From the NCBI GenBank assembly GCA_024280475.1, contig JAJRQA010000183.1, forward strand, positions 1 to 42,621: a stretch of 42,621 nt of DNA, read 5' to 3'. A program made the position numbers and the translations under genes. The stretch comes from Alphaproteobacteria bacterium (GTDB lineage Bacteria; Pseudomonadota; Alphaproteobacteria; Rhizobiales; JAKIUO01). The notes under the pieces are model-generated. The model was not told where the DNA came from and made no database searches. It saw only the letters and a program-made list of their open reading frames with translations. This document shows, one piece after another, positions 1-42,621 of this stretch. How positions within the stretch are numbered: position 1 is the first letter of the stretch; the number at the start of each line of letters is the position of its first letter.

Positions 1-560
1 AAGGCGGGAAAATCTTCGGAAATGGCAATCACCTTACCAAGGCTTTTGACGAATTTGCGCGAGGCGTTGAAGGTAGGGTCTTCGGTGGCAATGCCGCGAA
101 TAAGCTCCACCAGCTCCATGCGAGGGACCGGGTTCATGAAATGCATGCCAAGAAACTGTTCGGGACGACCAGAACTTGCCGCCAGACGGGTGATCGATAT
201 GCTGGACGTGTTGGTGGCCATGATGGCTTCGGGTTTCATCACTTTTGCCAGCTTTTCAAACAGCTCGTTTTTGGCTTGCTCATTTTCAATGATCGCTTCA
301 ATGACGAGATCATGATCGGCAAAATGATCCAGATCATTACTGGTCGTGATTTTCGCGAGGGCTGATTTTTGTGCGTCAGCGGTGATGATGTCTTTTTTGA
401 CCTGATAGGCCATATTGTGCTCGATGGACGCAAGCGCATCTTTTAATGCGTCAGATGAGGCATCATGGATCAAGACATCATATCCGGCCAGCGCTATGAC
501 ATGGGCAATGCCCTTGCCCATCTGCCCTGCTCCAACGATCCCGACTTTTTTGATTTCCAT
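1..560 (-). CDS. hbd: 3-hydroxybutyryl-CoA (3-hydroxyacyl-CoA) dehydrogenase; the window edge cuts off its C-terminus
   Basis: The minus-strand reading frame runs off the left edge. The N-terminus MEIKKVGIVGAGQMGKGIAHV is a Rossmann GxGxxG NAD-binding motif typical of Hbd/FadB-type enzymes. The ATG is at 560..558. It lies next to etfAB, as is usual in alphaproteobacteria. Confidence 0.85.
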   Translation of the reverse strand, partial: MEIKKVGIVGAGQMGKGIAHVIALAGYDVLIHDASSDALKDALASIEHNMAYQVKKDIITADAQKSALAKITTSNDLDHFADHDLVIEAIIENEQAKNELFEKLAKVMKPEAIMATNTSSISITRLAASSGRPEQFLGMHFMNPVPRMELVELIRGIATEDPTFNASRKFVKSLGKVIAISEDFPA

Positions 561-680
561 CGTCTTTTCTCCAAACGATTTTTGACCTGACCCACGCAAA
601 TTTTAAAACAGTTTCGACTTTAAGAATTACTCCAATTTTTGATGCGATTGAAGCATTGTTTTTCAAAGTGGTTTATCGGC

Positions 681-1622
681 CTATGATTGCTCATCGGCAA
701 GGGCTTTTTGCAATTGCGGCAATAGAGTATGGAGATCGCCAATTATACCATAGTCTGCGACCTTGAATATGGGGGCTTCAACGTCTTTGTTGATGGCGAT
801 AATTTTTCCCGCATCCTTGATGCCGGCAATATGTTGGACGGCGCCTGAGATGCCAAGCGCGATATAGAGATCAGGGGCGATCTGAACACCGGTCTGACCG
901 ACCTGCAAATGATGGGGGGCCCATCCCATATCAACGGCAATGCGAGAGGCTCCCAGCGCCGCACCCAATTGGTCGGCAAAGCCCTCCAGTTTTCGAAACC
1001 CTTCCTTTGAACCAACACCGCGCCCCCCCGCTATGACAATTGTTGCCTGCGAAAGATCGGGACGCTCCTCATTGGTTTCGATGTGCTCCAAAATTTCGAC
1101 CTGTCGATTGGAGGGGGGGAGGGGCAGCTCACTGACAGGGCAGGCGGCCTGATCTCCAACTGGCTTGAAATTGGCGGTTCTGATAGTCGCTATGAGTTTG
1201 TCGTCCTGGCTGGAGATTTGCTCGAAGAGGGAGCCGGCATAGATCGGGCGCTCAAAAGTTTGCCGGTCGAAGATGGCGCTGATGCCGGTCAGGGGCGCAA
1301 TGGACAATTGGGCCGCCAATAATAGAGTGATATGTTTGCCAGCGCCCGTATTGGCGGCGATCAAGGCTTGATACTCACCCATCAAGGGGCGCAGGGCGCA
1401 AGCGATATCATCAAATTCAAGCACATCAGATGGGGGGGCTGCAAGGATATGCACTTGCGCCACACCGGCCAGCTTGGAGGTGGCTTGTGCCAGGCTCTGA
1501 TCGGCGGCGCCAATTGTCAGAACATGCACATCATCGCCCAGTTTGAGGGCCGCATTTATAAGCTTTGAGACCGGCTCAATCGATTGATTTTTACAATATG
1601 GGGCAAGGACGAGAGTGGTCAT
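681..1622 (-). CDS. etfA: electron transfer flavoprotein alpha subunit
   Basis: The 313-aa translation has the EtfA FAD-binding C-terminal region (...DLYIALGISGAVQHIAGIKDAGKIIAINKD...). Its start overlaps the etfB stop (ATGA). Confidence 0.9.
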   Translation of the reverse strand: MTTLVLAPYCKNQSIEPVSKLINAALKLGDDVHVLTIGAADQSLAQATSKLAGVAQVHILAAPPSDVLEFDDIACALRPLMGEYQALIAANTGAGKHITLLLAAQLSIAPLTGISAIFDRQTFERPIYAGSLFEQISSQDDKLIATIRTANFKPVGDQAACPVSELPLPPSNRQVEILEHIETNEERPDLSQATIVIAGGRGVGSKEGFRKLEGFADQLGAALGASRIAVDMGWAPHHLQVGQTGVQIAPDLYIALGISGAVQHIAGIKDAGKIIAINKDVEAPIFKVADYGIIGDLHTLLPQLQKALADEQS

Positions 1623-2374
1623 TTCAACAAGCCATCCGTTCGCAATTGTTCTGCCAGTTCCGGGACGCTATCGAAAAACTGGCAAGCTGAGCGGGCAGCT
1701 GGCTCCTTGTATTTGATCAAAGAAACGGTTTGCTTGAGCGTCACTGGGATGTCTGCCAAAGGTCTGCTTGCAATGGGTTTTTGACGGGCTTTCATCATGG
1801 CGGGCAGGCTGACCGGTCGAGGTTCGCACAAATGCAGCTCGCAACTGATAATGGCGGGTAGGGCGGCGCGGGCGCGGGTCTGACCGTGATCGTGATCAAA
1901 GCTGGCGATCACATGTTCGCCCTCGATTTCTAGTTTGAAACTATCGGGTAGTAGTGGCAGATTGAGAAAACCGGCTAACAAGGACGGCGTCTGACCTGCA
2001 TCACTGTCAACAGATTGCTTGCCCATCAAAGCCAGATCAAACTGTTCCTCGCGAAATATTTGCGCGAGGATGCCAGCGATATCGAAAGGTTGCAGAGTTT
2101 GATCTTCGTTTGTCACGATATGGATGGCTCGATCCGCGCCCATTGCCAGGGCGGTACGTAGAGTGTCAGCTGTTTTCTCACCGCCAATCGAGACGGCGAT
2201 CAGCTCGCTTGCATCCCCGTTTGCTCGCAGCATCGCGGCTTTGGCAAGGGCAACCTCGTCAAATGGATTAAGGGCGTGAGGTTGATTCTGGCTGACAATG
2301 TTCTTGCCTTCCAAGTCAATGCGAACGGGGACATTGGGATCGATGACCCGCTTGACCGGCACGAGGATTTTCAT
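1619..2374 (-). CDS. etfB: electron transfer flavoprotein beta subunit
   Basis: The 251-aa translation begins MKILVPVKRVIDPNVPVRIDLEG, a typical EtfB N-terminus. It has a 4-bp overlap with etfA, forming an operon. Confidence 0.9.
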   Translation of the reverse strand: MKILVPVKRVIDPNVPVRIDLEGKNIVSQNQPHALNPFDEVALAKAAMLRANGDASELIAVSIGGEKTADTLRTALAMGADRAIHIVTNEDQTLQPFDIAGILAQIFREEQFDLALMGKQSVDSDAGQTPSLLAGFLNLPLLPDSFKLEIEGEHVIASFDHDHGQTRARAALPAIISCELHLCEPRPVSLPAMMKARQKPIASRPLADIPVTLKQTVSLIKYKEPAARSACQFFDSVPELAEQLRTDGLLK

Positions 2375-2392
2375 GGGCTATTCGTCTATCTG

Positions 2393-3085
2393 CTATTGAA
2401 AGAGCTTTACGTTGGGGCGACGCATAATAAGGACCAGCATGGCACCGGCAGCAAGGCCACCAATATGAGCCCACCAGGCTGTACCCGATTGCCCGGCACT
2501 CATGAGACTGACAAATTGTATGGCGACCCAGGCACCCAGCACATAAAGCGCGCGCAGTTTCAAAGAGATGAAGCCAAAGGCCAACACCCAGACAAGCACA
2601 TTAGGGTGCAGCATTAAATAGGCAGCAATGACACCAGCGACAGCGCCACTGGCGCCAATCAGTGGAATGTTGGAGGCGGGGGCCATAAGGCTGTGAGCGT
2701 AACCGGCCAGCACGCCGCAGACCAGATAGAAAATCAGGAACATGAAATGGCCCATGGCATCTTCGACATTGTCCCCAAACACCCATAAAAACAGCATATT
2801 GCCGATAAGATGCATCCAGCCGCCATGCAAAAACATATAGCTAAGCGGCGTGATGGCTTCGGGGGTGGCACCGATCAGCTGCACGGCGCTCGAAGCGCAC
2901 CCGTCAAGGCCGAGCAACTGGCACGGGATGATCGCCATATCAACGATACCGGCATGCCCAATATTATAAACAAGCCCGCTCTGGTAGACGATATAGATAA
3001 AGGCATTTACGATAATCAGCCCGATGGTCACAAAGGGGAATGAAATGGAGCGTAGGGGATTATCATCGTGCAGGGGAATAAACAT
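2393..3085 (-). CDS. rhomboid family intramembrane serine protease
   Basis: The 230-aa protein has multiple TM helices, a GASGAVAGVIAAY (GxSG) catalytic-Ser motif and downstream His-containing helices (AHIGG). Confidence 0.8.
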   Translation of the reverse strand: MFIPLHDDNPLRSISFPFVTIGLIIVNAFIYIVYQSGLVYNIGHAGIVDMAIIPCQLLGLDGCASSAVQLIGATPEAITPLSYMFLHGGWMHLIGNMLFLWVFGDNVEDAMGHFMFLIFYLVCGVLAGYAHSLMAPASNIPLIGASGAVAGVIAAYLMLHPNVLVWVLAFGFISLKLRALYVLGAWVAIQFVSLMSAGQSGTAWWAHIGGLAAGAMLVLIMRRPNVKLFQ

Positions 3086-3124
3086 TTTGGCGTTGGTCCT
3101 TGAAAACGGGGGTCCTCGAACTTG

Positions 3125-3316
3125 TTAAGGCGTGGCGAAATAAAAACTGACCATAACCAGGAGGATCGCCACAAACTGCATTCCAACGCGCCAGCGCATG
3201 AGCTTTTGCGACAGGTTCACAGAGCCATCACGGCTCATATTAACGAGTCCGAACAGCAAAATCGCTGCAACACTGAAGACAGCAAGCACGATCAGAATAC
3301 TGATTAAAAATGGCAT
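3125..3316 (-). CDS. twin-transmembrane-helix small protein (HIG1-like)
   Basis: Translation MPFLISILIVLAVFSVAAILLFGLVNMSRDGSVNLSQKLMRWRVGMQFVAILLVMVSFYFATP has two TM helices separated by an MSRxGSxNLSQKLMRWRV loop. The internal ATG at 3316 has a good SD (AAAGGGAAGA). The longer ORF running to 3397 is probably N-terminal over-extension. Confidence 0.55.
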   Translation of the reverse strand: MPFLISILIVLAVFSVAAILLFGLVNMSRDGSVNLSQKLMRWRVGMQFVAILLVMVSFYFATP

Positions 3317-3371
3317 ATTTTCTTCCCTTTGCACAATTGTATCACAGAAAAAATTGAAAGGGCAGTTCGAT

Positions 3372-4091
3372 TTACTGCAAGGTACCGCCGCCCTCATTTT
3401 TTGAAGCGATTTCCATTTCTGCCAGGGCCATCAATATTTCAGCGCGGATGTTTAGGGTTTTGGCTTCCAGCAGGGCTTGTTTTTCTTCCGGTCCATAGGG
3501 GCTGTGAATGCATAAAGTATTGACGAGATAGCCCGTCGAGGAACGATGGATCGAGCGCCAGTCAGCCGTCATGTCATTGGCGTTGAGATATAGACGCAGC
3601 AAGGAAAGCAGTTTTTCCCGGTCGACCTCGCCTTCGTCCTCGTCCCCGGCAAGGTCGCTGGCATACGGCTCACAATTGATATCGCAGATGCGATAAGGCT
3701 TGGTGAGATTGGTCTCCGCTTGCAACTCGAAGCGGCAAATGCCGGTAAGGGTGATAGCCATGCGGCCATTGTCCTGCTCTTCAAAACCGGTGATGCGGCC
3801 AATACATCCTGCTTTGCGCAGGGGCCAGTTGCGATCTTGCGGGGATTCGCTGCGTTCGTCCTCATCGGGTTCATCGGCACTTGTTTCATCAGATCGGCGG
3901 GTCTTGGAGGCGGGCTGGATGAGGCCGATGAGGCGTTCCCCTCCCAGCACATCATCGATCATTTCCAGATAGCGTGGCTCGAAAATATTGAAAGGCAGGG
4001 CGGTACGAGGCAGCAAAACGATGCCCCGCAGAGGAAAGACAGGTAGGCTTGAAGGCAGATCACTCAGCTTGTTATAGCGCTCCGTTATCAC
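3372..4091 (-). CDS. LON N-terminal (substrate-binding, PUA-like) domain protein
   Basis: The 239-aa protein has the motif FPLRGIVLLPRTALPFNIFEPRYLEMIDDVL typical of the Lon N-domain (LPLFPLxxxVLFP...EPRY). There is no ATPase or protease domain. Confidence 0.75.
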   Translation of the reverse strand: MITERYNKLSDLPSSLPVFPLRGIVLLPRTALPFNIFEPRYLEMIDDVLGGERLIGLIQPASKTRRSDETSADEPDEDERSESPQDRNWPLRKAGCIGRITGFEEQDNGRMAITLTGICRFELQAETNLTKPYRICDINCEPYASDLAGDEDEGEVDREKLLSLLRLYLNANDMTADWRSIHRSSTGYLVNTLCIHSPYGPEEKQALLEAKTLNIRAEILMALAEMEIASKNEGGGTLQ

Positions 4092-4127
4092 AATCGCTCC
4101 TTCGTTATTACCGTGTTGTACAATGCC

Positions 4128-5042
4128 TTATGAAAACAAGGCGAGGGAAAGCAGGCGCCGCCCTTCAATGGTCATGGGGTCGTTGGGACCCCAGGCTTCG
4201 AACAGTTGCAACAGCTGCACGCGGGCCGCGCTCTCATTCCATTGATTGTTGCGCGTGACGATCTCAATGAGGTGTTGAACCGCCGCTTCTTGTTGTCCCG
4301 ACGCATTGAGGGACAGGGCTAGATCATAGCGCGATTGATGATCATTGGGATCGTCTTCAAGCTTGGCGGCAAGTTCGCCAGCATCGCCAAGATCAGAGGC
4401 TTTGGCCAGCAGCTCAAGGCGGGCCTTGACGGTTTTGAGCAAGGGGTCATCAATTTTGTCTTCTGGCGCCATATCAAGTATTTTTTGAGCTTCGGGCGGG
4501 TTATCCATCTCCAGATGGACCGTGGCCAGCCCGGCGATGGCTTCCAGATTTTCCTTGTCCAGCTTCAGCGCCGCAACATAACCCTCGGCGGCAGTTTGCA
4601 GATCACCAGCTGCCAGCGCCGTGCTCAAGGCTGCCATATCGACTCCTTCGTCGACCGGGGCCTTGGTAACGCCGAGCTTGTCGATAAAGGCTTTTATTTC
4701 ACTTTCGCCAAGCGCCCCCATGAAGCCATCAACCGGTTGCCCATCCTTGAATGCGAAAACCGCAGGGATCGATTGTACACCCATTTGTCCGGCCAGCGAC
4801 TGGTTCTCATCGACATTGACCTTGACCATGCGCACCGCACCGCCATAGCCATTGACGACCTTTTCAAGAGCTGGGCCCAATTGTTTGCACGGGCCGCACC
4901 AAGGCGCCCAGAAATCGACGATGACCGGTACCTGTTTGGACGCCTCAATGACATCAGTGACAAATTTTTCTGTGTCGCTGTCAATCACATAACTCTGATC
5001 GCCAGCTCCATCGCCCGCTTGTGCCTCATCTATTGTCTGCAT
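4128..5042 (-). CDS. thioredoxin-domain plus TPR co-chaperone (YbbN/CnoX-like)
   Basis: A thioredoxin fold with FWAPWCGPCKQLGP is followed by a TPR-like helical C-terminal half. I chose the start at MQTIDEAQ (5042). The longer frame running to 5141 has no better SD. Confidence 0.8.
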   Translation of the reverse strand: MQTIDEAQAGDGAGDQSYVIDSDTEKFVTDVIEASKQVPVIVDFWAPWCGPCKQLGPALEKVVNGYGGAVRMVKVNVDENQSLAGQMGVQSIPAVFAFKDGQPVDGFMGALGESEIKAFIDKLGVTKAPVDEGVDMAALSTALAAGDLQTAAEGYVAALKLDKENLEAIAGLATVHLEMDNPPEAQKILDMAPEDKIDDPLLKTVKARLELLAKASDLGDAGELAAKLEDDPNDHQSRYDLALSLNASGQQEAAVQHLIEIVTRNNQWNESAARVQLLQLFEAWGPNDPMTIEGRRLLSLALFS

Positions 5043-5175
5043 AATTTCGTGCCTTTTGTTGCAAGTGCATTTCTGCGCGCTTAATCTTTGGCAAAAACAA
5101 TGGTACTTCTTGCGCATTATTGCAAGGTCGGCATAGTGCACGACATTGGAAAAACATATTGAAAAGGGTTCGGGG

Positions 5176-6402
5176 ATGAAAACCTCACCATTCGCACCAG
5201 AAATTCTAGCGAAAATGCCTGTGATCGAAGGGGTTGGTTTTGCCTCAATCGAGGCCGGTATCCGCTATAGCGGGCGCAAGGATCTGATGCTGGCGGTGCT
5301 GTCGCCGCAAACCGTAGTGGCGGGAACCTTGACCAAATCCAGAACCTCCTCCAGCGCTGTTGACTGGTGCCGTGAGCAGCTGGCTCACGGCAAGGCGCGC
5401 GCATTGGTGGTTAATTCTGGAAATGCCAACGCCTTTACAGGCCTCAAGGGGCGCCGCGCCGTGGAAATAACAGCGCAGCAGGCTGCCATTGCGGTGGGCT
5501 GCACGCCCCAAGAGGTGATGATTGCCTCCACCGGCGTGATAGGCGAAGCGCTCGATCCAGACCGGTTTACGCATTTACTGGGGGATCTGGCCGCGCAAGC
5601 AGATATAGATGGTTGGCATGATGCGGCCAGCGCCATCATGACCACCGACACATATGCAAAATTATCGACCAGAACGCTGCAGATCGACGGTGTTGATATT
5701 CATATCAACGGGTTTGCCAAAGGAGCGGGGATGATCGCCCCTGATATGGCGACCATGCTGTCGTTTATCTTTACCAATGCACCAATTGCGCCCGATATAT
5801 TGCAGGCGCTTTGCAGCCAGTATGTCAAAGGCAGCTTTAATGCGATCACCATTGATAGTGATACCTCGACCTCTGATACCTTGCTTTTGTTTGCAACGAG
5901 AACCGCTCAGATTGCCCCCATTGATAGCGCAGATGACCCACGACTTGAGGGTTTTAGCGAGGCGCTGGGCGCACTGATGCTTGATCTTGCTCATCAGATC
6001 GTCAAGGACGGGGAGGGCGTCAGCAAGTTTATCGCGGTACATGTCGAGGGCGCAGAGCATGATGTGGCTGCGAAAGTGGTTGCTTTATCGATCGCCAATT
6101 CGCCGCTTGTTAAAACAGCAATGGCCGGAGAAGATCCCAATTGGGGCCGCATCATCATGGCAGTGGGCAAGGCGGGCGAACAAGCGGACCGTGATCGGTT
6201 GGGTATTTGGTTTGGTGATATCGAAGTTGCCAAAGATGGAGAAGTTGCCCCCGATTACCGTGAGGAACTGGGCGCGCAATATATGAAGGGCGCTGAAATT
6301 GCGATCAGGGTAACGCTTGGAATTGGTGAGGGTGCGGCGGTGGTTTGGACCTGCGATCTGACCCACGAATATATCACTATCAACGCGGATTACCGAAGCT
6401 AG
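5176..6402 (+). CDS. argJ: bifunctional glutamate N-acetyltransferase / amino-acid acetyltransferase
   Basis: The translation has the [13 protein letters not shown] self-cleavage site (ATML, Thr nucleophile) and ArgJ-like overall sequence. ATG 5176 is preceded by AAGGG. The track ORF starts at TTG 5146. Confidence 0.85.
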
Positions 6403-6471
6403 ACCAATGGTTTGAAGTTTAGTTTTGATTAATCCAAAATTTTATCGGCATCTTAAAAGATTGGGGGCAAG

Positions 6472-6888
6472 ATGGGTCAGAACGTTAAAGTGCCTTTGCT
6501 TGTAGTGGTGGCGTGCGTGCTTGTTGATGCTGACGGCAAAGTCTTGTTGGCGCAGCGCCCCAAAGGGAGGTCAATGGCTGGTTTATGGGAATTTCCGGGC
6601 GGCAAGCTGGAGCTGGGGGAAACCCCCGAAGCCTGTATCATTCGGGAATTGCAAGAAGAGCTGGGGATCACGGCAAAAGCCGCCTGTCTTGCCCCATTGA
6701 CCTTTGCCAGCCATGCCTATGAGGATGTTCATCTATTGATGCCGCTATATGTGGCACGGCGATGGGAAGGTGTTGTGACACCCCTTGAGGGTCAAAAACT
6801 GGCTTGGGTCCGCCTCAATGAGCTGCGTTCCTATGAGATGCCGCCAGCCGATGAACCGCTGGTTGCCATGTTGTTTGATTTGTTGTGA
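6472..6888 (+). CDS. mutT: 8-oxo-dGTP diphosphatase (NUDIX hydrolase)
   Basis: A Nudix box (GLWEFPGGKLELGETPEACIIRELQEELGI) is present, and the 138-aa size fits MutT. The argJ-mutT adjacency is conserved in alphaproteobacteria. Confidence 0.85.
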   Translation: MGQNVKVPLLVVVACVLVDADGKVLLAQRPKGRSMAGLWEFPGGKLELGETPEACIIRELQEELGITAKAACLAPLTFASHAYEDVHLLMPLYVARRWEGVVTPLEGQKLAWVRLNELRSYEMPPADEPLVAMLFDLL

Positions 6889-6905
6889 TGAAGTGAAGGG
6901 ATGAG

Positions 6906-7115
6906 GTGTCCGGGCAGATGACCAGTTTTCGATTAAAAACTGAAGACGTTCTTCGCGCTTTCGCCTGCGATGAAAGCGGCGCGACCGCCATCGAATATGC
7001 TCTGATCGCCACGGGTATTTCTGTTGCGATCATTGTCGGCTTTACCCACATGGGCAGCTCCGTGAAGACCTTGTTTAATGGCATCGCCGCAAAAGTCGTC
7101 GCCGCGATCACCTAG
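6906..7115 (+). CDS. flp: Flp family type IVb pilin
   Basis: The DESGATAIEYALIATGISVAII motif is the Flp prepilin-peptidase processing motif (G/ATAIEY) followed by a hydrophobic helix. GTG 6906 has an AAGGGA SD, and an alternative ATG lies at 6918. Confidence 0.8.
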   Translation: MSGQMTSFRLKTEDVLRAFACDESGATAIEYALIATGISVAIIVGFTHMGSSVKTLFNGIAAKVVAAIT

Positions 7116-7127
7116 CATCAATAGATG

Positions 7128-7898
7128 CTAGAATTGGTCTTTCAAGGCTCTGGTGGCTGAAAAGGTTTTTATTTCGGCTTGCCCTTCCAGCCCAAACTTC
7201 TTTTGAATTTCCCTACTGTCTGATCGCAAAAACGGGTTTGTGGCTTTTTCGGTGGCAAGGCTGACGGGTAGCGTGTCTTTGCGAGCGCGGCGCAATGATC
7301 TCACTTCTTCCGCTCGTTGCTGCAGCGCCAGATTATCTGGCTCGACTTCAAGGGCAAACTCGGCATTTGACAGCGTATATTCATGACCACAATAGATTTG
7401 TGTATCATCTGGCAGGGCGCGGATTTTTTGCATGGATTGCCACATCAATTCCGCCGACCCTTCAAACAGGCGACCGCACCCCATGGAAAACAGGGTGTCA
7501 CCAGTGAATAGAATTTTATCAGGCTCGACAAAATAGCAGACGGACCCGAGTGTATGGCCAGGGGTTTCGAGCATAGTGATTTTGTTTGCCCCGAACTCAT
7601 AAATGTCCCCATCCTCCATCAGTTCGTCAATGCCCGGAATACGTTTGGCATCGTTTTTTGAGCCGACAATCGTGCATCCCGTACGCTCCTTCAGCATTTC
7701 ATTGCCGGGCACGTGATCATAGTGATGATGCGTGTTGAAAATATGGGTCAGTTGCCTACCCTTGGTGTCTAGTTCGTGCCATATCGTCTCGCCATCAGGG
7801 GTATCGATACTCGCGCACAGCTTTGCAACTGGATCATAAAGCAGCAGACCAAAATTGTCCGCGCGACATCTAAACTGATGCACCAATAGTTCACCCAT
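7128..7898 (-). CDS. gloB: hydroxyacylglutathione hydrolase (glyoxalase II), MBL-fold
   Basis: A THHHYDHV metal-binding motif is present, with the C-terminal fold typical of GloB, in 256 aa. Confidence 0.8.
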   Translation of the reverse strand: MGELLVHQFRCRADNFGLLLYDPVAKLCASIDTPDGETIWHELDTKGRQLTHIFNTHHHYDHVPGNEMLKERTGCTIVGSKNDAKRIPGIDELMEDGDIYEFGANKITMLETPGHTLGSVCYFVEPDKILFTGDTLFSMGCGRLFEGSAELMWQSMQKIRALPDDTQIYCGHEYTLSNAEFALEVEPDNLALQQRAEEVRSLRRARKDTLPVSLATEKATNPFLRSDSREIQKKFGLEGQAEIKTFSATRALKDQF

Positions 7899-8278
7899 TT
7901 TTAACCATTCCTTTCAAAAACTCCCGGTTACCAGGATATCTAACTGATATAAAACAAGAAAAGTAACGATTGCTGGTGTAAGCTTTGCGGCGTCTACGTC
8001 TCTTGTATTATATCAAAAACTTGTATTATTCTCTCATTGATTGTAATTTACTCAGGCCCCATTGGTGAAAATGGGGAGCAGCTCCTTCATTCATCAGTGG
8101 TTTTGAAATAATGACCTGGCAGAGCTGAATATACACTTTGTGAGGGGAAGTGGCATTGTTATTGCGGATCTCTATTTAAGAAATTGTTGGTTTGCAAATT
8201 CAAAAATGGCTAGCCGATGGTTTGCGATCGCCAGACCAGGAGCCAAATCAGTTTGTTGAATAGGTCTGGAGGGGCGTT

Positions 8279-9283
8279 GTGCGGGTAACAAAATTAGGCT
8301 CCAACAAGTTAATTTTAACATTGGTCAGGATTGTGGTATTGCTTGGTGGGGTTATGGCCTGCCTGTGGCTATGGGCCTTTTATGTATTTATCATCACCTA
8401 TACGCTCGGCGTGGCAGCCTATATCTTCCAGCGAAATTTTATATATCGCCCGGCCAAACGCTCCTATCGACCTCCCGCCAGCCTGCATTTAAAAGGTGTT
8501 CATGAGGTGTGGTTAAACACGCCGGACGGTGAACAGATCTTGACCTGGCAGATTGAACCACAGCAGGGTATGCCAACTATTCTTTATTTGCATGGCAATA
8601 ATTGCAATCTTTCCAACCGGTTGGAGCGCGTCAGCCGATTTTTGCACGATGGGTACGGGCTGATGATGCCAAGTTTTCGTGGCTATGGCATCTCGACGGG
8701 TCGCCCTTGTGAACAAAATAATGTCAATGATGCGCTACTTGCCCATGAGAAATTGCAACATGCCGGCGTGCCAGGCGATGATATTATTGTCTATGGCGAA
8801 AGTCTGGGAACAGGCGTTGCGGTGCAAGTGGCGGCGCGCTGCTCAATTGGCGCTCTTGTTCTCGAAGCCCCTTATACCAACCTGCGCGATCTGGTGCGCT
8901 ATCGGATCAGAGTTATCCCAGCCTATAGCTTTTTGAAGGACAGGTTCAACTCAATAGAGCACATCAAACAAGTGACAGCTCCTTTGCTGATCATTCATTC
9001 TCTTGGAGATGAGGTGATCCCGATTGCCTTTGGGCGATGGTTATTTGAGGCGGCCACCGGCACAAAAGAATTTTTGCGGGTGCGTGGTGCTGGACATTTT
9101 GGTCTGTTCCAGGCTGGAGCCTGGCCAAGGGTCCGCCAGTTCGTTGAAAATCACGTGAAAAGCGCCGGAAATTTTGGTGTGCGAGCCCGCGAAACTATGG
9201 CCTCCAACAGCCAGCAGGTCGTAAAACTGGCAAGCAATACTCGTTCGGGAGCCGCTCGATCACAGCGCACATTTAATAGCTGA
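8279..9283 (+). CDS. alpha/beta-hydrolase with N-terminal TM anchor (BEM46/serine aminopeptidase S33-like), paralog 1
   Basis: It has an N-terminal TM helix, an LYLHGNNCN oxyanion region and a GESLGTG nucleophile elbow (GxSxG). The GTG start has a GGAGG SD. A ~70-aa C-terminal extension is absent from paralog 2. Confidence 0.7.
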   Translation: MRVTKLGSNKLILTLVRIVVLLGGVMACLWLWAFYVFIITYTLGVAAYIFQRNFIYRPAKRSYRPPASLHLKGVHEVWLNTPDGEQILTWQIEPQQGMPTILYLHGNNCNLSNRLERVSRFLHDGYGLMMPSFRGYGISTGRPCEQNNVNDALLAHEKLQHAGVPGDDIIVYGESLGTGVAVQVAARCSIGALVLEAPYTNLRDLVRYRIRVIPAYSFLKDRFNSIEHIKQVTAPLLIIHSLGDEVIPIAFGRWLFEAATGTKEFLRVRGAGHFGLFQAGAWPRVRQFVENHVKSAGNFGVRARETMASNSQQVVKLASNTRSGAARSQRTFNS

Positions 9284-9382
9284 TTGGATCGGCTTTCAAC
9301 CTTCATTTATTTTTTGCTTTGGTTTGGGCTAGATCCCGGCATATTCTGGCAGTGAGATGCTTAATTTCCAGCAGATAAGGCC

Positions 9383-10192
9383 ATGAACTACATGCGAGCG
9401 GGACCAATCTTACTATTTATCGTCGGCTTCTACATGTTGTTGGCAGCATATTTGTATTTGATGCAAAGACGGCTGTTATATTTTCCTGCAAGCGACTACC
9501 AGACTCCTCAAGAAGCTGGCCTTGAAGGGGTCGAGGAAGTGGTGGTCAAAACCAAATATACCAATCGCTTGCTGGCCTGGTATGCCCCGGCGCCAAAAGG
9601 GCGTCCGACCATCTTGTATTTTCATGGCAATGGTGGATCACTGGCCACAAGGGCAGATCGGCTGGATTTCCTGCGCCAGCAAGGCTATGGCGTTTTGATC
9701 ACGACCTATCGAGGCTATTCGGGGAGTTCTGGCACACCCGCCGAGTTTCCTATCAAGATGGATGCCCTGTATTTTTATCACTGGTTGCAGTCCAGGGGCG
9801 TTTCTGAAAGTGATATTGTACTGTATGGCGAGAGCCTTGGCACCGGTATTGCGGTCGCCACCGCGCTCAATCATCAGCCCGGTGCGGTTATTCTGGAAGC
9901 GCCCTATAGCGCGATTGTTGATATGGCCGCTTCGAAATACTGGTGGATGCCAGTACGATGGTTCATGAAGGATCGCTATGAAAGCGACAAGCTGATCGGA
10001 CAGGTCAGTGCGCCGGTATTTATGGTGCATGGGGAACTTGATGAGGTGATCCCTATTCGCCACGCCAAAAAACTGTTTGCAGTAGCCAGCCAACCAAAAG
10101 AAGCGGTCTGGCTTCAAGACGCTGGTCATAGTGATCTTTATTCAAAGGGCGCGTTCGATCTCATTGCCCGTTTCATTGAGCGGCATTTATAG
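9383..10192 (+). CDS. alpha/beta-hydrolase with N-terminal TM anchor, paralog 2
   Basis: The architecture matches the upstream gene (LYFHGNGGS, GESLGTG, catalytic D/H region VHGELDEVIP...AGHSD). The two are clear tandem paralogs. Confidence 0.75.
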   Translation: MNYMRAGPILLFIVGFYMLLAAYLYLMQRRLLYFPASDYQTPQEAGLEGVEEVVVKTKYTNRLLAWYAPAPKGRPTILYFHGNGGSLATRADRLDFLRQQGYGVLITTYRGYSGSSGTPAEFPIKMDALYFYHWLQSRGVSESDIVLYGESLGTGIAVATALNHQPGAVILEAPYSAIVDMAASKYWWMPVRWFMKDRYESDKLIGQVSAPVFMVHGELDEVIPIRHAKKLFAVASQPKEAVWLQDAGHSDLYSKGAFDLIARFIERHL

Positions 10193-10224
10193 AGTTTGAA
10201 TTTACTCGCTCGTATATTGAAGAT

Positions 10225-11307
10225 CTAATACACGGCGGATACCTTGTATCCGGCCTTTTGCAACAGTCTCACGAGACCGGTATTGCCTGGCAGATGCAAG
10301 GCCCCAACGGCGATGAACACATTGCCCTTTTTGAGCAATGGCAGGGCGCGCCTGGCCATCACCTTGTTACGCTTGATCACCAGCTCACTTTCGAATTTTT
10401 TGAGCGCCGCCAGTTCCTTTTGTATTTGCGTGGCCCCAGCGCCTTGTGCTCTGGCCGATTTTTTGGTGAGATATATGGCGAACTCCCAGAGGGCGGCTGT
10501 ACGTCTTTGCAAATAGAGTTGCGCCATGGTTTCGATCTGATCATCGAGCAAGTCCATCATGCGAAGAGAATTCATCAAGAATTGCTTCTGTTCGTCAATT
10601 GACATGCGATCAAAGGCGGAAAACTGCTCGCGCACTGTTTCAAGGCCAACTAGCCTCGCTCCGGCTTTTTGAGCGGTTTTGGCAATAATCGCATCAACGG
10701 CTTTTAAACCGGCTTTTTGGCGTTTGATCTCGCACAGGGGCAGAGCCAGGCTAAGCATCACGAACCAGGGTTTCATACTGCGCGAGGCGGCATAGGGCAT
10801 ATTATATTTTTTGAGGGTGTTTTTCAGGCGGACCAGTTGTTTTTTAGAGAGCACGGTTTCAAGGGTGCGCCCATCCGTAAACGCGATCAGGCCAATATTC
10901 TTGATGACTTCTCGTTGCATTTTTTGATCGTCAGCGATTTCATCCAATTCCAGAGCAACGGTGCTTGCCCCCTTAAGGGCATCCATGACCGGGCCGGGTA
11001 ACGTGGTGAGGCGTGTGTCCGAGACGTGCATGGTGCCATATAGATAAGAGGCAGGGGTGCCATTGCGCTCGATCTTCCACAAAAGGCCCTTGCCATTGGG
11101 GACTGCGTTTTCTCGCTTGATCAAGGCTTGATAGGCTGCTGTATCTTTTGTTCGCATCTGCTCAAGCAGATTAGTGCCCTGGCAGCTGGGGACACTCGTT
11201 GCCAGAGAAGACGGGCCTTTGGCAAAGGCTGGAGAATTGGCCTGCCATGCAAACAACACGGTAATGGCCAAGGCGAGGAGGACGACGATTGTTCGAACGA
11301 ATTTCAT
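10225..11307 (-). CDS. TraB/GumN family protein, secreted
   Basis: It has a signal peptide and a YGTMHVSD motif characteristic of TraB/GumN (PrgY-like). The start at MKFVR (11307) has an AAGGAA SD. The track ORF extends to 11328. Confidence 0.65.
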   Translation of the reverse strand: MKFVRTIVVLLALAITVLFAWQANSPAFAKGPSSLATSVPSCQGTNLLEQMRTKDTAAYQALIKRENAVPNGKGLLWKIERNGTPASYLYGTMHVSDTRLTTLPGPVMDALKGASTVALELDEIADDQKMQREVIKNIGLIAFTDGRTLETVLSKKQLVRLKNTLKKYNMPYAASRSMKPWFVMLSLALPLCEIKRQKAGLKAVDAIIAKTAQKAGARLVGLETVREQFSAFDRMSIDEQKQFLMNSLRMMDLLDDQIETMAQLYLQRRTAALWEFAIYLTKKSARAQGAGATQIQKELAALKKFESELVIKRNKVMARRALPLLKKGNVFIAVGALHLPGNTGLVRLLQKAGYKVSAVY

Positions 11308-11360
11308 GAGAATTTCCTTGTTTCCCAAAATGTCCCAACGCTTTACAATTCAAGGACTTT

Positions 11361-11458
11361 TTCTTTGTCCTACCGCTTGCGCGATAAGAAGACTCTGTAC
11401 CTGTCCTACCGCTTTCGCTGGATGAGGACTTTATACCTGTCCTGTATCTTTCCAGAAC
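11361..11458. repeat. about three tandem ~36-bp direct repeats (consensus ..TACCTGTCCTACCGCTTtCGC..) in the leader of the TraB/GumN gene
   Basis: Self-comparison shows tgtcctaccgctt at 11366 and 11403 and tgtcct at 11438, and (c)t(c/t)t(g/a)tacctgtcct at 11395 and 11431. Confidence 0.6.
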
Positions 11459-11561
11459 ACTAAAATGAGCTCCCCAGCCAAAACTTCAAGGGGACGAGAC
11501 CGCGATTTTACGTCCGAATTGTGGCTGGGTTTGACTGTGCTGCAAACGGGTTTGCAAGACG

Positions 11562-12533
11562 TTAAATTCTGCGTCTTTTTTGCGACAGGATCAGCGCCCC
11601 TGCTAGCACCAGCACCATGCCTGTAAAGTGCAAGGGAGTGAAGGTTTCGCTTAGTAAAACAATGCCCAGAAAGGTTGTGAATACTGGTCCGATTGCTGAA
11701 AAAAGTGATGTTGGTCCAGGCCCTATTCTTTCGATTGCGGCAGCAATCATGAAGGAAGGGAGGACCGTTGAGATGACCGCGATCAAGAATGTCAGTGCGT
11801 AAACCTCTTGGGGCTGGATCAGCATCTGCAAAGAATGGGTCGCGGAAAAATGAGCAAGGATGGCAATGCTGGCGGCGATCATGGCAAAGCAGGTGAACAG
11901 CCGGGCGCCAAGCTTTTTGATACCAAATTGCGAGAATAAGATATAGCCCGCAAATGTCACCGCCGCTCCCAACACGAAAGCTGCCCCCGTGATGACTTCC
12001 TCGCCAAATAATTGCAAATCCTGCCCGAATATAATGGCCAGACCCGCGTAAGTCACACCCAGAGCCAACAATATTGGAACGGTTACTTTGTGCTTGAAAA
12101 ACAAGGCGCCCAGCAAGATCACGAAGGTTGGATAGGTGAACAGGATCAAGCGCTCGAATTGTGCAGTTATTCGGGTCAACCCTTCAAGATCGAGATAGCT
12201 GGCAATATAATATCCAAGCATGCCGATCAAGGCCGTCTGGATGAGGATTGTGCGGGACAGATCTGTTGGTGTTTTGCTTCGTTTGCGCTCACGATAGGCC
12301 AGCAAGGCAAACAAAACGTAGAAAGGCAGCGAGAATGCCATGCGCAGCGTCATCAGTGTCACAGGGTCGATGTGATAGGCATAGGTGAACTTGATAATGA
12401 TCGGCTTGGTGGAAAACAAGCAGGCCCCCGCAATTGCCAGTAATATCCCTTGTGTAGCGTGAGACATCTCATGGCGGCTCGAGTGGGCTTTTGAGATGTC
12501 AGGTGGCTCTTCCCCGCGAATTTTTTGCGCCAT
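11562..12533 (-). CDS. DMT superfamily (EamA-like) transporter
   Basis: The 323-aa protein has ~10 TM helices and the two-EamA-domain pattern. An AAGGAA SD precedes ATG 12533. Confidence 0.8.
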   Translation of the reverse strand: MAQKIRGEEPPDISKAHSSRHEMSHATQGILLAIAGACLFSTKPIIIKFTYAYHIDPVTLMTLRMAFSLPFYVLFALLAYRERKRSKTPTDLSRTILIQTALIGMLGYYIASYLDLEGLTRITAQFERLILFTYPTFVILLGALFFKHKVTVPILLALGVTYAGLAIIFGQDLQLFGEEVITGAAFVLGAAVTFAGYILFSQFGIKKLGARLFTCFAMIAASIAILAHFSATHSLQMLIQPQEVYALTFLIAVISTVLPSFMIAAAIERIGPGPTSLFSAIGPVFTTFLGIVLLSETFTPLHFTGMVLVLAGALILSQKRRRI

Positions 12534-12761
12534 ATCACTGGTTCCTTGTGTAACAAGTCTTGCTTGTAAACGCGCAGGTTCGCAAGAGAAACTGGTTTAC
12601 CATTTGCTAACCATGTATTTACGTTTCTCTCCAAACCCTTAAAATACTATCTTTTTCATCATCTTAGTAATCTGTTCTCAAATCTTTTTGGGTAAGCTAC
12701 GGGGAGTTTAGTTGTAAGGCGCAAGGGTGCGTGTGTTGAGTAGTAAGTAGTTGGGTATGAT

Positions 12762-15290
12762 ATGGCTTTTGTCGGGATGAACGCTTCTCGCGGTTCACGG
12801 GAGCGGTCTGCATTAAGATCGCAATTGATCGAAAAAGAAACAAAAAATACAAAATTTGGTTTGGAAAAGCCGGCATCTATTGAGCAGGCTTCTCAAGCGA
12901 ATGGCCTTGGATCTCGCGCGCCAGGCAGTCTTTCCATCGGCAGTCCCGGTGCCCTGCTGGTCACCGCAGGTCTGTTGATGGCCTCAGGGTCCAGCCTTAT
13001 CCATATATTGCAGCTTCCCGTGACCACCGTATTTGGCTTGGCCGGGATGGTGTTTGCTACCCTTGGGGTTGCCTTTTTGGTTTCCGAGCGCCGCAAACTA
13101 TGCGAGCAAATGAATATAGGTGATACGACTTCACGCAAAATAGACCATCTGACGAGACAGCTCGATGAGGGCATCGAGTCTTTGCGCGATGTGCAATGGG
13201 AGATGCGTGATAGTGAGTTGCGCTATCGTGATCTGTTGGACAATCAGCTGGATATTATCATGCGCCGTGACCGCACTGGTCGCATCAGTTTTATCAATGA
13301 TGCCTTTTGCGCGACCTTTGGCGCGGACCAAAACACCACCATTGGGGCCTTGTTTGAGCCAGAATATCTGCTGGGAAGCAAAGCCGTACCGTTTGGCCAG
13401 TTCGGCAAATCCGAGCGCTATCAATATGAGCAGCAGCTGAGTACCGAACTTGGGCCACGCTGGTTCAGTTTTGAAGATGTTGCTATCCGCGATGATGACG
13501 GCGAGTTGCGCGAAGTTCATACCGTGGGTCGCGATATTACCGACGAGAAAAAGACGGCGAGCGAATTGCAAGAAGCGCGCGAGCTGGCAGAGCATGCCAA
13601 TCACGCCAAGACCCGTTTTCTGGCGACAATGAGCCATGAAATCAGAACTCCCATGAACGGCATTATGGGCATGACCGATCTGTTGACCGAAAGCAAACTG
13701 AGCCCGGAACAACGGACTTATTGTCATGCCATCAATAAATCCGCCACGACCCTGCTCTCCTTGATTGACGAAATTCTAGATTTCTCGAAGATCGAGGCTG
13801 GCAAATTCGAGATGGTTCAAAAGCCCTATAATATTACTGAATTTGCTCAGGGCGTTGTCGAGCTGATGGCCCCACGGGCGTTTGAAAAAAATCTGTCACT
13901 TGGCTGCTTTGTCTCGCCAGATCTGAGTGATCTGGTGATCGGCGATGAAATGCGCATGCGTCAGATCTTGCTGAACCTGGTTGGCAATGCCATCAAGTTT
14001 ACGGATCGGGGTGGCGTCACTCTTGAGATCAGCTCTGCTGGTAAAAAAGGTGAGCTGTTGCGCTTTTGTGTTTCTGATACCGGCATCGGCCTGTCTAAAA
14101 CCGATATGGAACGAATATTTGTCGAATTTGAGCAAGTTGATAGCTCCAATGCCCGGCGCAATGGCGGCACGGGACTTGGGCTGGCTATTACACGACGTCT
14201 GGTGGAAAAAATGGGCGGCGAAATCAGTGTTAATAGTGTGCGTGCCAAAGGATCTGTATTCACGGTCGATATGGCGCTTGAAAATGCCAAAGGGGCTGTT
14301 TCCTTGCGTGAGCAACTTGTATCTCCGAGCCATGTCAAACGGGCTTTGATTGCTTGCGATCATGAACTTGAGGGACAGTTTATCGGCAAGATGCTGAAAA
14401 GCCATGGCGTTGACGTGGTCGTTCTGGATCGGCTCATGGCTTACGAAATGCTGGAAGATGGCATTGGCGATGGTTTTGATGTGCTGATATGCGATGCTGT
14501 TGAAGCGTCAGACTTCGCGCAAAAGCTTGCTCGCATGGTCGAGCTGCATGCCGGTCGCCCGGTCAAGGGATTGATGTTGATCGAAGCCACTGATCGTCAT
14601 GACTTTGAATCCTTGCGCCACAAGGGTTATGATAACTATGTCACGCGCCCGGTTCGCCATATATCTTTATTGCGACAGCTGGATACACTGCGAGCCAGCC
14701 CGATTGTGCCTTATCCAGAGCCGCATCAAAGTGACTTTGCGCCAAAAACCCTTTCTCTCCAGTGCCTTGCCCCCAACACCGTTGACCTGGCAAGTGACGA
14801 ACAGGTCGAAGAGCGGATCGCCGCGGATCCGGTTTCCATTGCAAAGGAGCCGCGCTCGAAGGTCAACTCTTCCACACAAAAAGCCCGTATTTTACTGGCC
14901 GAAGACAATGAGATCAATGCACTGCTGGGTTGTCGTCTGCTCGAACATATGGGCTATGATGTGACCCATGTAACAGATGGACAGCTGGCATTGACGGCGA
15001 TTAAAAATGCCGATAGCGATCATCAATTTGATGTCGTGTTGATGGATATCCACATGCCACATATGGATGGTATTAGAGCCACCCAGGAAATCCGTGCTTA
15101 TGAAGAATATTGTGGGCTGTTCCTTAACCCGGTGCCGATTATCGCGCTCACCGCAAATGCCTTTGATGAGGTCAAATCCGAATGTTATGCGGTGGGCATG
15201 AATGCCTATCTCGCCAAACCATTTGCCAGAGATGAGTTGCGCAACATCATTGAGAGCTGTCTGCGTACGCGGGCAGAGATGGCGGGCTAG
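12762..15290 (+). CDS. hybrid sensor histidine kinase / response regulator (TM, PAS, HisKA, HATPase_c, REC)
   Basis: It has an N-terminal TM segment, a PAS-like region and an H-box HEIRTPMNGIMGMTDLL. The N/G boxes are NLVGNAIKFT and DTGIGL. The C-terminal receiver domain includes ILLAEDNEIN...VLMDIHMPHMDG...LTANA...K. Confidence 0.85.
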   Translation: MAFVGMNASRGSRERSALRSQLIEKETKNTKFGLEKPASIEQASQANGLGSRAPGSLSIGSPGALLVTAGLLMASGSSLIHILQLPVTTVFGLAGMVFATLGVAFLVSERRKLCEQMNIGDTTSRKIDHLTRQLDEGIESLRDVQWEMRDSELRYRDLLDNQLDIIMRRDRTGRISFINDAFCATFGADQNTTIGALFEPEYLLGSKAVPFGQFGKSERYQYEQQLSTELGPRWFSFEDVAIRDDDGELREVHTVGRDITDEKKTASELQEARELAEHANHAKTRFLATMSHEIRTPMNGIMGMTDLLTESKLSPEQRTYCHAINKSATTLLSLIDEILDFSKIEAGKFEMVQKPYNITEFAQGVVELMAPRAFEKNLSLGCFVSPDLSDLVIGDEMRMRQILLNLVGNAIKFTDRGGVTLEISSAGKKGELLRFCVSDTGIGLSKTDMERIFVEFEQVDSSNARRNGGTGLGLAITRRLVEKMGGEISVNSVRAKGSVFTVDMALENAKGAVSLREQLVSPSHVKRALIACDHELEGQFIGKMLKSHGVDVVVLDRLMAYEMLEDGIGDGFDVLICDAVEASDFAQKLARMVELHAGRPVKGLMLIEATDRHDFESLRHKGYDNYVTRPVRHISLLRQLDTLRASPIVPYPEPHQSDFAPKTLSLQCLAPNTVDLASDEQVEERIAADPVSIAKEPRSKVNSSTQKARILLAEDNEINALLGCRLLEHMGYDVTHVTDGQLALTAIKNADSDHQFDVVLMDIHMPHMDGIRATQEIRAYEEYCGLFLNPVPIIALTANAFDEVKSECYAVGMNAYLAKPFARDELRNIIESCLRTRAEMAG

Positions 15291-15646
15291 TCCAAAAGAC
15301 CCAGCTCGCGCTGTTTTTTCTTGCTTAGCCCGGCTCCCACAAGCTCATGGGAGCGGCTGATGTATATTTTTAGATCCTCGTCGCTCAATCCAGGCTGTGC
15401 GTAGTCCTGTATCCATTTAAAGCCTCGGGAGGCGAGATAGGGGGCCGGGCGCAGGCCCTTTTGCTCCTTTAATATCTCAAAAGACAGCTCTGATGTCTTG
15501 AACGTGTAGGCGGGCTGGTCATCGGCCCATCCGCCAATCGCAAAGACCTTGCCACCGACTTTCCAGACATGCGAGCCGCCCCACTGGATGACATGGGTGG
15601 TGGATATCAGTGCCTCGCAAAATTGATTGAACTCCTCATAAGTCAT
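15287..15646 (-). CDS. MmcQ/YjbR family DNA-binding protein
   Basis: The 119-aa translation resembles the YjbR family (..WGGSHVWKVGGKVFA..). It overlaps the kinase gene convergently by 4 bp. Confidence 0.55.
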   Translation of the reverse strand: MTYEEFNQFCEALISTTHVIQWGGSHVWKVGGKVFAIGGWADDQPAYTFKTSELSFEILKEQKGLRPAPYLASRGFKWIQDYAQPGLSDEDLKIYISRSHELVGAGLSKKKQRELGLLD

Positions 15647-15752
15647 GTTTGTACCACCATTATAAGAACTTCTTTTCTATTGAAATTCTATCGCAATTCC
15701 CTCATCATTTGTAGAGAAATAACACTCTGTAATTTTTGCGAGGGAGCTAGCA

Positions 15753-16733
15753 ATGCTGGGTATGATCAAAAGTTTCGCGGTTTTTGGGTTTTCGCTATTA
15801 TTGATGATTTCATATCAATCCGGGCAGGCATCAGCTCAGTTTGACAATGATAGTTGGCTCAATAATGCTTTTGTCACGCCCTTGCCGAGCAAGATCAAAA
15901 ATGGCAAGTCGGTCACGCAAGGTAAAAGCGCGTCGATCAAGGCTTTGCAAAGCTTCATGGAGAGCGGCGCATTTTTGAGCCCCAGCGATGTCACAAACTT
16001 TTCCAAAAGCATAGAAAGCCTGGTGGGAAATTATTTCTATATCGATAAGAAAAGCGGCCAGTTACAACTGCTCGGTCCAACATTTGTTGAAGCCAATAAG
16101 ACGGTTGGTATCAAGGATGTCATCATATTCAGGGCGATTGTCGACCGTAAATTTGGCACGGGCGCCAAAGTACCCGCGTTTCTTGAATTGCATATGCAAA
16201 AAGATGATTTGACAGAGCTGACTATTCGCAGCATCGCCACCGTTATTGGTAATAGTGGATCGAATATGGTGGCTTGCAACGCCCCGTTTGGTGACTTTGG
16301 TGCCAATAGCGATCAACTCTTTTATATCACCGCGGCGAGTGTTTCCATGATCTATAAGAAAGCCTATCAGCTGCGTGAGCAAAGCGGCTCGGGGCTCATA
16401 TCCATGTTGAACCTCAAGGGCAAAAACTATTTCTCAAATAAACTGGAAACAAGAGTGCCGGTGATCTCGGTTTCTTCGATTCCGGTGCCCTCGATCCCGC
16501 AGGACAAATTTTATCTGTGCGCAAAATATAATGATGCCGTAAAGAGTATCGAGACGGCTTCTTTGACAAAGAAAACCAAGGTTCGTGCCGTGCGTGCGAT
16601 GCGTGCCATGGGGCCAAGCAGGCAGCAGCGCGTCTTGAATAGTCTGGATGCGCAACTGTCCAGTGTCGCGGTCAAGGGGGATGAGAAAGCCGTCATTAAA
16701 CTACGGGGCAAAGTGGTTGAAGTCAGGCAGTAA
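15753..16733 (+). CDS. hypothetical secreted protein
   Basis: The 326-aa protein has a signal peptide (MLGMIKSFAVFGFSLLLMISYQSGQASA-QF) and a GAGGGAG SD. I recognise no family. Confidence 0.55.
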   Translation: MLGMIKSFAVFGFSLLLMISYQSGQASAQFDNDSWLNNAFVTPLPSKIKNGKSVTQGKSASIKALQSFMESGAFLSPSDVTNFSKSIESLVGNYFYIDKKSGQLQLLGPTFVEANKTVGIKDVIIFRAIVDRKFGTGAKVPAFLELHMQKDDLTELTIRSIATVIGNSGSNMVACNAPFGDFGANSDQLFYITAASVSMIYKKAYQLREQSGSGLISMLNLKGKNYFSNKLETRVPVISVSSIPVPSIPQDKFYLCAKYNDAVKSIETASLTKKTKVRAVRAMRAMGPSRQQRVLNSLDAQLSSVAVKGDEKAVIKLRGKVVEVRQ

Positions 16734-16734
16734 T

Positions 16735-17088
16735 CTATCTCACGGCTATTCGCGCTATCGCGCGGCCTCCGATGGGGCGGGCAACGCCCGGCGCGTGGTC
16801 ACGCTTGCCTCCCGTTGGTCGGAATTCTTTTTCCCATGCCATGACTTTTCCATAATAATGAATAACCGATGTACTCATCGGCAAGGCCGACTGGCCGCCG
16901 CGCAATAGCGCGCCTATCGGAGGCCGTGCGTTAGCGCGAATAGCCGTGAGATATATTAAACTCCCCGATGTACTCATCTGCAAGCGTGACCACGCGCCGC
17001 GTTGTTGCGCGCCCTCAGCCCTCAAATAGCGAAGCGGTAGGGCAACGAAAATGCAGGCCGTGCGCAGCACGAATAGCCGTGAGATATA
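16735..17088. repeat. mosaic intergenic repeat element (nested inverted and direct repeats, MITE/RIME-like)
   Basis: A ~39-bp inverted repeat atctcacggctattcgcgctatcgcgcggcctccgatgg (16738-16776) faces cctatcggaggccgtgcgttagcgcgaatagccgtgagat (16913-16952). Direct repeats ccgatgtactcatc(g/t)gcaag lie at 16866 and 16966. The motif gccgtgcg...cgaatagccgtgagatata lies at 16918 and 17050. Confidence 0.7.
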
Positions 17089-18042
17089 TCAAGCTCTAGG
17101 ATGTGCGCCTTGATAGGTCTTTAGCAGATGTTTTTGATCGACTTCGGTGTAGATCTGGGTGGTGGAGAGATTGGCGTGGCCGAGCAGTTCCTGGATTTCG
17201 CGCAGATCGCCGCCATTGCCGAGTAGATGCGTGGCGAAGCTGTGGCGCAGAGCATGCGGCGTGGCTGTGTCGGCAAGGCCCAGAGCGCCGCGCAGGCGCT
17301 GCATGAGCAGCTGGATGATGCGCGGCGAAAGGCGTTTGCCTTTTTCGCCAAGAAACAAGGGGTCATCTCCCTCATTGCCATAGGGACAAAGGAAAAGATA
17401 ATCGGCGATGGCCTTGATGGCCACGGGGAGCACCGGCACAATGCGCTCTTTGCCGCCTTTGCCCTTGATGCGTAGAACGTCTTTGGTGAGAGTTGGGGCA
17501 TCTGCAACATTGAGATTGAGAGCTTCAGATATGCGCAGGCCTGAGCCATATAGCAATAAGAGTACGGCGCTATCGCGAGCCAGCACCCAGGGATCAGCGC
17601 CTTCGCGCTGCACGAGATCGGCGCCGCTCATCACATCTCCAGCTTTCAACTCGCTCAAGGGCTTGGGGACGCTGTGAGGGATTTTAGGCATCTGGACGGC
17701 CAGCACCGCTTGATTTTCAATAATCTTTTGGCGATTGAGAAAGCGGAAGAAACTGCGCAACGCCGAGAGGGAGCGGGCCAGTGAGCGGCTGGAGGTACCT
17801 TGCGCACGGCGGCGCGCCAAAAAGCTGCGAAAACCACGCACATCAATGGCTTCGAGCATATCAATCGTGACGCTTTGCCCTTGATAGCTGGAAAGAAACG
17901 CCATGAACTGGCACAGATCGCGCTCATAGGCCTCAAGCGTTTTGCCTGCCAGACCGCGCTCTGCATCCAGATGACGTAAAAAGAGCTGGATTTGATCGCT
18001 GATCTGGCGTGATACAGGTATGGCAAGAACGTCGGGGTTCAT
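17089..18042 (-). CDS. xerC: tyrosine recombinase XerC
   Basis: It carries the catalytic motifs (R...HxxR...Y) with the C-terminal LRHSFATHLL...LLGHANLSTTQIYTEV, in 317 aa. Confidence 0.85.
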   Translation of the reverse strand: MNPDVLAIPVSRQISDQIQLFLRHLDAERGLAGKTLEAYERDLCQFMAFLSSYQGQSVTIDMLEAIDVRGFRSFLARRRAQGTSSRSLARSLSALRSFFRFLNRQKIIENQAVLAVQMPKIPHSVPKPLSELKAGDVMSGADLVQREGADPWVLARDSAVLLLLYGSGLRISEALNLNVADAPTLTKDVLRIKGKGGKERIVPVLPVAIKAIADYLFLCPYGNEGDDPLFLGEKGKRLSPRIIQLLMQRLRGALGLADTATPHALRHSFATHLLGNGGDLREIQELLGHANLSTTQIYTEVDQKHLLKTYQGAHPRA

Positions 18043-18163
18043 TAGATGTGCGTTCCTTTTAAGGTAAGTCTCAATGTCAAATTAAACGGTTAAACAAATC
18101 TCGTTTTGCGAGTAGTCTGCTCCTTGATTCTTCAAATTTCGCTAACAGGCCAACGATTACCTC

Positions 18164-20335
18164 ATGCCGACAACCGCTCCCGTTCTTTTGCCGCTGGCTA
18201 TTGATATGTCTTATGACTATCTGGTGCCTGATGGTTTGCAGATTGCGCCAGGTGATATTGTGCGCGTCCCCTTGGGGAGTAAAGAGCGGCTTGGTGTGGT
18301 GCTTGATCAAGCGGTGGGCGGTTCGGGCAAGCGCGTTGACCCTTCTCGTCTTAAAACCATCATTGATCGCCTCGACGTGCCGCCCATGCCGCAGGTATCG
18401 CGCCAATTCATCGACTGGGTTGCTCAATACACAATGGCCCCGCGCGGCATGGTATTGCGTTCAGTTATGAGTGCCAAGGCGGCATTCACTCCCGTCAAGC
18501 CCAAAATGGGGGTACGGCTTGGGCCTGCGATCCCCAACAAGGTGACGTCTGCGCGGCAAAAAGTGCTGCAGGTCGCGGGAGACCGCGTCTGGAGCAAGAG
18601 CGAGCTGGCGCAGGCGGCCGATGTCAGTGCTGCGGTCGTCAATGGCTTGATGAAATCGGGTATTTTGGTGGCTGAGCTGATGACCAGTGAAACAGTGTTG
18701 TTGCCCGATCCAGATTTTGCAGTCCCAACCTTGAATGAGCAACAAGAAAGCGCCGCTGCAAGCCTGCACGAAGCGGTTGCGGCACATAAATTTGAGACCT
18801 TGTTACTTGATGGCGTCACGGGGGCTGGTAAAACCGAGGTGGCCTTTGAAGCCATTGCCCAGGCATTGCGCGAAGGCCGTCAAAGCTTGTTCATGCTACC
18901 AGAAATTGCGCTGACCAATCAGTTTTTAAAACGCTTTTTTGAGCGCTTTGGCGTGCAACCGGCGGGCTGGCATTCGCAGATATCTCCCGTTCAGCGTGGC
19001 CGTGTCTGGCGAGGAGTGGCGACGGGGGATATTCGTGCTGTCATCGGGGCGCGATCTTCCCTGTTTTTGCCCTTCAAGGATCTTGGTGTGATCATTGTCG
19101 ATGAGGAGCACGAACCAGCCTACAAGCAAGAAAGCCAGCTGATTTATCATGGCCGCGACATGGCGGTGGTACGTGCCATGCTGGGGAAAATACCTGTGGT
19201 GCTAAGTTCGGCAACACCCAGTATTGAGAGCCATGTCAATGCGGTGAACGGGCGCTATCGCCATCTGAAACTGACGCAGCGCTATGCGGGGGCCAAACTG
19301 CCCGATATCGTTTCGATTGATCTGCGTGCCGATCCACCAGAGCGTGGCAAATGGATTTCTCCAAAGCTCGTTGCTGAAATGCAAGAGGTGTTCGAGCGCG
19401 GCCAGCAAAGCCTGTTATTTCTCAATCGCCGGGGCTATGCGCCGCTCACCTTGTGCCGCACCTGCGGCCATCGCTTTGAATGTCCTGATTGCTCCGCCTG
19501 GCTGGTGGAGCACCGTTTTCACAACAAGCTGACTTGTCATCATTGTGGCTATAGCAACCCTGTGCCGCGCATTTGCCCCTCTTGCGATGAAAAAGACAGT
19601 CTGGTGGCTTGCGGCCCTGGCGTTGAGCGGGTTGCAGAAGAAGTAGTCGAGCGTTTTCCAGATGCCCGCACGGCGATTTTATCCAGTGATCTTATTCCCG
19701 ATATTGAAGAGATGCGAGTGTTGCTCGACAAGATCGCCAATCGCGAGATCGACATTATTATTGGCACGCAATTAGTTGCAAAGGGTCATCATTTTCCAGG
19801 GCTTGCGCTGGTTGGTGTGGTGGATGGGGATCTTGGCCTCGCCCACGGAGATCCGCGCGCAGGAGAGCGTACCTATCAGCTATTACAGCAGGTGACAGGT
19901 CGCGCTGGCCGCGCCTCGATTGCCGGGCGGGGACTGATCCAGACTTATATGCCAGAGCATCCCGTTATGCTGGCGATGGTATCTGGGGACCGTGACCAGT
20001 TTTTACAACAAGAAGGAGAGGCCCGCGAGAAAGGGGCGCTGCCTCCCTATGGAAGACTGGCAGCACTCATTGTCTCATCGAACCAGACTTCGCAAGCGGC
20101 CAACTATGCCCGCATGCTGGCAGCGCGTGCGCCGCGTTCGAGTAAATTGCGAGTGCTTGGTCCAGCCGAGGCACCCATATTCATGATCCGGGGCCGGGCT
20201 CGTTTTCGCTTGTTGATCAAAGCGCAGCGTGAAGTGGATATTCAAGCCTATGTCAAGCAGTGGCTGGAGCCATTGCCTCGTCCCAAAGGTTCCCTCAAAT
20301 TGACCATTGATATCGATCCACATAGTTTTATGTAG
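18164..20335 (+). CDS. priA: primosomal protein N' (replication restart helicase)
   Basis: It has Walker A LLDGVTGAGKTEV, DEEHE (DExH), and a Cys4 zinc-binding region (CRTCGHRFECPDC...CHHCGY...CPSC), in 723 aa. Confidence 0.9.
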   Translation: MPTTAPVLLPLAIDMSYDYLVPDGLQIAPGDIVRVPLGSKERLGVVLDQAVGGSGKRVDPSRLKTIIDRLDVPPMPQVSRQFIDWVAQYTMAPRGMVLRSVMSAKAAFTPVKPKMGVRLGPAIPNKVTSARQKVLQVAGDRVWSKSELAQAADVSAAVVNGLMKSGILVAELMTSETVLLPDPDFAVPTLNEQQESAAASLHEAVAAHKFETLLLDGVTGAGKTEVAFEAIAQALREGRQSLFMLPEIALTNQFLKRFFERFGVQPAGWHSQISPVQRGRVWRGVATGDIRAVIGARSSLFLPFKDLGVIIVDEEHEPAYKQESQLIYHGRDMAVVRAMLGKIPVVLSSATPSIESHVNAVNGRYRHLKLTQRYAGAKLPDIVSIDLRADPPERGKWISPKLVAEMQEVFERGQQSLLFLNRRGYAPLTLCRTCGHRFECPDCSAWLVEHRFHNKLTCHHCGYSNPVPRICPSCDEKDSLVACGPGVERVAEEVVERFPDARTAILSSDLIPDIEEMRVLLDKIANREIDIIIGTQLVAKGHHFPGLALVGVVDGDLGLAHGDPRAGERTYQLLQQVTGRAGRASIAGRGLIQTYMPEHPVMLAMVSGDRDQFLQQEGEAREKGALPPYGRLAALIVSSNQTSQAANYARMLAARAPRSSKLRVLGPAEAPIFMIRGRARFRLLIKAQREVDIQAYVKQWLEPLPRPKGSLKLTIDIDPHSFM

Positions 20336-20622
20336 GACTGCGTGAGATTTTCACCAATATCATTGATGAAAGCAAGAAACAGTTTTTTTGGTAGTCAATT
20401 GTTAATTAAACCTCACTAAGAACTATTTAAAGGCGAATGATGTTTTCTTCGTTCTGCAGGTGCGATTTGCAGTCGAATATTGATGCGTCAGAAAAAATAA
20501 TAATAAAAATTCGTATTGCGTTCCCAAAATACATGAACCAGATACACCATCACTGGATGGTATTTTTGTAGATGCTGTGCTGTGAAATAATCATGTGCGG
20601 CAACCGGACCCGGGGAAACGAC

Positions 20623-22596
20623 ATGCAAGAAAATCTCATCGAAAAATTTGATGCCTATCTGTTTGATAGCGGCAAAAACTTCCAACCGAACGAGAAATTA
20701 TGGAAAGTCTGTGAGCCAATTATCAAATCCTTGATGGATGATTTTTATCGCAATATTCTATCGGTAGATGAGCTGCGATCCATTATTGGTGGTGAATCGC
20801 GGTTTGACGGGCTGAAATCGGCACAGCTCAATCATTGGAAAATGATGCTTGCGGGAAGTCTTGATGAAAATTTCCAGGAAAATTCCGTGAAGATCGGCGA
20901 AATTCACGAGCGCATTGGTCTTGATCAAGGCTGGTATATGGCTTCATATGCTTGGATCTTGATGCGGTTGCTGCCGCAGGTTGCTGCGAAATATCGTTTC
21001 TCATCGTCGCGCATGAAGGCCTATATACAGCAGATCATCGCACGCATGACGATCGATATCATGATCTCCACATCAGCCTATGAAAAAAAGTCGATGATCA
21101 ATGCTATTGGCTTGCACGAGGGAGATGCTGACACAAAGAACCTGCGCTCGCTGGCAGAAACCGTCGTTAAAGTGAACGCTACATCGTTTCGTCTTGCAAG
21201 ACTTGTTGGTAATGCCAAGGAAGCCAAACTTGGGTCACAGACCATTTCATCGGCAGCTTCACAGCTTGTGGCCTCTGTCGAGCAGATTTCTGTAAGCAGC
21301 GAAAGCGCCGCGAACGAAGCCAATGAAAGCAATCAAACCGCTCAAGAGGGCCATACGGCGATCAATGAAGCGACAAAAGCTATTCAAAATATGCTGACCG
21401 CGGTTCACGAGACCCATGAAGGCATTGAAGTTTTAAGCGAAGCGTCGAGCGAAATCGGCCAGATTTTGACTGCTATTGAGGACATTGCTGACCAGACCAA
21501 CCTGTTGGCCCTGAACGCCACGATCGAAGCTGCGCGAGCGGGGGAAGCTGGCAAGGGGTTTGCTGTTGTCGCCTCTGAAGTAAAGAGCCTGGCCAGTCAG
21601 ACATCGAAATCAACCGAAGATATTGCCCGCAAGATTGCGGCGCTGAATTCTGGTATGGAGAAAATACGCTCTACCATGATTTCGTCCCAAAGCGCGGTAA
21701 GCGAAGGTGAAACGGCCGTCGCCAGCGCCCGCGAAACAATGGATCAGATTTCTGGTCAGGTGGGCGGCGTCTATGAAAAAATGCTCGATATCTCAAATAT
21801 TTTACAAGAGCAAAAAGGCGCAACAAACGAGATTGCGCAAAGCATTGTCAATGTCGCCAATCTGTCAGCCCAGAATGAAGAACTGATCGAAGAGATGGCG
21901 GACAGCTATCAAACCACCAATGACGAATTCATGTCATCGGCCCAAAACTGGTTCAATGAAGGGTCTGATCAAGCTCTTTGCGAGATGGCGAAAATCGATC
22001 ATGTTTTGTTTAAGAAACGTGTTCTGGATACGGTCATGGATCGCGGAGATTGGAAAAGCGACGAAGTCCCTGATCATCATTCCTGCCGCCTTGGCAAATG
22101 GTATGATGCCTTGACTAACAGCAAATTGGTCAATCACCCCAGTTATAAAGCATTGGTGGAACCACATATGATTGTCCATGCTGCCGGTAAACAGGCGCTG
22201 GTCAACCATGCTGCAAATGATTTTGACGCAACCATAGCCGAAGTAGACCGCATGAATGAGGCGAGCCTTGATGTCGTGCGTTTGCTGGGGGAGTTGTCTG
22301 AGTCCCTTGATGCGGAGCAAGAAGCTGAGAACCAACGCCAATTTGACCGGCTGACCACGAGGATGAGTGCCAAACTTGATAGTGGCACCGTGGCAGGTCA
22401 GGAAATCACCATAGAAGATATGTCTAAAGGCGGCGTTGGCATTCGGGGCGCAAGTTTGCAACCTGGCCAGGAGGTCAGTATTTCTGTCGGTAATGATGGG
22501 CCAAGAGATGGTGTCACGAGATGGGTCGCAGGCGATCGCGCCGGTATCCAGTTTGAAGACACCAATGCCGAACCGGCGCGAAAAAAAGCCGGTTGA
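20623..22596 (+). CDS. soluble globin-coupled chemoreceptor: HemAT-type globin sensor, MCP signalling domain, CZB zinc-binding domain and C-terminal PilZ domain
   Basis: N-term residues ~30-170 align by eye to the HemAT globin ([23 protein letters not shown] against HemAT IASIHLRIGLLPKWYMGAF, proximal His). The highly conserved MCP hairpin is [31 protein letters not shown]. The CZB motif is [10 protein letters not shown]...H. The C-terminus has PilZ motifs RLTTR (RxxxR) and DMSKGGVGI (DxSxGG). There is no TM helix. I chose the start at MQENL (20623, GGGGAA SD). Confidence 0.8.
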
Positions 22597-22949
22597 TCGC
22601 GCTGCGCGAGTAACCTGATCTCAAACTCAATATTTTACATCAGTTTTTCGCCAGGTGTTGATATTGCGTGAGTGTTTTGAGCGGTAAAGAGAATTACCGC
22701 TCAAGATCGATCCTCGATAAATTTGTGGGTCAATATCATGCAACAAAAAGAAAGCTTTTAGGGACAAAAGACGGTGCAATATGCTGCGCTATTGACATCC
22801 TACTTGTTTCCAATTGCTCTTCATCAAATGACCGCCATTGCGAATAAGCAAAAGATTTCAGCCGCAAAAAATGATTTTCCATCCCCAAACGTCCCCCTAT
22901 CGGCAATATTTCTTGCCAGCCTTCGTTCATCCGCTTACATCTTCACGCC

Positions 22950-24512
22950 ATGAAACTTTTTAAATCCTTTGCAACAGTTGGCGGCTTTACGCTGGCCAGC
23001 CGTGTTCTTGGCTTCGTCCGTGATATCATGATCGCCATGGTGCTAGGCACCGGCCCTGTCGCTGAAGCCTTTGTGGTGGCCTTTCGTTTTCCCAACCTGT
23101 TTCGTCGCCTGTTCGCAGAAGGGGCATTCAACTCGGCCTTTATTCCGCTGTTTGCCAAGCGCCTGGAAGGGGAGGGCAAGGCCGAGGCGAAAAAATTTGC
23201 GCAAGAAGCCATGGCGGTACTTATTTTTGCATTGCTGGTGGTCACCGCGATTGCCGAAATATTCATGCCTTGGCTGATGTATGGATTGGCGGCGGGCTTT
23301 GCTGCCGATAAAGAAAAGTTCGATCTCGCCGTTTTGTTGACGCGCATAACCATGCCCTATTTGTTGTTCGTGTCTTTGCTGGCACTGTTTTCGGGCATAT
23401 TGAACGCTTTTCATAAATTTGCCGCCGCCGCCGCTGCGCCGGTTATTCTCAATGTGGTGTTCATCGCTGTGCTGGCGGGGATGTCGTATATGAGCCTTGG
23501 TAATACCCGCGAAGCCGGGGTGGTGCTGGCCTGGGCAGTATCGGTTGCGGGACTGTTGCAATTGCTGGCGGTCATGGTGGCCGCCAAGCGCATTGGCATG
23601 GCCTTGAAGCTGGCGATGCCACGCCTCACACCTGGTGTCAGGCGTTTGTTCAGGCTCGGTATTCCTGGGGTTATTTCTGGCGGTATCGTGCAGATTAATA
23701 TCGTCATTGGTACGCTGATTGCCTCCATGCAGGATCAGGCGGTGGCCTGGCTTTATTATGCCGACCGGCTCTATCAATTACCCCTTGGAGTAGTGGGGAT
23801 TGCCATTGGCGTGGTGCTGTTGCCCGATATTTCGCGCTTGTTGCGCGCAGGCAAGGAAAGCGAAGCGCATGATAGCCAGAATCGCTCGCTGGAATTCTCT
23901 TTATTGTTGACGCTGCCCGCTGCGATTGCTCTGGCGGTTGTGCCTTTGCCGCTTATTCAGGTTTTGTTCGAGCGCGGCCATTTTAGTGCCAATGATACAC
24001 AAATGGTTGGCATGGCGTTGATGGCTTTTGCCTTTGGACTGCCAGCTTTTGTGCTGACAAAAGTTTTTCAACCCGGTTTTTTCGCCCGAGAAGATACCAA
24101 AACACCGATGATTTATGCAGGTATTTCCATGCTTGTTAATGTTGTCGTGAGCTTTGCGCTGTTCGGGGCATTGGGCCATATTGGCATCGCTATAGCCACC
24201 ACAATTGCTGGATGGGTCAACGCCGTGCTGCTGTGGATGACCTTGAAAAAACGTGGTCATTATGCCCTTGATGCGCCAGCCAGACGGGCCATCCCACGTA
24301 TTCTTGTCGCCAGCTTGATCATGGGTGCGTCTCTTGTTTTGATGCTTCCCTTTCTGGCTCCCTATCTGGCGCGGAGCCAGCCCTTTTTGATACAAGCGGG
24401 TGCGCTGGCGGGCATGGTGTTTGCCGGCATGATCATCTATTTCACGACCGCAGCCCTGATCGGCGTCTTTAGCATTGGTGCCCTCAAGAGCAAGCTTTCG
24501 CGGCGTGGCTAA
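22950..24512 (+). CDS. murJ: lipid II flippase MurJ (MviN)
   Basis: The 520-aa protein has 14 TM helices, and the N-terminus LASRVLGFVRDIMIAMVLGTGPVAEAFVVAFRFPNLFRRLFAEGAFNSAFIPLF is highly characteristic of MurJ. Confidence 0.9.
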   Translation: MKLFKSFATVGGFTLASRVLGFVRDIMIAMVLGTGPVAEAFVVAFRFPNLFRRLFAEGAFNSAFIPLFAKRLEGEGKAEAKKFAQEAMAVLIFALLVVTAIAEIFMPWLMYGLAAGFAADKEKFDLAVLLTRITMPYLLFVSLLALFSGILNAFHKFAAAAAAPVILNVVFIAVLAGMSYMSLGNTREAGVVLAWAVSVAGLLQLLAVMVAAKRIGMALKLAMPRLTPGVRRLFRLGIPGVISGGIVQINIVIGTLIASMQDQAVAWLYYADRLYQLPLGVVGIAIGVVLLPDISRLLRAGKESEAHDSQNRSLEFSLLLTLPAAIALAVVPLPLIQVLFERGHFSANDTQMVGMALMAFAFGLPAFVLTKVFQPGFFAREDTKTPMIYAGISMLVNVVVSFALFGALGHIGIAIATTIAGWVNAVLLWMTLKKRGHYALDAPARRAIPRILVASLIMGASLVLMLPFLAPYLARSQPFLIQAGALAGMVFAGMIIYFTTAALIGVFSIGALKSKLSRRG

Positions 24513-24644
24513 TTCATTAATCCGTTTTTGGATAAATGGTATAATTTGAATAATCTTATTTCTCGATCACATTTATGTTATCTTGACCGGTACGCTGGCA
24601 TTGGTGTGCGAACATAAAGATACTAAAAAGAGAGGGAGAAACAA

Positions 24645-24950
24645 ATGCTTGAACAAATTATTGCAATGGCTGGTCCATTGCTCGCCGGAGGCGCCGGGGG
24701 GCTTTTGGGTGGTAATGTTACGGGAGCAATGTTCCGTAACGCCGGCATGGGGCGTGGGTCCAGTTCGATGGTTGGCATTATTGCCGGTGCCATCGCTTCT
24801 TATTTCCTTGGCCCAACCATGGGTCCGATTGTTGGTGGTCTCGTTGGTGGCGGCGGACTAGAAGCTATTATTGGCGGTGGCCTGGCTGGACTTGGCGGCG
24901 GTGCTGCTGGTGGTCTGCTGATGGGCATCTTGAAAAAGATGATGGGCTAA
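24645..24950 (+). CDS. glycine-rich small membrane protein (glycine-zipper-like)
   Basis: The 101-aa protein is ~40% Gly, with repeated GxxxG/GG motifs in hydrophobic stretches. It has a very strong SD (GAGGGAGA, 7 nt upstream) after an AT-rich promoter-like tract. Confidence 0.6.
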   Translation: MLEQIIAMAGPLLAGGAGGLLGGNVTGAMFRNAGMGRGSSSMVGIIAGAIASYFLGPTMGPIVGGLVGGGGLEAIIGGGLAGLGGGAAGGLLMGILKKMMG

Positions 24951-25010
24951 CTGGATTTACAAATCCTGATAGATTAAATAGTGCGGCTTGTGAAAAGCTG
25001 CGCTATTTTT

Positions 25011-26150
25011 TTATGCCTCGTCCTTTTTATCCAGCGTCAGCAGTCCACTCAACAGAGCATCAAAGCCCCCTTTGTCACCCGTATGCAGATCAATGCGGCC
25101 GACTTTTTCGGTGAGTTTTTCCAGCGATTCAATTTCCTTGAGGCGCAGGAGCAGGGGGTTGTTTTCCATCAGTTTGGCGGTGTTGAGCAAGGCACGTGTG
25201 GCAGCGGTTTCTTCGCGTCGTTTGATGAGATTGGCCTGAGCGGTTTTTTCAGCCTCTACAACCTTGTTGATGAGCTCGCGCATATCGCCGGGCAGGATAA
25301 TATCCTTGATCCCCAGTTCTGTGACCTTGACGCCGATATCTTCCATATGCTCGCTCACATATGTGCGAAGCTGACTATCGATGGTCTCGCGATTATTGAG
25401 TATTTCATCAAGGGTGCGATTGGCAATGGCCTCGCGCACTGCAAACTGAACCAGCCGGTAAATATAGGTGGTGAAATCTCCAGAAGACTGTTCCACCTTC
25501 AAAGGGTCAGTGACCTGCGCAAAGGCAGTGAGGGTGACGCGCAGGGAGACGCGGTCGCGTGTGAGGATTTCCTGAGCCGTGATCTCGATGGGTTGAGGGC
25601 GCAGGTCATAGCGGCGCACGTCAATCGTGCGGTGTACCTGCCAAAAGGCGTGGCGACCTGGCTTTAATACCTCAATAAACTTGCCATCGACAAACAGCAA
25701 GCCAGCGTCAAATGGGCCAACAAGAAACTCTCCCACCAGCTTGGTGTCATTGGGATCAATCGCGTTGAGATGTTTTTGGGTAACAGCATAAGTTTCTTTG
25801 GTTTCGATAAACTCGGTCGTAACCTCGTTCAATACCTTCCAGAAATAGCGGGTTTTCCAGGGGCCGATGAGATGAACCGGGCGGCCATCGAACGAGACTA
25901 TGGCGACCTCCCCTTCGCCGACACTGACAATCTCGAACAGGCGGGCGGCCAGTTCCGGGCGGTTTTTCTCGATGACCCTTGCCCAGTTGCTGGTTATCTC
26001 GGCGTCCTTGATCGAAAATTTTTCTACCTTCAGCCTGCCAAAATCGAGATTGATGAAGCGATGGCGGCCCGGCTCCAAAATGCGCTCGAACTTACCATCC
26101 TTGATGAGTAAACCACGCTCGTCCTCATTGATCGTTACAAACCGGATCAT
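25011..26150 (-). CDS. SPFH/Band-7 (slipin/stomatin-like) domain protein with duplicated N-terminal beta-domain
   Basis: The 379-aa protein has two N-terminal repeats, LLIKDGKFERILEPGRHRF and LLFVDGKFIEVLKPGRHAFW. An SPFH core follows (residues ~170-330, IDVRRYDLRPQ...RLVQFAVREAI). An AGGAGAG SD is present. Confidence 0.75.
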   Translation of the reverse strand: MIRFVTINEDERGLLIKDGKFERILEPGRHRFINLDFGRLKVEKFSIKDAEITSNWARVIEKNRPELAARLFEIVSVGEGEVAIVSFDGRPVHLIGPWKTRYFWKVLNEVTTEFIETKETYAVTQKHLNAIDPNDTKLVGEFLVGPFDAGLLFVDGKFIEVLKPGRHAFWQVHRTIDVRRYDLRPQPIEITAQEILTRDRVSLRVTLTAFAQVTDPLKVEQSSGDFTTYIYRLVQFAVREAIANRTLDEILNNRETIDSQLRTYVSEHMEDIGVKVTELGIKDIILPGDMRELINKVVEAEKTAQANLIKRREETAATRALLNTAKLMENNPLLLRLKEIESLEKLTEKVGRIDLHTGDKGGFDALLSGLLTLDKKDEA

Positions 26151-26518
26151 CTGCTCACTCTCCTAAAGCACTGTGGAACTAGCCTGTCTTTGTAGATAGA
26201 GGGAGTGGCGAAAAAAGGGAAGGGGAGAAGCCAAAGGTCGCTGGAGAAAAGTGCAACGCGAATGGTACGGACGCTGGTTTGAGGTGTTGGTTCTGATCCG
26301 TTATTGGAGCCGCATAGGTCCAGCCGTGGCTGGTATTTGCGAACTTCCGCTGCAAGATCTTCGCCAGAACCGGTATCCACCAGTGTACAAGGTGTCAAAC
26401 GGGCCTGCCCGTTCTTTACGCATCCAGCGCGAGCCTTTTGCATCAAGTCCGGGCGTGAACATTTCCTCCAGCTTCCCATAATTTAAATCGCTTTTAAACG
26501 ATTGGCTTAAAGGGCCAT

Positions 26519-26603
26519 TGGTTAGATAGAAGGAATCGAACCTTCAAGGTCTTGCGACCACACGATCATGGATCATGTTGCGTTACCATTTCGCCATATC
26601 CAA
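26519..26603 (-). tRNA. tRNA-like gene, type II (long variable arm), Leu-like D-arm, anticodon loop UCCAUGA (nominal anticodon CAU); identity unclear, possibly a pseudogene
   Basis: Hand-folding of the minus strand gives acceptor UUGGAUA/UAUCUAA (7 bp including G-U) and D-arm GCG-AAAUGGUAA-CGC. The anticodon stem is CAUGA/UCGUG with loop UCCAUGA. The variable stem is GGUC-GCAA-GACC, the T-arm is GAAGG-UUCGAUU-CCUUC, and the 3' end is ...C-CA. C33 and a CAU anticodon in a type II body are atypical. Confidence 0.4.
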
Positions 26604-26610
26604 AGTCTCG

Positions 26611-26662
26611 AGCTCTTCCACTGAGCTATATCTGTTGCCAGATAGCGGGGATCGAACCCGCG
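26611..26662 (-). other. tRNA half-fragments in permuted order: a 3' half (T-arm GCGGG-UUCGAUC-CCCGC plus acceptor UAUCUGG-C) directly followed by a 5' half (ACAGAUA-UA-GCUC-AGUGGAA-GAGC, Thr-like D-arm)
   Basis: The reverse complement of 26611-26670 reads CUCGUGGUCGCGGGUUCGAUCCCCGCUAUCUGGCAACAGAUAUAGCUCAGUGGAAGAGCU. The two halves would pair with each other (6/7 acceptor base pairs) but are arranged 3'-then-5'. Confidence 0.45.
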
Positions 26663-26793
26663 ACCACGAGATTGCTGGTTGCAATCAACATTGGCATACG
26701 TTGTCCGCAAAGCGGCACGCACCGGCCGGGTCTCATGAGCCCGCACCAAAATGTCAATTACGCCATAAGAATAGGGGAGAACAGGGCTGGTTG

Positions 26794-28128
26794 CTAGCCC
26801 TCTTTCTTGTCATCCCCACTGTCATCTCCATCGGTAGTTGCTCCGCCGATAAGAGCGGCCGCTTCTTTGGCGGCATCCATGGTGCTTTGTGTCAGGTTCC
26901 CTGCCGTCTCGGCGACACCGGTAACCGCGCTGCTCGCAGCATCTTTAGCCCCGCCAGCGACAACTCCGGCCGCGCCCGCCACAGCGGCTGCGGCAACTCC
27001 TGCCATATCAGTTGCTCCGCTCGCCACGTCTCCAGTAGTCTCTGCGGCGCTCGACGCAGCGCTTCCCGCCACATCAACCGCTTTTTCAGCCATGTCTCCG
27101 GCAACAGATGCGGTGGCTTTGGCGGCGTCCATTGCGCCCCCTGCCATATCACCAGCGGTATCGGCGGCACTTGACGCAGCGCTTCCCGCTACATCGACCG
27201 CTTTTCCGGCCACGTCTCCGGCAACAGATGCGGTGGCTTTGGCGGCGTCCATTGCGCCCCCTGCCATATCACCAGCGGTATCGGCGGCGCTTGATGCCGC
27301 GCTTCCCGCTACATCGACCGCTTTTCCGGCCACGTCTCCGGCAACAGATGCGGTGGCTTTTGCGGCGTCCATTGCGCCCCCTGCCATATCACCAGCGGTA
27401 TCGGCGGCGCTTGCCGCCGCGCTTCCCGCTACATCGACCGCTTTTTCAGCCATGTCTCCGGCAACGGATGCTGTGGCCTTTGCGGCATCCACCGCGCCTC
27501 CAGCAACATCTCCAGCGGCGCTGGCGACCGATGCGGCGCCTTTGGCTCCCGCAACGACAGCAGCACCGGTGAGAGCGGCTGCTCCCCCCGCGACCGTCGC
27601 GGCGGATTTAAGATTGGATATGAGACTTTTTTCCCGGCGGGTACTGATACCAACACTGATCAGCAGCACGATCATCACCAGGGCGAACAGATTGATGCCA
27701 AGGCTCATAACTGTGGGATCACCTCCCCCTATCATCAGATCAAATTGGCTTTCCGGCGCTCCTAGTGGCGCTCCGTTGGTTGGAAAGCCAAAACCGCCCG
27801 CCAGCATATCCATAGCAAAGGCCATGCTGCCAAAGGCGTAGACTTTATAAGTGAGAAAGGCGGTGACGATGGCCGGTAATTGTAGCAGCCAAAATATGAC
27901 ATTTGCTATAGTTGATCCGGCGCGCCGCTCCAGCAGCCAAAAACTGCACATGATGCCATACAGGAAGAACAATCCCCCAAGAAGGGTCAAAAACAGCTCG
28001 AAATAGCTACCTCCCCCAGCGTTCAAATTACCAAAATTAGTGGTGACCACTGATAGACCGTAGACTGATCCAACCATTGCCACGATTGCCAATATTCTGC
28101 GAAGCCAAGTCTGCATTGTGCTCTCCAT
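26794..28128 (-). CDS. membrane-anchored Ala/Gly/Asp-rich tandem-repeat protein (novel)
   Basis: The N-terminal ~170 aa carry 4 predicted TM helices. About 260 aa of near-identical 40-aa repeats follow (AGDMAGGAMDAAKATASVAGDVAGKAVDVAGSAASSAADT), built from a 20-aa half-repeat, with an acidic C-terminal tail (DGDDSGDDKKEG). The start at ATG 28128 or 28116 is ambiguous, and the frame reaches a TTG at 28137. Confidence 0.65.
   Translation of the reverse strand: MESTMQTWLRRILAIVAMVGSVYGLSVVTTNFGNLNAGGGSYFELFLTLLGGLFFLYGIMCSFWLLERRAGSTIANVIFWLLQLPAIVTAFLTYKVYAFGSMAFAMDMLAGGFGFPTNGAPLGAPESQFDLMIGGGDPTVMSLGINLFALVMIVLLISVGISTRREKSLISNLKSAATVAGGAAALTGAAVVAGAKGAASVASAAGDVAGGAVDAAKATASVAGDMAEKAVDVAGSAAASAADTAGDMAGGAMDAAKATASVAGDVAGKAVDVAGSAASSAADTAGDMAGGAMDAAKATASVAGDVAGKAVDVAGSAASSAADTAGDMAGGAMDAAKATASVAGDMAEKAVDVAGSAASSAAETTGDVASGATDMAGVAAAAVAGAAGVVAGGAKDAASSAVTGVAETAGNLTQSTMDAAKEAAALIGGATTDGDDSGDDKKEG
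27092..27480. repeat. tandem 120-bp DNA repeats (about 3.3 copies, ~97-99% identical) inside the repeat-protein CDS
   Basis: catgtctccggcaacagatgcggtggctttggcggcgtccattgcgccccctgccatatcaccagcggtatcggcggc... recurs at 27092, 27212 and 27332. Confidence 0.85.
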
Positions 28129-28266
28129 GTATCCCAATTATTTTTATGCTAAGCTAGTTTACTCATTTTTTTCCAGATCATCAAGCAGGGGTCCGGGTAT
28201 CACTTTATTGCAGGTCTTGCAACAAGTAGGCGAGCGCGCCATAACATTGCTCAAAGGAGCAGCTTT

Positions 28267-29301
28267 ATGAAACAGAATGAGCGGGTATTTTCCGGTGTGC
28301 AGCCAACTGGAAATCTGCATTTGGGCAATTATTTGGGGGCCATCAAGCGATTTGTTGCCTTGCAAGAAGAGCATGAATGTCTTTATTGCGTGGTCGATTT
28401 GCACGCCATAACCGTTTGGCAGGACCCTGAAAGCCTTGCTCATAATATCCGTGAAGTGGCCGCTGCTTTTATCGCCTCTGGGATTGATCCTGCAAAGCAG
28501 ATCATCTTCAATCAAAGTCAGGTCTCTGGTCATGCTGAACTGGCATGGATTTTCAATTGTGTTGCGCGCATGGGGTGGCTGAACCGCATGACCCAGTTCA
28601 AGGAAAAGGCTGGCAAGCACAAGGAAAACGCTTCGGTTGGATTGTTTTCCTATCCAAATCTTATGGCTGCCGATATTTTGCTATATCGCGCAACTCATGT
28701 GCCGGTGGGAGCAGATCAGAAACAGCATTTGGAACTGGCCCGTGATATAGCCCAAAAGTTCAATAATGATTTTGCTTCCAGCATTGAAAAATGCGGGCAT
28801 GAGGAGGGCTTTTTTCCCCTGCCCAAGCCGTTGATCGCGGGGCCGGCGACGAGGGTCATGTCGCTTCGCAATGGTGCGGAAAAGATGAGCAAATCTGCTC
28901 CTTCTGATATGACACGCATAAATCTGACCGATGATCGAGATCTGATCGCCAAAAAGATTAAAAAGGCCAAAACCGATCCAGAACCCTTGCCGTCGGAGGA
29001 AGCTGGACTTGCGGATCGTCCAGAGGCTGCCAACCTTGTTGGCATTTATGCAGCACTTGCCGAGATGCCCGTGAGTGATGTTTTGGCTCAGCACGGGGGA
29101 GCGGGGTTTGGGGCCTTTAAACCTGAGCTCATTGAACTGGCGGTGCAAAAGCTATCTCCCATTAGCGAAGAAATGCAAAAATTGATGGGAGAGGCTGGAG
29201 AAATTGACGCCATCTTGATCGATGGTGCTAACCGGGCTCGCGAAATTGCGGATCCCGTCATGGCCAGGGTCAAAGAAATCGTCGGTTTTATTGGCAAATA
29301 A
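28267..29301 (+). CDS. trpS: tryptophan--tRNA ligase
   Basis: It has the class I aaRS HIGH-like signature (GNLHLGNY...) and the KMSKS motif (KMSKS at ...[12 protein letters not shown]), in 344 aa. Confidence 0.9.
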
Positions 29302-29302
29302 A

Positions 29303-29336
29303 AAAACCGGCGCGAGGAGAACCCTCTCGCCGGTTT
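29303..29336. terminator. putative bidirectional intrinsic terminator between convergent trpS and tadE-like genes
   Basis: The sequence aaaaaaaccggcgcgaggagaaccctctcgccggttt is a GC-rich imperfect hairpin flanked by A-run and T-run. Confidence 0.45.
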
Positions 29337-29358
29337 AAACAAAATCCCGCATATCTGA

Positions 29359-30006
29359 CTATTCCAGATCTGAGAAATCCGAGTTCGCACAACCATCTAC
29401 TGAACCACCGGCACCCTCGTTGAGAACTGACGGTGTCTCCTTGAGACGGGGGCGCAGATAATAGTGATCGGACAAGGTCATTGAATTCACATATTTTCCA
29501 AGCGGTGAGGTATATTCATATGAAACTTCCGCCAAAATCAGGCTTGTTCCCTTGATCGTCAAGACCGGTTTGTCGTCCGCATCAAGCGGCAGCGGTACGA
29601 CTTCCATGCGTGCGTAACTCTTGACGCCGCCATTCACATAGTTGGCGCTCCAGTCGATGCGGCCTGTATCATCGCCAGCATGGCAGATGCTTGACACCGT
29701 GATGTGCAGGTTTTCAACGCCGTAAGGCTTCAGATAGGTACTGGCAGCATCAAAAATATTGTCTATCTGCCCCGATATGTCGGCAGATTGCGCCACCAGG
29801 TCAGCGGTTGCTCCAGCCAGGTCGGTGACGCGGCGGTCGGCTGACAAGGCGTGATGAAGCTCAACACTGCCCATATACAAGGTAACCATGATCGGGGCGA
29901 TCAGGGCAAATTCCAGAGCAGCAACCCCTTTATTGTCGCGCTTCAAGCGAGTGATGAATTTTTTATAAGCGTTAATCGCTGTTTTATGAGAGGTCTTGAG
30001 AAACAC
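29359..30006 (-). CDS. TadE/TadG family pilus-assembly (pseudopilin-like) protein
   Basis: The N-terminus has ...RLKRDNKGVAALEFALIAPIMVTL, the TadE-like N-terminal motif (RDxRGxAAVEFAL). The GTG start has an AAGGAG SD. Confidence 0.75.
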   Translation of the reverse strand: MFLKTSHKTAINAYKKFITRLKRDNKGVAALEFALIAPIMVTLYMGSVELHHALSADRRVTDLAGATADLVAQSADISGQIDNIFDAASTYLKPYGVENLHITVSSICHAGDDTGRIDWSANYVNGGVKSYARMEVVPLPLDADDKPVLTIKGTSLILAEVSYEYTSPLGKYVNSMTLSDHYYLRPRLKETPSVLNEGAGGSVDGCANSDFSDLE

Positions 30007-30102
30007 GTTTCTACTCCTTGAGCGCGGGGCTCTTTTTACTTTTTCAAGCTCATATACAAGTTCAGTTTGCGCCGATCCCGTAAAGGCGGCGGCAACCGTA
30101 CC

Positions 30103-30678
30103 CTATGAGAACGGTTCGTTACGAAAGACCGAGATTGCATTGATCATGCGGTGATGGGGACCAGCATTGGCGAGGCCAACGACGGGTAGTTGGGCCAGAA
30201 GTTTCATTTTGTAAAACACGCGAACCACAACAACCTTGAGGCCGGAACCAAGACTAAACTCTTCATCGCCGGTGAATTCTCCGTCATCATCATGCATTTC
30301 ACCAGGATCGATCGAAATTGTCTCGAAATCATCGTAGGCGCGCACATCGATCACCAGCAGATCCGTGGTTTTGCAATCGGAGATCAGAACCGTATTGTCA
30401 CAGACAAGATCCTTGAACTGGGTTGCCGACAGATTGGCGACCTGGGCTTGACCGGTACGGATCTGGCGAGAGGCGTCGCGGACGGCATTTTCGAGATCCA
30501 GCGTTGTCATATGGACAAGCGCGGTTTCCAAAAGGGCTACAATGAGGATCAAAAATGGCGCGGCAATAATGCCAAATTCAATTGCTGTGACGCCTTCTTC
30601 ATCGCGGCGCAGTCTGCCAACGAGACGCGCAAACGGGGATTTGGGCTGCGGTATGATTTCTTCGTTCTCAATTGACAT
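30103..30678 (-). CDS. TadE family pilus-assembly protein
   Basis: It has the RLRRDEEGVTAIEFGIIAAPFLIL TadE motif followed by a TM helix, in 191 aa. Confidence 0.75.
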   Translation of the reverse strand: MSIENEEIIPQPKSPFARLVGRLRRDEEGVTAIEFGIIAAPFLILIVALLETALVHMTTLDLENAVRDASRQIRTGQAQVANLSATQFKDLVCDNTVLISDCKTTDLLVIDVRAYDDFETISIDPGEMHDDDGEFTGDEEFSLGSGLKVVVVRVFYKMKLLAQLPVVGLANAGPHHRMINAISVFRNEPFS

Positions 30679-30890
30679 ACGCGTTTGATCCCTTATTGGA
30701 TAGAAAATGGAATAAGTTTATTCGCCTACGCACGATAGGCATCATTCTATTGATAAATGGTTGCAAAAAATGATTAATTCGCCCAAATAGCGTCGTTTTG
30801 CGGTGCTTTCAAGCGATTAGGGTTGATGCGAATGGTTACTCAATTATTATTCGAAAACGGGGGCACGATTTGTTGTGGCTATTGGTCACA

Positions 30891-31259
30891 ATGAACCAGC
30901 AACGCCAAAAGGCCTATCGTAGAGGGATGCGAGCGGAAACCGTTGCCGCGATATTTTTGATGGCCAGAGGTTATCGGATATTGGAGCGCCGCTACAAGAC
31001 GCCGGTGGGCGAGGTCGATCTGATTGTCGCCAATGCCCGAAGGCTGGCATTTGTCGAGGTCAAGGGGCGAGCAGGGCTTGATGAGGCGTTTGGTGCCGTG
31101 TCGATGCGTCAGCAACAAAGGATCAAGCGAGCCGCCAGCCATTGGCTCGGGAAGCAAAGAGTGCCACACCGGGGTGAAATCGGCTTTGATGTCGTCGCCA
31201 TTGTGCCGTGGAAACTCCCTCGCCACGAAAAAGATGCTTTTTCCCACACCATCTCTTGA
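30891..31259 (+). CDS. yraN: YraN family (UPF0102) endonuclease-like protein
   Basis: Motifs GEVDLI, FVEVK, GFDVVAI and KDAF match E. coli YraN (GEIDLI/FVEVR/RFDVVAF/KDAF). I chose the start at MNQQRQ (30891). The yraN-gshB adjacency is conserved. Confidence 0.75.
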   Translation: MNQQRQKAYRRGMRAETVAAIFLMARGYRILERRYKTPVGEVDLIVANARRLAFVEVKGRAGLDEAFGAVSMRQQQRIKRAASHWLGKQRVPHRGEIGFDVVAIVPWKLPRHEKDAFSHTIS

Positions 31260-31338
31260 CGGCGTACGAGTGTCACTCCAAATATCAAAACCAGATACAG
31301 ATCTCGTTTACTTAATCCAGACAATCAAAGGGTATTAG

Positions 31339-32280
31339 ATGGCTTACCATATCGGCGTGCAGATGGATCCGGTCGACAAGATTGATATTCAAGGCGACAG
31401 CACGTTTGCGCTGATGCTTGAAGCGCAAAAGCGTGGACACAAACTGTTTTACTATCAGCCTGATCAACTATCGATGATTGGCGATGAGCTTACAGCAACA
31501 GGCCGCGACATCGAGGTATTTGATAAGGTCGGGGCGCATTTCAAGGCGGGCGATCTCACGCAGATTAACCCGGCAGCGCTCGATGTGGTATTGTTGCGTC
31601 AGGACCCGCCCTTTGACATGCATTACATCACAACCACCCATCTGTTAGAGCGCATCCATCCCAAAACACTGGTGGTCAATGATCCGTTTCATGTGCGCAA
31701 TGCGCCAGAAAAACTATTCGTGATGGAATATGCCGAGCTGATGCCGGCAACCTTGATCGCTCGTCAGCTGGCCGATGTGAAGGCGTTTCGAGACGAGCAC
31801 AAGAATATCATCATCAAGCCTCTATATGGCAATGGCGGCGCCGGGGTCTTTCTTTTGCGCGAAGGGGATACCAATCTTGGCGCGCTCACCGAGATGTTTG
31901 ACGAGATGTTTCGTGAACCCTATATCGTGCAGCAATATCTCCCCGATGTGCGAGCCGGAGACAAGCGCATCATTTTGGTGGACGGTGAGCCGGTGGGGGC
32001 ATTGAACCGAATACCAGCTGGCGACGAAACCCGCTCCAACATGCATGTGGGCGGGCGGCCCGAATTGATCGAACTCACAAAGCGGGATTTTGAAATTTGC
32101 GAGGCCATTGGTCCAGAGCTGAAGCGCCGTGGACTGTTGTTCACCGGTATCGATGTGATCGGTGATAAAATGACCGAGATCAATGTCACCTCGCCTACCG
32201 GACTTCGAGAGATCCATCGTTTTGGTGGTGCCGATATTGCGTCGCTGATCTGGGATGCCATTGAAGACAAGCTGTCCTGA
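31339..32280 (+). CDS. gshB: glutathione synthase
   Basis: It has the ATP-grasp fold, the N-terminal [34 protein letters not shown] and the C-terminal signature typical of prokaryotic GshB, in 313 aa. Confidence 0.85.
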
Positions 32281-32465
32281 TAACAGGTTTTGCACAGAAC
32301 GCCTCTAGTATGTTCACATAATGTTCTTGTGTTATTAAGGCCTCTGGGCTATGGTGATGCCAGGGACTTTCGGCTTTTGGTTGATTTAATGAAAGTCCCT
32401 ATTTTTTCGTTTTAGCGTGCTTCTTATCGGAAAACCGGTACCCACTTTTCTTCGAAGCACTCTAG

Positions 32466-34034
32466 TTGAACTTGTCATTTGGGGGCATGGAAATGTTTGC
32501 ACAGGTCGCGACAGTGGCATTTGCCGGAATCGAAGCAAAGCGCGTTGATGTGCAGGTGCAGATCTCACCTGGATTACCAGCATTTGTAGTGGTTGGATTG
32601 CCTGACAAGGCGGTTGGTGAAAGTCGTGAGCGGGTGCGCGCCGCCTTGCATGCTGTGGGTCTGGCCCTTCCTGCCAAACATATCACCGTCAATCTGGCCC
32701 CTGCCGATATGCCCAAAGAAGGTAGTCATTATGATCTACCGATTGTGCTGGCCATGATGGCCTGTATGGGAGCCATGCCTTTTGATCAGCTCAAGGGATA
32801 TTGCGTGATTGGCGAACTGGCGCTGGATGGGTCGATTTCCATGGTGCCGGGCGGATTACCAGCAGCGATTGGTGCCAATGAACAAGGTCTTGGCCTTATT
32901 TGCCCGCGCGAATGTGGGGCTGAAGCTGCCTGGGCCTCAAAGGATATGGACATTCTGGCTCCGGGGCATTTGCTGGAGCTGATCAATCATTTTAAAGGGT
33001 TGCAAATACTCTCACCACCGCGTGCTGTGCTTGAAGAAACCCCTTCTGATTTGCTTGATCTTTGCGATGTGCGGGGGCAGGAAAGCGCTCGCCGGGCTCT
33101 TGAGGTCGCAGCTGCCGGGGGGCATAATTTGCTTATGACCGGTCCGCCCGGGTCTGGCAAAAGCATGCTGGCGGCAAGATTGCCATCGATTTTGCCTGCG
33201 CTTCAACCTGCCGAGATGCTCGAAGTCAGCATGATACGATCAATGGCCGGTGAATTGGCCGGGGGGCAAATCGGCCGTGAGCGACCGTTTCGCGCGCCGC
33301 ATCATTCTGCATCCATGGCGGCTTTGGTGGGGGGCGGTGCTCGGCCCAAACCTGGCGAAGTGGCACTGGCTCATATGGGGGTTTTGTTTCTCGATGAATT
33401 GCCGGAATTTTCTGTGCAAGTGCTTGATAGTTTGCGCCAGCCCATCGAAACCGGTGAAGTGGTGATCGCCCGTGCCAATCACCGCATTGCCTACCCTTCT
33501 CGTATTCAGCTGGTGGCGGCGATGAATCCGTGCAAGTGCGGGCGCGCCTTTGAGCCAGGTTTTGCCTGTGCCAGGGGCGCTCATTGCGCAGAGCGTTATC
33601 AATCGCGCCTATCTGGTCCCTTACTCGATCGCTTTGATCTGCAAGTTGAGGTGCCAGCTGTGTCGATCGCGGATTTGATGATGCCGGATAAAAACGCCGC
33701 CTGCGAGAGCAGTCAACCGGTGCGCGAGCGCGTCAGTGCGGCGCGCCACCGCCAGTCCGAGCGCTTTCAAAACATGGGGCTAAAAAATGTGCGTACCAAT
33801 AGTGAGCTGTTTGGTGAGGCGCTGGATGAATGTACAAGGCCTGATAATGAGGGCCTGCGCCTGTTGCGCGATGCTTGTGACAAACTGCGTCTTACGGCGC
33901 GAGGATTTCATCGCACCTTGAAAGTGGCGCGCACGTTGGCCGATCTTGATGGATGCGATGACGTAACGCGCATCCATATCGCCGAAGCATTGTCCTATCG
34001 CGGAGAAACTTTGCGCCAGAAGGTTCTGGCGTAA
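32466..34034 (+). CDS. yifB: YifB/ComM family Mg-chelatase-like AAA+ ATPase
   Basis: It has an N-terminal Lon-protease-like domain, Walker A GPPGSGKSM and Walker B VLFLDELPEF, in ~520 aa. An alternative start lies at 32487/32493. Confidence 0.85.
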   Translation: MNLSFGGMEMFAQVATVAFAGIEAKRVDVQVQISPGLPAFVVVGLPDKAVGESRERVRAALHAVGLALPAKHITVNLAPADMPKEGSHYDLPIVLAMMACMGAMPFDQLKGYCVIGELALDGSISMVPGGLPAAIGANEQGLGLICPRECGAEAAWASKDMDILAPGHLLELINHFKGLQILSPPRAVLEETPSDLLDLCDVRGQESARRALEVAAAGGHNLLMTGPPGSGKSMLAARLPSILPALQPAEMLEVSMIRSMAGELAGGQIGRERPFRAPHHSASMAALVGGGARPKPGEVALAHMGVLFLDELPEFSVQVLDSLRQPIETGEVVIARANHRIAYPSRIQLVAAMNPCKCGRAFEPGFACARGAHCAERYQSRLSGPLLDRFDLQVEVPAVSIADLMMPDKNAACESSQPVRERVSAARHRQSERFQNMGLKNVRTNSELFGEALDECTRPDNEGLRLLRDACDKLRLTARGFHRTLKVARTLADLDGCDDVTRIHIAEALSYRGETLRQKVLA

Positions 34035-34119
34035 GAATGGGTTTGCCTGCCTAGCAATCTGTGCCTGATCGCGCGAGAGCGTGTTCCTGTTGGATTATCC
34101 TGGCGAGGATGGTCTGGAT

Positions 34120-35139
34120 CTATGGCACCTTGTTTTGTTTGCGCCAGAGCTGCGCTTTGGTTTGTGCCAATTGTCTTTGTTCTTTTTTGAGGCGGGCGAT
34201 TTTAATATCGAGAGGCAGATCCGAGACGCCCCGCTGGCGTGCCAGCAGGTGCCATTTTGCAGCTTCCACAACGTCTTTTTTGAACACCAGCCCATGTGCA
34301 TAGAGTTTGGCAACGCGGTTCTGGGCGATAGGATTGCCTTTTTGCGCGGCGCGCAAGAGCAAATCGGCCCCTTGCTTTTGGTCTTTTGCAACGCCTTTGC
34401 CTTGATAAAGCATCAAACCATATTCGAGTTCGGCAACGCTCAATCCAGCATTTGCGGCGAGCCCCATCCAGTGAGCGGCCTTGGCGGCGTCACGCTTGAC
34501 CCCAGACCCGGCCTGAAAAAGGCTGGCCAGATCATACTGGGCGCGCGCTTCATTTTGATTGGCAGCTTTTTGCAGCCAGAAAAAAGACTTTGTCATATCG
34601 ATCGGGCGACCGGTTCCTGCTGCGTGAACAAGTCCCAGATTATATTGCGCCAGGGCATGCCCCTGGGTGGCGGCTACCTCAAACAGATCCGCTGCCTGTT
34701 TGATGTCGCGTTTGACCCCATATCCCCCTGCGAGCTGCAAGGCGAGCGCGAACTGGGCATCTTGATCTCCATGTTCAGCGCCTCCCGCATACCACTGCGC
34801 GGCTGTTGTGAGATCTTTTTTAACCCCCAGACCTCCGGCATAAATGCGCCCGATCAGGGTAAAGGCTTGCGGTTCGCCTTTTTTGGACTGCGCCTTCGCC
34901 AATTTGAGGGCTTTTAAATACTGGCCTTTTCGAAAAGCTGCATAGGCAGGGTCGGCGCTGGTGGTTTCAATGCTTTGTGTTTTGGGAGCAATTTGCGCTG
35001 GTGAGCTGCTGGAACCAAGTCGTTCTTGTTGTTTGGAAGTGCTCTGTGCGTTTGCCGGTAATGCGCCAATAGCCAGCACTGTCAATATGAGCGGCGACAA
35101 AACTCGCACCGATCGATTGTTTGTGTTTCGATTGATCAC
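34120..35139 (-). CDS. Sel1-repeat (TPR-like) periplasmic protein
   Basis: It has a signal peptide (…ALPANA-QS) and about seven Sel1-like 36-aa repeats (A..W(Y/F)..AA.QG...AQ..LG..Y..G.GV..D). The GTG start has a GAGGTG SD. Confidence 0.7.
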   Translation of the reverse strand: MINRNTNNRSVRVLSPLILTVLAIGALPANAQSTSKQQERLGSSSSPAQIAPKTQSIETTSADPAYAAFRKGQYLKALKLAKAQSKKGEPQAFTLIGRIYAGGLGVKKDLTTAAQWYAGGAEHGDQDAQFALALQLAGGYGVKRDIKQAADLFEVAATQGHALAQYNLGLVHAAGTGRPIDMTKSFFWLQKAANQNEARAQYDLASLFQAGSGVKRDAAKAAHWMGLAANAGLSVAELEYGLMLYQGKGVAKDQKQGADLLLRAAQKGNPIAQNRVAKLYAHGLVFKKDVVEAAKWHLLARQRGVSDLPLDIKIARLKKEQRQLAQTKAQLWRKQNKVP

Positions 35140-35154
35140 CGCTCGTTCACCTCA

Positions 35155-35916
35155 TTACGATCCTGCTTCAATTATCGGACAGGTTTTGGCCAGCCAGGCC
35201 ACCAATTCATCATTGCTTGTAAGTGCCGACCACGCACTTGGGCCAATGGCGACGAAATCAGCCCCGATTTGTACGAATTCTTCGATTTGCGCACGATCTG
35301 CAACATCAAGTGCCAAACAGGGCACCTCAAAAAGCTGTTGCCACCAGTCCACAAGTTCAATAATGGTTTCTGGCACAAAGAGCTCATCCTCAGCTTCAAT
35401 ACTTCCTTTGTTCAAATCAAGGTCTTGATCGTCAGGCGAGGAATCTGCGTTAACCGCGCCGAACCCTACATAATCGGCACCAGCTTCACCCATTTGCATG
35501 GCGGCATGACGAGACATGCCGCAATCCACGCCCATAATAGCATCGGGACCCAACACATCGCGCGCTCGCGCAAAAAGCGGGGCATCTGCGCTCATATGAA
35601 GACCATCGCACCCCAGCTTATGCGCATTTTCAAGGGCTTTTTCGAAACTCTTGCGGTCTTGCGCATATTGGGGGGAGGTGAGATCGGCAAGCACGGCGAT
35701 GTTTTTTTGCTGTAAATCGCCCATCAGCGTTTTGAGCTGTTGTTGTTCATCGGCCGAACTTTGAGGGCCGCCCATTTCCTTGAGTGCTAGATTGACGCAG
35801 GCAATATCCAGCCTCGAGGTCAGGCGATCAAGCAATTGTGTCAAAGGTTCGATCTGATCGAGCACCAGTGCTGGAACAGTCAGATAAAGGCGGGTCTTGT
35901 GGTTGGCGGCGCTCAT
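35155..35916 (-). CDS. thiamine-phosphate synthase (TMP-TENI) family protein
   Basis: The 253-aa TIM-barrel-like pattern (…GADYVGFGAV… ADFVAIGPSAWS) resembles ThiE/TenI. The assignment is by motif only. Confidence 0.5.
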   Translation of the reverse strand: MSAANHKTRLYLTVPALVLDQIEPLTQLLDRLTSRLDIACVNLALKEMGGPQSSADEQQQLKTLMGDLQQKNIAVLADLTSPQYAQDRKSFEKALENAHKLGCDGLHMSADAPLFARARDVLGPDAIMGVDCGMSRHAAMQMGEAGADYVGFGAVNADSSPDDQDLDLNKGSIEAEDELFVPETIIELVDWWQQLFEVPCLALDVADRAQIEEFVQIGADFVAIGPSAWSALTSNDELVAWLAKTCPIIEAGS

Positions 35917-36381
35917 GAAATGTCCTGTATTCTAGACTTGGTTAAAAACGGGCGCGGCGGGTAAGGGCGCGTAATCAAACCCTTATTACTATGTCCGGTG
36001 CTCGAAACAAAATCATAAATGATAGTTGATTGCGGCTTTATTTCATCGAGCGATGGCGCTCACAGCCGTTCATATTAGTTGTAAAAACACGAGCGGAACA
36101 CGAAATCATTGATGACATCGGCGTACAATTAAGACATATTCTAAACTAGACAATCGATCATCTTATAATTGTAAGCCATTCTTGATTGGACTACAAATCG
36201 ACAAAACAACTGGCAGTGTCCTTGCATATGGGTCACCTTGAACATAAATGCAGGCAATGCAGATAATTTCCGATTGATCGGCTAAGAATGGTCTGAGACA
36301 AGAAAATATGCTGGTAAACAAGCTTTTTTTGGTGCAAACCCAGACAATGAGAACCGACAAGAATATAGATAGGGACGTTTC

Positions 36382-38307
36382 ATGAATTCGAACTTCCGCA
36401 ATTTTGCGATCTGGGTCATTATCGGCCTCTTGCTGATCGCCCTGTTTAATCTGTTTCAGGGGCCTGTTCCACGCGGCAACTCCGACGAAATCAATTATTC
36501 CGAGTTCCTCACCAAGGTCAATGAGGGTGGCATTCGCGATGTGACGATTTCGGGCCGAAAAATTACCGGTCATTTGTCCAATGATCGCGCCTTTCAAACT
36601 TATGCGCCCGATGATCCCAAACTGGTCGAGCGTCTTGCTGAGAAGAATGTAAACATCAAGGCGCAACCGCTGGCCGAAGAGGGTCACAGCCTGTTCTCCA
36701 TTCTGATTTCCTGGTTCCCCATGTTGCTGTTGATCGCGGTATGGATTTTCTTCATGCGTCAGATGCAGTCGGGTTCGGGCCGTGCCATGGGCTTTGGCAA
36801 ATCAAAAGCCAAGCTTTTGACTGAGCAGCATGGCCGCGTCACATTTGAAGATGTGGCCGGCGTAGATGAAGCCAAGGAAGAGCTGGAAGAGATCGTCGAC
36901 TTTTTGCGCGATCCAGGCCGCTATCAACGTCTGGGCGGAAAAATTCCGCGCGGTGCTTTATTGGTTGGACCCCCAGGTACTGGTAAAACACTGATCGCCC
37001 GCGCTGTTGCCGGTGAAGCCAATGTGCCGTTCTATACAATTTCTGGTTCCGATTTCGTTGAAATGTTTGTGGGTGTTGGTGCATCGCGTGTGCGCGACAT
37101 GTTCGAGCAGGCCAAGAAGAATTCTCCGTGCATCATCTTTATCGATGAAATCGATGCCGTTGGTCGTCACAGGGGCGCCGGTCTTGGCGGCGGCAATGAT
37201 GAACGTGAGCAGACGCTCAATCAGTTGCTGGTGGAGATGGATGGCTTTGAAGAAAATGAAAGTGTTATCATTATAGCGGCCACCAACCGTCCCGACGTGC
37301 TGGACCCCGCTTTGTTGCGTCCGGGTCGTTTTGACCGTCAGGTTGTGGTGCCGCGCCCAGATATTATTGGCCGTGAGAAAATTCTTAAAATTCATGTGCG
37401 TAAAGTGCCGATCGCTCCCGATGTTGAGCTGCGCATCATTGCCCGCGGTACGCCCGGATTTTCTGGGGCAGATCTCGCCAATCTGGTCAATGAAGCAGCA
37501 CTGCTGGCGGCTCGTCGCTCCCGGCGCATGGTGACGCAGGCCGAATTTGAGGACGCCAAGGACAAGGTCATGATGGGCACCGAGCGCCGCTCCATGGTCA
37601 TGTCTGAAGAAGAGAAAAAACTCACTGCTTATCATGAAGGCGGGCATGCGCTGGTCGCCATGAAAATGCCAGCGTCGGATCCCGTGCACAAGGCAACAAT
37701 CATTCCGCGTGGCCGGGCGCTAGGCATGGTGATGCGTCTGCCAGAACGTGATCAGCTGTCCATGACCAGAGCCAAGATGCAAGCCGACATGGCAGTTGCC
37801 ATGGGCGGACGTGTGGCCGAAGAAATCATCTTTGGCCATGATATGGTGACTTCTGGCGCCTCCAGCGATATCAAGATGGCCACTAATCTGGCCAGAGCGA
37901 TGGCTACGCAATTTGGAATGTCCGACAAGCTTGGGCCTTTGGCTTATGGCGAAAACGAAGAAGAAGTGTTCCTTGGTCATTCTGTGGCTCGCTCACAGCA
38001 TATTTCTGACGATACGCAGAAAATTGTTGATGAAGAAGTGCATCGTTTCGTCGATGAAGGCTATGACAAGGCCCGCGAAATCCTCGAAAAGCATCTCGAT
38101 GAGCTGCATATAATCGGCAAGGGCCTGCTCGAATATGAAACCCTGTCAGGAAAAGAAATCCAGGATCTGCTGGATGGCAAATCACCGATCCGCGACTATG
38201 GCGATGATGGCGGCAATAATGAAAGCGCCGTGCCAACAGCTGGTGCCCCCAAGAAAAAAGGCGGCAGTGAGCCAGAACCAGGCGATTTGGAACCTCAGCC
38301 TTCTTAA
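36382..38307 (+). CDS. ftsH: ATP-dependent zinc metalloprotease FtsH
   Basis: It has two N-terminal TM helices, an AAA Walker [12 protein letters not shown], and zinc-binding HEGGHAL, in 641 aa. Confidence 0.95.
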
Positions 38308-38345
38308 GAAGGCTGAGTTAGGGTTGGGCAAGCGAATTGAAGAAA

Positions 38346-38375
38346 GTCACCAACTACAGTTGGTGGCTTTTTTGC
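38346..38375 (+). terminator. rho-independent terminator of ftsH
   Basis: The sequence gtcaccaactacagttggtggc forms a perfect hairpin followed by ttttttgctttt. Confidence 0.7.
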
Positions 38376-38398
38376 TTTTGGAGAATGAAGGATAAACT

Positions 38399-38833
38399 AT
38401 GTCTATGACGGCTCGTGTATATCTGATCACTCAAGCAGCCTATGATGCAGCGATAAGCAAAGACGCAGAAAACTATCGTACATTAGAACATATTGATCTC
38501 GATAAGGCGTGGCATGGGATCCATTATTTGATTACCAATGACAGCTCGCTTGAGTTTCTTTTTTCGGGCGTTCAAATTGATGAGTTTTCAGAGCACTGCG
38601 AGGTTCATTCGCCGCAAGATGTCGCCAGCCTGTATGAAAAACTAAAGACGAGGAAAGTCGTTGATCTCATGGCTAAGTACGACCCTGAACATTTTGATAA
38701 ACTCAAAATCTATGGTGGGCCGGGTTGGTCGAAACGGGACAGCGAATATTTTCAGTCCAATCTGTTGGCCTTTTTGGATGTGTTAGAAACAGCATCTGCC
38801 AAAGGTTATGGCTTTTGCGTCGTCATTTGCTAA
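38399..38833 (+). CDS. YfbM/DUF1877-like hypothetical protein
   Basis: The 144-aa protein has a GAAGGA SD. I assigned it from remembered family features only. Confidence 0.4.
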   Translation: MSMTARVYLITQAAYDAAISKDAENYRTLEHIDLDKAWHGIHYLITNDSSLEFLFSGVQIDEFSEHCEVHSPQDVASLYEKLKTRKVVDLMAKYDPEHFDKLKIYGGPGWSKRDSEYFQSNLLAFLDVLETASAKGYGFCVVIC

Positions 38834-38924
38834 CCGCCTGCTTTCTCGCCTTTTGTGTTTGAAGTTCTGGTTAGGGAACCCGTGGATTTCACACTATCGG
38901 AGCGGCGTCGGGTTCTTATAGCTT

Positions 38925-39135
38925 CAGCCTAACAAGATGTGTCATCGCAGCGAAGGCTGGGAACCATAATCACAAAATACTCAATCGATCGCCCGCTCTT
39001 TCATATGTTGGGCAAGGGAGTATGGCCCCCAGCCTTCGCTGGGGTGACAGTGATAGGAAGCTGTTGGTAATCGGCTCTCAAAACAAATGGGGATGAAAAG
39101 GGCTTGCGCTCAAATAGCGAAGCGGTAGCGCAATT
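38925..39135. repeat. intergenic repeat element related to the 16.7-17.1 kb element
   Basis: A 15-bp inverted repeat gcagcgaaggctggg (38947-38961) faces cccagccttcgctgg (39028-39043). It shares the 18-mer caaatagcgaagcggtag (39111-39128) with 17023-17040, where 27 of 29 bp match including flanks. Confidence 0.6.
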
Positions 39136-39264
39136 CAAGATGCCCTTTGCTGCTGTCCGCATAGGCGATTTCTTTGACCTTCCCCATCGCACATCTGGAT
39201 TTTATGATCGACACCCTCTATATGTCTGGCAACAGATTTTTCCACCATACAAGGGACGCGATAA

Positions 39265-40221
39265 ATGGCTGATGTGAAACATGCAAAACTGATGATTTTG
39301 GGTTCAGGGCCGGCCGGTTATACGGCGGCGATTTACGCTGCACGCGCCATGGTCGAGCCCGTGCTTATTCAGGGCATGCAGCCCGGCGGACAGCTGACCA
39401 TTACTACGGAAGTTGAGAATTATCCCGGCTTTACCGAAGAAATTCAAGGCCCCTGGCTGATGGAACAGATGCAGGGACAGGCCGAGCGCGTGGGCACACA
39501 AATGGTCGAGGATCACATTGTCGAGGTGGATTTGACAGCCAAGCCCTTCACCATGAAGGGGGACGGCGACAATCGCTATAGTTGCGACGCGCTGATTATC
39601 TGCACGGGGGCGCAGGCGCGCTGGCTGGGCCTGCCATCAGAGACCAAGTTTCAGGGTTATGGGGTTTCGGCCTGCGCGACGTGCGACGGGTTTTTCTATC
39701 GCGGTAAAAATGTGATTGTCGTGGGCGGTGGTAATACGGCGCTGGAAGAGGCGATCTTTTTGACTAATTTTGCTGAGAAGGTTTATCTTGTGCATCGTAG
39801 AGACGAGCTGCGCGGGGAAAAAATATTGCAGCACCGTTTGCTCAATAATGACAAGATTGAAGTGATCTGGGACACGGTTCTGGACGAAGTCGTGGGAGAT
39901 GAAAAACCCATGATGGCGGTGACCGGTGCCAAGCTCAAAAACGTCAAGACCAATGAGGTATCCGAGCTGCAAATCGATGGTATTTTTATCGCCATTGGTC
40001 ATGCCCCCTCAACGGAGCTGTTTGAGGGCAAGCTGGACATGAAGCCCAATAAATATCTCATCACGGCACCAGACAGCACCAAAACAAATATCCCCGGCGT
40101 TTTTGCGGCTGGCGATGTCACCGATGATCTTTATCGCCAAGCGGTAACGGCTGCCGGCCTTGGCTGCATGGCGGCGCTGGAGGCCGAGAAATATCTAAAT
40201 GAACTGGAGGCGGAAGGTTAG
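39265..40221 (+). CDS. trxB: thioredoxin-disulfide reductase
   Basis: It has FAD-binding GSGPAGYTAA, the redox-active CATC (SACATCDGFFY) and NADPH-binding GGGNTALEEA, in 318 aa. Confidence 0.92.
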   Translation: MADVKHAKLMILGSGPAGYTAAIYAARAMVEPVLIQGMQPGGQLTITTEVENYPGFTEEIQGPWLMEQMQGQAERVGTQMVEDHIVEVDLTAKPFTMKGDGDNRYSCDALIICTGAQARWLGLPSETKFQGYGVSACATCDGFFYRGKNVIVVGGGNTALEEAIFLTNFAEKVYLVHRRDELRGEKILQHRLLNNDKIEVIWDTVLDEVVGDEKPMMAVTGAKLKNVKTNEVSELQIDGIFIAIGHAPSTELFEGKLDMKPNKYLITAPDSTKTNIPGVFAAGDVTDDLYRQAVTAAGLGCMAALEAEKYLNELEAEG

Positions 40222-40470
40222 GGGTATGCCTACAGCTATTTCAATCGATCCAAGAGGCTTATGATAAGGCGCTCGCGGGTTTCTACAAGTGCTTGAAAGC
40301 GTCGTTAGAAACGCCGTAATCATCTCATGACGGTTTATACAATAAAAAAGGCTGTTGAACGCAGCGCTAAGATTAATGACGTGGAGCGTCTCTCTGTCAT
40401 TGCCGATTTAAATGGGGATGAAAAAAGGCCTGCTCGTTCCCCCTGGCCTAGTTTGATCTCAGGCGGGGCA

Positions 40471-41367
40471 TCAATCAACAAGCTTCATGATGTCGCCCAT
40501 CAATTGGCTGAATCCGTCATAGGCTTTCAGATAGCTGCTTAATTCTTGCCCAAGTGTTTGCAGGCGGGCTTTTTCCATGGGACCTTTGGTGCCCGACTTC
40601 ATCAGATCTATGAGTTCTTCCATTTGGCCTTGTGCGGTCATGTCGGGTTTTTGCTGTGCCATGAACTCTCGCCATTGCTCCATGACAGGCAAATAGTTGG
40701 TATAATCAATGATCTGCTGATCGAACTTGATGTCACCGGTGTGATCGTGGGTACCTTGTACGATCTCTGTTGAGGCAATAGCGACATTGACATCTGATGA
40801 ACCGGAAATGATCGTCTCGGCCTGCACCGGATCGACATACGGGTCGATTTTTTCAATGACCGCCGTTTCAATAGGAGCCCCCATCTTGTTGAGCGTGGCA
40901 ATATTGAGTTTTTCAATTTTGCCAGTGTTGAAATCGATGGTGTAGTTGCCAGTGCTGGCCTTGTTTTCAATGCGCTCGTCGAGGATTTTTTTGATTGATG
41001 CAAGTTTCGAGACATCAGTATTGAAAAACAGGGTTCGCACGCCATCATTTGTCGAAATCACCAGATAGTGTTTCAAAACAGGAATGAGCGAAAGGCCGAC
41101 AACGACAAGACCAACGATGATCATCGTCAAATCATTTAGGCCCCCACCACCATAAAGAGCACTTTGTATCAAGAGACCATAGGCAGCGATAAACCCGCCA
41201 ATCATACGAATGTAGAATTTTATCACTGTATATGGGTCGTATCGAACAATGGAAATCGTTGAAATATTTTCAATCGAAATCGTTCTATTTTCTGTTTTGA
41301 AGGTGAAATCTCTTATTTCGAGTTCAGTATATTCCTCAGAAAGATTATCTAGCTTGGAATTGGACAT
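40471..41367 (-). CDS. hypothetical membrane protein (two TM helices, low-GC N-terminal half)
   Basis: The 298-aa protein has a soluble ~60-aa N-terminus, two TM helices (IGGFIAAYGLLIQSALYGGGG / MIIVGLVVVGLSLIPVL) and a ~190-aa C-terminal domain. Local GC is ~35-48% against ~52% in the flanks. Confidence 0.5.
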   Translation of the reverse strand: MSNSKLDNLSEEYTELEIRDFTFKTENRTISIENISTISIVRYDPYTVIKFYIRMIGGFIAAYGLLIQSALYGGGGLNDLTMIIVGLVVVGLSLIPVLKHYLVISTNDGVRTLFFNTDVSKLASIKKILDERIENKASTGNYTIDFNTGKIEKLNIATLNKMGAPIETAVIEKIDPYVDPVQAETIISGSSDVNVAIASTEIVQGTHDHTGDIKFDQQIIDYTNYLPVMEQWREFMAQQKPDMTAQGQMEELIDLMKSGTKGPMEKARLQTLGQELSSYLKAYDGFSQLMGDIMKLVD

Positions 41368-41579
41368 GAATTGAACCTTTGAAAGATCAGAATTTGTAGC
41401 TTTGTCCCTGTGAATAAGGGCTATGTTAATGCTAACAGCCCAGACTTATGCCAGCAATAAATGAATTGTCGCGCCCAATCATGCGCTGGGGACATTTTGT
41501 TTGTCTATTTAAAATGAGGATGAAAGTGGCTGGCCCTTTTTGCAGCCCTGCCACTTTGCTATCGGAGGGCATTCGTTCT

Positions 41580-42476
41580 CTAATTCCCTCGCGTCACTAC
41601 GAACCTTGTTGCCTCGACCAGCCATTCGGCGCGATCGCCAAATGGGGCCAAGGTTTTGATAGCCTCGGCCTCAAGGTCTGCAACATAAGCCCGGGCTTTT
41701 TCTACACCCATGCGAGCGACGACAGTGGCCTTTTTGCTGGCTTCATCCTTACCGGCGGTTTTGCCAATGATTTTGGTGTCAGCGGTGGTATCGAGAATAT
41801 CATCAGCGGCTTGATACATCAGTCCCAAAAGCTGGCCAAAGCTGCGTAATGTGTCGATTTCCTCTGGTTTGGCCTCCGCAATGATGCCCCCGGCCACGCA
41901 AGCATATTCTATCAGAGCGCCGGTCTTCATGGCATTAATGCGCTGGATGATGGCGAGGCGGGTTTTGCCGGCATTGCCCTCTTCTTCCAGATCCATCATC
42001 TGGCCACCGGCCATGCCCGCCCAGCCAGCGGCAACAGACAACTCCAGCACCAGTTGGGCGCGTATCGCTGGGTCCGAGTGACAGGCAGGGTGCGCAAGGA
42101 TTTCAAATGCCAGGGATTGCAGGGCGTCCCCCGCCAGAATGGCGGTGGCTTCATCATATTCCTTGTGAACCGTGGGCCGTCCGCGGCGCAAATCATCATC
42201 ATCCATCGCAGGCAAGTCATCATGAACAAGCGAATAGCTATGCATACATTCCAGCGCCGCGGCGGCATCGGCGACCCGGCCAGGGTTCTTGCCAAACATG
42301 CGGGCGCTTTCAATCATCAAAAAGGGCCGAAAACGCTTGCCGCCCGACATGACGGCATGGCTCATGGCGTCCGATAACGTACGGGGTGGTCCAAAATGTT
42401 GCCCGGGCATCAAATGAGTTTTGAGCCGGTCTGAAACAAGCTTGCTGTTTTCTTGCAGGCGCAGTGAAAAATCCAT
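41580..42476 (-). CDS. ispA: (2E,6E)-farnesyl diphosphate synthase / geranyltranstransferase
   Basis: It has the polyprenyl synthase first Asp-rich motif LVHDDLPAMDDDDLRRG and second motif ...QAADDILD, in 298 aa. Confidence 0.88.
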   Translation of the reverse strand: MDFSLRLQENSKLVSDRLKTHLMPGQHFGPPRTLSDAMSHAVMSGGKRFRPFLMIESARMFGKNPGRVADAAAALECMHSYSLVHDDLPAMDDDDLRRGRPTVHKEYDEATAILAGDALQSLAFEILAHPACHSDPAIRAQLVLELSVAAGWAGMAGGQMMDLEEEGNAGKTRLAIIQRINAMKTGALIEYACVAGGIIAEAKPEEIDTLRSFGQLLGLMYQAADDILDTTADTKIIGKTAGKDEASKKATVVARMGVEKARAYVADLEAEAIKTLAPFGDRAEWLVEATRFVVTRGN

Positions 42477-42621
42477 AATTGTCTCTTTATATTGCTCATC
42501 AGTTAAGCGTGTTCGCGCGAAGGCCCATGCGATAGCATGGAATGGCTTTGAGTGGTATAAAAAGAGCGCTGGTCATTGGCACTAAATGCCGCTATAAGAA
42601 GCGCAACAAATGCGATAAAAT

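Follow-up and report, generated by a model that had tools for sequence, protein, structure and literature searches.

A soluble alphaproteobacterial chemoreceptor predicted to carry globin, CZB and PilZ sensor modules on one signalling hairpin

The DNA analysed here (hereafter called the window) is a stretch of 42,621 nucleotides from a metagenome-derived assembly of an alphaproteobacterium of the Rhizobiales (GenBank GCA_024280475.1, contig JAJRQA010000183.1). On its plus strand it carries a complete chemoreceptor gene at 20623..22596, stop codon included, as delimited by the open reading frame call, Pfam and the lengths and starts of homologues. The longest frame is 20572-22596 (+), and the ATG at 20623 gives a product of 657 amino acids whose length and N-terminus are identical to those of its nine closest homologues. 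A Shine-Dalgarno-like GGGGA element lies about 7 nucleotides 5′ of this ATG. Reading of the sequence places an AT-rich intergenic stretch (20336..20622, +) between priA and the receptor gene. Scanning the surroundings of the gene for promoters and terminators returned nothing beyond chance, and inspection of the upstream region by eye gave no obvious CtrA or FNR box. Antisense open reading frames within the gene, such as the one at 21934-22461 on the minus strand, were regarded as spurious overlaps.

Pfam recovers four domains in the encoded protein—Protoglobin, MCPsignal, CZB and PilZ, in that order—which are the four that an initial annotation, made from the DNA alone, had proposed. That annotation had also described the protein as lacking a transmembrane region, and this is borne out by a Kyte-Doolittle mean that reaches at most 0.86 over 19 residues. 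The receptor is a cytoplasmic, probably homodimeric methyl-accepting chemotaxis protein (MCP). AlphaFold models of the full-length monomer (pLDDT 84.8) and of the C-terminal region (pLDDT 87; four helices followed by six strands) are confident. The contig is metagenome-derived and the PilZ score is marginal (see below), so that one might suspect a fusion of adjacent genes created by annotation or assembly, or a chance resemblance to motifs. We consider this scarcely credible. The alignment with homologues is unbroken across the domain junctions, the structure models argue against chance motifs, and the same frame runs uninterrupted in the isolates Roseibium aggregatum, Stappia stellulata, Pinisolibacter aquiterrae and Oceanicaulis alexandrii. 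Because isolate genomes have the same open reading frame, we reject an assembly or fusion artefact.

The sensor globin, of the Protoglobin/HemAT type, occupies residues 25-156 (20695..21090, +) on the evidence of Pfam, alignment with HemAT (PDB: 1or4) and residue conservation. The Protoglobin family (PF11563) scores 96 bits against a cut-off of 25 (E 3e-27). The HemAT alignment reported earlier was reproduced by phmmer against 1or4 (E 9e-12, residues 24-124); since this match spans the core globin helices only, kinship with HemAT is distant. We assessed residue conservation across 119 homologues. His95 aligns with the proximal F8 His123 of HemAT and Tyr42 with the distal B10 Tyr70, and each is retained in 116 of the 119; Tyr105 is the aligned counterpart of HemAT Tyr133. 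In HemAT of Bacillus subtilis, Thr95 at distal position E11 hydrogen-bonds bound O2, a feature specific to HemAT rather than general to the superfamily. Here that position is Ala67 (alanine in 107 of 119), so the distal pocket is unlike that of HemAT, and judging from sequence the receptor may also bind O2 with another affinity or select among gases differently.

HemAT from B. subtilis and Halobacterium salinarum (PDB: 1or4/1or6) nevertheless shares the basic plan: a soluble protein with an N-terminal globin placed directly on an MCP hairpin, no HAMP domain or transmembrane segment, and the same conserved proximal histidine, B10 tyrosine and Tyr133 equivalent. A further difference lies at the other end: the HemAT chain stops after the hairpin, so that both CZB and PilZ are missing.

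In the full-length model the last globin helix passes without a break into the N-arm of the MCP signalling hairpin, which spans residues ~160-443 (21100..21951, +; Pfam, invariant columns, model helices and PDB MCP matches). MCPsignal (PF00015) covers residues 232-414 with 132.9 bits against a cut-off of 34.6 (E 1e-38). Two modelled helices, 128-305 and 307-443, meet at a turn at residue 306, and the second of them, the C-arm, comes back to the globin end of the molecule. The hairpin tip has the canonical CheA/CheW-binding sequence, and the kinase-control block around it is near-invariant (columns 291-323 of the homologue alignment). Within the aligned region only, the hairpin exceeds that of E. 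coli Tsr by 14 residues, while with P. putida PcaY it aligns colinearly along 212 residues. These two comparisons suggest a length of roughly 38-40 heptads, but alignment to Tsr, PcaY and TM1143 was ambiguous as to heptad class.

A five-residue break in the model separates the C-arm from the CZB domain, a zinc-binding four-helix bundle assigned to residues 449-530 (21967..22212, +) from Pfam, its motif, ligand conservation and Foldseek. The Pfam match (PF13682, residues 460-526) scores 51.7 bits against a cut-off of 29.4 (E 1e-13), and CZB is matched in all 30 of the homologous tails used to test the C-terminal region. The 3His/1Cys motif of CZB domains, Hxx[WFYL]x21-28Cx[LFMVI]Gx[WFLVI]x18-27HxxxH, is found at residues 460-519 when searched as a regular expression. 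Its predicted zinc ligands are His460, Cys488, His515 and His519, in agreement with the CZB motif noted in the initial annotation; the three histidines are present in 119 of 119 homologues and the cysteine in 118. [quoted passage not shown]

Close parallels among receptors are H. pylori TlpD and S. Typhimurium McpA, which are likewise cytoplasmic and likewise run from an N-terminal sensor through an MCP hairpin to a 3His/1Cys CZB. TlpD has a Cys-Zn redox switch and a full-length PAS-MA-CZB structure (PMC6715182; bioRxiv 10.64898/2026.01.16.699579), and in its crystal structure, as in our model, sensor and CZB sit at one and the same end of the hairpin. Three things set it apart: its N-terminus is PAS-like, its hairpin is much shorter, and its chain ends with CZB. 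CZB also ends the protein in the TlpD-like subgroup of Perkins et al. 2021, whereas here some 125 residues, including the PilZ domain, extend beyond it.

The last CZB helix is long, and its continuation connects CZB with the PilZ barrel (residues 534-574, 22222..22344, +; AlphaFold models). The PilZ domain itself covers residues 570-650 (22330..22572, +), as supported by Pfam, homologous tails, motif conservation and Foldseek. On the full protein the PilZ family (PF07238) is marginal, with 22.7 bits against a cut-off of 22.5 (E 1e-4). The score rises to 25.0 bits on the isolated C-terminus (residues 440-657), and 25 of the 30 homologous tails match, the best at E 7.5e-11; the PilZ domain originally proposed therefore stands. 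One of its two motifs has to be moved. The DxSxxG motif is DMSKGG, as first read (D599-G604, 22417-22434, +; from motif conservation). The arginine motif had been read as RLTTR, the last arginine of which, R580, is kept in only 19 of 119 homologues. The conserved RxxxR lies four residues upstream, at R572-R576 (RQFDR, 22336-22350, +), with arginine in 97 and 95 of the 119, respectively, and both positions invariant in the 30-sequence tail alignment. It forms a loop of low model confidence at the junction of helix and barrel. Of about 92 tail-bearing sequences, 92 have D or N at 599, 91 have S601 and 92 have G604. RxxxR and D/NxSxxG are thus retained across 37-90% identity wherever the tail exists. 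PilZ domains that do not bind c-di-GMP typically lack these motifs.

Both models place six β-strands at residues 581-644. Foldseek matches this region to the PilZ domains of Alg44 (4rt0, E 2e-4), PA0012 (8u0i, TMt 0.78), VCA0042, YcgR and BcsA, and the matched structures include c-di-GMP-bound forms (4rt0, 8u0i, 2rde and 5y6f). A sequence-only PDB search with the C-terminal profile gave weak matches (DgcZ, E 0.011; BcsA PilZ region, E 0.05), so it is structure prediction with Foldseek that settles the CZB and PilZ folds. The resemblance of the predicted C-terminal fold to solved CZB and PilZ structures bears out what had been read from motifs. The observations on which the initial annotation had staked its case (significant CZB and PilZ matches, and an N-terminus scoring as a globin-coupled sensor) were all made, and the reading as a globin, CZB and PilZ chemoreceptor is supported. 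From the conserved ligands, motifs and folds, we infer that the receptor binds heme, zinc and c-di-GMP.

How widespread is this architecture? We surveyed 82 sampled loci, 80 of them from species-representative genomes. A domain census by single-sequence phmmer under-detected globin and PilZ, and we used family HMMs built from the homologue alignment in its place. All four domains are present in 42 of the 82 loci, in genera that include Roseibium, Stappia, Cohaesibacter, Pinisolibacter, Ponticaulis, Asticcacaulis and Oceanicaulis. The four-domain layout recurs across many marine and soil Alphaproteobacteria. The orthologue from Polymorphum gilvum is protein P0032 of our set. Relatives with fewer modules also exist. 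PilZ-less globin-MCP-CZB proteins (for example Stappia sp. P0063) and non-globin MCP-CZB-PilZ proteins (for example Pannonibacter L015) are 38-55% identical to the receptor over the common domains. Each such relative lacks one of the three sensor modules, which shows that the modules can occur apart from one another. Presence of PilZ seems to be the ancestral state of the family, from which the domain was lost about 12 times, and because it has been lost so often it is dispensable for core function.

The initial annotation had called the three-way combination unusual. In light of the 42 four-domain loci this was overstated, and Perkins et al. 2021 already list the globin-MCP-CZB core in their survey of CZB domains (PMC8262984). 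PilZ occurs nowhere in that survey, and our literature search found no paper describing a globin-MCP-CZB-PilZ protein. The four-domain protein is a variant of known soluble chemoreceptors. Globin-MCP-CZB and MCP-PilZ forms have each been described.

The described PilZ chemoreceptors are Tlp1 and Aer of Azospirillum brasilense and Cbp1 of Azorhizobium caulinodans, which connect c-di-GMP to aerotaxis (PMC3604760, PMC6406031, PMC6454048). These are, like the receptor studied here, alphaproteobacterial MCPs with a C-terminal PilZ domain that has RxxxR and D/NxSxxG. Tlp1, Aer and Cbp1 are membrane-bound, their sensors are periplasmic or of the PAS type, and no other domain separates their MCP domain from PilZ. 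The present receptor differs from this class in being soluble and globin-based and in having CZB between MCP and PilZ; only the C-terminal PilZ is common to both.

Do the C-terminal domains sense anything? The protein could instead be a HemAT-like aerotaxis receptor whose globin is the sole sensor, with CZB a structural zinc or dimerization cap and PilZ a module for localization or protein docking. The repeated loss of PilZ in the family and its marginal HMM score fit such a role. So do precedents from other proteins: one report describes polar localization of TlpD as requiring the TlpD C-terminus (PMC13001251), and some PilZ-family proteins, such as FlgX, do not bind c-di-GMP (PMC12422006). 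We nevertheless think this unlikely. A mere cap or docking module is hard to square with the near-invariance of the reactive CZB cysteine and its three histidines, or with the persistence of both PilZ motifs over so wide a range of identity.

A second question is what the receptor controls. As the initial annotation had stated, che genes are absent from the window: Pfam scans of its 30 neighbouring open reading frames found none. Nor did we find che, flagellar or c-di-GMP turnover genes in the window or beside the orthologues examined. A pair of TadE pilus-assembly genes is found 7 kb downstream of the receptor gene, and the order priA-receptor-murJ...trpS-tadE-tadE is conserved in a relative of 69% identity. 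This synteny, together with a cytoplasmic receptor that has no che genes nearby, the tie of PilZ and c-di-GMP to the motile-sessile switch, and an alanine at E11 in place of the HemAT threonine, could point to a non-flagellar output. The receptor would then feed a Che-like pathway for Tad pili, surface attachment or biofilm, and its globin would report NO or redox state and not O2. We judge this improbable. Roseibium orthologues lie in unrelated housekeeping contexts without Tad genes, and because the gene order is not kept there, the proximity of the Tad genes is probably a coincidence. The sequence of the hairpin tip is canonical for CheA/CheW binding and, to our knowledge, all characterized globin-MCP, CZB-MCP and PilZ-MCP receptors control swimming.

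We therefore return to chemotaxis as the setting, with three intracellular sensor modules acting on one kinase-control hairpin. We think it reasonably likely that the receptor works along the following lines. By analogy with HemAT, O2 (or NO/CO) at the heme would shift the globin and the N-arm helix. Zinc occupancy, or oxidation of a Cys-Zn switch, would alter the packing of CZB on the C-arm, as precedents from H. pylori TlpD and E. coli DgcZ suggest. Binding of c-di-GMP would order the RxxxR loop and re-dock the PilZ barrel, for which A. brasilense Tlp1 and Aer are the models. All three inputs would bias the conserved, CheA-controlling tip, and the che genes fed by the receptor would be located elsewhere in the genome. 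O2, zinc/redox and c-di-GMP signals are thus probably combined on a single hairpin, and with three inputs on one tip, aerotaxis would be tuned by redox or zinc and by the motile-versus-sessile state.

A bolder version can be imagined, in which globin, CZB and PilZ pack against one another at the end of the dimer far from the kinase and form a coincidence detector, with c-di-GMP and Cys-Zn redox state not just scaling the heme O2 signal but gating it or even reversing its sign. We hold this to be quite unlikely. If true, c-di-GMP and redox state would switch the cell between aerophilic and aerophobic behaviour, and the receptor would embody a logic gate at the receptor level, undescribed for any chemoreceptor.

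The picture of how a single chemoreceptor integrates several internal signals is still incomplete, and work on HemAT, TlpD and Tlp1 has treated each of them as a receptor for one type of cue. In the family described here, one soluble polypeptide carries sensor modules for gas, for zinc/redox state and for c-di-GMP. All of its parts are known, which makes it useful to the chemotaxis specialist and not very surprising. The solubility of the protein should make biochemical and structural work on its full length feasible. Moreover, the family supplies natural 'deletion variants' as well as orthologues in culturable Roseibium, Stappia, Pinisolibacter and Oceanicaulis, and it would therefore make a convenient system for studying how redox state and the messenger of the motile-sessile switch tune aerotaxis.

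The receptor is encoded by the single long open reading frame of its locus (plus strand, 20572-22596), which yields a 657-residue protein when read from the ATG at 20623. We took this start because the nine closest database homologues share its length and N-terminus and because a Shine-Dalgarno-like GGGGA lies ~7 nt 5' of the ATG; the coordinates of the initial annotation (20623-22596) are therefore retained. That annotation had also described a receptor lacking a transmembrane region. Indeed, a 19-residue Kyte-Doolittle scan peaked at only 0.86, so the receptor has no transmembrane segment.

Pfam hmmscan against curated cut-offs recovered all four proposed domains, in the order Protoglobin (PF11563, residues 25-156, E 3e-27, 96 bits against a cut-off of 25), MCPsignal (PF00015, 232-414, E 1.3e-38, 132.9 against 34.6), CZB (PF13682, 460-526, E 1.1e-13, 51.7 against 29.4) and, marginally, PilZ (PF07238, 570-650, E 1.3e-4, 22.7 against 22.5). 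NCBIfam gave only generic MCP-type matches, far under equivalog thresholds.

The globin and CZB domains carry the expected residues. Phmmer against the PDB aligned residues 24-124 with residues 52-152 of HemAT-Bs (1or4, E 9e-12), reproducing the match to HemAT IHLRIGLLPKWYMGAF that had been read from the sequence. In this register His95 corresponds to the proximal His123, Tyr42 to B10 Tyr70 and Tyr105 to Tyr133, whereas the distal residue differs, E11 Thr95 of HemAT being Ala67 in the receptor. Of 119 aligned homologues, 116 keep His95, 116 keep Tyr42 and 107 have Ala at E11. Residues 460-519 match the published CZB motif. Of the four predicted zinc ligands, His460, His515 and His519 occur in all 119 homologues and Cys488 in 118, and all 30 homologous tails (the C-terminal CZB-PilZ part) match CZB in Pfam when scanned singly.

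PilZ is the weakest domain call, and we examined it through motifs, homologue scans, a structure model and a fold search. The DMSKGG part of the signature initially proposed holds, D599-x-S601-x-x-G604 being kept in all tail-bearing homologues. The RxxxR motif had been misplaced: R580 of RLTTR is kept in only 19 of 119 homologues, whereas the arginines that the family does conserve, R572 and R576 (RQFDR), occur in 97 and 95 homologues, respectively, and never vary in a 30-sequence tail alignment. Position 571, just before R572, is R or K in 66 of the 119, in keeping with a canonical RRxxxR. Scanned singly, 25 of the 30 tails match PilZ (best E 7.5e-11). An AlphaFold2 model of residues 440-657, built from the tail alignment (mean pLDDT 87), has four helices, a long linker helix and six β-strands. 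Foldseek against the PDB matched it to the CZB domain of DgcZ (3t9o, TMt 0.69), and to c-di-GMP-bound PilZ domains, namely those of Alg44 (4rt0, E 2e-4), PA0012 (8u0i, TMt 0.78), VCA0042 (2rde) and YcgR (5y6f) and the BcsA PilZ region. Taken together, motifs, homologue scans, model and fold matches make the PilZ assignment solid despite its marginal HMM score.

The full-length model (pLDDT 84.8) suggests how these modules are joined. Helix 128-305 joins the last globin helix to the MCP N-arm without a break, the hairpin turns at residue 306 within the invariant tip block, and helix 307-443 forms the C-arm. Five residues separate the C-arm from CZB, whose helices (449-471, 489-509 as three short segments, 512-530 and 534-574) are followed by a low-confidence loop (575-577) adjoining the RxxxR motif and then by the PilZ barrel (581-644). 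Globin, CZB and PilZ are thus all found at the hairpin's kinase-distal end. The crystal structure of full-length H. pylori TlpD (PAS-MA-CZB; bioRxiv 10.64898/2026.01.16.699579) likewise has its sensor domain and CZB in kinase-distal positions. Compared with E. coli Tsr, the hairpin has 14 additional residues; with P. putida PcaY it is colinear over 212 residues.

We consider it probable, by analogy with characterized receptors, that all three modules sense and act on one tip. On the HemAT precedent, heme-gas binding would shift the N-arm. As in TlpD and DgcZ, CZB would loosen on the C-arm through zinc occupancy or oxidation of Cys488, and, as in Tlp1 and Aer, c-di-GMP would order the RxxxR loop and re-dock the PilZ barrel. 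The three inputs would jointly set the activity of the CheA-controlling tip. Alignments and models directly support the domain order, the conserved predicted ligand-contacting residues, the continuity of globin and N-arm helix, and an RxxxR motif at a flexible helix-barrel junction. The strict conservation of ligand-binding residues argues against the main rival, in which the globin alone senses and CZB and PilZ are structural or localisation devices, and which we regard as rather improbable.

The receptor gene lies in a housekeeping chromosomal stretch. Pfam scans of 30 other ORFs in the window placed PriA immediately upstream, after a XerC/D-type recombinase, and MurJ immediately downstream, and identified ETF alpha and beta, rhomboid, ArgJ, a hybrid histidine kinase, an SPFH protein, TrpS, two TadE, GshB, a ComM-like Mg-chelatase, FtsH and a TrxB-like reductase. 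None of the 30 is a che, flagellar or GGDEF/EAL gene, so the term orphan receptor is correct; such a location is ordinary for MCP genes. With its four domains, conserved residues, and lack of transmembrane region and che genes, the receptor is essentially as first interpreted. The order PriA-receptor-MurJ...TrpS-TadE-TadE is kept in a 69%-identity relative (L081, 633-kb contig). The Roseibium aggregatum orthologue is flanked by unrelated housekeeping genes, and hence no neighbouring gene is both conserved and informative. The TadE-like (Flp/Tad pilus assembly) genes (29359-30006 and 30103-30678, both minus strand) lie ~7 kb downstream and are syntenic in L081; their link to a predicted c-di-GMP-binding receptor is probably coincidental, because no Tad genes lie near the Roseibium orthologue.

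Other features of the window deserve mention. The hybrid histidine kinase (12762-15290, plus strand; HisKA-HATPase_c-REC, 842 aa) has a ~280-aa N-terminal region without a Pfam match and keeps its position in L081. An odd tRNA-like gene of 83-84 nt (26520-26603, minus strand), between the SPFH gene and an unannotated 447-aa ORF, has a CAU anticodon, C rather than U at position 33, a 12-nt extra arm (GGUCGCAAGACC) and an Rfam tRNA score of only 40 bits. It is kept in the 93%-identity relative (L001, 9674-9757, minus strand); the same slot in L081 (13841-13915, minus strand) is occupied by a 75-nt tRNA whose anticodon, AGU, is rare and whose acceptor, D and T arms are similar. We know of no standard bacterial tRNA type that combines a CAU anticodon with a long variable arm. 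ORFs of 447, 326 and 278 aa (26797-28137, minus; 15753-16733, plus; 34081-34917, plus) stay without a Pfam match when the threshold is relaxed to E <= 1; the first, adjoining the tRNA-like gene, lies in a higher-GC stretch (0.60), and L081 has a 518-aa ORF without Pfam hits at the equivalent position.

The receptor belongs to a real family of modest size. More than 100 full-length relatives (37-91% identity) were retrieved by a word-indexed search, and only ~25 of the best 150 matches to a CZB-PilZ query among 1.84 billion 50%-identity cluster representatives span both domains. The PilZ tail (~100-116 aa) is present in 89 to 91 of the 119 aligned sequences; 28 end shortly past CZB, and some of these short forms could stem from truncated gene calls. 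Parsimony mapping on a rough neighbour-joining tree suggests that PilZ is ancestral, with ~12 independent losses. Some losses split close relatives within Stappia, where Stappia sp. P0063 (560 aa, PilZ lost) sits beside S. stellulata P0039 (642 aa).

Searching one genome from each GTDB species gave 212 stretches that encode relatives of the CZB-PilZ region. Family HMMs applied to the best 80 of these and two other loci (n=82) identified globin-MCP-CZB-PilZ in 42, globin-MCP-CZB in 15, MCP-CZB-PilZ with a short non-globin N-terminus in 14, MCP-CZB in 10 and CZB only in one short, probably truncated ORF. The CZB-PilZ tandem is therefore a cassette not confined to globin receptors. The non-globin sister architecture (loci L015, L017 (Pannonibacter), L027 (Oryzibacter), L039 (Phreatobacter), L005, L072 and others) begins with ~130 residues that have no Pfam match; Pfam confirmed the Pannonibacter form, with PilZ at 22.1 bits, just below the cut-off of 22.5. 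The hosts are Alphaproteobacteria, among them Stappiaceae (Roseibium/Labrenzia, Stappia, Pannonibacter, Polymorphum), Caulobacterales/Maricaulales (Ponticaulis, Asticcacaulis, Oceanicaulis, Maricaulis), and Cohaesibacter, Pinisolibacter, Oryzibacter, Prosthecomicrobium and Phreatobacter. Nearest to the window receptor are 'Alphaproteobacteria bacterium' MAGs (93% and 89% identity over the tail).

Databases name these proteins automatically, for example as 'methyl-accepting chemotaxis protein', 'CZB domain-containing protein' or 'Type IV pilus assembly protein PilZ', and term searches over 8 million full texts yielded no description of a globin-MCP-CZB-PilZ protein. In a CZB survey (Perkins et al. 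2021, PMC8262984), 'globin' is listed as a sensor domain of soluble CZB chemoreceptors and PilZ is not mentioned, so the three-domain core (globin-MCP-CZB) is already catalogued. Alphaproteobacterial PilZ chemoreceptors include Azospirillum brasilense Tlp1 and Aer and Azorhizobium caulinodans Cbp1 (PMC3604760, PMC6406031, PMC6454048), and a PilZ review mentions the fusion of MCPsignal with PilZ in generic terms only (bioRxiv 10.1101/814665). The receptor architecture, assembled from well-known modules, is that of a family that recurs in Alphaproteobacteria and is stable in evolution, and it offers a tractable system in which to study signal integration inside one soluble receptor.

Follow-up and report, generated by a model that had tools for sequence, protein, structure and literature searches.

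RESULTS

Gene content of the interval between murJ and trpS

In the 42.6-kb window (the whole stretch of DNA analysed), murJ and trpS are separated by a block of 3.6 kb. The block and its flanking genes contain the following features.

22950-24512, plus strand: murJ (lipid II flippase), left flank; Pfam PF03023, E = 1e-118
24645-24950, plus strand: Gly-rich ORF, 101 aa; ORF and conservation among relatives
24976-25008, no strand given: terminator-like 14-bp hairpin with T-run; consensus scan and sequence
25011-26150, minus strand: SPFH/Band_7 "slipin family" gene, 379 aa; PF01145, E = 3e-34
26151-26793: non-coding stretch with tRNA-like sequence
~26211-26761, minus strand: whole structured non-coding RNA, ~550 nt; conservation, profile and covariance-model matches, consensus fold
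26235-26478, minus strand: RNA 3' domain, ~245 nt; nhmmer E = 1e-32
26486-26519, minus strand: two small conserved hairpins; five-sequence consensus fold
26520-26603, minus strand: 84-nt cloverleaf tRNA-like element; ARAGORN, Rfam tRNA 40 bits
26605-26671, minus strand: circularly permuted tRNA mimic of YrlA topology; partial match to Rfam YrlA RF02553
26689-26756, minus strand: RNA 5' module, two hairpins; match to model R1, 76.5 bits
26768-26796, minus strand: promoter-like site for the RNA; read from the sequence
26794-28137, minus strand: repeat protein gene, 447 aa; ORF, 120-bp tandem repeat in four copies
28267-29301, plus strand: trpS, right flank; PF00579, E = 9e-72

The order of a Gly-rich gene, an SPFH gene, a tRNA-like stretch and a repeat protein gene is as an earlier, sequence-only reading of this DNA had described it. 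The Gly-rich and SPFH genes converge on the 14-bp hairpin with its T-run. A frameshift in the closest relative speaks against a 110-aa ORF at 26147-26479, which was rejected as a gene.

The Gly-rich ORF matched no Pfam, NCBIfam or PADLOC family and is kept, at 98-103 aa, only in L002 (94% at the amino acid level), L028, L025 and L084. It is a real, though lineage-specific, gene and is predicted to encode a glycine-zipper membrane peptide. The repeat protein, also without a family match, combines an N-terminal multi-pass membrane region, 40-aa Ala/Gly/Asp-rich repeats (encoded by the four 120-bp repeats at 27044-27518) and an acidic tail. Its counterparts in L001, L002, L025 and L026 measure 320-577 aa. 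The protein is lineage-specific and separable from the RNA and SPFH gene, and both it and the Gly-rich peptide are clade-specific neighbours of that core module.

The SPFH protein has more than 6900 homologues and is built of a beta-rich N-terminal region of ~135 aa, the SPFH domain and a long C-terminal helix. The presence of an SPFH/Band-7 domain was indicated both by the Pfam match and by Foldseek searches with an AlphaFold2 model (pLDDT 81). The best Foldseek E-values were obtained for stomatin and HflK/C (E ~1e-12), and the major vault protein (MVP) was matched over the full length; the fold of SPFH domain plus long helix is shared with these cage-forming proteins. The scores for the NCBIfam models of HflK and HflC were far under the cut-off (55 versus 159 bits). 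Read by eye, the sequence shows no evident transmembrane-length hydrophobic stretch, which suggests a soluble protein.

Architecture and conservation of the RNA

From 5' to 3', the RNA comprises a two-hairpin module, a permuted tRNA mimic, an 84-nt cloverleaf and a 3' domain of ~245 nt. Its ends were placed provisionally by a promoter-like site and by a U-run past the closing helix. The putative promoter, missed by a strict consensus scan, reads TAGCAA-17 nt-TATTCT, with the -35 element overlapping the stop codon of the repeat protein gene; TAGCAT-17-TATGCT is found at the same position in L002 and TAGACA-17-TATGCT in L026 and L028.

Compensatory base-pair changes are present in every part of the RNA. 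In a consensus fold of 11 related RNAs over the full length, 58 of 129 pairs showed such a change. The two hairpins of the 5' module are followed by a conserved GUAUGCC/GUGUUCC stretch at its end; 96% of cells were paired, compared with 32-57% when the partners were slid, and 13 of 18 pairs carried compensatory changes. The 3' domain is closed by a long-range helix, GGGAAGCUGGAG / CUCCAGCGACCU. Its 40 pairs were 90.6% paired versus 33-44% in the slid controls, with a covariation score of 0.55 versus ~0.12 and compensatory changes in 28 of the 40; none of 500 shuffles reached the observed values. Neither flanking domain, 5' or 3', matched an Rfam family, and both may be undescribed so far.

The permuted mimic consists of a T arm, a closed "acceptor" hairpin and a D arm, held together by the closing stem UCUCG/CGAGA. 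It aligned with model positions 23-88 of the Rfam YrlA family in the permuted order (36.1 bits, E = 2e-5), a partial match below the full-length gathering score of 69 bits; matches of 36-40 bits were obtained in L002, L025 and L026. Among five sequences, seven pairs of the mimic were compensatory: the acceptor hairpin contributed five and the closing stem two. The neighbouring cloverleaf has a CAU "anticodon" and a long variable arm, and its orthologues carry CAU, CAC or UAU with the long arm present or absent, their stems covarying. In both the window and L002, position 33 is C instead of U. The two small hairpins at 26486-26519 are of the GGCC...GGCC type and the AAUCG...CGAUU type, and the AAUCGnnnnnCGAU hairpin was found in several further clades too. 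The joining of permuted module and cloverleaf within a single RNA is a feature of the window clade.

Between the window and L002, identity was 94.8% in the tRNA-like core, 92.6% in the 5' module and 85.4% in the 3' domain, compared with 86-90% in coding genes and 71-77% in true spacers. These values point to purifying selection on the RNA. What had been described as tRNA-like debris proved to be two complete, folded modules within a larger conserved RNA.

Linkage of the RNA to SPFH genes

In the window, the tRNA-like matches (Rfam tRNA, 40 bits; YrlA-like, 36 bits) lie 370-520 nt upstream of the SPFH gene on the same strand, so that a tRNA-like non-coding RNA stands beside a Band-7 gene. The occurrence of the RNA was followed in a locus sample centred on SPFH genes, and the frequencies given here apply to its occurrence with such genes. 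Among loci with enough flank and an SPFH identity of 51% or more, 21 of 22 had the RNA upstream and on the same strand by nhmmer, with profiles built from the 5' module and the 3' module; the sole exception was L034 (55% identity). A covariance model of the 5' module found it also at SPFH loci of 39-47% identity, and in SPFH-less control loci gave only a weak partial match in L005 (E = 0.024). Of 40 SPFH loci, 31 had an ARAGORN call for a tRNA-like gene on the same strand, 150-900 nt upstream; 328 kb of murJ-centred control loci gave none. In L024, a 4.2-Mb genome, the module adjoins a gene that Pfam assigns to the DNA gyrase B family and that may be parE. The pairing of SPFH gene and RNA is conserved across unrelated genomic contexts, and the earlier description of the block as four unrelated elements does not hold for these two.

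Age of the block

The MurJ and TrpS matches lay 64-236 nt apart in 15 loci of other Hyphomicrobiales and Alphaproteobacteria. Direct adjacency of murJ and trpS is the norm among these more distant relatives, as had been supposed, and the 3.6-kb block is supported as an accessory, lineage-specific break in the pair. In Parvibaculum, a catalase gene was taken up at the same junction.

The same block occupies the same place in L002, L025 and L026, relatives out to 81% TrpS identity. Because the outgroups L025 and L026 (TrpS 81-82% identical) carry it, the block is ancestral to the clade. L001 lacks the RNA, the SPFH gene and the Gly-rich gene, all three together, and retains the repeat protein. 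Its junction keeps ~20 nt resembling the promoter region of the RNA; since such a remnant fits a deletion, the absence looks like a secondary loss. Uniform presence in close relatives, named in the sequence-only reading as the sign of an ancestral block, was thus largely observed, with L001 as an apparent deletion.

As that reading had noted, no integrase or transposase remains in the block. Att-type direct repeats were not found flanking it. The tetranucleotide composition of the part with the Gly-rich gene, SPFH gene and RNA could not be told apart from that of the rest of the window (z -1.4 to -0.1), and the one outlier in the k-mer comparison that had been proposed was the tandem-repeat tract of the repeat protein gene. 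Between the two origins offered earlier, an old decayed islet or a lineage-specific module, the native composition speaks against the former and the second stands: an old gene cluster peculiar to this lineage has become fixed at the murJ-trpS junction.

RNA repair genes near relatives of the SPFH gene

RtcB adjoins the SPFH gene in seven more distant loci; four of these were scanned with Pfam, and all four were confirmed (PF01139, best E = 7e-133). Citrobacter has a slipin-nucleotidyltransferase operon with rtcR upstream in divergent orientation, and in E. coli rtcR and a nucleotidyltransferase are likewise near the SPFH relative. An RNA-end-processing neighbour is a feature of relatives; among the ORFs of at least 400 aa scanned in the window, no RtcB, Rsr/TROVE or nucleotidyltransferase was found.

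DISCUSSION

We consider it likely that the block is an old cluster with a two-part core, the RNA and the SPFH protein, and that it belongs to the systems of a Band-7 protein with a tRNA-like RNA (b7a-tRNA/YrlA). This reading draws on the gene content, the structure and conservation of the RNA, the SPFH genes found beside it in differing contexts, and the ancestry of the block; the joint loss in L001, the RNA repair genes next to more distant SPFH relatives and the protein fold were also counted in its favour. Burroughs and Aravind reportedly predicted in 2016 that Band-7 proteins with tRNA-like RNAs serve as RNA-protein scaffolds or cofactors in the response to RNA damage, especially tRNA damage, and are said to have drawn the analogy to Ro60/Rsr with its Y RNA. 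[quoted passage not shown] The RNA-ligase neighbourhood of such systems has been called frequent but not obligatory, and complex and repair role were reported as unvalidated as of 2018. No later paper mentioning the Band-7/b7a-tRNA system was found in the literature searched, and the 2016 prediction has apparently never been tested experimentally.

In the proposed core, the RNA of ~550 nt would be transcribed from its own promoter-like site, and a soluble SPFH/Band-7 "slipin" would be made from the gene just downstream on the same strand. The protein would oligomerise into a ring or cage; to our knowledge, all structurally studied SPFH proteins form such oligomers. The linkage of gene and RNA suggests that the ring or cage binds the RNA. 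The tRNA-shaped domains might then offer a tRNA-like surface to an RtcB ligase or nucleotidyltransferase encoded elsewhere, or else draw an anticodon nuclease away from real tRNAs; the predicted role of the system is in RNA repair.

Rather than working in trans, the RNA might arise by processing of the SPFH mRNA or exert its effect on that transcript. As a cis-acting 5' leader, for example a tRNA-mimicking sensor or a processing and stability element, it would control SPFH expression. It always lies upstream of the gene on the same strand, and no convincing separate SPFH promoter was found by consensus scan in the window; in E. coli a sigma-54-like promoter precedes the RNA-like region and a second one is not obvious, and Salmonella YrlA is likewise made from an operon transcript (PMC7790460). 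However, the distance from the 3' end of the RNA to the SPFH ATG varies from 41 to 376 nt, and many members have a U-run after the closing helix, followed in L026, L028 and L025 by a further promoter-like site (TTGCCA/TTGCAC-17-TATATT/TATCCT). L035 carries two complete copies in tandem, as expected of a discrete unit, and ~500 nt of covarying structure far exceeds the needs of known leaders. We regard the leader as improbable. It is much harder still to see the elements as tRNAs that share a transcript with the SPFH gene and either decode or stand in as spares when anticodon nucleases attack, the rest of the region being spacer. They do score as tRNAs with ARAGORN and the Rfam model, most copies of the first encode NCCA, and L050 and L053 have arrays of real tRNA genes ahead of the module. 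Yet in the window the order of the first module is circularly permuted and its acceptor end closed, the second carries C33 and has orthologues with differing anticodons, other clades have "anticodon" loops of 3-7 nt and anticodons such as AGU, AUG, AAU and AAG, and the supposed spacers are themselves conserved and covarying. A canonical decoding tRNA gene, which would have a standard cloverleaf with a 7-nt anticodon loop, U33 and a constant anticodon, was rejected on C33, the varying anticodon and variable arm, and the permuted first module.

A decayed integrative islet at a tRNA-type attachment site, its tRNA-like pieces being att leftovers and its four genes unrelated cargo, is effectively refuted. 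The block does interrupt a normally adjacent pair, part of it is absent from the close relative L001, and the junction accepted other DNA in Parvibaculum. Against this, the tRNA-like modules are complete, folded and better conserved than coding genes, with 13 compensatory pairs among only five sequences, and the RNA recurs alongside SPFH genes in unrelated surroundings. The past site-specific recombination suggested earlier from tRNA fragments finds no footing in these modules or in att-type repeats. An integrative island was rejected on the lack of an integrase, att repeats, odd composition and patchiness, the single absence being an apparent deletion.

Comparison with known systems

The locus resembles tRNA-gene-targeted islands in that accessory DNA beside a tRNA-like sequence interrupts conserved synteny. 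In contrast to these, it is ancestral and native in composition, has no integrase or att repeats, and carries its tRNA-like sequence as cargo rather than target. With the membrane SPFH systems (HflK/C-FtsH, stomatin/QmcA-NfeD) it shares the SPFH domain and a coiled-coil helix, but it has an extra N-terminal beta domain, no NfeD partner and, by eye, no evident transmembrane stretch.

As in Band-7/b7a-tRNA systems, a tRNA-like non-coding RNA immediately precedes an SPFH/Band-7 gene, and relatives of the locus adjoin RtcB, RtcR or a nucleotidyltransferase; the window itself differs in having no ligase or nucleotidyltransferase among its ORFs of at least 400 aa. Here, moreover, the tRNA mimics are two domains of an RNA of 450-550 nt whose covarying 5' and 3' domains lie outside Rfam. 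The permuted mimic matches the YrlA of Rsr (Ro60) in its T arm, closed acceptor-like hairpin and D arm within a closing stem, and in being encoded beside its presumed protein partner. YrlA genes lie no more than ~4 kb from an Rsr/TROVE gene, and the RNA carries on its 5' side the Ro-binding motif GNCGAA(N)G (Chen et al. 2014, PMC4201824). In the window no TROVE/Rsr gene was found among ORFs of at least 400 aa, and the aligned RNAs have no conserved motif of this kind, a lone GGCGAAG in the 3' domain not being conserved. The locus further departs from Rsr-YrlA in having an SPFH protein as the presumed partner and an RNA roughly five times as long.

The SPFH model aligned with MVP over 400-450 columns (TMq 0.41-0.49, 13-15% identity), spanning the beta-rich N-terminal domains, the SPFH-like shoulder and the long helix; stomatin and HflK/C aligned over only ~215-275 columns. 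In the vault, MVP repeat domains, shoulder and cap-helix assemble into a closed cage that holds RNA. The protein differs from MVP in its size, 379 versus ~800-860 aa. Like the vault (MVP, vault RNA, TEP1), the locus links an apparently soluble protein of SPFH fold to a small structured RNA.

Synteny and Age of the murJ-trpS Block

All elements of the interruption between murJ and trpS were recovered at the coordinates read from the sequence alone.

Features of the block and its flanks
22950-24512, plus strand, murJ, left flank of the block
24645-24950, plus strand, Gly-rich ORF, 101 aa
25011-26150, minus strand, SPFH/Band_7 protein, 379 aa
26151-26793, stretch of 643 nt without a credible ORF, containing the tRNA-like stretch
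26794-28137, minus strand, repeat protein, 447 aa, with four 120-bp tandem repeats
28267-29301, plus strand, trpS, right flank of the block

A 110-aa ORF at 26147-26479 was rejected as a gene on account of a frameshift in the closest relative (L002). Three further features of the window were recorded. A XerC/D-type recombinase gene lies 6.5 kb upstream of the block, beside priA. The 674-aa chemoreceptor encoded upstream of murJ (20572-22596) has an unusual architecture, uniting protoglobin, MCP signalling, CZB zinc-binding and PilZ domains. Between two genes at 16731-17012 there is a short repeat, tandem or dispersed: a sequence of ~60-150 nt with several matching copies, at a spacing of ~100 nt, in the opening stretch of L002 (1-346).

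A MurJ scan of species-representative genomes yielded 23 loci. In 15 of these, belonging to other Hyphomicrobiales and Alphaproteobacteria, the TrpS match begins 64-236 nt past the MurJ match, which bears out the assumption that murJ-trpS adjacency is the norm. Two Parvibaculum genomes (L010 and L011) carry a catalase gene between murJ and trpS (11644-13113), indicating that this junction took up accessory genes more than once. In another relative (L003) the region is rearranged. The closest relative, L002 (MurJ 95% identical at the amino acid and about 86% at the nucleotide level), has the identical four-part layout. L001 (MurJ 92%) carries the repeat protein alone between murJ and trpS, and the equivalent of window positions 24506-26845 is missing. 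Two further genomes found via the SPFH protein, L025 and L026, serve as outgroups, with TrpS 81-82% identical compared with 94.5% for L001 and L002. Both have trpS, the repeat protein, the RNA region and the SPFH gene; the Gly-rich ORF was also found in L025, and the L026 contig stops ~290 nt beyond the SPFH gene. Because the outgroups possess the block, parsimony argues that it is ancestral to the clade and that the L001 state arose secondarily, by deletion. The junction in L001 resembles a scar of that event: ~20 nt are kept (L001 2690-2725 versus window 26766-26796) that resemble the sequence just downstream of the repeat protein stop (AAGAATnGGGG). This remnant, similar to the RNA promoter region, is fused to the 3' end of murJ and encodes a short C-terminal extension of MurJ.

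The sequence-only reading had regarded the block as an accessory insertion with tRNA-like debris and no integrase, either an old decayed islet or a lineage-specific module. The absence of an integrase from the block was confirmed, and the presence of the block in both outgroups, its native composition and the lack of flanking repeats speak against a decayed islet. In tetranucleotide usage, the Gly-SPFH-RNA part does not stand out from the rest of the window (z between -1.4 and -0.1); the sole outlier is the set of tandem repeats in the repeat protein (z about 3.2). A search for attachment sites found no direct repeats flanking the block, and that origin was rejected. A phage origin was likewise rejected, as a relative was encoded on one viral contig only. 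The block is an ancient, clade-specific cluster. The interruption of synteny is real, but its nature had been misread: the core of the block appears to be an SPFH protein with a cognate structured RNA.

The Gly-rich ORF and the repeat protein are both conserved in the window clade only, and neither matched a family (nothing meaningful in Pfam to E<=10, nor in PADLOC or NCBIfam). The repeat protein is membrane-anchored with Ala/Gly/Asp-rich repeats. Its homologues in L001, L002, L025 and L026 show a size range of 320 to 577 aa, produced by differing counts of the 40-aa (120-bp) repeat. Since L001 keeps it without the RNA-SPFH pair, the repeat protein is separable from the pair.

A Structured RNA beside the SPFH Gene

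ARAGORN and the Rfam tRNA model both read positions 26520-26603 (minus strand) as one "tRNA-Met," an odd one of 84 nt. Directly before this cloverleaf, at 26605-26669 (minus strand), a permissive Rfam search placed a match to YrlA, the Y-RNA-like family of bacteria. The match covers the family's tRNA-like core (model positions 23-88; 36 bits, E=2e-5, below the gathering score of 69), with a T arm, a closed acceptor-like hairpin and a D arm.

Identity between the window and its closest relative, L002
26479-26688, tRNA-like core, 94.8%
26689-26756, 5' module, 92.6%
26235-26478, 3' domain, 85.4%
Flanking coding sequences, 86-90%
True spacers, 71-77%

Both tRNA-like modules were recovered in a consensus fold of five clade members with 13 compensatory pairs in all, of which the acceptor-like hairpin of six pairs accounts for five and the closing stem UCUCG/CGAGA for two. 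A core more conserved than the adjacent coding sequences, with modules that fold and covary, identifies a structured RNA, not debris. The cloverleaf has C33, its anticodon is CAU, CAC or UAU across orthologues, and its long variable arm is present or absent; on these grounds it is predicted not to be a decoder. A promoter-like TAGCAA-17-TATTCT lies at 26796-26768, in a position conserved in L002, L026 and L028 (the last another locus of the collection), and the closing helix is followed by a run of U. These signals make it probable that the RNA is a separate unit of about 550 nt, for which we infer ends at 26761 and ~26211.

Several known RNAs were considered. A two-piece (permuted) tmRNA was suggested by the T arm and 3' acceptor strand preceding the 5' acceptor strand; it was ruled out, as ARAGORN finds no tmRNA and the match to the Rfam tmRNA model is limited to the T arm of 18 nt (14 bits). 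The likeness of the 3' domain (GGGAAGCCGG..GGAUACCG) to a cobalamin riboswitch and that of the 5' module (GUCCGGGCUC) to RNase P RNA both lacked Rfam support at E<=10. No Rfam 15 family was found to match the 5' or 3' domain.

Linkage of the RNA to SPFH Genes across Genomes

The "slipin family" to which the SPFH protein belongs is very large (>6900 matches), and loci for the RNA survey were gathered through SPFH homologues. ARAGORN called tRNA-like sequences on the same strand, 150-900 nt upstream of the SPFH gene, in 31 of the 40 loci with enough flank, compared with 0 in 328 kb of murJ-centred control loci. The calls often form a tandem pair with a 0-1-nt spacer and aberrant "anticodons." Alignment of the upstream regions revealed a common element of 450-550 nt.

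Order of parts in the common element
1, 5' two-hairpin module, ending in GUGUUCC
2, one or two tRNA mimics
3, small hairpin
4, 3' domain of ~245 nt, closed by the long-range helix GGGAAGCCGGnn / nnCCGGCGACCU

Profiles built from the sequences of the 5' and 3' modules match 21 of 22 loci with an SPFH identity of at least 51%, the exception being L034. In one locus (L035), the complete RNA (5' module, tRNA mimics and 3' domain) is present twice in tandem, at ~520-1000 and ~1110-1590, before a single SPFH gene. With a covariance model of the 5' module, detection reaches loci at 39-47% SPFH identity; SPFH-less controls gave a single weak partial match (L005, E=0.024). In the 3' domain, 90.6% of cells are paired compared with 33-44% for slid partners, the covariation score is 0.55 compared with about 0.12, and both sides have changed in 28 of 40 pairs; none of 500 shuffles reached the observed values. 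The 5' module is 96% paired with compensatory changes in 13 of 18 pairs (model-fitted alignment), and the full-length consensus fold of 11 RNAs has 58 compensatory pairs out of 129. The module moves as a unit between genomic contexts.

Outside the window clade (L029-L043, L073 and L024), the first tRNA mimic has normal topology, with "anticodon" loops of just 3-7 nt. A G3:U70 wobble is present in 9-10 of 13 copies, and 12 of the 13 encode an NCCA tail. This acceptor end resembles that of tmRNA or tRNA-Ala and raises the question of alanylation in those clades. These features occur in most such copies elsewhere but were rejected as universal, being unconserved in the window clade; no claim of aminoacylation is therefore made for the window. 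Two soil-metagenome contigs have tRNA genes of ordinary appearance arrayed immediately upstream of the RNA-SPFH module, 20 of them in L050 (47-3739) and 5 in L053 (33-836); in L053 an RtcB gene lies downstream of the module.

The SPFH Protein

The AlphaFold2 model (m80af1aa80e12, pLDDT 81) comprises beta-rich N-terminal domains (about 135 aa), the SPFH domain and a long C-terminal helix. No transmembrane-length hydrophobic stretch was seen when the sequence was read by eye. In a Foldseek search of the PDB, the best E-values were obtained for stomatin and HflK/C (1e-12 to 1e-10, over ~215-275 columns). The highest query TM-scores (0.41-0.49) belonged to major vault protein, the sole class of solved structures aligning over ~400-450 columns. 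This span presumably takes in the modelled N-terminal beta domains, and the likeness to major vault protein is one of structure only. Anti-phage defence families were rejected for the three proteins of the block, as PADLOC returned nothing and NCBIfam only sub-threshold HflK/HflC matches.

RNA-repair Neighbourhoods

None of the window's large ORFs encodes RtcB, Rsr or a nucleotidyltransferase. In seven more distant loci, a gene for an RtcB-type RNA ligase adjoins the SPFH gene; the four scanned with Pfam all matched PF01139 (E down to 7e-133). In Citrobacter freundii (L090), an operon of slipin and nucleotidyltransferase genes has rtcR upstream of it in divergent orientation. The same operon, with a zeta-toxin-family gene, is present between yjbD and lysC in 1631 of 5426 complete E. 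coli genomes (about 30%). The 530-nt region upstream of the E. coli operon is unannotated (L091 3918-4446, STEC309 chromosome; Citrobacter counterpart L090 4553-5000). It contains a sigma-54-like TGGCACGcttcTCGCA, a 5'-module-like GGGCGUGUUCCGUC stretch and a single T-arm hairpin standing alone; ARAGORN and Rfam both report no RNA for this region.

These RtcB, rtcR and nucleotidyltransferase neighbourhoods match the prediction of Burroughs and Aravind (2016) as related by Wang et al. (bioRxiv 10.1101/312249). According to the same authors, YrlA is occasionally the RNA beside a Band-7 protein, and the Band-7-associated RNA is described there as lacking experimental validation. Our searches of the accessible literature found no further papers on this RNA and nothing relevant tying SPFH, slipin or stomatin proteins to tRNA-like RNAs or riboswitches. 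As far as the searchable literature shows, the pairing predicted in 2016 is without an experimental test.

Discussion

Conservation, covariation and gene neighbourhood point to an SPFH protein and its cognate tRNA-mimicking RNA as the core of the block, and to the pair as a member of a predicted, experimentally unexplored family of RNA-repair-associated ribonucleoproteins. By analogy and from the neighbourhoods, the RNA may serve tRNA damage control as a scaffold, a cofactor or a decoy. A bolder and rather doubtful proposal is that the partner of these widespread soluble SPFH proteins, rather than being of tRNA size, is an undescribed class of 450-550-nt multi-domain structured RNA, absent from Rfam 15. 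Associated with a vault-like oligomer of the SPFH protein, it would make up a cage-type bacterial ribonucleoprotein that surveys or shelters tRNAs. If so, the permuted YrlA-type mimic of the window clade would show how Y-RNA-like mimics arise from tandem tRNA-like units.

SPFH proteins are familiar from cages that scaffold membranes; a soluble branch associated with an RNA that mimics tRNA would point to another job, in RNA damage control. The present analysis adds that the tRNA mimics lie within a much larger, strongly covarying RNA without an Rfam family, and that the module keeps together as it moves between genomic contexts. The relatives in E. coli, with their unannotated upstream region, offer a tractable organism for testing the function of the putative particle.

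Compared with the predicted systems of Band-7 proteins and band 7-associated tRNAs, the window RNA joins a YrlA-topology mimic and a cloverleaf in one molecule, has large covarying flanking domains that match no Rfam family, and has no ligase nearby. The SPFH-RNA pair echoes both the eukaryotic vault, in which a small RNA accompanies a shell of SPFH fold, and the particle of Ro60 and Y RNA.

What the first reader, a model, noticed from the sequence alone, without database searches (positions are those of the whole stretch)
26794..28128. Membrane-anchored protein made of near-identical 40-aa Ala/Gly/Asp repeats encoded by 120-bp DNA tandem repeats
A 4-TM N-terminal domain is followed by about 6.5 copies of AGDMAGGAMDAAKATASVAGDVAGKAVDVAGSAASSAADT, which is itself a duplicated 20-mer, and an acidic tail. 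At the DNA level the 120-bp units are 97-99% identical, which implies recent expansion or ongoing concerted evolution, and copy number is probably variable between strains. The periodic A-x-D-x-A-G pattern resembles amphipathic-helix repeat proteins such as LEA-like or phasin/apolipoprotein-like proteins, but tethered to the membrane. I know of no characterised family with this architecture. The opposite strand carries a 344-aa Ala/Pro/Ser-rich ORF over the same repeats, so the coding strand should be verified.
Basis: seen in the sequence. Interest (0 to 1): 0.68.

Follow-up and report, generated by a model that had tools for sequence, protein, structure and literature searches.

The report
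Membrane-tethered giant acidic amphipathic helix protein
This is a real minus-strand gene, found only in a small group of uncultured deep-sea Hyphomicrobiales, that joins an unnamed membrane domain to Ala/Gly/Asp tandem repeats spelling one very long, weakly hydrophobic, acidic amphipathic helix; it resembles perilipin-4, alpha-synuclein and LEA proteins in design but not in ancestry, and its function is unknown.

Summary
The gene is real and is coded on the minus strand (26794..28116, 440 aa). There are 4 clear 40-aa/120-bp units, not 6.5. Their DNA identity is 83-97%, not 97-99%. The unit is 18+22 residues, not a duplicated 20-mer.

The N-terminal 165 aa belong to an unnamed family of small stand-alone membrane proteins (291 clusters; no Pfam, NCBIfam or PDB match). 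AlphaFold (pLDDT 91) models it as helices plus a six-stranded sheet, not a plain 4-TM bundle.

Only about a dozen orthologs carry the C-terminal extension. All are uncultured Hyphomicrobiales, and all sit divergently next to trpS. Repeat unit length and copy number differ between them (40 aa x2.5-7, 51 x3, 33 x3, 29/58, 11/22). Every version keeps one coherent hydrophobic periodicity of 3.60-3.67 residues per turn. Asp lines the centre of the polar face, Lys flanks it, and the other face is Ala/Val/Met. The hydrophobic moment (0.25) equals perilipin-4's.

Units resemble each other more within a genome than between genomes, which indicates concerted evolution. The plus-strand ORF is a compositional shadow.

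My best reading is a membrane-tethered, probably cytoplasmic, conditionally folding giant amphipathic helix. Function and topology are inferred, not shown.

The parts
26794..28116 (-). Coding sequence, 440 aa (MQTWLRR...DDKKEG, stop at 26794-26796). In-frame alternative starts at 28128 (ATG) and 28137 (TTG) are probably not used.
   Evidence: ORF list. All 9 database homologs and 5 genomic orthologs start at MQTW/MNKW/MKTW.
28123..28126 (-). GGAG Shine-Dalgarno-like motif 6 nt upstream of the ATG at 28116
   Evidence: Read directly from the sequence
27622..28116 (-). N-terminal membrane domain (aa 1-165), a member of an unnamed family of mostly stand-alone 145-170-aa proteins. Invariant residues are G16, Q79 and N142; nearly invariant are R7, G20, G54, G58, P81, G140 and A145.
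   Evidence: Profile search of 1.84 billion representatives found 291 clusters at E<=1e-3 and 43 at E<=1e-10. Alignment A4. AF2 pLDDT 91, pTM 0.84.
27931..28110 (-). Helices H1 (aa 3-33) and H2 (aa 38-62), a transmembrane hairpin with a 2-4-residue outer loop
   Evidence: AF2; hydropathy
27691..27915 (-). Short helix H3 (aa 68-79, carrying the FW..Q.P motif) followed by six predicted beta-strands (aa 81-142). This region is poor in Lys/Arg and is inferred to lie at or beyond the outer leaflet.
   Evidence: AF2. Lys/Arg counts over 124 family members.
27577..27690 (-). Helix H4 (aa 143-180): the last transmembrane helix (aa 139-158) continuing into the basic juxtamembrane stretch TRREKSLISNLKS
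   Evidence: AF2; hydropathy
27526..27600 (-). Conserved Ala/Gly-rich segment (aa 173-197, ATVAGGAAALTGAAVVAGAKGAASV). It is the best-conserved part of the extension (A, G, G, A, G, A, K, A invariant among orthologs) and has marginal hydrophobicity.
   Evidence: Alignment A1. Hessa-scale sum +3.5 kcal/mol.
27037..27516 (-). Four tandem 120-bp / 40-aa units (aa 201-360). Each is 18+22 residues, equal to 11 helical turns.
   Evidence: TRF; pairwise identity 83-97%; shift analysis; coordinates
26848..27036 (-). Degenerate repeat-like region (aa 361-423), including the conserved C-terminal motif VAETAGNLTQSTMDAAKEAAALIGG
26797..26847 (-). Acidic tail (aa 424-440, GGATTDGDDSGDDKKEG). It is longer and more acidic in L001 and L003.
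26807..27841 (+). Antisense 344-aa Ala/Pro/Ser-rich ORF. It is a compositional shadow, not a gene.
   Evidence: It is open only over the repeat region in all six orthologs and broken over the N-domain. Its third codon positions coincide with those of the sense frame.

Best explanation
The gene encodes an inner-membrane protein made of two modules.

Module 1 (aa 1-165) is a compact membrane domain of an unnamed, fairly widespread family that normally exists as a stand-alone protein of about 160 aa.

Module 2 (aa ~170-440) is a lineage-specific extension found only in a small clade of uncultured marine or hydrothermal Hyphomicrobiales. It is built from Ala/Gly/Asp/Val/Ser/Lys tandem repeats. Together these encode one continuous amphipathic helix with 3.64 residues per turn (40 residues = 11 turns).
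- One face, about 190 degrees wide, is Ala with Val/Met and carries almost no bulky residues.
- The other face carries a central stripe of five Asp per unit, flanked by one Lys on each side and edged with Gly/Ser. This is a class-A-like charge layout.
- Net charge is -3 per unit and -19 over the whole extension.

I infer that the extension is cytoplasmic. I also infer that it is largely unfolded on its own (15% Gly, AF2 pLDDT 50-77). It would become helical when its Ala/Val face adsorbs along a polar-apolar interface. The most likely interface is the cytoplasmic face of the membrane it is tethered to, or an intracellular hydrophobic inclusion. Binding strength and covered area would then scale with repeat number, as in the 'Velcro' behaviour shown for perilipin-4.

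The array grows and shrinks by unequal recombination or slippage between 120-bp units and is homogenised within each genome. Selection tolerates only unit lengths that keep the helix in phase.

Shown here: gene reality and strand, family relations, repeat anatomy, periodicity and its conservation, concerted evolution, and synteny. Inferred: topology, disorder-to-helix behaviour, the binding partner and the physiological role.
For: Real gene, minus strand:
- 9 homologs in 5.8 billion proteins and 5 genomic orthologs.
- Conserved N-domain and conserved start.
- Strict synteny next to trpS in 7 loci.
- Distant stand-alone relatives of the N-domain.
- High-confidence AF2 model.

Continuous amphipathic helix:
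- The hydrophobic-moment spectrum peaks at 98-100 degrees in the window, in the other orthologs tested (the four genomic loci and P0001-P0009, with some overlap between these sets) and in the unrelated repeat protein P0010. Only 0-2 of 200 shuffles reach the observed peak.
- AF2 predicts helices aa 143-180, 185-239, 245-357 and 367-427.

Phase preservation:
- Dominant self-periods are 40, 51, 33, 29/58, 11/22 and 18. All are sums of 11 and 7 and correspond to whole numbers of turns at 3.64 residues per turn.

Class-A-like layout and weak hydrophobicity:
- Wheel at 99 degrees: Asp at 153-198 degrees, Lys at 108 and 216 degrees.
- muH 0.250 sustained over 160 aa, mean hydrophobicity 0.16, 5% large hydrophobic residues.
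- The same script gives 0.297 for alpha-synuclein 1-89. The published Heliquest values are 0.30 for alpha-synuclein and 0.257 for perilipin-4 (PMC5889406, Table 1).
- Weak profile similarity of the repeat region to alpha-synuclein residues 5-98 (E 0.006-0.02) and to designed helical repeat proteins.
- P0010's analogous repeats give sub-threshold Pfam hits to Apolipoprotein, Phasin_2, DUF948 and ApoLp-III.

Cytoplasmic location:
- Positive-inside pattern over 124 family members. The N-terminus has 2.55 K/R in about 8 aa, loop 2-3 has 1.6, the beta region is sparse, and the stretch after H4 is basic.
- P0010 carries the same kind of repeats N-terminal to a single TM and a peptidoglycan-binding OmpA domain. 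That places its repeats in the cytoplasm (inference).

Concerted evolution:
- Units are 83-97% (window), 89-95% (L001, units 2-7; its divergent first unit is 82-89%) and 87-89% (L002, units 1-3) identical within a genome, against 72-86% between genomes for the same units.

Fast evolution:
- Neighbouring genes are mostly 80-99% identical in amino acids, while this protein is 46-73% identical.
Against: - No experimental or expression data exist for any member.
- The net negative charge argues against simple adsorption to an anionic bacterial membrane. In perilipin-4, changing the net charge per 33-mer from +1 to -1 abolished lipid-droplet binding unless hydrophobicity was raised (PMC5889406).
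- The same straight amphipathic stripe would equally suit helix-helix bundling.
- Topology is not secure. The conserved Ala/Gly segment aa 173-191 has marginal insertion energy (+3.5, against +2.5 for the accepted third hydrophobic segment). If it spans the membrane, the repeats are periplasmic.
- AF2 confidence in the extension is only 50-77.
- The genomic context gives no functional hint, either here (housekeeping genes) or for distant N-domain homologs.
Confidence: 0.4

Rival explanations
1. The extension is a self-associating structural element. The Ala/Val faces of several chains, or of hairpinned segments of one chain, pack into a straight (about 3.63 residues per turn) Ala-cored helical bundle or sheet of helices. 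This would form a cytoplasmic stalk, or a lattice under the membrane, organised by an oligomeric N-domain.
For: - The periodicity of 40/11 = 3.636 is that of an undistorted helix. The apolar stripe therefore runs straight, as non-supercoiled bundles require (coiled-coil periodicity rules are my own knowledge).
- AF2 predicts very long helices with breaks at aa 181-184, 240-244 and 358-366.
- The best PDB sequence-profile hits include designed helical repeat proteins and helical bundles.
- Acidic helices repel anionic lipids.
Against: - 15% Gly and only 5% large hydrophobic residues are atypical of stable coiled-coil cores.
- AF2 confidence is low (50-77) and the predicted helix breaks do not follow the repeat register.
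- A uniform -3 charge per unit, with all Asp in one stripe, would cause strong repulsion between parallel chains unless cations bridge them.
Confidence: 0.2
2. The extension works as a disordered polyanion. It would be a membrane-tethered acidic brush that buffers or concentrates divalent or metal cations, or excludes macromolecules from the membrane surface. On this reading the helical periodicity is secondary.
For: - Composition is A 35%, G 15%, D 10%, S 9%, with net charge -19 over 280 aa.
- The tail is acidic and is expanded to poly-(D/G/N/E) in L001 and L003.
- Sequence turnover is fast.
- AF2 confidence is low.
- Relatives come from metal-rich hydrothermal chimney material (PMC9769843).
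Against: - A pure brush does not explain why every ortholog keeps a coherent 3.6-3.67 hydrophobic periodicity.
- It does not explain why unit lengths are restricted to phase-preserving values.
- It does not explain why the Asp align in a single stripe flanked by Lys.
Confidence: 0.15
3. The repeats are periplasmic. The conserved Ala/Gly segment aa 173-191 would be a fifth transmembrane helix, and the acidic helical repeats would form a TolA-domain-II-like spacer or tether in the cell envelope.
For: - The segment is invariant in key positions among orthologs.
- Its summed insertion energy (+3.5) is not far from that of the accepted third hydrophobic segment (+2.5).
- It is preceded by four Lys/Arg and followed by an acidic domain. 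That fits an in-to-out helix under the positive-inside rule.
Against: - Ala/Gly-rich segments rarely insert on their own.
- AF2 does not model the segment as a separate helix packed on the domain.
- The stand-alone family members end right after H4 with basic tails, so that end is cytoplasmic.
- The analogous repeats of P0010 are on the cytoplasmic side of its TM.
Confidence: 0.12
4. The extension is a near-neutral low-complexity expansion with no function of its own. Slippage-prone 120-bp repeats would simply be tolerated at the C-terminus of a functional membrane domain.
For: - Most family members lack any extension.
- Copy number and unit sequence vary widely.
- The protein evolves much faster than its neighbours.
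Against: - The extension is retained in all orthologs down to 46% identity.
- Non-repeat elements on both sides of the array are conserved.
- Periodicity is conserved through complete turnover of the unit sequence.
- Within the array, 56 synonymous against 20 non-synonymous codon differences indicate purifying selection on one of the two mirrored frames.
Confidence: 0.1
5. The plus-strand 344-aa Ala/Pro/Ser-rich ORF (26807..27841) is the real gene, or a second gene.
For: It is open in the window and over the repeat region of all orthologs. Synonymous/non-synonymous counts inside the repeats are as good as for the minus frame (48:21).
Against: - Its openness follows automatically from the sense composition. 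Stops in that frame require sense TAN or CAN codons, and the repeats contain no Tyr, His or Gln.
- It ends where the repeats end and is broken by 2-8 stops across the gene in every ortholog.
- It has no homolog-supported start.
- The minus frame continues into a domain with 291 homologous clusters and a confident fold.
Confidence: 0.01

Closest known systems
Perilipin-4 giant amphipathic helix (human PLIN4, 29 tandem 33-mers; Copic et al. 2018, PMC5889406)
   Same: - Very long tandem array of near-identical units whose length is a whole number of helical turns in 11/3-type geometry.
- Apolar face of small residues with almost no bulky hydrophobics.
- Hydrophobic moment 0.25 here against 0.257 published.
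- High Gly content, with predicted disorder-to-helix behaviour.
- Array length as the tunable parameter.
   Different: - No sequence homology detected, and no PAT domain or four-helix bundle.
- Unit is 40 aa (18+22), not 33, in the window. One ortholog lineage (P0006/L004) does use 33.
- Net charge is -3 per unit instead of +1.
- It is permanently tethered to a membrane domain rather than soluble.
- It is bacterial.
Alpha-synuclein N-terminal 11-mer repeat region (residues 1-95)
   Same: 11/3-type amphipathic periodicity, an Ala/Val/Gly-rich apolar face, and conditional folding on membranes. It is the only natural protein recovered by the PDB sequence-profile search (E 0.006-0.02, residues 5-98).
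   Different: - The hits are marginal and driven by composition and periodicity.
- There is no KTKEGV motif and no Pfam Synuclein match.
- Alpha-synuclein is Lys-rich at the interface and binds anionic vesicles, whereas this protein is acidic.
Group 3 LEA proteins (Pfam LEA_4), for example mitochondrial LEAM (comparison from my own knowledge)
   Same: Tandem 11-mer-based repeats forming class-A-like amphipathic helices, with a negative stripe flanked by positive residues and an Ala/Thr-rich apolar stripe. They are disordered until they meet an interface or lose water, and they protect membranes.
   Different: There is no LEA_4 HMM match even at E<=10. This protein has far fewer Lys/Glu, is membrane-tethered, and is not known to be stress-induced.
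Exchangeable apolipoproteins (ApoA-I/A-IV/E, Pfam PF01442; class A amphipathic helices)
   Same: Class-A charge distribution, 11/22-residue periodicity, and net acidic helices that coat a lipid surface. The analogous repeats of P0010 give a sub-threshold Apolipoprotein hit (E 9e-5, 22.7 bits against a cutoff of 90).
   Different: The window protein itself gives no hit. It has no Pro punctuation between helices, a much less hydrophobic apolar face, and a bacterial membrane anchor.
Unnamed family of small (145-170 aa) bacterial membrane proteins recovered with the N-domain profile (P0011-P0154)
   Same: Full-length match to the N-domain (profile positions 1-147; E 5e-17 to 1e-3). They share the motifs W.RR, GGG..G, G(I/V)..G..L.E, FW..Q.P and G(I/V)N(L/V).A, with invariant G16, Q79 and N142.
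   Different: They lack the repeat extension. Some carry an N-terminal soluble extension instead. They share no conserved gene neighbourhood. No name, Pfam or NCBIfam model, or solved structure exists for them.
P0010-type OmpA-domain protein with N-terminal Ala/Gly/Asp/Lys repeats
   Same: The same kind of repeat (..VAGDAVDAAKGAAS..) with the same 99-degree periodicity (spectral power 26.3, 0 of 200 shuffles reach it), placed next to a membrane anchor.
   Different: The anchor is unrelated: a single TM plus a periplasmic OmpA/PF00691 domain. The repeats are N-terminal and carry more Lys. Similarity is confined to the repeats (E 1e-5), so convergence or module sharing cannot be told apart.

Membership tests
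Unnamed small membrane protein family (N-domain) | Full-length profile match to the ~155-position domain, with invariant G16, Q79 and N142 | tested here: met
   A profile built from the orthologs retrieves 291 clusters at E<=1e-3, most covering positions 1-147. Invariant columns are in A4.
Unnamed small membrane protein family (N-domain) | Shared fold | tested here: inconclusive
   A single AF2 model built on the joint alignment has pLDDT 91. Distant members were not modelled separately. No PDB counterpart was found, and AFDB was not available.
LEA group 3 (Pfam LEA_4, PF02987) | Match to the LEA_4 11-mer HMM | tested here: not met
   No Pfam hit for the whole protein (E<=0.01) or for the extension alone (E<=10).
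LEA group 3 (Pfam LEA_4, PF02987) | 11-residue-based amphipathic periodicity with a class-A charge layout | tested here: met
   Peak at 99 degrees with 0 of 200 shuffles reaching it. Asp are central and Lys flanking on the wheel.
Apolipoprotein A1/A4/E (PF01442) | HMM match above the gathering score | tested here: not met
   No hit for the window protein. There is only a sub-threshold hit for the unrelated P0010 (22.7 bits against 90).
Apolipoprotein A1/A4/E (PF01442) | 22-mer/11-mer helices punctuated by proline | tested here: not met
   The composition count of the 280-aa C-terminal region (aa 161-440) lists no Pro.
Alpha-synuclein (PF01387) | KTKEGV-type 11-mer repeats and an HMM match | tested here: not met
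   No Pfam hit. Only marginal PDB-profile E-values of 0.006-0.02. A single-sequence search of the repeats against PDB found nothing.
Perilipin-4-type giant amphipathic helix | Long uninterrupted tandem array in 3-11 helical phase, with a weak hydrophobic moment and no bulky residues | tested here: met
   muH 0.250 over 160 aa, 5% large hydrophobic residues, and a coherent phase over 265 aa, against the published 0.257.
Perilipin-4-type giant amphipathic helix | Net positive charge per repeat (needed for lipid-droplet binding) and homology to perilipins (PAT domain, four-helix bundle) | tested here: not met
   Net charge is -3 per unit. There are no perilipin Pfam hits. The charge requirement comes from PMC5889406.
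Perilipin-4-type giant amphipathic helix | Unfolded in solution, helical on a lipid or oil surface | not testable with these tools
   Needs CD and flotation assays on purified protein.
Phasins / YtxH / DUF948 / DUF883 (bacterial helical granule- or membrane-associated proteins) | HMM match | tested here: not met
   No hits for the window protein. Phasin_2 and DUF948 appear only below threshold for P0010.
Anti-phage defence or phage proteins | Match to PADLOC or PHROGs models | tested here: not met
   No hits for the protein or for six relatives.

The most novel reading that the evidence does not exclude
This would be a prokaryotic, permanently membrane-tethered counterpart of the eukaryotic giant 3-11 amphipathic helices (perilipin-4, alpha-synuclein, LEA), evolved independently. 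Its repeat number would set how much of a membrane or inclusion surface is coated. Its unit length would be free to change (40, 51, 33, 29, 11 aa) only in steps that keep the helix in phase. It is grafted onto a previously undescribed alpha/beta membrane fold, which itself defines a new family of about 290 clusters.
Probability: 0.25. Interest if true: 0.65.

Novelty: new variant of a known kind. Interest (0 to 1): 0.45.

Why it matters
If the reading is right, it matters in three ways.

- **Convergent design.** Bacteria would have arrived independently at the 'long, weak, repetitive amphipathic helix' solution known from perilipins, synucleins, apolipoproteins and LEA proteins. Here it has an acidic charge and a fixed membrane tether. 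That would give a simple natural system for asking how helix length, charge and phase control interface binding.

- **Constraint on repeat evolution.** The orthologs form a natural experiment. Unit sequence and length turn over completely while helical phase is kept. This is a clean example of structural constraint acting on repeat evolution.

- **An undescribed membrane domain.** The N-terminal domain is a confident, apparently undescribed membrane fold. It is shared by several hundred protein clusters that have no annotation at all.

None of this bears on a long-standing open question, and no function is demonstrated.

Tried and rejected
- **Library scans.** Pfam, NCBIfam, PADLOC and PHROGs scans of the protein, of its extension alone (E<=10) and of distant N-domain relatives gave nothing usable.
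- **PDB by sequence.** The N-domain gave nothing. The repeats as a single sequence gave nothing. The whole-protein profile gave only marginal hits to alpha-synuclein and designed helical repeats.
- **Repeat-only protein search.** It returned just one ortholog. The word index and bias filter handle this composition poorly, so the spread of such repeats in other architectures remains unknown.
- **Codon-position and synonymous/non-synonymous tests for the coding strand.** Rejected as uninformative, because the antisense frame shares wobble positions. Synonymous codon usage is also equal in the two frames.
- **Guilt by association.** Neighbours here are housekeeping genes (trpS, murJ, SPFH, tadE-like, gshB). 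Distant homologs have unrelated neighbourhoods.
- **SPFH/NfeD-type pairing with the downstream Band-7 gene.** Rejected. RNA genes lie between the two, and L002 and L012 lack the SPFH gene at that position.
- **Antifreeze or ice-binding Ala-rich helix.** Considered and dropped, because the domain is probably cytoplasmic and the habitat does not freeze.
- **Promoter and terminator scan.** No sigma-70-like promoter was found, and terminator-like sites were at background level.
- **Exact-sequence look-ups.** The target protein is not in the collection, and the contig record could not be retrieved.
Full report
**1. What is in the sequence**

A minus-strand ORF runs from 28137 (TTG) or 28128 (ATG) to the stop at 26794-26796. 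All homologs begin at the residues encoded from the ATG at 28116 (MQTWLRR...), and a GGAG lies 6 nt upstream of it. I therefore take the CDS as 26794..28116, 440 aa, and number residues from there.

Tandem Repeats Finder reports one array at 27044-27518: period 120, 4.0 copies, 92% matches. Cutting the CDS into 40-codon units gives four clear units (aa 201-360; 27037-27516).
- Their pairwise DNA identity is 83-97%.
- Only the two middle units reach 97%.
- The flanking 40-residue blocks are 33-52% identical.

6.5 is the number of 40-residue lengths in the whole Ala/Gly-rich region, not the number of recognisable units.

The unit is also not a duplicated 20-mer. Self-identity at shift 20 is 0.057. 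It is 0.44 at shift 18, 0.41 at shift 22 and 0.39 at shift 11, against a shuffle mean of 0.20. So 40 = 18 + 22. The acidic residues are spaced mainly 7, 11 and 4 apart (7, 11, 7, 11, 4 in the two middle units; the Glu of the first and last units adds 3/4 spacings).

The window is a complete 42,621-bp NCBI contig. I take it to be a metagenome-assembled contig, so the copy number of near-identical units may be under-assembled.

**2. Which strand codes**

Third codon positions carry 63 of the 80 differences between units in the minus frame. However, the plus-strand ORF 26807..27841 is in the antisense frame whose third positions coincide with those of the sense frame. Synonymous versus non-synonymous codon differences are therefore 56:20 for minus and 48:21 for plus, and synonymous codon usage is equal. 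These tests do not discriminate.

That antisense frame is open over the repeats in all six orthologs. This follows from composition. A stop in that frame needs a sense TAN or CAN codon, and the repeats have no Tyr, His or Gln.

Other evidence decides the question:
- The minus ORF continues upstream into a 165-aa domain that is conserved in every ortholog.
- That domain has 291 homologous clusters elsewhere.
- It folds with pLDDT 91.
- Across the whole gene the antisense frame is interrupted by 2-8 stops.

The minus strand is the coding strand.

**3. Relatives and context**

A search of 5.8 billion proteins found nine homologs with 44-64% identity. All have the same N-domain and a variable Ala/Gly/Asp-rich C-terminus. 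One further hit matched the repeats only (P0010, an OmpA-domain protein).

One genome per species in GTDB gave five loci. All are uncultured MAGs labelled Alphaproteobacteria, Hyphomicrobiaceae or Hyphomicrobiales. Two come from sample 'Dive100', a diffuse hydrothermal vent chimney on the Southwest Indian Ridge (PMC9769843). The closest locus, L001, is about 86% identical in DNA, so it is a different species.

In seven loci the gene lies divergently next to trpS, beyond which come two TadE-like genes, UPF0102 and gshB. The downstream side varies: SPFH, DUF1801 or murJ. Most neighbouring proteins are 80-99% identical between these genomes, while this protein is 46-73% identical. It is a stable chromosomal gene that evolves fast. 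The rest of the window is ordinary alphaproteobacterial housekeeping.

**4. The N-terminal domain**

A profile of the first ~155 positions, run against 1.84 billion cluster representatives, found 291 clusters at E<=1e-3 (43 at E<=1e-10). Apart from the six orthologs, these are nearly all 145-170-aa proteins matched end to end. A few have an N-terminal soluble extension.
- None has a Pfam or NCBIfam model or a name other than 'hypothetical protein'.
- Their neighbourhoods share nothing.
- G16, Q79 and N142 are invariant across 124 aligned members. R7, G20, G54, G58, P81, G140 and A145 are nearly invariant.

AlphaFold2 on this alignment gives pLDDT 91 and pTM 0.84. The model has helices at aa 3-33, 38-62 and 68-79, six beta-strands between aa 81 and 142, and a helix at aa 143-170. 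This is not a simple four-helix bundle.

Lys/Arg counts over the 124 members fit an N-in/C-in topology:
- 2.55 Lys/Arg in the roughly 8 N-terminal residues.
- 0.06 in the H1-H2 loop.
- 1.6 in the H2-H3 loop.
- A sparse beta region.
- A basic stretch after H4.

This would put the extension in the cytoplasm. That is an inference. The conserved Ala/Gly segment aa 173-191 has a marginal summed insertion energy (+3.5, against +2.5 for the third hydrophobic segment). If it spans the membrane, the repeats would be periplasmic.

**5. The extension**

Composition of aa 161-440 is A 35%, G 15%, D 10%, V 10%, S 9%, T 6% and K 5%, with net charge -19. AlphaFold2 predicts it as almost entirely helical (aa 143-180, 185-239, 245-357, 367-427) at pLDDT 50-77. 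That range is typical of conditionally folding regions.

The hydrophobicity spectrum has a single dominant peak at 99 degrees (3.636 residues per turn; 40 residues = 11 turns), coherent over 265 residues. 0 of 200 shuffles reach it.

On a 99-degree wheel the residues sort as follows:
- The five Asp of a unit cluster at 153-198 degrees.
- The two Lys sit at 108 and 216 degrees.
- Gly and Ser occupy the edges.
- The remaining ~190 degrees is Ala with Val, Met and Thr.

This is the class-A arrangement known from apolipoproteins and LEA proteins (my own knowledge).

With the Heliquest scale, muH is 0.250 over 160 residues, mean hydrophobicity is 0.16, and large hydrophobic residues make up 5%. The same script gives 0.297 for alpha-synuclein 1-89. 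Published values are 0.30 for alpha-synuclein and 0.257 for perilipin-4 (PMC5889406, Table 1).

**6. Comparison of orthologs**

Copy number and unit length differ between orthologs:
- 40 aa x 7 in L001 (570 aa).
- 40 aa x about 3.5 in L002.
- 40 aa x 4 in the window.
- 40 aa x about 2.5 in P0001.
- 51 aa (40 + 11) x 3 in L003.
- 33 aa x 3 in P0006/L004.
- 29/58 aa in P0002/L005.
- 11/22/33 aa in P0003.

Every one of these lengths is a sum of 11s and 7s and equals a whole number of turns at 3.64 residues per turn. Every ortholog, and also P0010, shows the same spectral peak at 98-100 degrees, with 0-2 of 200 shuffles reaching it. The unit sequence has turned over but the helical phase has not. 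This is the strongest evidence that a long uninterrupted amphipathic helix is the selected feature.

Units are more alike within a genome than between genomes. Within-genome identity is 83-97% (window), 89-95% (L001, units 2-7) and 87-89% (L002, units 1-3). Between-genome identity for the same units is 72-86%. Strain-level variation could not be tested.

**7. How it most likely works**

Shown: a two-module membrane protein whose second module is a phase-locked, weakly hydrophobic, acidic amphipathic helix of variable length.

Inferred: the helix is cytoplasmic. It is unfolded alone and folds when its Ala/Val face lies along a polar-apolar interface. That interface would be the inner face of its own membrane or a hydrophobic inclusion. 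Avidity would be set by repeat number, as shown experimentally for perilipin-4 (PMC5889406).

The main difficulty is charge. In perilipin-4, reversing the net charge to -1 per repeat abolished binding unless hydrophobicity was increased, and this protein carries -3 per unit. Divalent cations, zwitterionic or cationic lipids, or a non-lipid surface would be needed.

The rivals are listed below with rough confidences:
- A straight Ala-cored helical bundle or lattice (0.2).
- A tethered polyanionic brush or cation buffer (0.15).
- A periplasmic TolA-like spacer, if aa 173-191 is a TM (0.12).
- A tolerated neutral expansion (0.1).
- The plus-strand ORF being real (0.01).

**8. Relation to known families**

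In how it probably works, it is closest to the 11-mer/3-11 amphipathic repeat proteins: perilipin-4, alpha-synuclein, group 3 LEA proteins and exchangeable apolipoproteins.

It is not a member of any of them:
- No Pfam model matches, even at E<=10 on the extension alone.
- The alpha-synuclein similarity is marginal (E 0.006-0.02) and disappears with a single-sequence query.
- There is no Pro punctuation, no KTKEGV motif, no PAT domain, and the charge is opposite.

The only membership that holds is of the N-domain in an unnamed family.

I rate it as a new variant of a known kind: a giant amphipathic-helix repeat protein on an undescribed membrane anchor. It is moderately interesting, but no function is demonstrated.

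Noticed in passing
window 26605-26735 (-), about 60-190 nt downstream of the target's stop: A conserved tRNA-mimic resembling the tRNA-like module of bacterial Y RNAs. It gives a partial Rfam YrlA match (36-40 bits against a gathering score of 69; E 3e-6 to 1e-7 in local searches). The parts are a T-arm (GCGGGTTCGATCCCCGC), an acceptor-like hairpin, a D-arm and a closing stem. Compensatory changes occur in the hairpin and the closing stem across window, L001 and L005. No Ro60/TROVE gene is in the 42-kb window.
   Followed up: partly
window 26521-26603 (-): An odd 83-nt tRNA-like gene immediately 3' of the Y-RNA-like module. It has a long variable arm and scores 37-43 bits on the Rfam tRNA model. 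The anticodon is CAU in the window and L001 but CAC in L005, so it may not be an ordinary decoding tRNA.
   Followed up: partly
window ~24513-26793 compared with L002 11134-11156 and L012: The segment carrying the SPFH/Band-7 gene, the tRNA-like gene and the Y-RNA-like element is missing in L002, where murJ follows the target after 22 bp. In L012 it is replaced by other genes. It is therefore an indel-prone spot in an otherwise syntenic region.
   Followed up: partly
window 20572-22596 (+): A chemoreceptor with an unusual domain string: Protoglobin sensor, MCP signalling domain, CZB zinc-binding domain and a C-terminal PilZ domain.
   Followed up: no
proteins P0028, P0049, P0104, P0031 (distant N-domain relatives): A subset of the small membrane protein family carries a conserved N-terminal soluble extension of about 70-90 aa with the motif PDY..YSLEQL..ARR.ID.ERFPER. 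It has no Pfam match.
   Followed up: no
protein P0010: An unrelated 503-aa protein has about 230 aa of the same kind of Ala/Gly/Asp/Lys repeats, with an even stronger 99-degree periodicity. These are followed by one TM and a periplasmic OmpA domain. This type of repeat may therefore be a recurrent cytoplasmic membrane-proximal module.
   Followed up: partly
window 34081-34917 (+) versus 34120-35139 (-): The long plus-strand ORF here is another antisense shadow. The real gene is the minus-strand Sel1-repeat protein (Pfam Sel1 E 5e-36). The locus is among the least conserved in the syntenic block, at 33-74% amino-acid identity measured on the shadow (plus-strand) frame.
   Followed up: yes
window 11366-11443: An intergenic 36-bp tandem repeat, 2.2 copies, 80% matches.
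   Followed up: no
window 40471-41367 (-): A 298-aa protein whose first ~127 aa match DUF6232, a small membrane-protein family. It is followed by a ~170-aa extension with no Pfam match. This is another case in this contig of a small membrane domain with a lineage-specific tail.
   Followed up: no
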